DNA from: Carcharhinus longimanus
Taxonomy: Eukaryota
Direction of reading: 5' to 3'
DNA length: 64,000 nt
Assembly (NCBI GenBank): GCA_030264375.1
Contig: JASCQW010000027.1
Location: forward strand, 80,674,182 to 80,738,181
The notes beneath the pieces are model-generated. The model made no database searches, was not told the DNA's origin, and was given only the letters and a program-made list of their open reading frames with translations. How positions within the stretch are numbered: position 1 is the stretch's first letter; the number at the start of each line of letters is the position of its first letter. Below, piece after piece: positions 1 through 64,000 of this stretch. The position numbers and the translations under genes are program-made.

Positions 1-771
1 ATTTTTCTGACCCCCTGAAGCTTCAATTGTCTTTGAGCCCCTCTGGCATAGCCATCACTACTTTCTGTTTCTGTTTTTGGAAACCAGTTGTGATTTGTGC
101 CAGGTTCCTGCTATTCCTGAGAGTCTTCTACTGCCAGGAGCAGGGAGAATTGGGCTTAAATCCAACAGACCGTATTTAAATATGCTAAACTGATCATGTT
201 CTTACTGTGCATGGGAAATTCTCCCTGGCACTAAATGCACTACAATCCCTGCCCCATGAGTGTCCGATTGCACACAACCCCAACATGATCTGTGCCTGAG
301 TGAGCGGGGCCAGAGAATCACATCCAAGAGATTTGTAGCATTTGAGTGATCGTTATTTAAAGGAGCTAAGGAGTAATAATTATTGCATTTATATGGAATA
401 ATAAATATCAAAATAGAATGCATGAAGTTTCCTGTTAACGAATGCCAAAAAACAACATTGGAGAAGGAAAAAGAATCATTTAACAAAATCACCAAATCGA
501 GGCAAAGCTGCAAGCCACAAGGTTAATCTGTCTCATTGTGCATCACAAAAGATAAGTGGAAAATGATCTTGCGTAGATCATGACTCCACACTTGCAATAT
601 CCAGGCTGCTTCCATCATCCATTGGCCCTAATGCAGAGCATCAATTACAGTATTGTTGTGAAATGGAAAAGTTGTTCTCCCTACATGTTACAATACAGAG
701 CAAGAGATGTCAGGATACTTTGCTGTTACACTCAGTCACGATTTGGGATGAGATGGATTTTCTTTCACAAA

Positions 772-1732
772 GGGCATGATTTTACCATTTGGAGTCTACG
801 GGCTGGATCTGGACATAATACAGATCCGAGCCTGGAATCCTCTTTGCAGTGTGCCCATATGCTTTTTGCCGGCTCCAGTCCAATCCGCGCTGTGGGTGGG
901 GCTTAGCGCTGCCAGAATGTTCAGAGCTCTTTATTACGCATGCGCAGTTTGAAAAAAAATTTGAAAAAGCGGACCTGGGCGGGAAAGATGAAAAAGCAGA
1001 CAGAGCGGCTCTCTGACACAGATCATCCTCTGGGTGAGTGGGTGTGTGTGTGTGGGGGGGGTGGGCGGTGGAGGCTGCACGTCCACTGTGGGAGGAGGGA
1101 CTCGTTCCTCTGGTGGGGAGGAGGGGTCGCCCTCAGAGTGGCAGCGGACACCCCTGCCCCTCTTCCTCCCCATCGGTCGCCTGCAGAATGGTAGCAGACC
1201 CACCTACTCCCCCCACCAGAGATCCATCCACCGCACCCCCCACCACTATCAGTGAGCAATTGGGCCTCCCCTCCGCACCACCAGACAACGATCAGTCCTC
1301 TCGCCCCATCATCCAGAGGTACATCTGATTCGCCTCCTCCTCCCCCGCCCTCCCAGAGAATGATCTTGGTCAGAGAGCCATTGCAGGCTCTGAAGCCACT
1401 TCGGAGATTCCCATGCAAAATAAAAAGCAGCTTTGGATTTTTAATTTGCAGGTCGCTTACAGTGCAGATCTGGAATGGAGCAGAAGAAGGTAAAGTGGGA
1501 TTTGGTGGGAGAGTTGGGTGCGCGGTTCATTAAATCGGTTTAAATGCATGCTAATATATTTAAATCATTGGGCCGCCTGATTTGGGCAAGGACCGGATCC
1601 ACATCCGAATCGGGTGTCGGTAAATTCGCGATTTGCTCGGATTCGGGTGCAGATTGCATTAAAAGCCCAACACCCGAATTTACTACGATTTTGCCCCCGG
1701 AAATGGGCGCAAATTGTTGGTAAAATCGGCCC
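772..1732. mobile_element. Non-autonomous DNA transposon (PIF/Harbinger-like MITE)
   Basis: Terminal inverted repeats: GGGCATGATTTTACCA at 772 versus the reverse complement of TGGTAAAATCGGCCC ending at 1732. Flanks AAA/TAA fit a 3-bp TWA-type target with one mismatch. GC/CpG-rich interior, related to 17571-18290. Confidence 0.7.
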
Positions 1733-2309
1733 TAAAGCGTTGCAGATGTGAAAATCAACAACCAGTTAAAACAATTATTACTGGGTTGATTAATGCCTTC
1801 CTTTTTCAAAAAAAAGTTGGTTGAATTGGCAACATTATCGAACAGATAAGTACATCTGGAGAAAATTGTATGCTCTAGGGAACAAGATGATGCTTAGCTT
1901 TTGAGAATGTGGGAAAGCCACAGAAAGAAACAAACTTGGATGGGAAATGTTAGATGTGGGAGATCATTTTATGACATCACAGTCCTGGTGGTGTGTAACG
2001 TGCAGCTGGAAGTGCATGCTTAACAAAAGTAACCGTGTAAACTCTGATAAGTATATTTGAATTTTGTATATCTTTGTGGAAGCACCAGAAGCCTTGTAGA
2101 TTTTTCTTAAGATTAAGTGTTTTGAGTCAAGTCTAAGATAGTGAGAAAATTTGAAATAAAATTTTTCCAATGGGTTAGATTGTCAATTTTAAGTTGGTGA
2201 ATAAACTAATTTTATCTCAATCGAAGCCTAATTCATGCTGAGAAAATATTACAGGGTTGAAACCATGCTCTGCAATAGACCAAAATAGCAGATCTTTGAA
2301 AAGAGATCA

Positions 2310-2503
2310 AGAAAGGAGACAGAATTACGTAAGTATAGAAATTCTTCATGACCTCTGAATGCCTCAAAGCATTTTACAGCTAGCAAAGTGTTTGGGATGT
2401 GCAGTTACTTTATAATGCAGGCAATGTAGCAGCCAGTTTGTGTGCAGTGAACTCGCACGAGCAGCAATGTGAAAATGATCAGATTATATGTTTTCTGTGA
2501 TGC
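2310..2503 (-). mobile_element. Deu-domain SINE (SacSINE1/AmnSINE1-like), 3' fragment
   Basis: Reverse complement aligns by eye with 10920-11098 and 38500-38670 (CATTGCTG..TG.GAGT..CTG..CACAAA.TGGCTGC ... CTGTAAA..GCTTTG). Confidence 0.65.
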
Positions 2504-4104
2504 CATAAAAACTCATCTGGTTTGCTCGTGTATTATAGGAAAGGATATTTTACAATCTAATCAGGTTTGGCTTTTCTGTGACTACAGACCCACGAGGCAA
2601 TGTGGTAGCTTTTTTGCTCTATGAAATGGGCTTGCACACCATTCAATTATACCAAAGTTGTCATGATAGCCTGCAACCATTGAAGAAGATGGTTCAACAC
2701 CACCTTCCCAATCGGTAAGACTTTGCCAGATGATTGAATTGGATGATCAGCCACGATTGTGATGAATGGCAGAGTAGGCTCGCAAGGTTGAATGGCCTTC
2801 CCCTGCTCCTATCTTCACTGTTTCTATGCACGCATCCTGTGGATGTTTAAATAAATCTCATCTGAGTCTAACAGGGCACTGAGGTCACACACCTCTGGTT
2901 CAACCTCATGCAGCTGCCAGAGGAATAGAATCAATGGCTTATGTATAGAATTTGTGGCCGGGTCTGAGGATATTGGCTTTGATCTTCTCTATGTTACATA
3001 CTTAATTAAATTATTAACAGGCAAAATAATGTGAGATGAGCAAATGAACACATTCATTACTAATATGGTGCAGTGTGATTTCAATTGGAATGCTTTTGCA
3101 AAAAGTCGACAGAGATAACACAATCAATATTCTTTTGCACATAACTGCTTGATTAAAACAAAAGCATTAGAATGGAGATAATAGCAAAATAATGCAGGCA
3201 CTGGAATAAAGTATATTCTCATATTTGAACTGTTAACTGGTCTGTTTTTTTTCACACTTGCTCTTTACCCGACAGAATGTTTCCATTATTTTCCATTTTG
3301 TTTGATTTAAACAGGATCAAGAAATGTGTACAGGATGAGTAATGACATCAGCTGGGGATTATTGTCTTGATGGGAAGTTGTAAATGGTTTCTGGTTCATC
3401 CTTCCTAAGTTCACATGCAATTTTCTTTGATATGTATGCACTTAGCTAAAACACACAGTGAATCAGAATGCATTGTGTAGAAAGGATGTTAGATAAAAGC
3501 ATGTCTTGATGAGAGTACACATCAAGGTACATTTCTGAGGCTGTGTAGCTGCATACAGCATGAAAATTCATTAGCAGCACGCCAAGTTGAACATAAACCT
3601 TCTGACTTTGCGTTCTGCAGTTAACAGGCAGCGGAAACCTCCAGTCTTGCCTGCAGCTGGCACTCTCCGGTACCACTGCAGTGAATGGAGCTTTGGCTGA
3701 GCACCAAATTCTTCATTCTCACTGGCAGCGGGATGGGAACAGGCTAGACTGGAGAATCCCACGCAAATCCTTGAGTTTGGATTTTCCAGTTTCCTTACTT
3801 TGAAGAGAGTCTCACTATTCCTGTATAAATATCTAATAATGAGAATAAAGTTTGCACCATGGGTTGTACTTCATAGCACCTCATCTGGTGGCCAGGCACA
3901 TAAAATATAAAGGGTGGCAAGCCCACAATCCTCTTACCTACCCTTGACCTGTCTCCCATAATATGGGGTAGGGTGGGGAGGATGGTGATTTGGTAGCCTA
4001 TCTGCCACATGTAAATAAATAATTAGGGGTTAACCGAGCTTGTTAACCAGCCAGTTGTCCCCAATATTATGCTGCCCATATCATAACACAGTTGCCAGTT
4101 GACA

Positions 4105-4672
4105 AATGTACAGATGTATGTACAAACATATGAATTAGGAGCAGGAGTAGACCACTCAGCCCCTTGAGCCTGCTTCACCATTCAATATGATTATGACTGA
4201 TCTGATTGTAACTTCAACCCCACATTCCTGTCTTCCTCTAAAAAACCTTTCACCCCTTTGTTAATCAAGAATCTATCTACCTCTGTCTTAAACATACTCA
4301 AAAACTTTGCTTCCACTGCCTTTTGAGGAAGAGAGTTTCAGAGACTTATGAACCTCTGAGAGAAAAAATATTCTTCTGATCTCTGTCTTAAATGAGCAAC
4401 CCCTATTTTTGAAAAGGTGACCCTTAGTCCTAGATTATTCAACAAGATTATTCAAACAACTACTCCACATTCACCCCGTCAATACCCCTCAGGATCTTAA
4501 AGATTTCAATCAAGTCACCTCTTAGTCTTTCAAATTCTAGTGGATACAAACCTAATCTCTCTAATCTTTCCTCATAAAACAACCCGCCTATCCCAGGCAT
4601 TAGTCTGGTAAATCTTCTCTGAACTACTTCTAACTTATTTACATTTTTTTCAAATACTGAGACCAATATTGT
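4105..4672 (-). mobile_element. CR1-clade LINE 3' fragment
   Basis: ORF 4460-4666 encodes LEVVQRRFTRLMPG..YEERLERLGLYPLE..RLRGDLIEIFKILRG, the CR1 ORF2 C-terminus, followed by a 3' UTR. Confidence 0.9.
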
Positions 4673-5852
4673 GCTGTTGGGGGTGGGCAGCTTCTTCTTT
4701 CAGAAAGGTTTGTAAAAGGGCAGGAAGAAAGTGGGGTGTACCATCCTCAGAGGGGTGCTCTTTACATGTAGTGGCAACCGAATTGCAACACCTCCACCAC
4801 CAAAATAATACAATTTCTTTTCTTCTCTCTGTCTGCACTGCAAAATCCACACCTGTGGCTACCTCACACCTCCCTCCCTGAGAAGCCTGATCCCTCCCAC
4901 ACTTACCCAGCTGTTTCCACCTGCAGGATACTATTGCTGCAGGTAGGGGACTTTTTCTTTGTCAGTTGATTTCCGATGAACTTTTTAGTCATGGTGGGGT
5001 GCAGTAAGTATGGCATCCTGTAAAATCCAGTCCCTTTATTTTGAATTTGTTTGAAATTGGCCTGTTTACATTGGCATGACACTTCTTTTAATTTTGGCTA
5101 ACTGCAATTTTTTTCTGTAGTAGTTTGGGATTCCTTAAGTTGAACATTTTAGTGTAACAATATTGACATTGAGTCTACAGCATAGACCAAATAGTTAATG
5201 TCAGCCTTCATGCTTCACATGAGCTTCCCCCCACTTATCAGCCATCCTTCTATTCCTTTTCCATCATGCTCATTTGTTTGTTGTCACCATAGCTTTAGTG
5301 AGGTCAGTGGCATCATCTTGCTATTTCTCTGGCTTTCTTCAACTCACTCTCATATCTCAATGTTATTTGCTCATCTATTTTTTCTTCTTCCTTCTCTATT
5401 TTTACTCTCCATTTGTCCTCCAGTTGTTGCCAGGACAAGGCTGCCAGCCTGCACTTGGCCTACATTGAGAGACAGAGTTTAACAACTCTTTTGATTTCTG
5501 AACTACTTTTGATCTAATCCACTCATTCAGCTGATTCTGAGTACTCTCTGCCATACCCACATTTTGGAAGCTGTTATCCTCCTCTCATTCTCTTTCTTTA
5601 GAGTGTAATACTCCACACTAGTGATTATACTAAACTTTTTTTCAGTTTCATGTGAATGCTTTTGGATCTCCAGATGCTACTTAAGTCACCAGTCATGCCC
5701 CTTACTGTAATTAATCTAACCTGAATTTCATGCTTGGAAGTAATTCCCTCATGTGCTTCTCCTTAAATGTAGTAATACCAATCACTTCAACTGTTCCATT
5801 TGGTCGAATAGTTATGATTGCATTGATCATGCAAAATAAGCCAAATTTCTGA

Positions 5853-5919
5853 CTGATTGTAATTATTTTAGTATTGTAGAATCATCTTGGCTGATTGTAA
5901 TTATTTTAGTATTGTAGAA
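5853..5919. repeat. Local tandem duplication (29-bp exact unit, 38-bp period)
   Basis: CTGATTGTAATTATTTTAGTATTGTAGAA at 5853-5881 and 5891-5919. Confidence 0.9.
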
Positions 5920-7624
5920 ATGAGGTGGGAAAGCTATTGAACACAAAAGCACAGACACCAGTGATAACCTTTAAAAATGAAAAGAATTAAATATGTATAA
6001 AAAGAAAGAAAAGAAAAGTTAAATCTTAAACAGACAAGATTAAAGATATATGATTAGAAATCAATTGTCAAAGATAACCCCCAAAATGTTTTAGCAAAGG
6101 TATGCTATAAAATTATTTTCTTTGACAAAATCCATGAAATCGGGGAATATTATCCAATTTGAACAATTGGTCTCACTTAAAACAGAAGTATAATCCATGG
6201 CTTCCGTAGCAAATCCATGCTGAAGTGATTTTTCCAAAATGAGTCTCAAAACAAATTGTTTCTCCCAGCCCAAAATGCAATTGCATTCTTCAATTAAAAA
6301 AACATTCACAGCCTTTCAGCACACTCCAAAAATTAGGAGTTGGCTTTCAGTGGGACTTTTTCCACACAGCAATTAAAACACATTTTCATGAATACCTTTT
6401 CCCCATTTTCATCTTAGTTCTCCATAGTTTCCAAATATCTCTTTGAAAACTTAGATTTCACACATATTAAAACCTTTCATGTTCCTATTATATAATAAAA
6501 TTTTAAATGCCTGATTCTGTTTCATCAAATATCACCTATAAAATGTTCTTTGACACCTTTGAGACTCTTTGAAATTCAACAGCTACTAATAAATTTCAAA
6601 ACTTATCCCAAATGCAAATTTCAGATTTACCCTGTTTACTTGTAATTTAAAACCCACCATCAAGCTTCATTAGAAAATGCAAGAAGAAAACACCTTTAGT
6701 TTTGTATCCCTTCCATAGAAAATCACATTCCAACAACCTAACCTTTGATTAATCTTGGACATGTGCAGACACAGCTTGTCCTTGCCTACATAGAATATGT
6801 ACATAAGCACAGAAATATAAAAATATATGCATATCATCACAGTACGTACACGTTATTAGTTCTCTCGGAGTTAAGAAGTTTTTCCGATCAATTAGTGACT
6901 ATCTTATATTTAAGACCGACAGTTTGTATCTCACTCATAAATGGAAACATTTTCTCCACAGATGTATTACATCAAATGCTTACTCTCTCTTAAAGATTTC
7001 AATCAGATGCCAATTTCTCACTACTGACAATCCCTCAGCTCTCTCTCTTCTGGAGAAAACAGCCCCAGCCTGTTCAGTTTTTCTTGATGCTTAAAGCCCT
7101 CTCAGTTTGATTATCAACCATGTTTATTTTTAAACTCCTTCTCCAATGTTTCTATATTCCTTTTATATATTATGGAGACCCGATATATAAGCTTGTTCCC
7201 ACCAAACCTCTTCAGATGGGTGAATTTTACCCCCCCCCCCTCCACCATTGGCAGGTTTGTAGGCAGTGGGATAGGGAGCAAGGATGACACCCTTTCGCCC
7301 CACACTTGCCCAAATTGAAACCCTTAAATGCCAATTAATTGGGAAGTTTGGGACAAAGTTCAGAAACTTATCTGCCTCAGGCAGGAAGTGAGGTTGGGGT
7401 GCCACCATCAGTGGCCTCCTTTCAAAATGGAGTGCCCCCACCACCCACCCTCCCCCCTCACCCCCATCGATCCCCCCCATACAAAATGTTTGACTGCTGT
7501 GGGTGCTTTCTTCCGCNNNNNNNNNNNNNNNNNNNNNNNNNNNNNNNNNNNNNNNNNNNNNNNNNNACCTCAGGCCTCACCTTGGATCCCCAAAACCTAC
7601 CTGGTCTTGGACTCTTGGGACTTT

Positions 7625-8835
7625 TAATTCTCCCCAAAAAAATTCTAAGTGTCAAATTTGTGTGAAAACTGTTTTTTTTCCAGTGGGAGTTCAGAGAAGG
7701 ATCTCCCACATTCTATACACTGCAGAGGCCACCAGCATAAATATCATTAAATTTCAGGGGCTGGAGAGGCTGAGATCCACATGCTGAATGGGCCACTGTG
7801 CATGTGCCAACTCTCAGTGCCCAGATCGGTGCATGCACAGTGGCCCCGCACTGATGGTCTCCCGAGTGCTGGCCAGCTCGATCGCTGGCCAGTTCCGCGA
7901 CCCCTGCAACCCTAGCTCTCCACCTACCCACAGCCCAATCGCTGATCCATCCCCTGCCCGACCATACACGGGCCCAGCCTCAACCCACCACCTCTCCCAG
8001 CCTGCCACAATCTCTAGTGACCCCTGCCACCAATTTTGCCTGCCCCGATCACTGGCTTTCCTGCTTCCCCCACTGACATCTACACAGAGTGGCAATGGAA
8101 CCACCCCGCACCCCCCCCCCCCCAACCCCCACCCCGACCGATCACTCTCTAGGCCCCACTTCCATATACCCAGCCCCCTTAGCACTGCCAAGGTGCTAGA
8201 GTGCAATACTCTGATGGGATGGGCAATGCNNNNNNNNNNNNNNNNNNNNNNNNNNNNNNNNNNNNNNNNNNNNNNNNNNNNNNNNNNNNNNNNNNNNNNN
8301 NNNNNNNNNNNNNNNNNNNNNNNNNNNNNCCCCGTTGGACCGTTCACCTCCGCAGAGGCCCGGTCCCCAGTTGGCCCCGCTCCCTCTGGCCCCACCCCCT
8401 TGGCACTGCCCAATGCCTGATCGGCAGTACCAAGGTGCCCCCTGGGCATTGCCACTTTGCCCCCTGAGCAGTGCCAGGGAGCCAGGATAGCACTGCAATC
8501 CTCAGGGAGCACCATCCCTTTCCCCTGACATCTGAAGGGGCCTCGATGTCTCCCCTTCACTCCAGTGGGGTCAGGCCTCCGGCACCCTGTTATTGGGGAA
8601 CTCTTGTAAACTGCGCTGGAGAGAAACAGTCTGGCAGAGGGGGAGCTGCTAGCAGGTCAGGAGAGTTCAGTCCTGAGCCTGCTAATTGTATTTACATTCT
8701 ATTGCAATGACCATGTAGATGGTCCTTGTGCCTCCCAGTAAATGCAGCTGGAAATCCAGCATTGGGAGATGCAAGTGGGGCATGTATGCTCATGTGAATC
8801 CCACGAGTCGGCTGGTACGAGAATCTCCTGGCCGC
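7625..8835. mobile_element. GC-rich non-autonomous DNA element (MITE-like)
   Basis: Starts ATTCTCCCCAAAAAAATT and ends near GAGAATCTCC (inverted ends). The interior (GGCACTGCC, CACTCCAGTGGGGTCAG motifs) is shared with 45805-46620. Confidence 0.55.
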
Positions 8836-9140
8836 TGCACTAAAACATTATTGGGAATACAGAGCTATAGGACAGCCCTGTCTGAGATGGGCCTCCTCCT
8901 GACTGAGAGGTCGAAGTCTCATCTCCAGTAAATTAGCACTTGTTGGAGTGTTAGATCACTGAGGAGTAGCCATGTGTTTGATGCCGAATCCTCAGGTAGC
9001 TGGAGGAGAAACTCCACCATCCCAAAACCCTGGACCATTTTTAGGATAACCTCCCTGATTTTCCATTTCTGTTCTTTAGAAATGACCCCCCCAGGGTGAA
9101 GTTTAAAAACAGAAAGTGCCAGCATTTGTAGAGAGAGAAG

Positions 9141-9456
9141 GTGGTGCTCGGTGGCACAGTGGTTAGCATTGCTGCCTCAGTGTCAGGGACTCAGGTTCAA
9201 TTCCAGCCTTGGGTGACTGTCTGTGTGGAATTTGCACATTCTCCCCTTCTCTGCGTGGGTTTCCTCTGGGTGCTCTGGTTTCCTCCCACAAAGATCTGCG
9301 GGTGAGGTTGATTGGCCACGTTAAATTGCTCCTTGCTGTTCAGGGATTAGCGAAGTAAATGCTTCGGATGACAAGGATTGGGCCTGGATGGAATTGTTGT
9401 CGATCCAGGCTCAATGGGCCAAATAGTCTCCTTCTGCACAGTAGAGATTTTATGAT
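9141..9456 (+). mobile_element. HE1-type V-SINE
   Basis: tRNA-like head (GGTGGCACAGTGG A box, GGTTCAATTCC B box), V-domain GGGTTTCCTCTGGGTGCTCTGGTTTCCTCCCACA, CR1-like tail ...CCTTCTGCACAGTAGAGATTTTATGAT. Confidence 0.9.
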
Positions 9457-10802
9457 AGTTAACCCTTTGAGTCCACCTGATTACTTTAGATCTGAAGTGC
9501 TGGTTTACTTTTCTTATAAATTTATATCTGCATCACCAGTGAATTGTGTAACCATTCATCAAGATTCCATTATTCCTCCACTCCATTGAGATTCTTACCA
9601 TCTAAGCACTATGTGGACTCCTTGTTATTCCTATCAAAATCCACCACATCTTGTTTGCATTAATGTTTATTTGTGAATTATACAAGCATTCGGCAAATTG
9701 GACAGCTTGTGCAAATTAACAATGCTTCAACTATTTTTGGACATATTACTGTTGCATGAGGCACCCTTGTTAATTTATCTTGGCTGGTATGATCCAACCC
9801 CAAACTCGTCAATTAATGTTAGAAAGGTAAGTTTGAATAAAATAGTATGCATATACACCTCGAAATGAATACTCTAATACTTCTTCAGATAGAACATTTT
9901 CCATATTTGTTCCTAGATCTGGCAGCTTAAGTTGTTATTTTCAGAGGAAATAGCACTTTGTTCTGTTGAAGGATTGTCTCCTTCAATTAACTTTCCTCAT
10001 CAGAACATTTAATGATTGAAAGTTGCTGCCCTTCCCATGCCTATTTTCACAGCCTTCTTCTCATGTAGTAAAATGCACAAAATGACTGAGTTAAAAACAT
10101 CCAGCCTGTATCTTCCCCTCAACCCATGGGGCAGGGGCAACTCTCCTTCAAACTCAGGGCTGTTTGGTGCTTTTGACATTGAGATTCACACAGCACTACA
10201 GTTTCTGGACTACAGGATGATAAAGTGATAATCTGTGGTAGCAGATGGCAGTGTTCAGCTGTGCAACAATTTAATGTTTTAAAATTATACAATTAAACAT
10301 AATGACGATCCACAACCAATTGGTTCATCAGGAAATTAGTTTGACCAGATTTTTGATCTCAGCATTTAATAAACTAGGCTTTGCTACATTTGGATTTGTA
10401 GATTAACTTGAGCATCATACACTAAATTGCTGGGCATAGAATAATCATATTGTTAGCAGATGCAGTCCAGTGAAGGCATATAGATCTGTAATGACTTATA
10501 ATATCATGATTTTAAATGTAATTTTAAATCTGATTTCAAAAGCACCAGAAAAATTGGTATGAAAAAACATTAACCATCTGTTGCATACCATGCATGTTGG
10601 GTAAAGTAATCTAACAGTAATGCAAGATAAAACAAGTTTGAGTTTTATTGGCTCCTATTCTGTATCTGTATTATGTAAAAATGGCAAATAATTTACATAA
10701 TTTACCTGACACACCAAAGGATCACCTATCCGCTTAACAGGTTCCGACTGGAAGGCTCTTGTGGATCTTTAGCTTGCTTCTAAAAGTATTTTATTGTTGC
10801 TT

Positions 10803-11098
10803 ATGATGAGGCATTAAACCAAGACCCTGTCAGCCTTTTCAAGGCTGATGACGATCCCACATCATTATTCAAGGATGAGTTCTTCTGGTGTCCAGGCCAA
10901 TATTTCCTCTTTAAACAATAACACCAAAACAGGTAATCCAATCAGTTAATTCATTGCTGTTTGTGGGACTTTGCTGAAGCCAAATTAGTTGCTGCATTTA
11001 CTAAATAACAGCAATGGCTTCACTTCAAAATAATTAATTTGCTGTGGAGTACTTTGGGATGTCTTGGGGCCATGAATTTCAAAGCAAGTTTTTTCTTT
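10803..11098 (+). mobile_element. Deu-domain SINE (SacSINE1/AmnSINE1-like)
   Basis: GATGAGGCATTAAACCAAGACCCTGTC...GATCCCAC...TGGTGTCCAGGCCAATATTT...CATTGCTGTTTGTGGGACTTTGCTG...CACTTCAAAA, as recalled for Deu-SINEs. Homologous to 38300-38670. Confidence 0.75.
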
Positions 11099-11239
11099 AG
11101 CTAATTTCTAACTACCAGCACTTTATAGCTGTCTAAATGGTCCAGGGCCTTACCAATCAGTAGAACAACTGCCATTGTTTTACACCTAACTTTCAACTTT
11201 GAAACTACTGGCACAGAAATGACAGTTTTGGATAGTTTA

Positions 11240-11560
11240 GCCGATCTCTGACCTACCAGTCCTCTTCCAAGTCCTTAAACATACCTTTGTCTCTCAAGTC
11301 CATGTTTATCTTGACTGCAACTCCATGCTTAAATCTGTCTAACTAGAATCCTGCCTTCTTGACAACATCAAAGTCACAAATGACACCTTGGATGACTGTG
11401 ACCATGGAGAGCTATCATTCCTCTTCTCTCTCAACATGTCCACAGTCTTTGCCAAAGTTGCCCACATTTTCCTCCTTCAAAACTTATTCTTCATTGTGGG
11501 ACTGCCCTTGCCTAGTTACATATTTATCTATCTAGTTATTGTCAAAAGATCACCTACATT
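11240..11560 (+). mobile_element. L2-clade LINE RT fragment, highly decayed
   Basis: KVTND..DCDHGELSFLFSLNMSTVFAKVAH resembles the L2 RT segment KVTND..(LLDLSAAFDTVDH). Confidence 0.65.
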
Positions 11561-11825
11561 GGTTACCAGACTAACAAGCCTGAGGTCCAGGCTAATGCTC
11601 TGGGGTCATTGCTTTGAATCCCACCATGGCAGTTAGTGAAAATTAAATTCAGTTATTAAATCTGGAATTAGAAAACTAGTCTTGGCAATACTGTACATGA
11701 AACCATTGTAGATTGCCATAAAAACNNNNNNNNNNNNNNNNNNNNNNNNNNNNNNNNNNNNNNNNNNNNNNNNNNNNNNNNNNNNNNNNNNNNNNNNNNN
11801 NNNNNNNNNNNNNNNNNNNNNNNNN

Positions 11826-11995
11826 ATGGGAGACTGGTTTGCGTGATGCAACTGGGCTTCATTTACAATCCTTTGTAGTTTCTCGCAGGTCTTGGTCAGA
11901 GCAGGAGCTATACCGAGTTGTGATACACCCTTTCTGGATGTTTTCTCTAGCGCATCTGTAAAAATTGATGAGAATTGTAGCAGACATGCTATATT
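11826..11995 (-). mobile_element. Rex1/Babar-like LINE fragment
   Basis: Minus-strand peptide EKLQRIVNEAQ..QTSLP; homologous to 16147-16390. Confidence 0.7.
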
Positions 11996-11999
11996 TCCT

Positions 12000-12192
12000 G
12001 GAGGGCGGTTTGGGGTGCGTACTGTCCCTTTAAGGGTGCAGATCACGTGACCTCTGAGGTAGGGCTCGCTTGGCCCAGGGTGGACCTGGTGAAGCAGTCG
12101 AGGTCCTGACTGTGAGNNNNNNNNNNAATGAATAGTTCCCCAGTGTTCAAGTCAAGAAGCCTAACGTGTGGTTCTTCTTGACTTTACCTCGC
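12000..12192 (+). mobile_element. Solo LTR remnant (Gypsy-like)
   Basis: CCCTTTAAGGGTGCAGATCACGTGACC is shared with the 3' LTR at about 55468-55493. AGTTCCCCAGTGTTCAAGT..AAGCCTA..TGTGGTTCTT is shared, inverted, with 13430-13476. Confidence 0.6.
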
Positions 12193-12199
12193 TAAGTAG

Positions 12200-12950
12200 A
12201 TTCAGGGCAGCATCCAGCTCGTGCAAGCCGACAACGGAATTAAAACCGAAAAAGTGAATGGAAGGAACCGAAACATTCGACTCATCTGGTTTCATTGGGG
12301 GAAAAAAAAATCTTACTTAGCTGGAGGTCGAAATGGCTGCCAATGACTTCCATTGAGTCAACAATGGTGGACAAATATTTACACTCGATTTAGAAACGCA
12401 TATTTCTTCAGAGTCGTACAGTCGTGTACCATGACTGTGATTTTGAGCGAGACAAAAATAGTTCCTCAGCATCCAGAATGTGCTGGTTTTAATTTGCTCC
12501 TTGCCCAATGGTCGCTCCAACCCTCACTCACGGACAAGCTAATGCGAAACAGAGTCAGCATTATACTGCTGGTACCTTTCAGAAATAACCAGGCTAAGTA
12601 AAAAAAAAAGAGTTGAAACAAGGCAGGTTTTAATCCAAAAAAAAGCACAAACCAGATGGGATGCTGCCAGGAAGCTGCGAAGAGAATGAAATCACAGCAC
12701 AGAACGCTCGGTGATTCATAATTTAAAAGGAACTAGTCTAGACTGGGTGGGCAGAGGAGGGGACTGGGAGTTCTTCTGGCTCTGGCTCCCGGTTATTTGG
12801 CGAGGGACGGCGCACCGAACGGGAGGCTGTAGAATGACATTGGGTTAGTGAGCATCGCAGCTATGGAGAGGGGCTGGGTAGGCGGGGGAGGGGGAGGGCA
12901 GTGAGTGGAGGAGGGGGAACGTTGTCCTGACAGCAGAACCGGCTGAGGGA
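12200..12950 (-). promoter_or_regulatory. CpG-retaining unique segment; candidate promoter and first exon of a minus-strand host gene
   Basis: Many intact CpGs in non-repeat DNA. CCACCC and GA-rich boxes and a TTTTAAAT element lie near 12720-12765. TGACTCA abuts ATGG at 12353, which is followed by 12 codons (MEVIGSHFDLQL) and a GTAAGA donor at 12316. Confidence 0.45.
12317..12353 (-). CDS. Candidate first coding exon segment MEVIGSHFDLQL+1 nt; product unrecognised
   Basis: ATGG start, open frame to an A|GTAAGA donor, in-frame stop upstream. No downstream partner exon identified. Confidence 0.3.
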
Positions 12951-13060
12951 TGGACCTNNNNNNNNNNTTATGAGGGAAGAAACTTTTCCCCTTCAAGAGG
13001 GGTTGATACTCAGGGGACGTAGATTGGAAATAAGGGACAGGGGATTTAGAGGGTTATTTT

Positions 13061-13389
13061 AGATTATAGAATCCCTACAGTGCAGGAGGAAGCCATTCGG
13101 CCCATCAAGTCTGCACTGGCTCTCTGACAGAGCAAATTAACCAGGCTCTTTCCCTGTAACCCCACGTTATTAGCGCACCATTTGCCCTTGGAGTACATCA
13201 AGGGGCAATTTAACTTTACCTAATCAACCTAACCTGCACATCTTTAGACTGTGGGAGAAAACCAGAGCACCCAGAGGAAACCCATGCAGACACGGGGAGA
13301 ATGTGCAGACTCCATACAGATGGTGGCCCAAGCAGGGAATCAAACCCAGGTCCCTGGCACTGTGATGCAGCAGTGCCATCTTGCTGCCC
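13061..13389 (-). mobile_element. HE1-type V-SINE
   Basis: Reverse-complement tRNA head, V-domain and ...CTGTAGGGATTCTATAATCT tail. Confidence 0.9.
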
Positions 13390-13399
13390 TGTGTCCATT

Positions 13400-13633
13400 G
13401 AAAGTGTATGCACTATCAGTGTATGGTGGTTAAAGAACCACAAGGTAGGCTTGGTAACTTGAACACTGGGGAACTCTTTATTGTAGGTGTGCACTGTTCC
13501 AGGGTCAGGTTGAAGACTGCACACCCGGATCTCAAACTGGGAGGAGCGAATACCCCAGGGATCACCTGACCAACACTCTTAAAGGGGCAGCACACACTCC
13601 AAACCCTAACATACATTATATACACGTATCACA
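13400..13633 (-). mobile_element. Solo LTR (Gypsy-like)
   Basis: Minus strand starts TGTGATACG and carries CCCCTTTAAG and AATAAA. Homologous to 12000-12192. Confidence 0.6.
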
Positions 13634-14004
13634 AGGGGATTTGAGGAAAACCTTCTTCACCCAGAGGGTTGAGAGAATCTGGAACTCTGTGAAAGGGTGG
13701 CAGAGGCGGGAATCCTTACAACACTTAAGAAGCACTTAGGTGAACACTTGGAACACAATTAACATACAGGGCTATGGACCAAGAGCTCATCTAAATGCTT
13801 CTCGAATGTGGTGAGGGCTCCCGTCTCTACCACCCTTTCATCAGAGTTCCAGATTCCAAAGCGGGATTACAACAGATAGGTGCTCGATGGCCAGCACCGA
13901 CACAATGGGCCGAAGGGCCTCTTTTTGTGCTTTGAAATTCTGTGGCCGTGACTATCGATGACAGGGCGAAAAGTGTGAGTAACATCACACATAAAATTAA
14001 TTAC

Positions 14005-14445
14005 GACAAATGGAATTTTGCCCTTCATTGCTAGTGGGATGGAATTTAAAAACAGCGAGGTTATGCTGCAGCTGTATAAGGTGCTGGTGAGACCAGACCT
14101 GGAGTACTGTGTACAGTTTTAGTCTCCTTATTTGAGGAAGGATATACTGGCACTGGAGGGGGTGCAGGAGATTCACTAGATCGATTCTGGAGTTGAGAGG
14201 GTTGGCTTATGAGGAGTGACTGAGTAGACTGGGACTATACTCATTGGAATTTAGGAGAATGAAAAGACATCTTACACAAACATATAAAATTATGAAGGGA
14301 ATAAATAAGATAGAAGCAGGGAGATTGTTTCCACTGGTGGATGAAACTAGAACTAGGGGGCATAGCCTCAAAATAAGTGGATGCAGATTTAAGACTGAGT
14401 TGAGGAGGAACTTCTTCACCCAAGGGGTTGTGAATCTGTGGACTG
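14005..14445 (+). mobile_element. CR1 LINE ORF2 C-terminal fragment
   Basis: LYKVLVRP.LEYCVQF; YKIMKGINKIEAGRLFPLVDETRTRGHSLKI...FFTQGVVNLW. Confidence 0.9.
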
Positions 14446-14459
14446 GATCTGCAGAGGGT

Positions 14460-15335
14460 GGAGAGGGAACCAACAAGAGGGAAGAGCCTACTTGACCTTA
14501 TCCTCACTAATCTACCTGCCACATATATATCTGCCCATGACAGTATTAGTTGGAGTGACCACCACACAGTCCTTTTGGAGATGAAGTCCCATCTTCCCAT
14601 TAAGAATACCCAAGTCCCACCTTCACGTTTAGGTTGTGTGGCACCACCACTATGCTAAATGAATTTTCAACAGAGCTAACAACTCAAAACTGGGCATTCA
14701 TGGACCATCACCTGTGGACCATCAGCAGCAGCAGAATTGTACCCAACCACAATCTGTAACATCAACATAAAATCATAGAATCTTTACAGTGCAGAAGGAG
14801 GCCATTTGATCCATCAAGTCTGCATCGACCACATTCCCACCAGGGCTCTACCCCCATAACCCCATGTATTTATCCTAGCTAGTCGCTCTGACACTAAGGG
14901 GTAATTTAGCATGGCCAATCCATCTAACCTGCACATCTTTGGACTGTGAGGGGAAATTGGAGCACTGGAGGAAACTCACACAGTTAGGGGAGAATGTGCT
15001 AACTCCACACAGACAATGACCCAGCCGGTACTCGAACATGGGTCCCTGCTGCCTAATAGGCAGCAGTGCTAATCAAGGTGCCATTGTGCAACCCATCACA
15101 TCCCCACTCTACTATTACCATCGCCCTGAGGAATCAACTGTGGCTAAATGAAGAGTGGATGAGTGCATGCCAGTAGCAGTATCAGGCATGCCTAAAAATG
15201 AGGTGTTGACCACGTGAAGCTACAACCACTGGATTACTTTCATGCTAAACGTCAAAAGCAGCATACAATCAACAGAATTAAACAATTCCACAACCAACAA
15301 ATCAGATGTAGGGTTGAATTCTCCAACCACATCTG
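14460..15335 (+). mobile_element. Decayed LINE ORF2 fragment (end of APE endonuclease), interrupted by an HE1 SINE
   Basis: EPTRGKSLLDLILTN...SDHHTVL carries the APE endonuclease C-terminal motifs (LD..L.N, SDH). Confidence 0.75.
14767..15094 (-). mobile_element. HE1-type V-SINE
   Basis: Same head, V-domain and tail as the other copies, in reverse orientation. Confidence 0.85.
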
Positions 15336-15399
15336 CAGCTGGATTCTCTGGTCCTGCTACAGTGAACAGAGGTTTGGCTTCTTTCTGGCAGCTGTGGAA

Positions 15400-15840
15400 A
15401 TACCGAAGAATTCCTATTCCCATTCCCATTGCCTCTGTGCTCATTGACTTACACTGGCTCCCGGTTAAAGGAATGCCTTAATTTTAAAATTCTCTTTCTT
15501 TCAAATCCTTCGATGGCCTCATCTCTCCCTATCTCTGTAACAGCCCTCTGTGATTTCCTTGATCTTCCATTTCCAGCCTCCTAAGCATCTCCTATTTGAA
15601 TCTCTCTATGATTGGTGGCTGTACATTAAACTGTGCGGGTCTGAAGCTCTAGAATTTCCCCCCTCACCCATCCTGCCTTTCTATTCCTCGCATTCCTACT
15701 TTATATTTCTGACCAAGGATTGGTCATCTGACCTAATAACTCTTTCTGCACTGTCATATTCTGTTTTAGAATTCTCCTGTGAAGAACCCTGGATGTTTTA
15801 TTACTTCAAAAATCACTATATAAATACATGTTGTTGTTTC
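15400..15840 (+). mobile_element. L2 LINE 3' end
   Basis: PIASVLIDLHWLPV..FKIL motif and a TATATAAAT..ATGTTGTTGTT tail. Confidence 0.75.
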
Positions 15841-15974
15841 TGTTGTCCCTTGGCAACATCATCCAACAATAGGCAATACATTCCACATGTACGATACTGA
15901 GCTCTACCACCCCAGTGCCTTTCTCAACACTTCTAATGTCTCTGTGTTGTCTTAGTGCTGATATTTGACATCCT

Positions 15975-16390
15975 GATTTGCTTTGATTTATTATCGTCAC
16001 ATGTATTAGTATGCAGTAAGAAGTATTGTTTCTTGCACGCTATACAGACAAAGCATACCATGCAGAGAAGGAAAGAATGCAGAATGTAGTGTTTCAGTCA
16101 TAGCTAGGGTCTAGGGAAAGATCAACTTAACGTGAGGCAGGTCCATTCAAAAGTCTGATGGAGCAGGGAAGAAGCTTGAGTTGGTTGTGGTACGTGACCT
16201 CAGACTTTTGTATCTTTTACCTGACAGAAGAAGGTGGAAGAGAAAATGTTTGGGGTGCATGAGGTCCTTAATTATGCTAGCTGCTTTTCTGAGGCTGCAG
16301 GGAGTGTAGACAGAATCAGTGGGTGGGAGGCTGGTTTGAGTGATAGACTGGGCTTTGTTCATGACCCTTTGTTGCTTCTTGCGGTCCAGT
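15975..16390 (-). mobile_element. Rex1/Babar-like LINE 3' end
   Basis: ORF 16147-16416 encodes KAASIIKD..HP.H.LFHLL.SGKRYKSLRSRT..FFPA; tail ATGTGACGATAATAAATCAAA. Confidence 0.8.
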
Positions 16391-16409
16391 CTTGGATGAG
16401 ATGAAATTT

Positions 16410-16860
16410 CATCCAATTAAGCATTGAGAAAACTGAAGTCATGACCTTCAACATCTTTAAAAATGTTGTTCCCTACTCCTCCTGGACCATTATCTGAGAC
16501 TGAGGGTTAAGTTTCCAACCCCATATTTGAGCTATCTCAAAGACTGCCTACTGCCACCTCCATCACAAAGCTTTGCTCCATGCCACATAAGCCCATAACC
16601 ACGTCGCAATATTCTTGTTAAGTCTGGATTCAACTATTCTAATGTTCTTCTGGGCAGTATTCCTTTTTCCACTACCCATAAACTTAAGTTCATCCAAAAC
16701 TCTGCTGCCTGTTATTAACACACATTCATTCCTGTACATCCCTCGCTCCCACTGCTCACTGGTTTACTTTGGCATCTAACCCAGAAATACATCAAATTTT
16801 AAATTCTCATACTTTTTAAAAAATTGCTAATTGGCTTCATCTCTCATCCCCTCCACTCCG
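16410..16860 (+). mobile_element. L2 LINE fragment, decayed
   Basis: KTEVM..; NYSNVLLG..; KLKFIQNSAA; FKILIL, all typical of the L2 ORF2 C-terminus. Confidence 0.65.
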
Positions 16861-16952
16861 GCCCAGCAATGGACCAGCAGGAACAACTATTGCAACTGGC
16901 AATTTTCAGTGACTTGGCTTATGCTTTTTCAGTGGACTTTTTAATTGAAAGA

Positions 16953-17140
16953 AAGAATACTACAATGCAGAAGGAGGCCATTTAGCACATTGAGCCTGCA
17001 CCAATAACAATCCCACCCAGACCCTATTTCTGGTGACACCACATTTTACCCTGCTAGTCCCCCTGACATTAAGGGGCAATTTAGCATGGCCAATCAACCT
17101 AAACCACACATCTTTGGACTGAGACAGGAAATTGGGGCAC
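16953..17140 (-). mobile_element. HE1-type V-SINE, 3' part
   Basis: GGGGCAATTTAGCATGGCCAATCAACCTAA...ACATCTTTGGACT, identical in layout to the other minus-strand copies. Confidence 0.8.
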
Positions 17141-17364
17141 CCAGGTTCCTGACTTTGGGACCAAATGGGATTCCTGACCTGCACTTGTTGACACGGACTG
17201 ACTCAGTAATCTCTCTGGGGATGGGCCAATTAATTGGCAGTGCCCCCAGCCTGTCATCCAAATAAGGAATCAAATAGGCTGTCAATACTGCTGGCTCGAT
17301 CAGATGGATGGAAGCTATACAGCCTTGACAGCCCCACCAGGAGAGGTAGATGCTGCTGTGGCAG

Positions 17365-17493
17365 ACCTTACAAAAGATCATCAGCCTGAAATGTTCATGT
17401 TTCTTTCTTCACAGATGCTTCCAGGCCTGCTGAGTAAATCAGCATTTTCTGTTTTCATTTTAGATGTTTAGCATCTGCAGTGTTTTGCTTCTA
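17365..17493 (+). mobile_element. Old PLE 3'-tail remnant with decayed hammerhead region
   Basis: ..CAAAAGATCATCAGCCTGAAATGTT..CACAGATGCT.CCAGGCCTGCTGAGT..AGCATTTTCTG..AGCATCTGCAG is related to 44058-44160 and 26790-26926. Confidence 0.6.
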
Positions 17494-17570
17494 TAATAAA
17501 GGGAAAACAGAATTGACACTAACCATTCAGCAATAAGGAAACACGGTCAGCTGTGGTGAAAAATAAACTT

Positions 17571-18290
17571 GGGCCCCAATTTTACCATCAAATTGCAACC
17601 ATTTTTGGGCTCGAAAACTTGGTAAAGTTGGGTGTGAGACAAGTAGCACGATCCGCGCCTGACTCCGTGTCGGTTCACCCTTTACCAAGGCCCGAAAATG
17701 GCCGTGATAGGGACCGCACCCGAAACGGATGCATTTAAATTGACTTAATGGGCTGCAGGCCCAACCTTACTGGCACTTCCCCCTTTATCATCGGGTTCGC
17801 CCACCCAGAATCGGCACAAAACAGACATGCTCCACAAAAGCCCGATTCAGGCACTCCAGTTAGTGAGGAGATAAGTGTTGAACATCTAATGGCTCTCTGC
17901 TTGAGATCAGTGAGTGGGGTGGTAGGGTGGGGAGGGGGTGTTTCTGCTGCCACTCTGCCTGAGATCAGTGAAGAGGAATCTGGGGTCCACTTCCACTCTG
18001 CCTCAGATTGGTGGCGAGATGGGTGGAGAGGGGAGGAGGGGGAGGCCCACAATTTGTCTGGGTGGCAGAGGATTGGAAGGATAAGGAGGTCAGTAATGTT
18101 GTGGGGTGGGACAATGTCTGTGGGGACCGGGGGAAGCATTATCCGACCCAGGAGCAATGTGGCAGGGGAGCAGCATTCTATCATTTCTTTTCTGCCTATG
18201 TGCAATTGGAGGCGTTGATCGGATGCGTTAGGCCCCACCCACAGGCTTCTGCAGTACGATTCGGAATCGCTGATATTTTTTCAGGCAGAT
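17571..18290. mobile_element. PIF/Harbinger-like MITE, truncated; related to 772-1732
   Basis: GGGCCCCAATTTTACCATCAAATTGCAACCATTT..GGTAAAGTTGGGTGT resembles the reverse complement of 1665-1732. Confidence 0.6.
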
Positions 18291-18291
18291 T

Positions 18292-19295
18292 GGCTGACCA
18301 TCAGAAACCAAAGAGTGGGGATAAATGGTATTCTCCTGGTTGTAATTAGTGGTATACCACTGGGTTTGGTCCTCAGGCCCCCACTATTACAAACTATATT
18401 AATGACTTGGATACGGGGATAGATTGCACCATAGCCAAATTTGCAGATGATACTAAAATAGGTGTGAAAGCAAGTTATAGTGAAGAAATAAGAAACTTAC
18501 AGATGGATGTGAATAGGTTAGATGAGTGGGCCAAAATATCACAAACGGAATTTAAAGTGGATAAGCGCAAAGTTATCCATTTTAATTGGAGGAATAAAAA
18601 TGCAACTTATTATCTAAACGGAGAGAAATGTCAACAGCTTTGGTGCAGCGGCATCTGGGTGTCTTTGTGCATGAATTGCAGAAAATTAGTATGCAGTTGC
18701 AGCAGGTAATAAGGAAGGCAAATGGAATTTTGGCATTCATTGCCAATAACGTATAAAAGTAGAGAGGCACTATTGGAGTTGTGTAGGGCATTAGTGAGAC
18801 TGCATTTGGAGTATTGCACACAGTTTTGGTCTCCTTACTTGAGGAAGGACGTAAGTTAATTAGAGGTGGTTCAGAGAAGGTTCACTAGATTGATTCCAGG
18901 GATGAAAGACTTATGAAGAGAGATTGAACAGTTTAGACCTATGTTCGCTAATGGGACGACATTTAATTGAAGTATATGAGATGCTAAAGGATAGAGCATA
19001 GAGCAGATGTTTCCTCTTATTGGTCATTCTAGAATGAGAGGCCATGATTTTAGGCTAAGGAAAGGCAGATTTAAAAGAGAAGTGAGGAGGAATTACTTAA
19101 AGGATCATGAACCTGAGGAATCTGTGACCCCCAGAGTGCAATGGACGCTGGAGTTTTAAGGCAGGATAGATAAGTTTTCAATTAGTAGTGGGCTGGGGGT
19201 TTTTGGAAGTGGGCAGGAGGGTGGAGATGAGATCAGAAAAGATTGTATTGAATGGTGAACCAGACTCAAGGGGATGAGTTTGTATGATCTTATGC
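18292..19295 (+). mobile_element. CR1 LINE RT-to-3' fragment
   Basis: YINDLDTGIDCTIAKFADDTKIG; LEYCTQFWSPYLRKD; EVVQRRFTRLIPG. Confidence 0.92.
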
Positions 19296-19325
19296 GATGC
19301 TGGATAAAATTAGCAAGGGATTGCT

Positions 19326-19638
19326 GGGGAAGCACAGTGGCACAGTAGTTAGCACTGCTGTCTCACAATGCCAGGGACTGGGTTCAATTCCAGCCTCAGT
19401 TACTGTTGTGTGGAGTTTGCACATTCTCCTGTGTTTGTGTGGGTTTGCTCTGGGTGCACCGGTTTCTTACCACGGTCCAAAGACGTGCGGGTTAGGTGGA
19501 TTGACCATGCGACATTGCCCCTTAGCATCAGGAGGGATTAGCAGGGGTTACGGGGATAGGGTCTGGGAGGGATTGTTGGAAGGAAGGCTCAATGGGCCAA
19601 ATAGTCTTCTTCTGCAGTGTAAGGATTCTATGATTCTA
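19326..19638 (+). mobile_element. HE1-type V-SINE
   Basis: A and B boxes, V-domain, GATTCTATGATTCTA tail. Confidence 0.9.
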
Positions 19639-19712
19639 ACATTAACAGAGTTAATGTTTTAAACCATATGCATTTGAAACATTAACTCTATTTCTGCATT
19701 TTCTGCTTTAAC

Positions 19713-21999
19713 CTATTGCTGGCTTGTCCGATCTGTGGCCCATGTGTCACAACTATATGTGGCTCCTGGTTGATTGGTGCTGGTAAGAGAGGTCAATGAG
19801 TTTGAAAACTTCTGCAGGAGACGATTTGCTGCTGGAGGATCACTATTGAGCCTATAAGCAGTAAATATGGGAGAGAAATAGGCTGTGATTAGAGGATCAG
19901 TGAACACTATAAACAGCAAGCATATGAGGATAGACACTCAGCAGGAACTGTGGTCTCTGCTCACCATGCTTTCCCATGCCTCTGGCTGCTTTCCTGCAGC
20001 TCCTGGAGCTCTGGCTTGNNNNNNNNNNNNNNNNNNNNNNNNNNNNNNNNNNNNNNNNNNNNNNNNNNNNNNNNNNNNNNNNNNNNNNNNNNNNNNNNNN
20101 NNNNNNNNNNNNNNNNNNNNNNNNNNNNNNNNNNNNNNNNNNNNNNNNNNNNNNNNNNNNNNNNNNNNNNNNNNNNNNNNNNNNNNNNNNNNNNNNNNNN
20201 NNNNNNNNNNNNNNNNNNNNNNNNNNNNNNNNNNNNNNATATAGGTTGAGAGGAGTTTGTACTTTCCTCCGCAATGTTGTCCCCCTCCTTGGTTAATGGA
20301 ACAAGATCTGACTGTGAGATCAATGGCACCTTGGAAACCCCCTGCCAATGTGTGGAACTCACAGATGTGTCAGTGAACAAAGTTTGCAAGGTTGCTTTCT
20401 GAGCCTGTAAGGACCAAGATTCAATGAGCAAAGAGGGTACTGGTCTGCTGGTCTGTCAATGGAGCATATCTTCAAAAGGGCTGAAACATTGCTCCAACAC
20501 ACATTTGAACTGGACTCCTCTATCCTCACCAACAATCTATCCTGGATGGTGATATCCTTTGATAGAGGTTTTTGAAACAACAAGGAGTCTGAAAAGAATA
20601 GATCAGGAAAATCTATCCCCATTTGTTGAAGGCTTGAAAACCAGAGGGCACCAATTTAAGGTAATGGGCAAAGGAAAAAATGGCGACATGAAGAAAAGCA
20701 CTTTGATGCAGCAAGCTGTTAGAATTTGGAATCAATCTTGTGGGAGTATGGTAGAGTAGGTTCAATGGAGGCATTCAAGAGGGAATTGGATTGTTACCTG
20801 AAAAGGAAGAATGTGCAGGGCAATGGGAGAAGGAGAGGGAATGGTGCTAGATAAATTTCTCCTACAAAGAGCAGGTGCAGACATGACAAGTCCAATGATC
20901 ATCATCCGTGCTGCAACAATTGTGTTCTGTGATTCTCAGTGCCATTGTGGTCAGCATGTCTGGCAGGGATGCCAGTAACTTGCATTATTGCTGCTGAGTA
21001 TCGAGCACTTGCCCTTTAATTGGTACCCCCTTCCCCCCGACTACAATTCCAAGTCCATCTAGTAAAAGTTAGAGAGGATTGTACTTCTCACAGCTGATTC
21101 TGTTACTGCTTTCAGCTTGTGCTCACTTGTACTGTTCAGCAGGCGACATTAAACTACCCAAAAGGATCCACCAATGTTCTTATATTGATACTGATACCTG
21201 CAATGCATGTGTCCTGTAATGGTTCACCTTCAGTATGAATGAGATCCCCTGAGGAATTCTTTTCATCTCTGGCTAGGGACTTGTTTTCTTAATGCGACAG
21301 TCATGGAGGTGAGAAATGATATACACAATTTAACCATGGTGCTCTACAAATGATTGTGATCATATTTATAATGTGATTAACTCAAGATGACCTTGTTTCA
21401 GGAAAAAATAGGTGATATTTTTCCAACACTGACCAATCTCCCCATCCCTGCTTCCCAAGGAGGTAGATGTGGCACTAAAATGTTCTTCCTGCTGGGTGAA
21501 ACTTCACAATCTGTTACGGTCTGCTTCTTGCCCTCCCACTTTCCCTGACAATTTACGCTCACTTCTCCTGCAAAGGTGGCATGACCTGTGAGTAACTGAA
21601 AGATGTGTGTGTTTATTGGATGCAATGCACTTGCTAAGGGTGACAACTGGGTAAGTTCGTGGTGAGTGGCACTGGCATGCATTTGAGGATGTATTGTCAC
21701 CCATTTGTCTACAAGTATTGTACGTGAGGGCACTGACTAAGATGTTATCCGGCTGTACGTGCATTGGGATAAGAGGCAATGCTGAATACAGGAGGTGATG
21801 AAATGCATGTAAATGGAATGATGGGCACTGCTAAAAGTGAAGTAGGCATGAGGAGTGATACGATGTTTCATTTTAAAGGTGATAGCAATTTGTTTTCACC
21901 TTGCTGGGAAGAAGAGCTCCCTACTGCACTTACTGTGCCTAACACAATCAGAGATGACTGTGTGAATATAAATGCACCATTTTCTCTCCCTGCAGGCAT
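19713..21999 (-). pseudogene. Probable decayed PIF/Harbinger Myb/SANT-like accessory gene with introns
   Basis: MPAGRENGAFIFTQSSLIVLGTVSA, then after a frameshift RELFFPA, resembles the Myb/SANT-like N-terminus (R..APRFS..LEVL..V.ARR..LFP). The acceptor TTTGCAG|GAGAAG near 21567 opens an EK.A...RE...QIV..T.QEE-like exon. LLASLPDMLTTMAL/RIEESSSN is split by a CR1 insertion. A phase-compatible GT-AG intron lies at about 19852-19964. Confidence 0.5.
20540..20935 (+). mobile_element. CR1 LINE 3' end
   Basis: IEVFETTRSLKRIDQENL.PFVEGLKTRGHQFKV..VRIWN plus a 3' UTR. Confidence 0.85.
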
Positions 22000-22809
22000 G
22001 TCTCTTACTTTTCTTTTGTTTTGTACCTCACCATTGACCTTCAGATGCTTTCCTCCATGAACTGGACAGTTGTATAGTTGAGGTGAAGTAACATTGTGCC
22101 TGCTCACACATATTAGATACAAATAACTCAGAAATCAAATGATAATGAGGCATCCCACACGTATCCCATGATTGTGTACATATTGCACATAATCGACTCC
22201 AGCCCATTTAGGATCCTTTGGGACCCTAGTTTCATTAATCATAGTTTCATTTGCCCCCTTCTTGCATTCCTGGCTATTGCTTAAGCATTTATAATTTAAC
22301 ACTTCACTTATATTCATGCATTCGATTTTCTTTAGGAGGGACTTTGATAGAATTTGTACCCCGCTTAACACTAAGCTTTTAGCTTAATTCCTCATCCAGC
22401 AGTGATCCAGCTTGGAATTGCTCTCCCAGATTTTCTCATGCTTAGATTCAGCTAACTTTGATTAGCCTATCTGTACCTGATGTTAGCCTCCACCCCATTT
22501 GCCTTGGGAAATACTGGTAATATACTCTCAATTACATGCTAGATTGGTGATATTGACATCAATCTGAGGTGAAATTGCAAATGTAGCAAGCATTTCACTG
22601 TGCAGTCAACTATTGTGCTATCACAGACTTTAGCTAAGACAGAAATCAGGGGGAGTTTTTAATTTCACTCTCCTTATTTTGCACTCATTACAGCAAGTGC
22701 TGACAACTTAAATTCTACATATCAAGTCCAAAGAAAGCAAATTATTAGATACATTTTAGTGAATGGATATGATGTCTAATTTTAATTCTTCAACAGAAAA
22801 GTGAAGGTT

Positions 22810-22975
22810 AGTTTGATTTGATTTATTATTGTCACATGTATTGGGATACAGTCTCTTGTGCACAATCCAGGCAAAACATGGTGTTCATAGAATACATAGG
22901 GGAGAAGGAAAGGAGAGAGTGCAGAATATAGTGTGAAAGTCGTAGCAAAGGTGTAGAGAAAGATCAGCTTAATAA
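22810..22975 (-). mobile_element. Rex1/Babar-like LINE 3' tail
   Basis: TTTGATTTGATTTATTATTGTCACATGTA is the reverse complement of the tail at 53785-53811. Confidence 0.75.
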
Positions 22976-23029
22976 GATAAGTCTCTTCTTAAAAAAAAAT
23001 CCTTGCAACAAAATTAGATTACCTTTCCT

Positions 23030-25100
23030 TCTGAGCTCCAATAGATACAGACCCTGCCTCTCCAATCTTTCCCTACAAGACAACACCACCCGCCCCACCC
23101 CCCCTCCCCCCCCAGGAGTGTTATTCTTCCCAGATATTAGTTGAGTGAACCTTCCATGAACTGCTACAGCACATTTATACCTTTTCTTGAATAAGGAGAG
23201 CAAAACTACACACATCACTCCAAATGTGGTCTCACCAATGCTCTGTACATCTTCAACTGGTTTCACTGTGGCCTCAAATTTACTTTCCTGTCTACTCCCA
23301 ATACCCTTTGATTCCCTTGTCAATAAAGAATCCACCTAATTCACCCTTAAAAATAATCAAGACCCTGCTCCCACCATATTCTGGGGAAGAGAATTCTGCA
23401 GACTAATGACTCTCCAAGAGAAAAAAAATCCTCATCTCCCTTTAATTTTTAAACTGTGTCCCCTAGTGCTAGCCTCTTCCTTAAGGAAAGGGANNNNNNN
23501 NNNNNNNNNNNNNNNNNNNNNNNNNNNNNNNNNNNNNNNNNNNNNNNNNNNNNNNNNNNNNNNNNNNNNNNNNNNNNNNNNNNNNNNNNNNNNGTCAAGA
23601 CTCTTCAGAATCTTGTGTGGTTCAATAAAATCATTTCTCATCATTTCTCAGAGAGAACCCTCTCTGAGCTATTTTGAAAGCAATTATTTCCTGTCTTAAA
23701 TAAGGAGACCTACACATGTATAGTGTTCTAGATATGGTCTAACCAACTGTACAACTGTAGCAAAACTTCTCTACTTCTGCATTCCATTCCTGTTGCAATA
23801 AATAGCAACCTCCCATTTGCCTTCATAACCACTTCCTGCACATGCCTACTAACTGTGATTCATGTACCAGGGAATACTGATCCCTCTTTACCACAAAGTC
23901 CTGCAATTTCTCTCCATTTAAACAATATGTTACCTTACTGTTCTTCCTGCAAAGTAGACAAGTTCACATTTTCCAACGTTGTACTCATCTGCCAATTTTT
24001 TTCCAGCTCATTTAACCTATCTTAATTCCTTTGCAGATGCTTTATGGCCTCTTCACAATTTACCTTCCTTAACGTTGTGCCATCAGAACATTTAGCAATT
24101 ATGCATTTGCTTCCTTCATTCAAGTCATCGATACAGATTGTAAATAGTTGAGGAGGTCCCAGCACTGATCTTTGTAGCACTCCAGTTGTTACATCTTTCT
24201 AACACAAATATGACCCATTTATGTTTTTCTGTTTCCTGTCAGCTAACCAATATGTTAAGCTAAGTCTACCAATATGTTACTCCCTAGACCATGAGTTCTT
24301 ATTTTGTGCAGTAATCTTTGATGTGGCATCTTGTCAAATGCCTTCTGGAAATGAAAGTACACCACATCTACATGATCCCCTTTATCCATGTTGTTACTCT
24401 CTCAGGGCTAAGAACAGCCAACAATTTTACTATCACAACCATGTTGACTCTGCTCGATTACATTAAAATTAAAGTGACTGTTTTAGCCTCCTAATTAATA
24501 GATGTCCGCGTTTTCCTTATAACAGATATTATGCCAATTAGCCTATAATTTCCTCCATGCTGTCTTCTTTTGATCCTAAATTTCCAATCCCATGGGTGCC
24601 TTCCAGAATTTCTAGAATTTTAGAAAATTGAAATTAATCCATCTGTTATCTCAGTGGCCATTTCTTCAAGACCTTAGGATAATTTACACCAAGAATTAGG
24701 GACTTGATAGCCGTTAGTTCTAACAATTTTCTCAATATCCTTTCCTTGGCAATTGTAAGTGTTTTAAGCTCCTCTTTCCCTTTCATTTCTTGATTTAAAA
24801 GTATTTGTGTGGTGCGATTTGTGTCTTCTACAATGAAGACAGACTCAAATCTGCTCAGTTAAACAACCATTCCTATATTTTCAATCAATTCCCCAGATTC
24901 ATTTCTAGAGAACCAATTTTCACTTTAGTTACTATTTTTGAAATACCTATAAAAACACTGATTTTCTGTTTTCATATTTCTAGCTAGCTTTCTGTAGAAC
25001 ACAATTTTTTCCTTTTTTTAAGTAATTCTTTGCTTTTTTTAACATTCTGTCCCATCTTCTAGCATGTCACTAATCTTTGTAGAATTTTATACTTTTTCTT
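23030..25100 (-). mobile_element. Decayed CR1 LINE fragments (at least two pieces)
   Basis: Reverse-strand RERLER.GLY.LE.RR, TRGHSLKIKG, and RT-region remnants (GTCAAATGCCTTCTGGAAAT, CCCAGCACTGATC). Confidence 0.75.
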
Positions 25101-25848
25101 TCAATTTGATATTGGTTGCAATTCTTCTGAATTGGGACTAAGTGGGAGACTGTAGAGTTTCCCATTGGTGTTAGCAGCACCCGTTAGCTGAGATTCTCCC
25201 ACATGATTGATGCTAATTTATTCATTGCGGACAACCTGCTGGGGAGTCCCGCTGCTCTGAGATTGGGCCACCATTTTTAAATGGTGAGCCAATTTCTGCA
25301 CTCAGAGACATGCTTCCCTTCCACAAAAATTGAATGGTGCTCCCTCCCACTGACCAGGGGAGCACCACCAACCCCTTATCAAAGAGGGGCTTCCTCCCCT
25401 CCACCCAAAAGTAATGAGTCACCCATCTCCCCACACACCTTTAGCCCCCTCCCCACTCAGACACTCCACATAACTCCTCATCCTCCTCTCAGACCCTCCC
25501 CACCGCCCCCACAACCACCTCCAGGCCAAGCACTTTGACAGCATGAACAGTGCACTGCCCCCTGGCAGCCTGGCATTGATGCCTTGGGCTCCGTGGGGAC
25601 TTGAGGAGGTGGGGGATCATTTGCCGTTCTGCTGATGCCAGGCTGCTGGGGAAGGATCTCTCAAGAGTTCTAGAGATTGGGTGGGATCGGGCTGGGTGCA
25701 AGAGGCTGACCTCGCCTCTCTCCACAGGGATGGTGGTGTCATGGTTGGACTGTCTCTTCTAAACCTGACAGATCTGAAGATCACTCCTGGCATTGTAATA
25801 AGTAGGAAATACTCAGCAGTCAAGCACCAACCTGCTTCTCTGTAATCA

Positions 25849-25958
25849 TGATGTGGATAATGAACTGATCACCTGATGAAGGAACCTCAGACTCCAAAAG
25901 CTAGTGCTGCCAAATAAACCTGTTGGACTTTAACCTGGTGTTGTGAGACTTCTTACTG
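25849..25958 (+). mobile_element. 110-bp PLE-derived insertion carrying a hammerhead motif (family B)
   Basis: 12-bp TSD TCTCTGTAATCA (25837-25848) and TCCCTGTAATCA (25959-25970). CAC-CTGATGA-A-GGAAC..CTCC-AAAA-GCTA-GTG at 25870-25906. Tail shared with 34575-34620. Confidence 0.75.
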
Positions 25959-26789
25959 TCCCTGTAATCAAACAGTTTAGAATGCGAGTTCTAACTGGCT
26001 TTTGTTACAGGTATCTGACCCTCCTCTTCTTGTTGTTCCCCAGAAGACAAGTCGAGCTTTGTTGGTCTATTTTAAACCCCTTTGCTTTTGCTGTTTCCCA
26101 AAGAACTCATCAAATTCTCCTGGTTGAAGACCAACAACAGATCATGGAAGGAGTGTCAAACAGCCAATGAGCTCTTCCACTAATTCATACCGTTTTCCAG
26201 GGGACAACTTCACAGCGAAATGATCACTTCACGATGTTATTCCCTCTAGAAATTCCTGCTGTCTGTTCTGAATAAATCCATTTTGTCAACAAATGTTGAA
26301 ATATTTGCTCCACGCTTGCAGAGTTTCATCTGCTCAAAGCCATAAAGAGAAAAGTCAGCAATTTGGGGAAATGAGTCTTGATGCACAACAGTGAATTGCT
26401 TTATTTCACAGTATGATAAATGCACACACTGGCAGCTACGACTGGACTTAACTGATTCAAGCTGTAGAATCTTGTCTTTGCATAATGATACATATTAAAG
26501 AGAATGCCATGCTTCCCCACAAGGTTTGTCTTATATGACTTAACTCATTTCCATGGTTCAATCAGCACTCCCATGTGTCATCTCACTAAATGTTCATGCA
26601 GCTTTTGTCTTAAATAATTGAATTCCCTTCTAGCTTCCCTGTTTCCAAAAACCTGTCTCTCAGTGCTCCAGTGGCATTTGCTGTTCACCAACAGAAAACG
26701 GGATCAAATAATTTCCAGTATATTCAGTGTGAGGTAGTTCCCATTTCTGAGGCAGTTTAATGAATTTCTCAGACCCATTTGTAAATTTG

Positions 26790-27012
26790 GATAAAAGCAA
26801 ATTACTGCAGATGCTGGAATCTGAAATCCAAAGAAAAAATGCTGGAAAATCTCAGCAGGTCTGGCAGCATCTGTAAGGAGAGCAAAGCGCTGATGTTTCA
26901 AGTCCAGAAGACCCTTCGTCAAAGCTTTGACAGAGGGTCATCTAAACATCAGCTCTTCTCTCTCCTTATAAATGCTGCCAGACCTGCTGAGATTTTCCAG
27001 CATTTTCCCTTC
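26790..27012. mobile_element. Palindromic PLE-derived mini-insertion (family A) with two head-to-head hammerhead copies
   Basis: 12-bp TSD TTTGTAAATTTG (26778-26789) and TTTGTAAAATTG (27013-27024). Inverted arms are centred on AAAGCTTT (26921-26928) and match the PLE 3' end at 44058-44160. Confidence 0.85.
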
Positions 27013-27159
27013 TTTGTAAAATTGCCTGAATACAGGGTTGGAAGCATGGACTGCACAAACTGGGGTCCAAGTTCTGAGGTTCATTTTGCCTAACAGGGAG
27101 CCGAGCATGGTTACGTGCTGCAAATTATGGTACAGTATTTACCATCTTGTTCACGTAAT

Positions 27160-27483
27160 GAATCATAGAATCCTTACAGTGCAGAAGGAGGCCATTTGGC
27201 CCATCGAGTCAGCGCCGACCACAATCCCATACAAGCCCTATTCCCATAACCTCATGCATTTACCCTAGCTAGCTCCCCTGACACTAAAGGGCAATTTAGC
27301 ATGGCCAATCCACCTAACCCACACATCTTTGGACTGTAGAAGGAAACTGGAGCACCCAAAGGAAACCCACACAGACATGGGGAGAACATGCAAATTCCAC
27401 ACAAGCAGTGATCCAAGCCAGGAATCGAACCTGGGTCCCTGGTGCTATGAGGCAGCAGTGCTGACTAATGTGCCACTGTGCCG
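27160..27483 (-). mobile_element. HE1-type V-SINE
   Basis: Complete head, V-domain and GATTCTATGATTC tail on the minus strand. Confidence 0.9.
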
Positions 27484-27760
27484 AATCAGGCATCACTTTG
27501 ATGTGTTTGTTGATATAGGTGATGTAGCTGCCTGGAGTCTCATTAGCCAATGCAAATTGTAGTCTGACAATGGCAATAAGACCCTGACACCGTTTTAAGC
27601 TATCAATGGACAATCTGTACGTCTACATGTTTTGCTGATTGCTATTTAGTTTTGAGCAATNNNNNNNNNNNNNNNNNNNNNNNNNNNNNNNNNNNNNNNN
27701 NNNNNNNNNNNNNNNNNNNNNNNNNNNNNNNNNNNNNNNNNNNNNNNNNNNNNNNNNNNN

Positions 27761-28110
27761 CCAGAGTGAGATAACCAACAACCTGCGACTCAGAAAATTT
27801 AGAAAAATTGCAAACATCGTACAGGCATTCTTGAATCCTTGGTGGAGCCAACGTGCGCGACAGTGGCGACATCTCTCGTGGGGTCTTCTGACTACGCTGC
27901 GACTGTCTAACCATTCGGTTTGAATCGCTAAACCACCCTGCTGCACCGACAGACCCGACCCACCCGCCAAAGAGCCGATTGGCAAAATCCTCCCTTACTT
28001 CGCACCCCGTAGATGCCACGGGAACCAAAGAAATACCACCAGGGGTAAATAGTTCCCCAAAATCACGCCAGGGTGTCTTAAATCGTCCAATTAAAAGGAT
28101 GACATCTCCG
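27761..28110 (-). promoter_or_regulatory. CpG-island-like unique segment; candidate promoter/first exon
   Basis: High CpG retention. Minus-strand GCCAATCGGC CCAAT box (about 27974-27983) and GGCGGGTGGG GC-like box lie upstream of ATGs at about 27872 and 27817. The segment runs into the gap at 27760. Confidence 0.4.
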
Positions 28111-29941
28111 TCTGTAGGAACTTTTAAAATAATAAAAATCATCAAATCCCCAACCCCAATTCTTGAAATGCTGGGACCTTCTCTGGGACTGCCTCCCCAT
28201 TCCATTTTGCAGATTGTCTTTGCTCCACGGTGGAATCATCAAATTTTCAGCATCCCTGCTTGATGTGCTGTTCAAAATACACAAGCAGCGTACTGATGGG
28301 ACCTGATCCTAAAAATCACCCATAAAGGGTTTGGTAGCAAAAGAACTGTGGATTATTCTGGAGGGACTTTCTTTTTTGAGGACATAAAATTAAGAGACTA
28401 CCAAGCCTCAAGCTTAAAAATAATGAAATGCAAGAAAATAAGAATGATATTGCTTGTCAACATAAAATCAGTAAAGTTACACCATTCCAAAAAATGCATA
28501 ATTGACTTTTTATTATCTTGTAAGAACTGATGCTTTCTTATTTGCATTCTGAAAAGCATTATGTGTACAGTGCCTGACTCTGCAATCTGACACATTCTGG
28601 CATTTTTTCTACACATTTTAACCATCCCAATGATTGAGATAGAAAGTATGTGTTTTTTTCTTATTTGTTCATTTCATGTGAATGTGTCATCCCTAATTAT
28701 CTTTGAACTGATGGTGATGAGCCACCTTCTTGAATCACTATGACATAAGTACACCAAAAGTATGTTTATAATACTTAGTTAGAGGGTTTTAGTATGAATG
28801 GTGGTAGGATGGAGAAAATCTCTAGCAAAATCCACTTTACAAATTATAGATCAACTGTAGGGTAGTTTTGGATACTGGCATAAACTTGTTTTTCTCAGGA
28901 TCACACATATGTTAACATAGAAATAGACAACTTTCAATCCTGTAGTTTTCATGAAAGCAATCCTCTCTGGTACATCCTCAAGAACTGTTAATACAACACA
29001 GCAATGCCATCTTCAATGAATAAAAAGTTGAACCTCCAGCAGGTAAACTTAAAAATAATGAAAATTGTGGGTCTGTGAAAATTTAAATTGATTTCTTTTT
29101 TGGATTCTCGCAATTGAAATTTCAAAGAGCTTTCATGCCAGTAATAGAATAATATTGCCAGTGAGGCTTTGATCTACTGAAAGGTTGTCATGGAAGAGAT
29201 TATATGCTGCTGAAAACCTTCCCTGATAACAGATAAAGTCATGTAATATCCAGATTTCCTGCAGCATTTACTGGATGGTTCAAAGCTAGCAGGTTACTCC
29301 ATTAGCTGATGCAAACTGCAGTTGTTAAAATGAAAAAAAAATGTTGTATGCGTCCAATATTTTCAGTCAAGGGTCACTACAAACTTCAACATTAGTCACA
29401 ATAGTTCTAAGCAGTATTGACAAGTATTGTTCATTCAGTACAATTTGTTGTCAGTTCTAATTGTAGTAAAGATGGATTATATTGTTCTATCTTCTACTGT
29501 CGTCATAATTTTTGACTCTAAAGAATTTTGTAGTTTCAAACGTTATTCAGGCAATGACACATAATATCCTTAACTTCTCTATATGATATTCAAAGTATGC
29601 CATCAAAAGACGGATGGAGATTCTGCATCATTTATTATTCTTTTCATGGGATGTTTGCGTCACTGGCAAGGCCAGTACTTGTTGTTCACCCTAATGGCCC
29701 TCGAGGAGATGATGGTTGAGCCACCTTTTTGAGCCACTACAGTCCTTCTGGTGTGCCCAGAGAATTGCAGAAACTAGCTGCAATTATGCGGAACAGTGCA
29801 AAAGACAACAGAATTTTAAACATAATAGAGTTGCCATAACTACATTAAGTTTATATAGAACCATTCACCAAAGTTTCTGAAGCCACAAAATTGGCTTCTA
29901 CAGTACCCAAGAACTGGGATGTACACAAACCCCTGACCACT

Positions 29942-30139
29942 TTAATCATCTATATTTACCGTGATCATCAGTCAATTAAAGTTTAACCATGCTATGTCTC
30001 TCATGTTGCTGCCTTAATTACTTTAAAATACTTAAATTCAATTTAAATTAGTCTAAATTCAGTCAATTAAAGTGAAGCAGGACATATCTACGTGGCTTTA
30101 ATTGATTGCTGGTTGCAGGCTGTTTATACCAAGGGTTAA
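29942..30139. mobile_element. Old palindromic MITE, piggyBac-like ends
   Basis: Right end AAGGGTTAA, left end TTAA-TCATC (degenerate). CAGTCAATTAAAG occurs at 29969 and 30060, and its inverse CTTTAATTGATTG at 30096. Confidence 0.45.
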
Positions 30140-30727
30140 TCAAAGCAGTCAATTGAAACCAATTAAAAAAATAAGGCCAAGCGTGTTAAACCTGTCAGTA
30201 GAAAAATACTTGATATTTAGTTTCTGAATTGCTAACATTACAAAGATCACTAGGTACAAACAAAAAAAGGAAGAATTCCTGATTTCCTGGAATCGCACTC
30301 CTCTTTGTGATGTTAGAGATGGTCCTGTTCCAATCACTGTAATAAATTATGATCAATTATGTTTCTTGATACTATAACTTTTAAAATTGCAAGCAAAGCT
30401 TTCAAAATTGCTGTTAGCTTCAAAATAGGGGGCAATAAATGAGGAAGAATGCTATTAATAGCAGATATAGTCCAATGTAGATGAACATGAAATAATTCGT
30501 TTGCCAGCAATGAACCAAACAAAGGCCATACAGCATGTTACTCAGGAAGAGGATTAACTGGATAAATCTATGAACTCACCACCTGATAAACTGCACCATG
30601 TCTATAAAAAAAATTAAACTCTCAAGTTCATTTCCAAAGACACTGGTCGCAAGAAAATTAGTATTGACCAAGGGGAAATACAGAGACTAAGAACAAAGAT
30701 GTGCCCAAATATCAGGAATTTAAGTCG

Positions 30728-30985
30728 CAGAATCACAGAATTGTTATGGTGCAGATGGAAGTCATTCAGCCCACTGTGTCAGTACTGGCTGTTTGAATGA
30801 GCATTATGACTTAGTGCCATTCTGCAGCCTTTACCACATAACCCTGCACATTCTTTTCTATTCAAATAATTATCGAATCACCTCTTGAATGCCCTGATTG
30901 ATTCTGCCTCCACCAGACTTCCAGAAGTGTGTTCTGGACCTGAACCCCTTGCTGTGAGAATAGATCTCTTCTCACATCACATTTG
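30728..30985 (-). mobile_element. CR1 LINE 3' end
   Basis: CAGAATCACAGAAT tail, CCTCTTGAATGCC..CTGCCTCCACCA; reverse complement of the type at 20700-20935. Confidence 0.7.
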
Positions 30986-33900
30986 CTTTACCTTATGAAC
31001 AGAAGTTTGTAAAAATTGATTTTCTTAAACAATAGGTGGTTGTTAACTTGAAAAACATTTTGGTCAGTGGGGTTTGGTGGGATGGGGGTGGGGGGGTGTG
31101 CGTTGGCACCTAATGTTAAAGGGACGCTGCTGATGGAGGCAAGCACCTACCCCCTTCACCAAATAGGCTATTTTTCCGGCTTCCTCCGTGCTGCCTTTAG
31201 CATGAAAATTGAGGTTGGCTGGGAAACAACCCAGACATGGTAAATAATTGGCAAGGACAGGCATGCCTAGGAATTGCCCCTCCCTGTATAAAACTACTGA
31301 GAGGTCAGGGTGGGCAGGAACACATTGGAAGGCCATCTAAGAAATTTTACATTATAGTTCTGCATAAAAGACTGTAGGCAATGTAAAATTCTGCCCTCTG
31401 TCATGGAGTTCTCCCTTTGGAAGAGGATACAGCCAGAAAATGTTAGCTTTGATGAGGTGAAAGCACCCTCATATTTCCTTGCACACTAATTAGCATGACC
31501 CTCAATGTATCCTTTCTCATCAATCAGCACAGCCTATTTGTGACTATTCTGTTTTCCACTTTAAGATAATTATTTAATCAGTGTCATATTTCCTACAATT
31601 AAATGATATCTTACCTTATCCTTTAATCCCTCATCTGGAACTTTACATGAAAATGTGAATCTAAGCACATAATGCTACTGCATCCATCGAATTATAAAAA
31701 TCATGGCCAAAATATCTGAAATTTTACCTTGGCATCAACTCACTACACCTATTTTGCAATAGGAACAGTTGGAATTTTTCTTCTGCTTTGTTGCCATGGA
31801 ACGTTTGCCTATGACCCAGATTTTATTTTAAATTAGAATCCCTGCACTTCCAAAGTAAGAGTGGTGAGAAGAGAGGTTCGAATGAAAATAGGTGCCATTA
31901 AACACATTTCAGCAGAAGATCATTGCCTCTGTCTCCTTCACTTACAGAGATGGATAGTGTTTGGAAGTTTTCAGCAATGTGGTTACAGGTCTGAATTTGG
32001 ATCATCAGGATTAAAAATTCTGCAGAATAAGTGAGAATTATTTATTTTGTTCTGCATATAGCAAAAATAAAGATGTTAAATCACCCATTCTGTTTTCTTG
32101 CAGTCATTCTGAATTCTCATTTCAGAATATAAATGAGAAAACTGTGCTTTTCACAAATAATCCATATGCACAAGATCTAGGGATAGAATATGAGAGAACG
32201 TCTCTGATTACTTCTTGCTCGTTCTCTAAAAGTCTTTTTTAAATAATTGATAAATCCTGCCAAATGCATACAGGTGATTTGGAATCTTCTTTCCTGAACT
32301 TTGTCTAACATAATAAACTTGATATAATTTCTAACTTAAGTTTCAAATTATTTAGAAGAAGGGGAATGAGAACTATTTCGATAGAAGACAGAATAAATGA
32401 TGCAGGGTAAAAACAATGAATTAAGTTTTACCTGTTATCACAGTTTATTCTGTTAAATATACAGCATTTCGCAATGACCCATAATGTAATATATCATAAT
32501 AGACTAGAAATGTTAACTCCCTTTCTCTCTTCACGGATGCTTCCAGACCTGCTGAGTTATTCCATACTACATCTGGATATGTATCATGGGGCAAGATTCT
32601 GAACCACACCATCAGGCTGAAATGTGGGCCCGAAGTCTGTACTATGTTGGAAACATTTGTAATGTAAGAGTCTGGCACACACATGATTAATGCAGAACTG
32701 CCTACAGTACTGCCTACAGTGACATAAGTGATCTCATGACTCACATCTAGGGGATCAGTCTAGTGTTACTCAGAGCTGTGCGTACAAGCAAGCATGGAAA
32801 TAGCTCCTAGTTTGAACCCTTTATGCTACATATGCATTTTGTCCTTATAGAGGATAAGTACATATCGTTAATCTACTTAAGATGCAAAGATTTCATTAAG
32901 GCCTACCAAGCAATCTTCAGGACCAACACTCTACGACAACAATAACTCAATACAATTTTCCTTGAGATGGTCAGTTAATGAACAGAGGACAGGCTCTTAG
33001 AGATAGGAACATCACTGACAAAGCAGCAATTGTCACCAATCCTTAATTGTCCTCGAGAAGGTGATGGTTGACTGCCAACTTAAACCCTGCAGTCCATATG
33101 GTATAGATGCAACCACAATGCTATTAGGGAGGAAGTGCCAAGATTTTGACCTGGCATCAGTGAAGAAACGGCAATATAGTTCCAAATTAAAATGATTTAT
33201 GACTTGGAGGGGAACCTGTAAGTGGTGGTGTTTCCATATGTTGTTTGCCCTTGTCCTGCTAGATACTAGAGTTCCTGGTTTGGAAGGTGCTTTCAAAGAA
33301 ACCTTGCAGGTTCCTGCACTGCCTCTTCTGGATAGCATGTACATCTGCTATTATATATTACTGGACCGAAAACACTCCCTTGCAGCTGGAGGACCAATCA
33401 GGAGCGGCAGGCTGCATTATTTCATGTGGTTTCAAGAGGTCAAAATAATCATACTGTTTGCACAGATATTTCTCAGATTGTGCATGTGCTGTAGTAAGAT
33501 GCACTGTTCAATAGCATGTGATGGGGCATTCTGGATAAACATGTATGCATACACATAATAATATAGGTCCTATACCTTTGAAAAATGTAACAATAACACA
33601 GGTTGTCATGGAAAGTAAGGAAGGAAGGCAGTCTCCCTTCAGCTTGTTGAAATTTAAATTTTGCAACCAGCTTACATTGCAGAGTTAGGTGATTCCCTCT
33701 ACAAATTCCTAAGGTTACTGCACCATCCAGGTAGATAGGAGGACACTGATCTGTCTGGGGTAACTTCCCCTTCACCACCCCAGTCTCCCAGTGCATCATC
33801 CATAGGCAACTTAATTAGTCCCGGAAACATGGAAGCCAGCTGGAATATCTCTGTCAGACTCTTCAGTTAGTTTTTATTGGCTATTATAGGTTGAATCATC

Positions 33901-34269
33901 TACCTGCACATCCAGGCAGGCAGCCCCACTGACACCTCCCCCCCACCGACCATCCTGTCTCTATAAAAATAACCTGGGATAGGATGGAGCTGCTCAACTG
34001 GTATGCAGGCTGGTGGTGTTATCTTTATAGCCCCAGCACACTTCTCAAATTGATCCCAGTGGGGCCCAGAAGTCACACCTTTAGATTCTTCCAAATTTAT
34101 CTTCCTGCTCAGCACAAACTATTGCCAGTCATGTCTGCTGAAGGGATCTCCACAAGAGTTGGTGATATCAAATGCCAGAAAAGGATGTGTAACATATAAT
34201 AAAGGTCTTTCTGAAGTGAGAGAAACCAAAGTACAGGAAAAGACTATTCAGCACAAAAGAAGTTACAAC

Positions 34270-34850
34270 AAGAGAAGAGGCTAAGAGGAAATTTGATAAA
34301 GGTCAAAATCATGTCGGATTTTGACAGAAAAAAAAGAGAAATTGCTTCCAGTGGCAAGATGTCTATATGTGGATGTGCCGGCGTTGGACTGGCGTAAACA
34401 CAGTAAAAAGTCTGACAACACAAGTTTTTAGTCCAAACTATTTATNNNNNNNNNNNNNNNNNNNNNNNNNNNNNNNNNNNNNNNNNNNNNNNNNNNNNNN
34501 NNNNNNNNNNNNNNNNNNNNNNNNNNNNNNNNNNNNNNNNNNNNNCCTCGAAAGCTTGTGAGTATATTATCAAATAAATAGGTTGGACTAAAACCTGGTG
34601 TTGTCAGACTTTTTACTGTTTTAAGATGTCTATAACCAGGGGTCACAGATTTAAATTGATTGGCAAAGGTACCAGAACCAAATGAGGGAAGAAAAAACAA
34701 TGTAAGCTGTTGTGATCTGGAATTCACTACCTGTAAAGGGGCAGTTTCAATAGTAACTTTCTGAAGGGAAATGGATGAATAATTGATGGGAAAAAATGCA
34801 GAAGTACAGAGAAAGAGCAGCAAAATGGGACAAGCTGGACAGCCCTTTCA
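34270..34850 (+). mobile_element. CR1 3' fragment interrupted by a PLE mini-insertion
   Basis: RRLRGNLIKVKIM.DFDR..KLLP, then after the insert TRGHRFKLIG. Confidence 0.75.
34368..34622. mobile_element. Fold-back PLE-derived insertion (family B), centre in a gap
   Basis: Perfect 12-bp TSD AAGATGTCTATA (34356-34367 and 34623-34634). Inverted arms ACAGTAAAAAGTCTGACAACA and TGTTGTCAGACTTTTTACTGT. Hammerhead 3' half CTC-GAAA-GCTT-GTG at 34547-34560. Confidence 0.85.
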
Positions 34851-34927
34851 AAGTGAGTGGTCACCTGCCTCTTGATTATTTGATTCAAAGAGCTTTTCCT
34901 TTCAAAAACTCCTGCAAAACAACTTAC

Positions 34928-34960
34928 CAAGGACTCAATACCACTTCCTTTATTTTTCTC
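34928..34960 (-). other. Candidate 33-nt cassette exon (phase 0: EKNKGSGIESL)
   Basis: TTCATTTCCTCAG acceptor and G|GTAAGT donor in unique DNA; length divisible by 3. No homolog recognised. Confidence 0.3.
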
Positions 34961-36997
34961 CTGAGGAAATGAATTGTAGTACATTTCTTTGATCCAGAAC
35001 GCTATCTACCTAATCCCTTTTCTTCACTATGATGTGACTATATTTTCATTCTGAAGTAACTCGTTCGAGCCTGGTGTCCCTTTGCCAAATTTAAATTTAT
35101 TTACATAGTATGCAATGCTCAGACAGGTACTTCCTTCTGCAGCGTATAAATTCAGAGTGCCAGGAAGCCTGACACTCCATGTTACGTACATATGCAGGTC
35201 TCTTTCACTGGGCAAGCCATTACTGCCTTAAACTGGGAGCTCGTATTTTAAGATATCCACATCATGGGCCTCATGACAAGGGCAAACTTCCCATTCCTAA
35301 TCACTACTCAGCAGCATTTGTCTTAATTCGTGGTTGTAAATGCAAAACTATGCAACATTTCCATTCAAATATGATGATTCCCCACATTAAAACAGCTATT
35401 GATGCTTTCTCTCAGGCCTCAGACATTAAGAAAATTTCCTAAAATAAGGTAATCCCAAGGTGCCCAGGACATCTTCATGAAAGGGGAGGAAAATTTATTA
35501 AAAAAAAGAAACGGGACTGGGAAATACAGCAGTAGTAAAATACCTTTGTTATTTCAGGGACGTTATGAGATTAAATTGACACTTGAGCAAAGTAATAGTG
35601 ACAGAAGAAATTAATTTCGGCATTACTGACTGACTAATACCTGTATTTGCTCTGACAGGAGAAAGAAAGGTACCAGCTGAACAGAAGGTGATAGCAATGG
35701 TTGCTCTCACAGTGCATGTATTGTATGAAAATCCTCTTAACACCAGCATACATCCTTAAAGCACTTATTCATTACATTTAAATCTCAGAAAGCAGGAGAT
35801 GTCAGCCCACTCTATGAAAGTAATACAGCACCTAAAAATCTTGAGTGGTGCCTTTTTATCATACTGTTTTCCTATTAATAATAGTAGTCACTGTAAAATT
35901 AGCCTCCGATGTGTTAATTCAGGAAGGCATGTATAATGGAATTGAAAATTGGCAATTTCTGAATGCAACCTTCAAAAATGGGGCCCAAACATTAAACCAT
36001 AATTCTCTTTCAAATGCTGACAAATTTCCTGAACATTTGCAGCACTTTGCTCTTTTTGATACTGATCTGCAACTTTGTTAGTTCTAGTTTCCATGTTATA
36101 AACATTCAACAAAAATAACACAAAACAGAAATATGTGTCTTAACACAAAGCTATCGAATTTAGCTGATTATCGATTCCTGGTTCATAAATAAGGGTGAGA
36201 GTAGGATACAATGTAACACTTCAGTTGATGTAAGAGCTAAATCCATTTACAATTCAAATAAAGATTCTTGCATCATGTTGCCATATTGTTGCTAGCAACT
36301 AAGATGCCGTTTTCTATAAATATTTTGGAAATTTCTCTGCAAATAGTATCATTGCTCCCAGTGAAATGTTCCCAAGCAACAAATTGCAAGAAGTACTTTA
36401 GCACTTCATCAAACCCTAGTGAGTAGAAAATTTAGATATGCGAAGTACATAAAATGGTAATTTAAAAAGAAGAATTTGGAACTACATCACCATTTAGATC
36501 AACAAAGCTGCCACATCCCTGAATTTGCACCTTGCAGGGGTCATTGTCTGCTCCATCTTTCCCAACTCATTTCCACTTCCCACTGCAGCCTCACAATCCC
36601 CCATCATCATAAGGATCGAGGTGCTATTTTGCAATGAGTAACAGGGTATTCCTTCCTAAAAAAAAATCACTGTCCTGTAGCTCAGTGTACTGAAATTAGT
36701 TTGCTGTTTACAGGCACAATGTATACATAAGGGGATCAGGGGTTATGGGGAAAAGACAGGAGAATGGGATGAGAAAAATATCAGCCACAATTGAATGGCG
36801 GAGCAAACATGATGGGTTGAGTGGCCTAATTCTGCTCCTGTGTCTTATGGTCTTATTTGTTAATGTCTTTCTTGCATTTGCTTGAAGTCTTTTTCAGTAT
36901 TAGTAACAGCCCCTAACTTTGTATTATCCTTAAGAATTTGATACCTGATTTCAGTAAAGTGGAGAAAGTTCCCTAGATCTGCTAGTGTGGAGGAAGA

Positions 36998-37300
36998 ATG
37001 GCACAGTAGTTAGCACTGCTGTCTCACAGTGCCAAGGACCCAGGTTCGATTCCTGGCTTGGGTCACTGTCTGTGTGGAGTTTGCACATTCTTTCTGTGTC
37101 TGTATGGGTTTCCTCCCAAAGTCCAAGATGTACAGGTTAGGTGGATTGGCCATGCTCAATTACCCCATAGTGTCAGGGGGACTAGCTAGGGTAAATGCAT
37201 GAGGTTATGGGGATAGGGCCTGGGTGGGATTGTGGTTGGTGTAGACTCAATGAGCTGAATGGTCTCCTTCTGCGCTGTAAGATTCGATGACTCTATGACT
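36998..37300 (+). mobile_element. HE1-type V-SINE
   Basis: TGGCACAGTAG..GGTTCGATTCC head, shortened V-domain, CR1-like tail. Confidence 0.88.
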
Positions 37301-37554
37301 CTACAACAACTGAACTGGGATACAGATTATGCAAATAGCTGTATGCTGATAGAGGATTGCAAACTCAAGTACCAGCCCACAATTTATCCAATTTTCAGAA
37401 GCATTGACACATATACATCCTACTTACCAGCTGTCCTGGAGAAAGTGGATACAGTTGGAAATTATTAAATGTTACGACCAGATGTTTGTAAAACTCAGTG
37501 TGAAAGATGAGGTTCTGTTTCACAAACCTGAATTGAGCTTCATTGGAACAGATA

Positions 37555-37645
37555 TAAAAACAGACAATGCTGGAAATACTCAGCAGATCAGGCAGCATTT
37601 GCAGAGAGATAAACGGAGTGAATGTTTCAGGTCTATGATTTTTTC
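37555..37645 (-). mobile_element. Old PLE 3'-tail remnant
   Basis: AATGCTGGAAATACTCAGCAGATCAGGCAGCATTTG..GAGAGA..ATGTTTCAGGTC is related to 26838-26905. Confidence 0.6.
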
Positions 37646-38299
37646 TTAATATCAGAAATGAGGAAAGTCAGAAATGGGGAATGGTTGGATAGCTGCCATC
37701 GGAATGCAAAGCAAAGGGATTAAGAAAGAAACCAGGCTTCCAGATAGACATAAAAATGACTCTGTGGATCATCTCCTGTTATTGAAACTACTTGATAATG
37801 ATTTCCATCTTTTTCAATGGAAATCCAAATCAAGTTGTTTCTTTACCAGGCAGCCAATCCACAAATCTTGTTTGATTCTTGATTCGGAAGATAAAAATCT
37901 ACCCAAAAATAATTATTGACATACACAATAATGCATTGAGACATTTTCTAGAAGGAAAATTGATTTCTAAAGCTTTCATCTACAGATGTAAAGCTGGTGA
38001 GCTGACATCAATCAAACTGAAAGAATCAAAGATGTGGAGAGATCAACTTTAACTCTGTGTGGTCGGTGCGATTATGTCATGCTGCAGGTCTGATGCTTTT
38101 GATAACAATCCAAAATCAATTTAGTTGTTCAGATTTCATTTCCATTTGATCAGCGGCCTCCAAGCACTGCACAAATGCTCAGAGGCAGCCTCATAGTTAT
38201 CTTTCTGACCTTTCTTTCTGTTACATTGATAACTCTATTGATGTTGCATCCTACTCTGACCCCGATCATTAATGTTGTCACAAGGTTCTGGCCAAGTTT

Positions 38300-38670
38300 C
38301 TCTCCAGTAATTAGGTGCCACGATCAAGGCTAATACTCCAGTCCAGTACTGAGGGTGTGTTGTATTATTGGTGGTGTGCTGTCTGAGAGATTGAAACTAC
38401 ACCCTATCTGCCTGTGCTAGTGGGTGTGAAGGGTCCCATGGTGCTATTTTGAAGAATTATCTCCATGACCTGGTCAAAGTTCATCTCTCAATCAACGTCA
38501 TAAACACAGATTATCTGGTCATATCACTTTTTCTGAGAGTTTGCTGTGTGCAAAATTGACTCATATTTCCGGCATTATATATCAGTTACAACACTTCAAA
38601 AGTACATCATTGGTTGTAAAGCAATTTGAGTCAAGAGGAGTGATGGATAAGTGCAAATCCTTCTTTCTTC
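38300..38670 (+). mobile_element. Deu-domain SINE (SacSINE1/AmnSINE1-like)
   Basis: CTCCAGTCCAGTACTGAGGG..GTCCCATGGTGCTATTTTGAAGAA..CAGATTATCTGGTCAT..CACTTCAAAAGTAC.TCATTGG.TGTAAAGC. Confidence 0.75.
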
Positions 38671-40621
38671 CAAAGAGCATTCATATCCAAAATCTTTGTT
38701 CTCTCCACAGATATTGCCTGACAATCTGAATGGTTCCAGCATTATGCAAGAGTTATTCAACGCATACAATTTGTATCAATGAATCACAAGAACACCATAA
38801 TGGTGGATAGCTGTTATAACCAATGGGAACCAATAGGAACATACTGTGAGGATCAGCTGTCCCAATAGGCAACATAATAAATGGCAAAATGATGTGATGA
38901 TCAGCTGACTAGCTGATCTGGTATAAATAGAAAGTAGATTGGGGGAGCATTTGTGGCCCAGCATATAGCTCAAGTAGTGGTGTAATTAAGTTTCTTTATT
39001 AAACCTTTACTTTGTGAAATTAGTTCCTTCACTGCTTGCCATTGGAGCATCCTTACTGCCCAATGAATATAGTTATCAAAATTTAAGAAACAAAATGTAC
39101 TAAAAGAGAAGTTAGAAGGTAATTTGCACCTTTAATTTATCTCACCTACGCAATAAGCAACAAAGCTATCTTTAACAATAAAAGAAACATGAAATATGTT
39201 AATCTTGTTGACATGAAACAATGACTTATGTTATGGCTTCAATAATGTGATTTAAATGTTGTGTACAGGAGGTATGGTGACGTGTGCATGATTAATAGTC
39301 ACAGCATGGACTTAAGGTAGTTGCACAGATGGTTTTGAAGAGCACATTTGTTTAGCTTTTAAGATCCTTCCCTTTCATTACTGTGAGCACTTGGATTTGA
39401 AACTTAAAACTCATTTTAAAAATATTGACTAGAATTCTTCATACCTCCATCATTTCCTCTTAATGTTTCACATTTCCAGCATTCATAAACTTCCTTTCAG
39501 TTCAAAGGCTGTGGAATGGGATTGCAAAGCAATGAATCCATGCAAGTGAGGACTTTAACAATAATTGATAATTTTTTTGAATTTCCAAATAAGCGATGGT
39601 TTCTACTGGCTTTGCAGAGAAATTTAACTGCAGTTTGATAAGAAGAAGTCTTTGTTTTTGCCATGTAATTCAAATGGATAATAGACATGATTTTATTGAT
39701 GGGGTTTGCTGTCTCCATCCAATGTGTCATTGTACCAAGAACCATCAGTTTTTTCTTTCCCAGAACTGAATTTGGTTGACGTTTGATGTTGTAGATACTG
39801 CCCTGTATGACCAAGTGAGATGAAAACAGATGCTGCTGCAGTCCTCAGTAAAAGAGATGCTCTGTGAGACACAATTCCTGCTGATAGCCAGTGACTAGAT
39901 TTCTTTTGACACGCTGAGCCAATTTTCACCTACAAGAAATGATGCATGTGAAATCCATTTCTTAATCATTCCACCCTGTAGGTTGTGTCGAGTATGTGTA
40001 AAATGTCCCCTCCTACTGTTCTGATGTATTTCTTAATTCTTATATGACTGGTGATAAATGCTTGCTGCTACCAAAGACTTTTTTTGGGGGGGGTTGGGAT
40101 GAAGCTTTGTTTTTAAGTGGATTAAGTAGGATGAGGGAGGGGAACAAAAAGTTTCAGTTAATACATCTTGTGAGGACTGGAGCAGAAAATAACAAAATGT
40201 AAAATGGAAAGAGGAAAATGTAAAGTCATGTAAATGTATACATTTAACATTGCGAGGAAGAAGAGATTTGATTGATGCAGTGAACAGACTTGACGGAAGC
40301 AACATTCGTGGCAGACATTGGAAAGGTTATTACAAAAATCGTGAGAGGCATTGATCATTCAATTTTCACTTGCTCACACTGAGAGGAATATAATAAAGTG
40401 TACAGTACAGAAGCATATTTAAATGGGAAAGATTCAAGCAGAAACAATATTGTAATGGTGATTAGCAGTGGCCCGCCTGAGTGGCACCATCTAAACAAAA
40501 ACAAACACTTCAGCTGCAACAGGCAACCAATACATATTACTGAAGACAGGCCTGAAATGTATATCTTTTAGGTTTACATTAGCAAACAAATGCTTTACTG
40601 CCCGGGTGAGTAAATGAAAGA

Positions 40622-41145
40622 AAAAAACAAAGAAAATTACAGCACAGGAACAGACCCTTCAAGCCTGCACCGACCATGCTGTCTGACTGCCCTTTTGGGG
40701 ACTATATCCCTCCATTTCCAGACTTCCCTTAAAAGTCACTATCGTATCCGCTTCTGGTACCTCCCCCGGCAGCGGGTTCCAGACACCCACCACCCTCTGT
40801 AAGAAGAAAACTTGCCTCATACATTTCCTTTAAATCTTGCCCCTTGCACCTTAAACTTATGCCCCCTAGTAATTGACTCTTCCACTCTTGGAAAAAGCTT
40901 TTGACTCTCCACTCTGTCCATGCCCCTCATAATCTTGTGTACCTTTATCAGGTCTCTCCTCAACCTCCGTTGTTACAGTGTGAACAAACCAAGTTTCTCC
41001 AACCTCTCCTCATAGCTAATGCCCTCCAACCAGGCAACATCTTGGTAAATATTTTCTGTACCCTCTCCACATCTTTCTGGTAGGGTGGTGACCAGAATTG
41101 AACACTATAGTCCAAGTGAGGCCTAACTAAGTTTTTATAAAGCTG
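40622..41145 (-). mobile_element. CR1 LINE 3' part (continues at 44161)
   Basis: Reverse-strand CR1 C-terminus and a CTGTAATTTTCTTTG tail; breaks at the TSD TATAAAGCTG. Confidence 0.88.
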
Positions 41146-44100
41146 TCCTTGACCTGCTGCAATGTTCCAGTGAAGCTCAACGCAAAGTGGAGGAACAGCA
41201 TCTCATTTTCCTGCTAGGTACTTTACAGCCTTTTGGCTTCAACATTGAATTCAGCAACTTCAGATCATATGCTCTACACCACCTCGACCCCTTTGTTTTC
41301 ATTTTCTCGACCTTTTATTTCTTTATTGTCTTTCTTCATTTTTCTTCTCCCCCACTCTTTTCCATACCTGATCCCCCCCCACCTTTGCTNNNNNNNNNNN
41401 NNNNNNNNNNNNNNNNNNNNNNNNNNNNNNNNNNNNNNNNNNNNNNNNNNNNNNNNNNNNNNNNNNNNNNNNNNNNNNNNNNNNNNNNNNNNNNNNNNNN
41501 NNNNNNNNNNNNNNNNNNNNNNNNNNNNNNNNNNNNNNNNNNNNNNNNNNNNNNNNNNNNNNNNNNNNNNNNNNNNNNNNNNNNNNNNNNNNNNNNNNNN
41601 NNNNNNNNNNNNNNNNNNNNNNNNNNNNNNNNNNNNNNNNNNNNNNNNNNNNNNNNNNNNNNNNNNNNNNNNNNNNNNNNNNNNNNNNNNNNNNNNNNNN
41701 NNNNNNNNNNNNNNNNNNNNNNNNNNNNNNNNNGACAATTACCTGCCCTCGATCTTTTCATTGGGAACTGTCAACGGGACATTGGCTGTTGTAATTTTTC
41801 TGACCCCTCACCCATTCCAACCTCTTTCCTCCTGAACTTTCCACCCTTTGCTCCCTCAGGTCCAACCTTGACATTGTCATCAAACCTGTCAACAAAGCAG
41901 GTGGTGTTGTCACCTGGTGTTCTGACCTCCACCTCGCAAAGGCTGAGTGCCAACTCTCAGATACTTCCTCCTACCTCCCCCTGGACCATGACCTCACCAC
42001 TGAACATCATGCCACTATCTTCAACACAGTCACAAACCTCATTTCCTCTGGATGCCTTCCATCCACAGCTTCCAACCTCATAGTCTCAAACGCTGGACAG
42101 ACCGCTTCTATCTACTTCCCAAAATCCATAAAAAAGACTATATTGGTAGGCCCATTGTGTCAACATGCTCCTGCCTCAAGGAACTTATTCCCTCTTATCT
42201 TGACACCATCCTCACTCCTCTGGTTTATTCCTTCCCCACCTACATCCGGGATTCCTCTGATGCTCTGTGTCATATTGACAGCTTCCAGTTCATAGGCCCT
42301 AACCGCCTCCTATTCACCATGGATGTGCAATCTCTCTACACCTCCATCCCTCACCAGGACGGTCTATAAGTTCTTTGCTTCTTTTTGGAAAAGAGGCCTG
42401 AACAATTCCCATCTATCACCACTCTCCTCCACCTGGCTGAGCTTGTTCTATATCTCAACAATTTCTCTTTTAACTCATCTCACTTTCTTCAGATCAAAGG
42501 AGTAGCAATGGGTACCCGCATGGGTCCAAGCTATACTTGACTTTTCATGGGGTATGTGGAACATTCCTTGTTCTAGCCCTACCCAAGTCCCCTCCCACAA
42601 TCCTTTACCAGTACATCAATAGCGATTTTGGTGCCACTTCACGCTCTTGTCCAGAGCTCAAAGTTCATCAACTTCGCTTCCAGTTTCCAACCCTCCATCA
42701 CCTTCACCTGGTCCATCTCAGACACTTCCCTTCCCCTCCTTGAACTTTTGGCTTTCATTTCCAGCAATAGACGATCTAACACTATCCATTATAAGCTCAC
42801 TGACTCCCACAGCTATCTAGATTACAGCTCTTTACACCCCACATCCTGTACNNNNNNNNNNTTCTCTCAGCTCCTTCACTTTTGTCATACTTGTTCCAAT
42901 GATACCACTTTCCAAAGTGATGCATCTAATATGTGCTCCAACTTCTTCAACCATGGATTCCCTTTACAGTTGTTGACAGAGTCCTCAACAACGTGTGGTC
43001 CATCTCCTGTGCCATGGCCCTCATCCCCTTCCCTCCCTCCCAGAACAAGGATAGAGTCCCCCTTGTTCTCATATTTCACCCCTCCAGCCTCCGCATGCAA
43101 TGCAAAATCCTCCACCATTTTCGTGAACTCCAGCATGATGCCACCACCAAACACATCTTCCCTTCACTCCCTCTGTCAGCATTTCGTAGAGATCGTTTCC
43201 TCTGGGATAACCTAGTCCACTCCTCCACTATGCCCAACACCTCCGCCGTCACTCCTGGCACTTCCCATGCAATCACAGAAGGTGTAACACTTATCCCTTT
43301 ACCTCTCCTATGCTTACCATCCAAAACCCAAAACACTCATTCCAGATTAAGCAACACTCCACTTGCACCTCTTTCAATTTGGTGTATTGCATTCACTGCT
43401 CCCAGTGTGGTCTCCTCTGTATCGGAAGGACCAAGCGTAGACTGGTGATCACTTTGCTGAGCACCTTCGGTCTGTGAGCAATCAGGACCCTGACCTTCCA
43501 GTTGCTTGCCATTTTAACACATCATCCTGCTCCCATGCCCACATGTCCGTCCTCAGTCTGCTGCAATATTCCAGTGAAGCTCAACACAAACTGGAGGAAC
43601 AGCATCTCATTTTCTGACTAGGCACTTTACAGCCTTCCGGTCTCAACATCGAATTCAACAGCTTCAGATGATTTGCTCTATCCCTCCTCGATCCCTTTGT
43701 TTTCATTTAATTTATTTTTACTGTTCTCGATCTTTTATTTCTTTATTGTCTTTCTTCATTTTTCTTCTCCCCACCACTCTTTCCCCTACTTGATCCCCCC
43801 TTTCCTTACCTTTGCTTCCCTTTCCCCGCTTTTTTAATTTTACCTCCCTCCTATCCATTTCCTTCCCCTCTTCCCCAACATCTTCATCTGTCACAGTTTA
43901 CCCTCTGGTTTCAGCTTTTCTGCTGTTTGCCTATTCACACACTTTATTCTCTCTATGGACTGCCATTAGCAGTCCTTTATCCTGATTTCTGTGGTTATGA
44001 ATCATCTTTCATTCCCTCTTCCTGCAGTATGCATATCTCCCACTTTCTATGCCTTTTAGCTTTGACAAAGGGTCGTCTGGATTCAAAATGTCAGGTCTTT

Positions 44101-44160
44101 TCTCTCCTTATAGAGCTGCCAGATCTGATGAGATTTCCCAGCGTTTTCTCTTTTGGTTTC
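41146..44160 (+). mobile_element. Penelope-like retroelement, near full length, decayed (RT + GIY-YIG endonuclease, pseudo-LTRs)
   Basis: RT motifs FYLLPKIHK..GRPIVS, TMDVQSLYTSIPH, GVAMGTRMGPSY. GIY-YIG region VYCIHCSQCGLLCIGRTKR..EHLRSV..PVACHFN..EQHLIF.LGTLQP.GLNIEF. Direct repeat 41155-41389 versus 43558-43810. 10-bp TSD TATAAAGCTG (41136-41145) and TATAAAACTG (44161-44170). Many frameshifts and stops. Confidence 0.93.
44058..44096 (+). ncRNA. Decayed minimal type I hammerhead ribozyme in the PLE 3' pseudo-LTR
   Basis: AGCT-TTGACAA-A-GGGTC-GTCTG-GATTC-AAAA-TGTC-AGGT. G12 has changed to A (CpG-type decay), so it is probably inactive. Confidence 0.65.
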
Positions 44161-45200
44161 TATAAAACTGCAACATGACTTGCCAATTTTTTAACTCAAT
44201 GTCCAGGCCGATGAATGTAAGCATGCTGTATGCCTTCTTGACCACCTTCTCCACTTGTGTTGCCACTTTCAATGACCTGTGTACCTGAAACTCAGATCCC
44301 TCTGCCTATCAATGCTCTTAAGGGTTCTGCCACTTATATATTTCCTATCTGTGTTAGTCCGTCCAAAATGCATTACCTCACATTTGTCCAGATTAAACCC
44401 CGTCTGCCATCTCTCTGCCCAAATCTCCAACTGATCTATATCCTGCTGTATCTTCTGATAGTTATCATCACTATCTGCAAATCCGCCAATCTTTGTGTCA
44501 TCCACAAACTTACTAATTAAACCAGTTACATTTTCCTCAAAACCATTTATACTTACATACAACAAAGGTCCCAGCACTGATCCCTGAGGAANNNNNNNNN
44601 NNNNNNNNNNNNNNNNNNNNNNNNNNNNNNNNNNNNNNNNNNNNNNNNNNNNNNNNNNNNNNNNNNNNNNNNNNNNNNNNNNNNNNNNNNNNNNNNNNNN
44701 NNNNNNNNNNNNNNNNNNNNNNNNNNNNNNNNNNNNNNNNNNNNNNNNNNNNNNNNNNNNNNNNNNNNNNNNNNNNNNNNNNNNNNNNNNNCTTCCTCGA
44801 AAAACTCGATCAAGCTAGTGAGACATGACCTCCCCTTCACAAAACCATGTTGCCTCTCACTAATACATACATTTATTTCCAAGTGGGAGTAAATCCTGCA
44901 TCGAAGAATCCTCTCCAGTAATTTCCCTACCAGTGACATAAGGCTAATGGGCCTGCAATTAACCTGGATTATCCTTACTACTTTTCTTAAACAGAGGGAC
45001 AACATTGGCTATTCTCCAGTCCTCTGGGATCTCCCCTGCAGCCAGTGAGGATACAAAGATTTTTCTGAAGAACCCGACAATTTCCTCCCTTGCCTCTCTC
45101 AGTATTCTGGGCCTGGTGACTTGTCTACCTTGATCTCTCTCAAGATCCCCAATACCTCCTCCTCTTTGATCGCAACATAACTCAAACTATCTACACAAAG
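44161..45200 (-). mobile_element. CR1 LINE RT region (continuation of 40622-41145)
   Basis: ORFs encode LGPLL..IN..LISKFVDDTKIGG..FNLDKCEVMHFG and NCRPISLMSLVGKLLERIL..QHGFVKGRSCLTSLIEFFE. Confidence 0.93.
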
Positions 45201-45804
45201 ACTTTGCTTTTCCAAAGAATTTGGAAAAGAATTACAAGAATTTCCCTTGCAACAATCATTTCTATCTGAAACGTGAGTCTTACACAGATGGGGTGAAGGA
45301 GATTTTACGTATGCCCACCCTCTCCAATTTCATGTATGAAATTGGGTGATGGTGCGGGGGAGAATATAAAACAAAATCAGTGGCTAATCCTGCCCATCCC
45401 CGAACCACCCCCACTTTACAACGGGCAGATAAGGAGTCAACCAGCATGCCTGTATCTTACTCAGCTTATTGAGGCCTTGAAGTTCCCAAGAAAAAGACAA
45501 TTAAGAGCCTCTTTCCACCTTTACCACCATAAAATGATGGGCAGGGAAAGGAGGAAGCAAAGTAGCCAGCCTGCAATTTTCCCAACTTGTGGTAAAAGGC
45601 AGAAAATAGCATACCTCTTTGGGGGAAGGGGGCNNNNNNNNNNNNNNNNNNNNNNNNNNNNNNNNNNNNNNNNNNNNNNNNNNNNNNNNNNNNNNNNNNN
45701 NNNNNNNNNNNNNNNNNNNNNNNNNNNNNNNNNNNNNNNNNNNNNNNNNNNNNNNNNNNNNNNNNNNNNNNNNNNNNNNNNNNNNNNNNNNNNNNNNNNN
45801 NNNN

Positions 45805-46620
45805 ATTCTCCCAAAAATATTGTGTTGAATTTGCGTAAAAACTAAATTAAATCACACTGATATTTTTTCAGCTGGAGTTTCAAAATGGATCTCCCACGCT
45901 TTGTACATTGCAGAGTGCCTCAGCATGAATAACACTGAAAATCAGTGGGCCTATTCCCAGTGGAAAGACTGGCAGCATAGTATTTATCAGGCCACTATAC
46001 ATATACCGATCTGTCAGCGCCAAGATTAGCGCATGCGCAGCAGCCCCACTTTGCTGGCTTCCTCATCACTTTACAGCCCAATTGCTGGCCCCTTGAACAT
46101 GTCCAGGGCAGCCCCTCAGCCCACCTCAAAGTCTCGATTTTCTCTCTCCCCACCCTCAGCAGGCCCAGTGCAGATTGGCAGCAGGACCCTCTACCCCCAC
46201 TCAAGACCCCATCACCTTGGCACTGCCTAATACCCTGTGGGTAGTGCCAAGATGCCCCCTAACAGTGCCAAGGTGGCAATGCCCAGGGAGCACCCCCCCG
46301 GCACCCAACCCTTTGAGGGGGGGGGGGCCTCGATTGCATCCTCTCCTTCACTCCAGTGGGGTCAGCTGCCAGCTCCCTGCAAGTGGGGAGCTATACTAAA
46401 CCCTGCTGGAATGAGCCCGGGCGGTGGGAAAATGTGTGGGGGGGGTGGGGGGGGGACTAGCAGACTTGGAGACCTTCAGCCCCGTACCTTCTAATGAAAA
46501 GCAAATACAATTTAGAATCTCATTTAAATAAATTATGCAGCCCTGCTGCAGAAACTAGCGTGGAGTTGACGGTGTCAGAAATTCGGCTGCCAGAGATGCG
46601 ACCAGGTTGTGGAGCCCACA
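45805..46620. mobile_element. GC-rich MITE-like element related to 7625-8835, apparently nested in another GC-rich element (45290-47003)
   Basis: Shared start ATTCTCCCAAAAAT and shared interior motifs. The outer element ends AAATTCACCCC at about 47001. Confidence 0.5.
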
Positions 46621-47013
46621 AAAAACAGCCTCTGCTTGAGTCTCCCAGCCTGCTGCGCCACAAAGGCAGCACAATGGGCTCGAGAACTTCCCATGTATCC
46701 ATGTTCCTTCTTGTCAGGGCTCAATGTAGTCCCTGTATGTGCCACTACTGCACTCTGGCACTGCTGGACTACTCAGCTGTTGGCCAATCAGATTGGCCAA
46801 TTAGTTCTCGAGGGTGGAACTTCCTGTCCCTATGGGGCAGAGGTCTCGCTCTCACCTTCTTAAGCCCGCCTGCTGCACACTATCACTGTGTGGAAGCCCT
46901 TTTTAAAGTCACCGAGCCGCTGACTGACTTTTCTAGCAGGGAGCAAGCAATGTGCCCCACACCTACCCACCGCCCCCCCGCCCCCTTATAAAATTCACCC
47001 CAAAAGCGAATAT

Positions 47014-47187
47014 GAAAGTGCTGGAGAAAAGAGCAAGTTAGCTCCTAACATCAAGGATAGAAAAATGTAATATTTTGATCAAATCATCAGAGCAGACAGT
47101 AGTCAGAAATAATTACTGGAAGGAAAGATTAACAGAATACATAGGAGAGGGAGGCAGAGAAGGCAACGGATGGCAGATGAGGTTAAC
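47014..47187 (+). mobile_element. RTE-clade LINE C-terminal fragment
   Basis: Translates IKDRKM*YFDQIIRADSSQK*LLEGKINRIHRRGRQRRQRMAD, resembling the RTE C-terminal YFGHxxR...GKIEG.RRRGRQR..W.D motif. Confidence 0.7.
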
Positions 47188-47748
47188 TAATGAGTTAGAT
47201 TAATTTTCCACCTATCGATCATCTATATGCTCTGAGAGGTCAAGTCCATTCTGAACATTGGTGAAATATTGACAAGAAGCCAGAAATTCTGGAAGTTTCC
47301 AGCTTTTCACAGCTATTTATCAAAACCAGTGAATTGATGGTGGGCATTACAGATCGGTTAACTTGACATCTACATTTGGAGAAAGGTTCTTGGAAGCCAA
47401 GACTAACCGAATGTTATTTTCTGAAAGCAGAGCTGTGCATTGGGTAAACATGTTCATTCACAGCAGGTGCACACATGGGATGTTGAATAACAACAACTAA
47501 CATTGATGAAGCGCTTTCCGTGTAGTATACCAACTCGCTGGCACTTCACAGAAGCTCAGGCAAACAAAAAGTGGATGCTGAGATAAAGAAGGTGATATTA
47601 GGTAATTATTCGAAGGAGGGCAGAGAAGCATAAATACAGCATAGATGTGGCTACAGCAGAAGACAGCATTATAAAACAAACACAGGGAGACCAGCTGAAT
47701 AAGCATTGCCACAGCTAGCCCAAGAAATTACAGTTAAGTTAAAAAAAT

Positions 47749-47954
47749 GATAAAAACAAATTACTACAGATGCTGGAATCTGAAACCAAAAGAGAAAATG
47801 CTGGAAAATCTCAGCAGGTCTGCAGCATCTGTAAGGAGAGAAAAGAGCTGACGTTTCGAGTCCAGACGACCCTTTGTCAAAGCTTTTCTCTCTCTCTTTT
47901 CTCTCCTTACAGATGCTGCCAGATCTGCTGAGATTTTCCAGCATTTTCTCTTTT
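47749..47954. mobile_element. Fold-back PLE-derived mini-insertion (family A)
   Basis: Inverted arms 47788-47847 and 47894-47954 (one mismatch, one indel) enclose a hammerhead. Sequence matches 44058-44160 and 26790-27012. No clear TSD. Confidence 0.85.
47846..47884 (-). ncRNA. Minimal type I hammerhead ribozyme, complete core, U3:A8 variant
   Basis: Minus strand AGCU-UUGACAA-A-GGGUC-GUCUG-GACUC-GAAA-CGUC-AGCU: stem I AGCU/AGCU, 5-bp stem II, GAAA core, palindromic ACGU in place of stem III, GUC cleavage triplet. Confidence 0.75.
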
Positions 47955-48419
47955 AATTATCTAGGATAATTATTTAGGGTAATTAATTCAGAGGATCGAG
48001 TGGAGGACATTAACATGAAAGGAATCCATAGTTATATTAAATAGAAATCTGGTTTACAGAAATATTAAGTTGCGAACAAATAAAGAGATACTAAAGAGGT
48101 GAAGCATATACATTACATAAGGGGTATACACATGTTTATGTAAGTGGTGTCACATCTTTCCTGACAGCATAATCTATATGTATGACATGGAGATTGGGCA
48201 GAAGCGAAGAATCTGTTTTTTCTTTTACAGATAAATACACATGGATGTTCACAAGGTGGTGCTATTACGAACAGATTCTGAATTGAATGGCAGGAATGTT
48301 GAAGCTGATTGCAGGAAATGGCCAGTGACTGTTGTACATGAAGACAAGGAGTCTGTGAAGTCTGCAGGTAGAACAGACCTGACTGTGAAGCCACCGTTGA
48401 AGTTAAGCTGTCAGTACGT

Positions 48420-49327
48420 AGAGAAGCAGAGAGGTTCTGGGCCAGAACATGGGCTGCAGATTAGGAAAGAGGCTTGTAAGGATTTGGTCATGTAATTAGA
48501 TCACATTGTTGATGGTGAAGGATTGCATGAAACACCCAATAAGAAAGGAGCCATAATGAAGGTGCTGAGACCAGAAAACATTGCCCAGCTGAGGTATTTT
48601 CTGGGGCTCATAAGCTATTGTAGCAAATTTGTGCCTGCCTATGTGACAGTATTGAAACCTCTGTATTGTTGATGGCAGTGGGCACTGGAGTGTGAAAATG
48701 CTTGAAGGAGGCATTGAAAGAGTGCTGGTTCTTAGTCCATTTTAATCCCAAGTTATTGCTCCAGCTGGTCTGTGACGCATTGCTGTATGGCCTAGGACCA
48801 GTGATATCTTATGTGATGCCCAATGGACAAGAGAGACCCATCGCATTTGTGTCAAAATACCACTTGAAGATGGAAGAGATCTACGTGCAAATTGAGAAGG
48901 AGGCACTAAGCATCATTTTTGGCATTTCCAAGTTTCACCACTATCTGTTTGGCAGGAAGTTTGTTTTGCTGACAGACCACGGATCACTGACCAAGATTCT
49001 AGGACTGCACTTGGAGACTCCATCTATGGCCTCGGTTTAATTGTAGAAGTGGGTATTGATATTGTCAGGCCATTGTATGAAATTTGTTATTGCCAGTCAG
49101 ATCAACATACAAATGCAGATACCTTATCCAGGCTGCTGTTGCGTTGTCACAGAGAGGTTCTGAACGCAGTTTTCCAGATCATATATTTCTTGCAAGGTGA
49201 TAAGGTACCGATTTATAACTGCTAAGGTGAAAAAAGCTACAAGAAAAGACCCCATACTGAGTCAAGTAGACAACCTGGTCCACAAGGGGAGGATAAGACA
49301 ACTGAGGCCATATTTAAATCAGCAATG
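48420..49327 (+). mobile_element. Gypsy LTR retrotransposon pol fragment (RT end, RNase H), decayed
   Basis: QLRYFLGLISYCSKFVP; LVCDA..YGLG.VISYVMPNGQERPIAFVS..Y.QIEKEALSIIFGISKFHHYLFGRKFVLLTDH; HTNADTLSRL. Confidence 0.92.
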
Positions 49328-49560
49328 GGGGTAAAGCGATGGCTTAGTGGTATGATTGCTAGACTAATAATCCAAAAATGTTCTGGGGACCTGGGTCCGA
49401 ATCCCACCGTGGCAGATGGTGGAATATTTTTTCAATAAAAAATATTTGGAATTAAGAATCTACTGTTGACCATGAAACCATTTTCAATTGTCGGAAAAAC
49501 CCATCTGGTTCACTGCTATCTGTCCTTGTCTGGTCCGATGTACATGTGACTCCAGATCCA
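49328..49560 (+). mobile_element. tRNA-headed SINE, 5' part (3' part at 53812-53920)
   Basis: TGGCTTAGTGG A box, GGGTCCGAATCCC B box; related to 11565-11725. Breaks at AGATCCA. Confidence 0.75.
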
Positions 49561-49913
49561 TTGACTCTGTCTACACTTCCCACTGCCTTGGCAGTTCAGC
49601 CAGCATAATTAAGGACCCCACACACACTGGACATCCTCTCTTTCATCTTCTTCCATCAGGAAAAAGATACAAAAATCTGAGGTTACAAATCAACCGACTC
49701 AAGAACAGCTTCTTCCCTGCTGCTGTCAGACTTTTGAATGGATTTACCTTGCATTAAGTTGATCTTTCTTTACACTGTAGCTATGACATTAACACTACTT
49801 TCTGCACTCTCTCGTTTCCTTCTCTATGAACGGTATGTTTTGGTTGTACAGTGCTCAAGAAACAATACTTTTCACTGTATGTTAATATATGTGACAGTAA
49901 TCAATCAAATCAA
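49556..49913 (+). mobile_element. Rex1/Babar-like LINE 3' end
   Basis: SIDSVYTSHCL..ASIIKDPTHTGHPLFHLLPSGKRY..NRLKNSFFPAAVRLLN and an (AATCA)n tail. Confidence 0.85.
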
Positions 49914-49929
49914 ATTATAGGTACTATAG

Positions 49930-50389
49930 GAGCAGTGGGCAATCTCTGGCCCGGGAGGGCCACATGCAGCCCATCTGGGTTCTCAATGTGGCCCATGAGA
50001 CATTTTATTGATTGCTATCCACACACAGGATTGCCACATTCCACTGATTTCCGTTTATGTAAATTTAGCTGACCAGTATGATTGAAGTGATATGCATTAA
50101 AGCAAATGAAAGTGGGGTGCATGATGATGACACGTAACGTTGCCTGTGAAAGCCATAGGTGCCCTCTACATCCAAAGTGCAAAATATTTCTTTTGATTTT
50201 ACCATTTGAAGTTGATAGTTCTATTAATATTTAATTCAGCATTTTTCTTGCAATCATCATGAAATATTTGGCATGTATTAAATGTGTTTAGACATATTCA
50301 TGGGGTTGTGATTACTGAACCCCAATTTCAATCTTGCAGCCCTCTGAGTTGAAGGAGGGCTACTCACCAGCCTAGATTGCCCATCACTG
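49930..50389. mobile_element. hAT-like MITE
   Basis: Imperfect TIRs GAGCAGTGGGCAATCT and AGATTGCCCATCACTG. 8-bp TSD TACTATAG (49922-49929) and TACTACAG (50390-50397). Confidence 0.75.
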
Positions 50390-51409
50390 TACTACAGTCC
50401 CACAAACCTTAAGAAAAACCCAAAAATAACTTATTAGCTATAAATAACTTACTAACTGAATCGTGGAAATTGGGTGATCGCTGCCTCTATCCCTCAGTAC
50501 CCTTTTTAATTTTAGGATATTGGCAAAAAAACAAGCTTGTTGTCCAGTATGAGTTTTCAATGTGCTTCTGGCTGATTTAGCTCTGTTAGGGCATAAACGT
50601 TGGAACTCCACAATGGGATTTTTAAATTCATTTGATTTAGTTTGATTTAGTCCAGCATTTCTCAAGGTAAAGATGGCTTCTATAGTGTACGGATGGTAAC
50701 TTGGGCCTAAATCACATTTGGTAGCTTTCTACACGCTGATTTGAAGTGAATACTACTTTAAGCACTGGTGCGTATCTTAGACATCTCCCAACAACATTAA
50801 TAAGGTTTGGATTCTCTTTAAGAATCAAGATTGTACTTACTTTTTCTAGAACCATCAATGTTGCAATTACCATCAAAAACGAATTGCATGTTCGATTATT
50901 TAATCAACTTTTATGTAATTTAGAAAATATGTTGTCCCATGTATCTAAACTTTCAAACTTAACACTGTACATACTTCAATGGCGAGCTACATTGTTGAGG
51001 TGAGATACCCAGACTTCTTTAATATCTAGCTAAAACTTGTGAAAAAGGTTTTCTGGAGGACGGTAATATTCTCGGGTGGTTCCTTTCCTTCAGGGAGACT
51101 GAAATCAGTTCTTCAGACCAATTTAAATCATGAAGTCTGTCTGTCTTTCTCAACCTAAATGCCTGATCTGGAAAAGTCCCAAAAAGAAGCTAGGATTATA
51201 ATGCACTTCAGATAGTCTATCACCCATCAATCCAATTGATCAGCAGCTCTTTCAGGTGTGGCGTCTTCCCACAAGGGCAAAAGTCTTGTCTTAGAGCAAT
51301 TAATACTGCTCCCAATGTTTAGTGTGGGTGGTATATCCCTGCTGACCTGTTAGGCAGAGTCCATGGTGCCTTGTGAAATCTAACCTTATAACTTTATCAT
51401 TAAGATGGC

Positions 51410-52104
51410 CAACTCTCATCTCCCTAACTTTTCCTGCCTCTGCTTTTGTCAACTGCTAGTGAAGCCCTCAGCACGGGTTTTGCAATTCTGTTTTAGCTAT
51501 TCTAATGCTCGACTGGCTGTTTGACAATTGTCTGTAAACTTACCCAAAAGTGTGCTGCCTGCATTCTATCCTACAACAGCTCACCCATCATTCCTCTGTT
51601 CACAAACTCACATTGGCTCCTGAACAGCTTGAATTTTAAATTCGCATCCTTGTGTTTATAGAATTTCAGGGCTTCACCCTTGCTATCTCTGCAATCACCT
51701 ATAATGTCTCAGTTCTAAAATTCTCATCTTTGCTTTCAAATTCTTTACTAATCTTATCATTCCTGATCTCTGCAATCTTTCCCAGAACTCTCCTGTTATC
51801 TGTGCTCCTCGAAACTTGCACTCTTGTACATTCCCGATTTTAATTGTTCTGTCATTTGTGGTCATATCTTCAGTCGCCAAGGTCTTCAGCTCCAGAATTC
51901 CTCCCTAAACTTCTCTGCCTCTCGATTTCACTTTCTCCTTTTAGCTTATTCCTTAAAACACACATTTTTAATCAAACATTTGGTCACTTGCACTAATACT
52001 TCCTTATGTGGCTCATTGTCAAGTGTTGCTGCGACACATTCCTCTGAAGTGCACAGGACCTTTTGTTAGAGGGGCTACACATATCCAAGTTGTTGTTGTT
52101 GTTA
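51410..52104 (+). mobile_element. L2 LINE 3' fragment
   Basis: YSNARLA..; SHWL..FKIRILV; (GTT)n tail at about 52088-52103. Confidence 0.7.
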
Positions 52105-52142
52105 AAGGCACCATATCAATTGCAAATGATTGTTGTGATTAA

Positions 52143-52441
52143 GGTTAAAGTTTATTTATTAGCGTCACAAATTGGCTTATATTACTCTGCAATGAAGTTA
52201 CTGTGAAAATCCCCTAGTCGCCACACTCCAGTGTGTGGTGGGTACACTGAGGGAGAATTTAGCATGACCAATGCACCTAACCAGCTGGATTGTGGGAGGA
52301 AACTGAGCACCCGGAGGAAATCCACGCAGACACAGGGAGAATGTGCAGGCACTGCACAGACAGTGACCCGAGCTGGGAACTGAACCTGGGTCTCTGGTGC
52401 TATGAGGCAGCAGTGCTAACCACTGTGTGACTGTGCTGCCG
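52143..52441 (-). mobile_element. V-SINE with an alternative 3' tail
   Basis: HE1-like head and V-domain, but tail AATTCTCCCTCAGTGTACC..GACTAGGGGATTTTCACAGTAACTTCATTGCAG..CTAATAAATAAACTTT. Confidence 0.85.
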
Positions 52442-53593
52442 CACTGTTATTCTTTTTACTTTGCCTATCTGAACTCAAAGTTAACATATACTTTCTGATA
52501 AGGGGTTATTGATCATATTCAGACCAGAAGCCCTGGCTGATTGTTTTTGGGGTATTCAGGAGCAGAAAGCACAGCTGATCTTTATTGGAAGGGCTTTTGG
52601 ATAGAATTTTTTTTAAAACATGAAGCTGATTTATTTGACGATTATATAAAATACTGACCAGTGTAACTGCATTGGAGTTTATTAACATTAACAAAAACAG
52701 ACTCCAGATACAATTAACAGAAAATCGTTAATCGTGTCACTGTGGTTACTTGTAAACTCGCTGTGTGAATCCCTTCCTATACTCGGAGCAAGTGAACAGT
52801 GTCTCTCAAGTATGGGTGTGCTGGTGTGTCAATAGGTGGGATAACTGAGTGATGATATTCTGGAGCAGGAATCCTCACTAACTCAAGGCTGCTGAAATCA
52901 TCAGTGGTGCTCTTAATTGCAGTTAGAAAAGTAGTCATTTAAACAGTGGGAAAAATGAGGGAGAAGTCATATCAGGAATAGGTTTAGGTGATTGGACTTG
53001 CTAAATTGCCCCTTCAGTGTCCCAAGATGCGTAGGTTAGGGGAATTAGTGGGGTAAATGTGTGGGGTTATGGGGATAGGGTGTGGGTAAGATGCTCTGTC
53101 AGAGATTCGGCGCAGACTTGATAGCAAAATAGCCCCCCTCTGCACATAAATTAATTCTGTTTCACAAATTCTATTTTGTAAATTAATTCCATATTTGGCT
53201 CAACCCCGAACAACACCCCCTTCACCCATGACTCCCAAACCCCACCCTACTAATTGACAAGACATAACACTGTTATATCATTATGGGTGTTACGATATGA
53301 TGGGTGCGGCAATAGATTTTTTGGGGAACCAAATGCAAGTTATCAGGAAATTTGCAATAGAAGGTCATTAGGCAACTTTATCTTCTCGATCCAAAAGTGG
53401 CCTTTTAAAAAATTGTGCGCATTGTCAACCTTCTTTGTTAAAAAAAAGCTAAATGCTTCGGACTTAGACTAAAATAAATGTTCTACGTAGATANNNNNNN
53501 NNNNNNNNNNNNNNNNNNNNNNNNNNNNNNNNNNNNNNNNNNNNNNNNNNNNNNNNNNNNNNNNNNNNNNNNNNNNNNNNNNNNNNNNNNNNN

Positions 53594-53811
53594 AACTCAA
53601 GAACAGCTTCTTCCCTGCTGCCATCAGACTTTTGAATGGATTTACCTTGCATTAAGTTGATCTTTCTCTGCACCCTAGCTATGACTGTAACACTACATTC
53701 TGCATTCCCCTGTTTCCTTCTCTATGAATGGTATGTTTTGTCTGTATAGCGTGCAAGAAACAATACTTTTCACTGTATGTTACTACATGTGACAATAATA
53801 AATCAAATCAA
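53594..53811 (+). mobile_element. Rex1/Babar-like LINE 3' end
   Basis: Closely similar to 49696-49913; ends AATAATAAATCAAATCAA. Confidence 0.85.
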
Positions 53812-53920
53812 AGATCCACAGCAATGTGGATGACACTCAACTATCCTTGGACAACGAGGGATGGACAATAAATGCTGGCCAGCCAGTGATGCCCATGTCC
53901 CATGAACGAATAAATAAAAT

Positions 53921-55379
53921 TGTTAGTGTAGGACAATTGTTCGTTGTGTGATATGTGGGTCGTCGTTCCCCAGTCCTTGAGAAGGAAAGTGTTGGAGCAA
54001 TCGCACTGAGGGTGCCTGGGGTGGTGTGGATGAAATAAAGGTGGCTCGCAGCTAGGTGTGGTGGCTGAGGACTGATGCCTGCACTGATGAGAAGGTGGGT
54101 GCAACATTTTGTTGTATACCAAGATCCGGAAGCCACCATTGCACCATGTCATCATTGTACCATGGGAATGGCCAAGTGGGCCTGGGGAGCAGGCCCACAT
54201 AGATTTTGTGGGACCAGGTGAAGGCCAAATGTTGCTGGTGGTCATTGACACACACAAAAAGTGGCCAGAAATGATGGGTGGGATTCTCTGGCTGTGCTCG
54301 CCCCAAAACTGGAGAATCCCATTCAAGGTCAATGGACCTTTGCATGGTCCGCCCTCCCCGCCTACTACGATTCCCATGGCAGGCGGGACAGGAGAATTCC
54401 CCCTGATGTGTAAGAAATCGATGACCACAAAAGTAACCCTGGACAAACTCAATGACATATTTGCTAGGTTTGGATACCCAGACCAGTTTGTAAGTGACAA
54501 CAGACAGCCGCTCATATCGCAGGACTTTGAGTACATGGAGTTAACATGGTGTTCACCATGTACATTCTGTACCTACCACCCAGAGACGAATGGGCGAGCA
54601 GGGTGTTTTGTACAATCCTTGAAGGCATCATGGGGGTGTAGGGTCATCGATGTGAAGATTGAACCAGTTCTTGAGCGTTTACAGGAACTCCCTGTGTGCA
54701 ACAACAAAATGCTTCCCAGTGGCGTTGGTGTTTGGGACACAGTTGTGTACAAGTTGAGGCCTGATGAGACTTGACAAATGGTGGAGAGGAACCAGGAGGC
54801 ACACATAGGCCATCAAGCCCAACATGCCAAGCTGAGGGCATTTCAGAAGGGTGAATGGGAACTGTTCAGAAACTACATTTTGAGAGAGAAGTGGGTACTA
54901 GCTGCAATTGTAGCAAAGAAAGAGCCATTGTTGTACACAATGGAACTCGAAACAAATTAGTGTGGCACTGATATGCAGATCAGCTGTTGGTTGCCCCATG
55001 TCAAGTGGTGGGGACCCCACCAACAAGGTTGGAGGTGTTCCAAATGTTGCTAGCGGAGATACCAGGAGAGGGAGTTGATAGCTCCTCCACTCACGGGGGG
55101 AGCCAGAGGCTTGACATTGGTGACGGATGATGTGCAGGAAGAGGAGCCACCATTGGTTGTGTTGTCAAGACCACATTCAACAGAGAGAGATCTGAGGCTG
55201 GTTCCAGCTCTCAGGAAATAACCCTTATGAGATTGTCTTTCCTCCTGACAGGTTGATCATGTCAATGTAGGATGGATGTTGGAGTGGGGAATGAACTATA
55301 GACTGTATCAATTCTAAACATTTTAAACAGACTGTGGATTCTTCACCAAGTACCCCGTATTATGTAAAAAGGGAGATAA
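53921..55379 (+). mobile_element. Gypsy pol continuation (integrase) and 3' region, decayed
   Basis: VVVPQSLRRKVLEQSH; PWEWPSGP..HIDFVGP..LVVIDTHKKWPE; FARFGYPDQFVSDN; YHPETNGRA. Purine tract AAAAAGGGAGATAA at about 55366-55379. Confidence 0.9.
54275..54403. mobile_element. 129-bp MITE inside the Gypsy integrase
   Basis: Inverted ends GGGTGGGATTCTC and GGAGAATTCCCCC; duplicated TGA at 54272-54274 and 54404-54406. Confidence 0.75.
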
Positions 55380-55632
55380 TGCATAATTGTATGTAAATAG
55401 TTTTAATATACTGTCAACGTATAGGGATTATTTTGTGGGGCTGCATTATGTACGTAGGGGCATAATCTCTTTAAGGGAACAGATCATGTGACCAGGTATG
55501 TGGGAGGAGCTGACTGGGAACTGCCCTCAGTTGACAGTCAACATCTGGAATTTGGAGTGTGTAGACCGAATAAATGTACCCCCTGACACCTGGCTGTGGA
55601 GTAATTTTTGAGGAGAAGTCTCCGTACTCACA
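55380..55632 (+). mobile_element. Gypsy 3' LTR
   Basis: Starts TG right after the purine tract, contains CTTTAAGGG..GATCATGTGACC and AATAAA, and ends CA. Confidence 0.6.
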
Positions 55633-55679
55633 GATTTAACAACTTCCCTCTGGCATAGGTCATTAGATATCATTTCATA

Positions 55680-56100
55680 GCTTTTTCCCCGGGTGGAAGG
55701 ATCGATTACTAGGGGGCACAGGTTTAAGGTGCCAGGGACAAGGTTTAAAGGAGATGTGCAAAGCANNNNNNNNNNNNNNNNNNNNNNNNNNNNNNNNNNN
55801 NNNNNNNNNNNNNNNNNNNNNNNNNNNNNNNNNNNNNNNNNNNNNNNNNNNNNNNNNNNNNNNNNCAAGTTTTTTACACAGAGGGTGGTGGGTGCCTGGA
55901 ACTCGCTGCCGAGGGAGGGAGTGGAAACAGATATGATAGTGACTTTTAAGGGGCGTCTGGACAAATACATGAATAGGATGGGCATAGAGGGATATGGTCC
56001 CCGAAAGGGTAGGGTGTTTTAGATCACTCGGGCAGCATTGTCAGTGCAGCCTTGGAGAGGTGAAGGGCCTGTGCGTGTGCTGTAATTTTCTTTGTTCTTT
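55680..56100 (+). mobile_element. CR1 LINE 3' end
   Basis: EGSITRGHRFKV..FFTQRVVGAWNSLP..FKGRLDKYM. Confidence 0.9.
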
Positions 56101-56439
56101 GTATAATGTGGTCTTGGCTTCCGGTGGATGTATTTCAGGCAGCAGCCAATATCTCCCCGGTAATATTGTTGACCAAAAGAGCAGTTGGCCTGTGATTGGC
56201 TGATAGTTCTCGGTGGGCTGGCCTTTCCATCCTGGGGTAGAGATCTTACCAATATGTCCATTAGTGACCTTGCAACTGCCTGATTGGCTCATAATGCTGT
56301 GGGCTCTGAGGTCAGAAGCCCAACTGAAAAACAAATGCTGAGATTGTTCACAATTAACTCCGACATAAGAAAACGAGTGAAGGGGAGGGTGAAACAAACC
56401 TTGATTATTCAATTTCCGTGATGGGAAGCAAAGATGATG

Positions 56440-56830
56440 GTTATTACCTTCTCCTCAATGTTGACTGTGAGCAAATAGGTCTCATCCAGGTCTGGGTGCC
56501 AAACCAACAAACTGACAGCTCAAGTGCAGTGAAGGGATCAAGAGAAGTGTTGGATAAATACCTTTCAACAGCGTACATATGGAACCTGTAGCAATGTATT
56601 TGGCTGATGTCACAAATGAGCAGCATGTAGATGAGAAATAGGAGACGGCAAAGTATAGGTCCTTGGAGCACTCCCGAGGTAAGGATGTGGGAGCAGGAAG
56701 AGAGGCCCATGTAGGAGATTCTCTGGCTGTGCTTGGAAATAAGGAATAGAAGAGAACCGATGCCCTCAGCTGGAGAATAGAGGAGAAAGGTTTTGGACAA
56801 AGATGGTATGGTTAATTCCACTAAAGGCTG
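56440..56830 (-). mobile_element. L2 LINE RT fragment
   Basis: TSGVLQGPILCRLLFLIYML..FHMYA is a decayed GVPQGSILGPLLF..YADD. Confidence 0.75.
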
Positions 56831-56859
56831 CAGACAGGTTGTTGACATTAAATTTTACA

Positions 56860-58132
56860 GGATCCTGGGTGAAGTAGCCGAATGGAAACAAAATTGGCTT
56901 GACGACAGAAGACAGAGGGTGGTGGTAGGGAGTTGTTTTTCAAACTGGAGGCCTGTGACCAGTGGTGTGCCTCAGGGATCAGTGCTAGTCCCACTGTTAT
57001 TTGTCATTNNNNNNNNNNNNNNNNNNNNNNNNNNNNNNNNNNNNNNNNNNNNNNNNNNNNNNNNNNNNNNNNNNNNNNNNNNNNNNNNNNNNNNNNNNNN
57101 NNNNNNNNTCAAACTGGAGGCCTGTGACCAGTGGTGTGCCTCAGGGATCAGTGCTAGGCCCACTGTTATTTGTCATTTATGTTAATGATTTGGGTGAGAA
57201 TTTAGTAGGCATGGTTAGTAAGTTTGCAGATGACACCAAGATGATGGTGGCATAGTGGACAGTGAAAAAGGTTATCTAGGATTGCAAAGGGATCTTGATC
57301 AATTGGGCCAGTGGCCTGACGAATGGCAGATGGAGTTTAATTTAGATAAATGTGAGGTGATGCATTTTGGTCGAATGAACAAGGGCAGGACTTACTCAGT
57401 TAATGGTAGGGCGTTGGGGAGAGTTATAGAATAAGGAGATCGAGGGGTACATTTCATAGCTCCTAGAAAGTGGAGTCACAGATGGAAAGAATGGTGAAGA
57501 AGGCATTCGGCATGCTTGGTTTCATTGGTCAGAACATTGAATACAGGAATTGGGGCGTCTTGTTTTAGTTGAACAAGACGTTGATAAGGCCACACTTGAG
57601 TACAGCTCTGGTCACCCTATTATAAAAAAAGGTATTATTAAACTAGAAAGAGAGCAGAAAAGATTTACTAGGATGCTACTGGGACTTGATAGTTTGAGTT
57701 ATAAGGAGAGACTGGATAGACTGGGACTTTTTCTCTCAAGTGTAGGAGGCTGAAGGGTGATCTTATGCAGGTCTATAAAATAATGAGGGGCATAGATCAG
57801 TTAGACAGCCAATATCTTTTCCCAAAGTTTGGGGAGTCTAAAACTAGACGGCATAGGTTTAAGGTAAGAGGGAAAAGATACAAAAGGATCCAGAGGGGCA
57901 ATTGTTTTACAGAGAGGGTGATGAGTGCCTGGAACAAGCTGCCAGAGGTAGTAGTGGAGGTGGATACAATTCTGTCTTTTGAAAAGCATTTAGACAGTTA
58001 CATGGGTAAGATGGACATCGAGGGATATGGGCCAAATGGCGGCAATTGGGACTCGCTTTGGGGTTAAAAAAATGGGCACCATGGACAAGTTGGGCTGAAG
58101 GGCCTGTTGCCATGCTGTAAACCTCTATGATA
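56860..58132 (+). mobile_element. CR1 LINE RT-to-3' fragment
   Basis: [46 protein letters not shown]; QKRFTRML; VMSAWNKLP. Confidence 0.95.
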
Positions 58133-58284
58133 GCTAAGGATTGTGCTCCATGATCATATAAATTATATCATTTTAATGTTTCCTGCCATAATTTCCACTC
58201 ATTAATTTTAAGAAAGGAAAGCAAGTATTGTTGAATTCCATTTGGGGGTTTTGTAATGCATTTCAGTGTAATAGTACAAACAAG

Positions 58285-58579
58285 AGTGGCACAAGAGTGG
58301 TGAGCGCTGCTGCCTCACAGTGCCAGGGACCTTGGTTCGATTCCCGGCTTGGGTCACTGTCTGTATGGAGTTTGCACGTTCTTCCTGTGTCTGCGTGGGT
58401 TTCCTCCAGGTGCTCCAGTTTCTTCACACAGTCTGAAAGACATGCTGGTTAGGTGCATTGGCCACGCTGAATTCTCCCTCAGTGTACCCAAACAGGTGCT
58501 GGAGTGTAGCGACTAGAGGATTTTCACAGTAACTTCATTGCAGCACTAATGTAAACTTGTGACACTAATAAATAAACTT
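58285..58579 (+). mobile_element. V-SINE with an alternative 3' tail
   Basis: Same structure as 52143-52441, forward orientation. Confidence 0.88.
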
Positions 58580-59194
58580 TGGACAAATTTAGAAAGGCAG
58601 GAACAATTGATCCGTTTTACTGTTTAGAATTTATTACCACTATCCATTCAAGTTATTTGTTCACAGAGATTTATGTAAAATGTATCTGTTTTACAAAACC
58701 CAACCAGAAGTTAATCCAAATCATTATATTGATTAGTGAGGGTGTACTTTACCACAAAACTGTAAAATTTATTCTTACGCATTTAATTTGTTGCTCCAGT
58801 AGTGTATTAAAGCATGGAATAGAATACAGATCCTACAGTGATCCGATCTATATTCAACAAAAAAGCACAATGCATCCTCTGTGCCAGTGGGCTGAAACCT
58901 TAAGTTCATGCCTTTCAAAAAAGGTCTCATGAAAATTAAATTCTAGAAAATAATGGCTATCCTGTTTTAATCAGGAGCTATGGTATCGTTAATTCCCCAT
59001 GCTTTCAATCAGTATATTACTGCATTTGGACAATTACAATCCATGTGGACAGATGGTGTGAGACCAGTTTCCATGTTGAAAAAATTTTAATGAGATACAA
59101 TATTATAAATTTGAGAGATGTGAAATATGTGTGTCTGTGTGTAATGATCCTTATAATAGCTAAATAGTCCTTCTCATGAAATGAATCATAATAA

Positions 59195-59900
59195 GTTAAC
59201 ATGCAGGTACAGCAAGTAATTAGGAGGGCAATGCAAGTACGGCAAGTAATTAGGTGGGCAAAAGATATGTTGATCTTTAATACAGAGGGGATGGAATATA
59301 AAAGTAGGCATGTTATAACTGTACAGGAAATTGGTAAGACTGCACCTAGCGTATTGTGTAACGTTCTAGTCTCCTTATTGAAGAAGGGATGTACTTGCAA
59401 TGAAGGCAGTTTGGAGAAGGTTCACTTAGTTAACTCTTGTGATGAAGGGGTAGTCTAATGAGGAAAGGTTGAGCAGGTTGGGCCTAGACTCATTGGATTT
59501 TAGAAGAATGAGATGATCTTTTTGAAACATATAGATTTCTGAGAGAACTCGACATGGTGGATTCAGAGAGGATTGCTGGTGAACATGGAAATAAGTGGCC
59601 GAGTTTAAAATAAGGCTTGTCTCATTTAAGATGGAGCCGAGGAGGAATTTCTTCTTTCAGAGGGTGGTTAACTTTTGGAATTATCTCCCTCAGTGACCAG
59701 GCAAGGTGGGTCATTGAATATATTGAAGGCTGAGTGAAAGAGAAATTTGATTTGGAAGTAGGGAGGGGGAGGTTAAAGATTATGGGGAGAGGGACAGGCA
59801 TGAAAGGGAAATCAAGGCCACAATCAGGTCATGATCTCACTGGCTGAGCAGACTCTAGGGGACAAATAGCCTACTCAAGCTCCTTTTCTCATGCTCTTAG
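59195..59900 (+). mobile_element. CR1 LINE 3' fragment with a 30-bp internal tandem duplication
   Basis: MQVQQVIRRA-MQVRQVIRWA duplication at 59201-59260; EERLSRLGL.SL.FRRMR; FFFQRVVNFWN. Confidence 0.85.
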
Positions 59901-60452
59901 CTTCTTAAAAAGCTCTCTTTGTTCCATGTCCACATCCAAATGAATTAGTACATAAATTGCAAATACTATTACAGTAATTTGATTATCATGGAGAGCAGAA
60001 TGACTTTTTTTTCATTTTCATTAATGAACTAAGCAACCATTTTGCAAAGTGATAGAACCATGATTCGGTATTTGATTGATATTCTGTGGTGTTATAAGAG
60101 ATTCTTTTCCTCCTTGGGTTTTCCCTTCTCTCGAGTCTCCTCCAGCTAACCTCCAGATGGTGGCTAGTGTTGAAAAACAGTGAAATAGGCACTGGCATCC
60201 ATCTGCTGTCTAATTCGTGGCAATTTGCCTGGGGATCTTTTCTTTAAAAAAGTGATGACCTGATAAATGTTTTGAGGTTGTGAATGGGTATGATAACATT
60301 AATGCAGAAAAGATGCTTCAACTTGTGGATATGACAGTTACTAATGAAATCTATGAGAAATTCAGGAAAAACATCTTTACTCTGAGCACTGGGAGTGTGG
60401 AATCACTACTACTTGGAGTGGTTGAAGTGTGGAGAATTTGAAGAGAAGCTAG

Positions 60453-61213
60453 TGTGATGATACCATGCCTTAAAGAAATGTATTCATAACATGTTTCTTG
60501 TAAGGGATATGTTTGGAATTCAGCTCTTTTGCACAGTGCTGACTTGTCTGTAAAACAGACAAGTTACATGCTGAGCATGCAGGCTAATGACTTACTTTAG
60601 ATAGGGGTGAGTTAAACTGAGTTAATGCATTTTTGTTTATTTTGTTTTTTCTCCTGGAGTTTCAGAGTGGGGTTTTGATTAGGTTGATTGACAGAGTCAT
60701 GTGCCTAAGCAAAGGAGCTGAACTTACAGGAAAAAACAGGCAGTTACTGTCAGCTTCTAAAAGGAGCTAGAGGCATCTTTCTATCCTTGGAGGCTGTTGT
60801 TTGGAACCTGCTAGGAGAAATAGTTCAATCTCTCTCTCTCCAGAGGTATTCTGGAGGCTTGAGGATTTGCAGGTAAAAGTATGTAAGTCTGTGTGTTGCT
60901 AACTGAATTTGAAGAGGAGTTTAAGTCTATAAGAGGAATATTGCTTGATTTGGAACTAATAGAGATAGGTTAGCAGTTAAGAATTGTACCTTGTTATGTT
61001 TAAATATTTCAATTGGTAAAGGTTAAGCTAATTCATTCATTATGGTTAAACTGTATCACTAAATAAAATTTGTTTTGATAAAAGCTTCCTAGTGTGTCAA
61101 TATAATCACACCTAGAATGAAACACCTTATCTTCACACTGATGCCAAAATACAAAAACTGTAGGGTCTAGTCAGGCTTCAGAATATACTTTGGAGTTCTG
61201 ATCCATATCTTAA
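60453..61213 (+). mobile_element. Solo LTR (Gypsy-like)
   Basis: Starts TGTGATGATA after a CR1 remnant; AATAAA at about 61062; 4-bp TSD CTAG (60449-60452 and 61214-61217). The terminal CA is missing. Confidence 0.65.
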
Positions 61214-61679
61214 CTAGCAACAGTCATTTAATTTTTTTGCTTTGTCGTGCATGTACTATTCTGTTATATTTCTTGTGTGATTCATTTTTCTGTACAATTG
61301 CACATGTATGGAAACTTAAAGTAAATGACATATGCATGACTTGCATGTAATTTGGATTATAGCACATAGAGCATAAGAATACAAGATCACTGCTCAATGG
61401 GAGAGAGAATTCCAAAGACTAACATCATTACACCTGGGTCCAAAGGCGAGTGAGGGATGGGGTCACAGGGTGGGGGGTGACAGACGGGGATGGAGGGGGA
61501 TTTCAGCAGCCAAACCTTATTTGGACTCTTAATCCAGCACAGATGTCTGACTAAGAGGGACATCTGAGGAGCCACCAGGTTTGACAAATGGCCTTCTGGA
61601 TGTGCAGGAAAGCTGTGATTCCTTCATTTAATTCCTGAGCCATCACTGATTATGGATAGGTACATGACAAATATATCAA

Positions 61680-62170
61680 TTGGCTTTTGATAGGTCTTGC
61701 TGGGCATCCCATGTCTGCCCTTTCTGCCTTCGAAATTAATCAGAAGATATTTTGCTGATGCCAAGAGACTAATGTAGGGTCTCTCTCATGATTCAGTGGA
61801 CCTGGCTGCCATGTTTCCCATTGCATTAAATCCGTACTTTCCTGCTCTCTGTCTCCTTCCTTTCTTGAATAGCGGTTTTCCAATTGGCTGGGAGCTTTAC
61901 AGAATCTAGGGAATTTTGGAAGATTATAACCAATGCATACACTATCTGCAGCCACTTCTTTTAATACCCCAGGATGCAGGCCAGCATGTCCAGGGAACTA
62001 ACAAGTCAGCTTGTCAGCTTTTAGTTCTGTTAGTTTTACAGTTTTGTTGGTTTTCCTAGTATCTTTTTCTCTGGTAATAGTGATTGTTTTAAGTTCTTCC
62101 TTCCCCTTTTACTCTTTTATTTCCTATTATTATTGGGATGTACTTTTTGTCTTCCACTGTGAAGACAGAT
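61680..62170 (-). mobile_element. Decayed CR1 fragment
   Basis: 61875-62170 resembles 24580-24845 (TTTCCAAT..AGAATCTAGGGAATTTTGGAAGAT..CTATCTGCAGCCACTTCTTT). Confidence 0.65.
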
Positions 62171-62639
62171 ACACAATTGATAAGTACATGAAGATAAAAA
62201 GAATAAAAAGATGTGTTGTTAGGAGAAGTTGAAGTAAGGTGCAAGGTGTTGGTGTGGTGCATAACCACTGGCATATACCTATTCGGTCAAATGACTGTTG
62301 CTGTGTTGCAAATTCTGCATAATTCTATGTACAATTACATATGAACCTGTACAGTGTGCGTTGACAGGCTATTGACCCATGAAAAGCACCAATCTGCATC
62401 CGCACATACCCACATTCTAACAAGGTTTATTGGATCATGAAAAGACTGGGAATCCCTAGGCCATAAAAATCAATGCCGATTGTAATGCTCCCATCACTGC
62501 TCAAAGTGAGAAAACATAATTGAATCAGCAGAGAGTAGTAGGATGAATTGTACATTGCCGATGGAATAAGTGGCCTTGATGGATCATATGGCCTTTTCTG
62601 ATTCCATGTTTTCTTTCATCCCTAACTCTAAAAAGATTA

Positions 62640-62715
62640 TCAAAAACAGAAATTGCTGGAAAAACTCAACAGGTCTGGCAGCATCTGTGAAGAGAGAAAC
62701 ACAGTTAATGTTTTA
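62640..62715 (-). mobile_element. Old PLE 3'-tail remnant
   Basis: AAAAACAGAAATTGCTGGAAAAACTCAACAGGTCTGGCAGCATCTGTGAAGAGAGAAAC.CAGTTAATGTTT is related to the family A arms. Confidence 0.65.
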
Positions 62716-64000
62716 GAGCAATTGCTTCAGAGCAATTCCTTGCATTAATTTTTAAATGAGGCGGGTCTCAATTAAAGTTATAATAATTGGACTATTTGCT
62801 ACTGAACCTGTGACACACTTGAAACAATCATAGCTTAAAAAACATGTTTTGGGAAAATAGATACAAGACAAAAATGTTGTGGGCAATTCAGAGTTTGTGG
62901 GATTACGAATTGACGACTCATTTATATCGCTCCCGATTTTTATTTCTGCTCATCGAGGAGGATTCACTTTGTTCAGTAGATTATTTGCCCTTCTGTGTCT
63001 TGTTATTAGCATTGAAGACATTTATGGCCCAATAGCTGGAAGAAAATAACATTTCTGTGAATACAAGAGGAGTTTTAAAGGAGTTATTATTTGAGACTGC
63101 TCTTGTACTGGTAATGCGAAATGACTGCTCTTGAAGCTACACAAGCAGAGACTCATCCATGCAGGTCAAGTGCAGATATGGAACATTTCCAAAGGGCTAG
63201 CTTCATATGTGTTAGGAAATTTCCATTCAGCCCCTTCTTTCACAAGTGCACCGTGGCAGCACTGTGCACTATTTATATGATGTATTGCAGCAACTCTAAA
63301 GGCTCTTACAACACCTTCTAAACCTGCCATCTCTACTGCCCAGAAGAATAAGGGCATCAGGCATGTGGGAGCACCAACTTAACTTTTACCTAATATGCCG
63401 TCCTCTCTTGGAAATATAATGCTGTTATTCCATTTTCCTCCGTAATAGCACTGTGGGTGTACCCAAACCACATGGACTGCAGCAGATCATGAAGGCAGGT
63501 TACCACTGTTGTAAGCTTGAGGACAGCAATCTTCATTAGTGTGTGTTTCTGTGAGAAGCTTTTATTGAACTGATCTGAAGGTGTGTGCCTCCAGGGGCAG
63601 AATCTTCATGGCTGAATCACATGACTATGGGAAGCCTAAAGTGTCAATCAGACCAGTTACATTTCAAAACTCAAACATCCTTTTTTTCATATTGAATTAA
63701 AGATGCAAACATCCTCTTTTTCCCAGCCAATGAAAGATACCCTTGCATACATGATAGTGTGTGACTGGACGATACCCAAGTTTCCCATTATACACACATT
63801 TCCCATACATTAACACTACTTCTTCTACCAGACAGTTACTGTACATGCATTGTGCACATAATCTTCAAATTGTCCAGGTTTCTTAATGGTTCATATGTGC
63901 ATTGACATTGGCTGCTTGTCTGGGTGATGTTCCATGTGTAGAGTATTGTTCCCATGACTCTTGCTGCCTTGGTAACTATTGTTATCCCATTGCAGTTGTT

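Follow-up and report, generated by a model that had tools for sequence, protein, structure and literature searches.

How did a hammerhead motif with a U3:A8 core come to lie at positions 47846-47884 of the 64,000-nt stretch of DNA that we analysed (the window), and should this copy be expected to cut itself? We think it quite probable that the motif belongs to an abundant, endonuclease-bearing Penelope-like element (PLE) family, that it forms the truncated 5' edge of a fold-back insertion, that its U3:A8 pair likely comes from the master element, and that this copy is, by prediction, inert. The host lineage (probably chondrichthyan) is likely to be the only novelty, as the U3:A8 core variant has already been published.

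Read directly from the letters, the minus strand from 47884 to 47846 is a 39-nt minimal type I hammerhead motif with U3 and A8 in its core. In stem I, AGCU (47884-47881) pairs with AGCU (47849-47846). The core box UUGACAA (47874-47880) has U3 at 47880, A8 at 47875, and A9 at 47874, and positions 3 and 8 are able to form a Watson-Crick pair. One additional A (47873) separates the core box from stem II (47858-47872), which has 5 bp, including one G-U pair, and a 5-nt loop and is closed by G10.1-C11.1. The remainder of the core (47850-47857) consists of the GAAA box (47857-47854), an ACGU palindrome that replaces stem III, which is the form that permits dimers, and the GUC triplet. All of the core boxes, i.e., (N3)UGAN(N8)A, GAAA, and the UH triplet, are present. 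From the hammerhead numbering, the cut is predicted to fall between 47850 (C17) and 47849. An earlier reading of this DNA (the sequence-only reading) had reported the same minus-strand letters, stems I and II, GAAA, and GUC triplet, and our re-reading agrees. It made no mention of the additional A, of the fold-back in which the motif lies, or of two further arms at 26.9 kb, one of them with G8.

A search with a relaxed descriptor that leaves positions 3 and 8 unconstrained was run within the 64-kb window; it gave just one match on the two strands, and that match is 47846-47884. If stem I must have at least 4 bp, the descriptor still gives one match in the window, as compared to none in 200 dinucleotide-preserving shuffles. 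There were no matches in Rfam at gathering thresholds, and the 39-mer by itself folds no better than shuffles (z -1.23). Because the 39-mer is not unusually stable and has no match in Rfam, the identification rests on the anatomy of the motif and on its position. Both back the earlier proposal of a PLE-type minimal type I hammerhead, as the motif sits in a PLE terminal repeat.

The fold-back insertion and its predicted fold

The motif is the 5' edge, or inner end, of a short fold-back PLE insertion (47750-47954). The long arm, which is on the minus strand and runs from 47884 to about 47750, continues past the motif with the 3' end of the PLE repeat (47750-47845), and it is identical at 124 of 135 positions to the long arm of a second fold-back at 26.9 kb. 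Members of the family end at 47749/47750 and at 47788, and these pile-ups of ends mark minus-strand positions 47750-47788, within the long arm, as an optional tail. At the palindromic stem I, the long arm is joined head-to-head to a short arm (47896-47954, plus strand), which contains the repeat downstream of the hammerhead and has neither the core nor the tail. Between the AGCT of stem I and the inverted arm is an 11-nt junction filler of the GA/CT-repeat type (47885-47895). No target-site duplication is evident at this locus, and there is no partner hammerhead in the same orientation near this copy.

The fold-back forms a very stable predicted hairpin (-111.9 kcal/mol, z -15.7). The pairs of stem II have probabilities of 0.99-1.0 in all three contexts that we folded. 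The fate of stem I is different: its probability is 0.43-0.89 in the isolated motif and 0.01-0.03 in the fold of the whole locus, where the inverted arm is predicted to take its 3' strand. Similarly, the probability of a fold with an open core is 0.024 for the isolated motif and 0.0003 for the whole locus. Because there is no same-strand partner nearby and the inverted arm displaces stem I, we predict that the 47.8-kb copy is probably inert. So the description of this hammerhead as complete holds for its letters but probably not for the motif within its own locus. As for dimers, the nearest-neighbour model favours a misfolded dimer (-23.6 kcal/mol) over the double hammerhead (-16.9 kcal/mol), but these energies leave out tertiary contacts in the core and help from proteins, and they are indicative only.

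We considered whether a misfold that pairs G5A6C7 with GUC (probability 0.95-0.98) is a sign of inactivity, and we rejected this; representatives in print, e.g., from Acropora and Ixodes, share C7 and CGUC (PMC4209133). We also rejected a non-LTR retrozyme, as retrozymes of this kind are defined by head-to-tail tandem units with a hammerhead in each (bioRxiv 10.64898/2026.07.22.740005). Such units are absent, and the 47.8-kb locus is a head-to-head fold-back with a single core.

Related copies and the core of the family

In the second fold-back of this family (26790-27011), two arms, each with a hammerhead, come together at the AGCT of stem I. Its left arm has U3 and G8 (26922, minus strand), and its right arm has U3 and A8 along with a change of A9 to G and a 7-nt deletion. 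Both arms have CAUC instead of CGUC. Two directly repeated 8-nt sequences (26778-26785 and 27013-27020) make up a candidate target-site duplication. In each fold-back of the window, one arm is long and the other is short.

A decayed partial-tandem PLE of the same family lies at 41145-44160 on the plus strand, with its upstream repeat beginning at 41145 and its downstream repeat at 43549-44160. It encodes a broken reverse transcriptase (RT) at about 42004-42849 and then a broken GIY-YIG-type endonuclease at about 43230-43665. The RT matches RVT_1 from Pfam with E = 0.00039, which falls below the curated cut-off, and the Pfam search of this element gave no match to GIY-YIG; the RT motifs and the VY..C..C...IG motifs were read in the broken frames. 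Among the Atlas look-alikes of this element, 10% of members have GIY-YIG, and a search of PDB sequences with the RT gave nothing useful. Taken together, the family in the window has the features of endonuclease-positive PLEs: an RT and then a GIY-YIG domain, a partial tandem repeat, an inverted 5'-truncated copy, and a one-sided tail. A run of Ns (41390-41733) covers the place in the upstream repeat where a second hammerhead would be expected.

The hammerhead of this element (44058-44096, plus strand) is on the coding strand, downstream of the RT and the endonuclease, which places the motif on the sense strand of the PLE terminal repeat. It has kept U3 and A8, but GAAA has become AAAA, stem I and C15.2 are changed, and only one of the motif's three CpGs remains. 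The sequence-only reading was right that the same box is present here (TTGACAA at 44062-44068), but we do not agree that this element is the parent. Given that the two copies are identical at just 100 of 113 positions, that this one has AAAA for GAAA, and that its frames are broken by stops and frameshifts, it is a more decayed relative.

Other matches in the window were set aside: those at 54771 and 61581 have no family sequence downstream, and the profile search has no match at 35076. The profile search did identify repeat ends from older and more diverged sister families of PLEs at 17370-17465, 32501-32564, 35980-36061, 37553-37633, 38693-38744, and 62643-62714. None of these six has an intact core box.

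We aligned four sequencing runs (X4, X5, X15, and X21) to 47745-47892 at 80% likeness. The family is very abundant in three of these data sets, with 46,767 aligned contigs from X4, 29,206 from X5, and 1,508 from X15. From X21, there were just 6 reads, all less than 90% alike, and we do not count X21 among the data sets with this family. The search of runs listed no RNA data set with the family; X15 may be of that type. The 3' ends pile up at 47749/47750 and at 47788, which are 38-39 nt apart, and this pattern reproduces the one-sided tail of 30-40 bp that PLEs have. In the ribozyme half, the largest pile of loose ends among those listed is at 47884 (384 contigs in X4, 172 in X5, and 32 in X15). 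For X4 and X15, the consensus of the sequence behind these loose ends agrees with the repeat that precedes the 44-kb hammerhead on its upstream side, so the 47.8-kb and 44-kb loci belong to one family.

The copies of the family appear to be decaying without selection, because mutations are about equally frequent at the catalytic G12 and at the other base of its CpG. As rough shares of the summed depth, G12 is changed to A in 20.9% (X4), 8.6% (X5), and 18.3% (X15), and its partner base is changed in 16.4%, 8.0%, and 20.2%. The change of G16.2 to A (47852) accounts for 36, 18, and 31% of depth; in X4 and X5, this is roughly double what is seen for changes at other CpGs. The excess may come from a subfamily that has CAUC and in which the stem III palindrome is broken. 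We did not see a 5' end of the kind that cleavage would define: the depth ratios at 47849/47850 are 0.88, 0.99, and 0.85, and there is no pile among the listed ends.

Is U3:A8 the ancestral state of this family? Within the window, U3 is present in all four arms and A8 in three of them, and the three arms with A8 come from three separate loci. In the sequencing data, depth drops to 5-7% past 47884, and alignments tend to run that far. There is no special step in depth at position 8 (0.78, 0.73, and 0.86, versus 0.75, 0.79, and 0.81 one bin earlier), and depth falls a little more sharply into the final bin (0.63, 0.59, and 0.72). This profile argues against a majority of C3:G8 among copies that are at least 80% alike; A8 and G8 are indistinguishable by depth. 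The letter differences tabulated from the reads reach to 47860, and all 17 changed places counted for X5 fall within that part, apparently because of a filter near the end of the aligned stretch; the CpG at 47867/47868 and positions 3 and 8 lie beyond it.

The one arm with G8 matters because C7-G8 is a CpG, and the decay of this CpG yields exactly A8. Perhaps, then, the master had a U3-G8 wobble (UUGACGA), or the family was mixed, and A8 reflects methyl-CpG decay and is only apparently compensatory. Besides the arm at 26922, it is consistent with this scenario that changes at the motif's other CpGs make up 7-36% of depth for each base and that a U3-G8 representative, from Saccoglossus, is in print (Fig. 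S3 of PMC4209133). The A8 of the 44-kb copy is weak evidence on this question, although the sequence-only reading relied on it, because that copy has lost most of its motif CpGs. A better argument for an inherited A8 is that the 47.8-kb copy, which retains all three of its motif CpGs and so looks little decayed, has A8 nonetheless. The occurrence of A8 at separate loci also speaks against decay, and a rough hand estimate from the rates of change in the reads favours an A8 master by a few fold. So we consider the decay scenario to be unlikely, and we believe that A8 was probably inherited from the master element. The claim that UUGACAA is a family trait rather than decay is supported for U3 by all four arms in the window and is likely for A8, the alternative being CpG decay from a core like that of the U3-G8 arm.

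We also searched more widely with a pattern that allows either C3:G8 or U3:A8. There were no matches in viral contigs and three in metagenome contigs. All three have C3:G8, two are identical, and none belong to this PLE family, so they are of no use for assessing the covariation of positions 3 and 8. Minimal C3:G8 hammerheads with a similar stem II (GGGUC/GACCC) are found in metagenome contigs at L001 118-145 and L002/L003 301-334, and the one in L001 follows the end of a frame that resembles a PLE endonuclease. A search with the tail pattern had no matches in viral contigs, and its two matches in prokaryote genomes lack family context, so we read them as chance.

Mechanism, rival explanations, and published relatives

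In the master element, the terminal repeat would have the motif on its sense strand. If a transcript holds two copies in tandem, these might pair via ACGU to form a double hammerhead, or a protein of the element might help the RNA to fold, and slow cutting would follow, 3' of GUC. U3:A8 would preserve the Watson-Crick pair between positions 3 and 8, which brings residue 8, with its ribose, into the active site. To give the 47.8-kb copy, reverse transcription may have begun at both of the usual internal start sites, which are separated by 38 nt, and this would account for a long arm and a short arm. The AGCT of stem I is self-complementary, and the arms would then have been joined head-to-head through it, and the inverted arm would outcompete stem I.

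Another idea is that the fold-back is itself a functional or self-propagating unit, either a hairpin mini-element or a regulatory RNA that has been kept because its arms clamp an active monomeric hammerhead. The stability of the hairpin and the intact core would fit, as would the presence of comparable joints in further contigs and runs. But the register in which the arms pair displaces stem I, and the junctions differ by locus, with both cores kept at 26.9 kb and one at 47.8 kb. An inverted arm with a one-sided tail is also the ordinary product of PLE integration (PMC8557442, PMC3846280), and a retained function is hard to square with how often G12 is changed across the family. We think that a functional fold-back is very unlikely. 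It is harder still to believe that the likeness to a hammerhead arose by chance. The unremarkable fold of the 39-mer and the lack of an Rfam match are what one would expect of a chance match, but none of the shuffles gave a match to the descriptor, and the motif lies in a PLE terminal repeat, on the sense strand, which is a known site of such motifs. A fold-back copy of a U3:A8 master, probably inert, remains our preferred reading.

The sequence-only reading implied that a U3:A8 core in a PLE was new, but the variant, a descriptor for it, and families that have it have been in print since 2014 (PMC4209133). It was correct that U3:A8 can replace the C3:G8 pair, as natural covariants have been published (PMC3088659, PMC4209133). 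Perreault 2011 reported natural hammerheads with U3-A8 cores and stated, crediting Przybilski & Hammann 2007, that such cores were already known to be active in vitro (PMC3088659). The compensatory pair is the same as ours, but the section on these covariants does not tie them to minimal PLE motifs, which is the type in the window. Cervera & De la Pena 2014 used their own descriptor to find about 1,300 minimal hammerheads with U3-A8 in Cercyon PLEs of Schistosoma, and among the families of S. mansoni with this core are Sm3 (761 motifs) and Sm4 (39 motifs) (PMC4209133). According to the same article, the PLE consensus has an extra nucleotide between 9 and 10.1, G10.1-C11.1, and a palindromic 15.2-16.2, and these minimal hammerheads occur in opposite-strand pairs and have low activity, in multimers only.

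The window family resembles Sm3 and Sm4 in several respects: type I without a stem III loop, the palindromic 15.2-16.2, the extra nucleotide, G10.1-C11.1, U3-A8, and a location in PLE terminal repeats, mostly as single dispersed copies along with nearby opposite-strand pairs. Unlike those families, it probably comes from a cartilaginous fish (judging by the look of the repeats), its N7 is C, and both strands of its stem I are the same palindromic 4-mer. In Fig. S3 of PMC4209133, every chordate row has CUGA, and there is no chondrichthyan among these rows. Tandem retrozymes have been described in one chondrichthyan, in a 2026 preprint whose main text does not contain the word "covariation" (10.64898/2026.07.22.740005). 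In the literature that we examined on PLE hammerheads, on U3-A8 and C3-G8 cores, and on chondrichthyans, we found no report from a shark, and we did not find activity data for a U3:A8 core in a minimal dimer-type motif. Lunse et al. 2017 described PLE hammerhead variants that cleave as dimers, according to a review (PMC6765202), and that article could contain such a family.

The Poseidon PLE of Anolis carolinensis, PAc, is similar in that it has an RT with a C-terminal GIY-YIG domain, a partial tandem arrangement, a hammerhead in the repeat, and two 3' ends that define a tail (PMC11167929). The core of PAc, by contrast, is C3:G8. Cutting by the PAc hammerhead was seen only when protein was present, and insertion in vitro did not require the hammerhead (Frangieh et al. 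2024, PMC11167929). One-sided PLE tails have been described (PMC8557442, PMC3846280), and in the anole element the tail was traced to two start sites of reverse transcription (PMC11167929). Fold-back PLE insertions are also in print, with a head-to-head inverted 5'-truncated copy, a palindrome at the junction, and a tail on one arm (PMC3846280; PMC8557442). At both of our loci, unlike in those insertions, the junction palindrome is stem I of the hammerhead itself.

If A8 is the consensus of this family, then the published covariation of the core extends to a vertebrate lineage for which we found no earlier report. In that case, hammerhead censuses of such genomes need a descriptor that allows both pairs, as the 2014 authors used (PMC4209133).

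Junctions at stem I

Both fold-backs in the window turn at stem I, and the sequencing data include similar joints. Of the 15 joints listed (from a total of 45), 11 change strand, and in 8 of these 11, one side is at 47881-47886. These 8 joints have 27 contigs from X4, versus 6 elsewhere. The likeness of the reference to the family stops at 47884, so junctions that lie further upstream would also project to this position, but 12 of the X4 contigs among the listed joints reach 47885-47886, which is harder to explain by projection.

The short arm at 47.8 kb starts at the position (nucleotide 1.1) where cleavage would create the 5' end of an RNA. One could imagine that an active U3:A8 hammerhead became fixed in a vertebrate PLE lineage, probably in a chondrichthyan, in a separate event from that in flatworms and possibly driven from CUGACGA by the decay of CpG, that it was then amplified to very high copy, and that short arms starting at 1.1 are fossils of reverse transcription that ran off the ends of cleaved RNAs. 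If so, the genome would hold evidence of in vivo cutting by PLE hammerheads while the elements transpose. We consider this quite improbable. At 26.9 kb, the turn is at the opposite strand of stem I, depth has no step at the cut site, and palindromic junctions have already been ascribed to self-priming (PMC3846280). Also, the pattern expected from run-off would equally result if a full palindrome lost the sequence between its two AGCT copies. The present evidence does not separate cleavage from microhomology or from pausing of the polymerase at these junctions. The larger question is what PLE hammerheads do in vivo, and the stem-I junctions could make their role testable across thousands of loci.

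Downstream of the predicted cut site, the minus strand has two pyrimidine tracts that end in CAG and resemble splice acceptors (47845-47829 and 47797-47779). After the tract at 47845-47829 come an ATG and a frame of 22 codons. Introns are known in PLE repeats. Elsewhere in the window, decayed frames at 48696-49225 and 53841-54774 look, by eye, like the RNase H and integrase of LTR retrotransposons, and a 218-nt direct repeat (49697-49914 and 53595-53812) lies near them.
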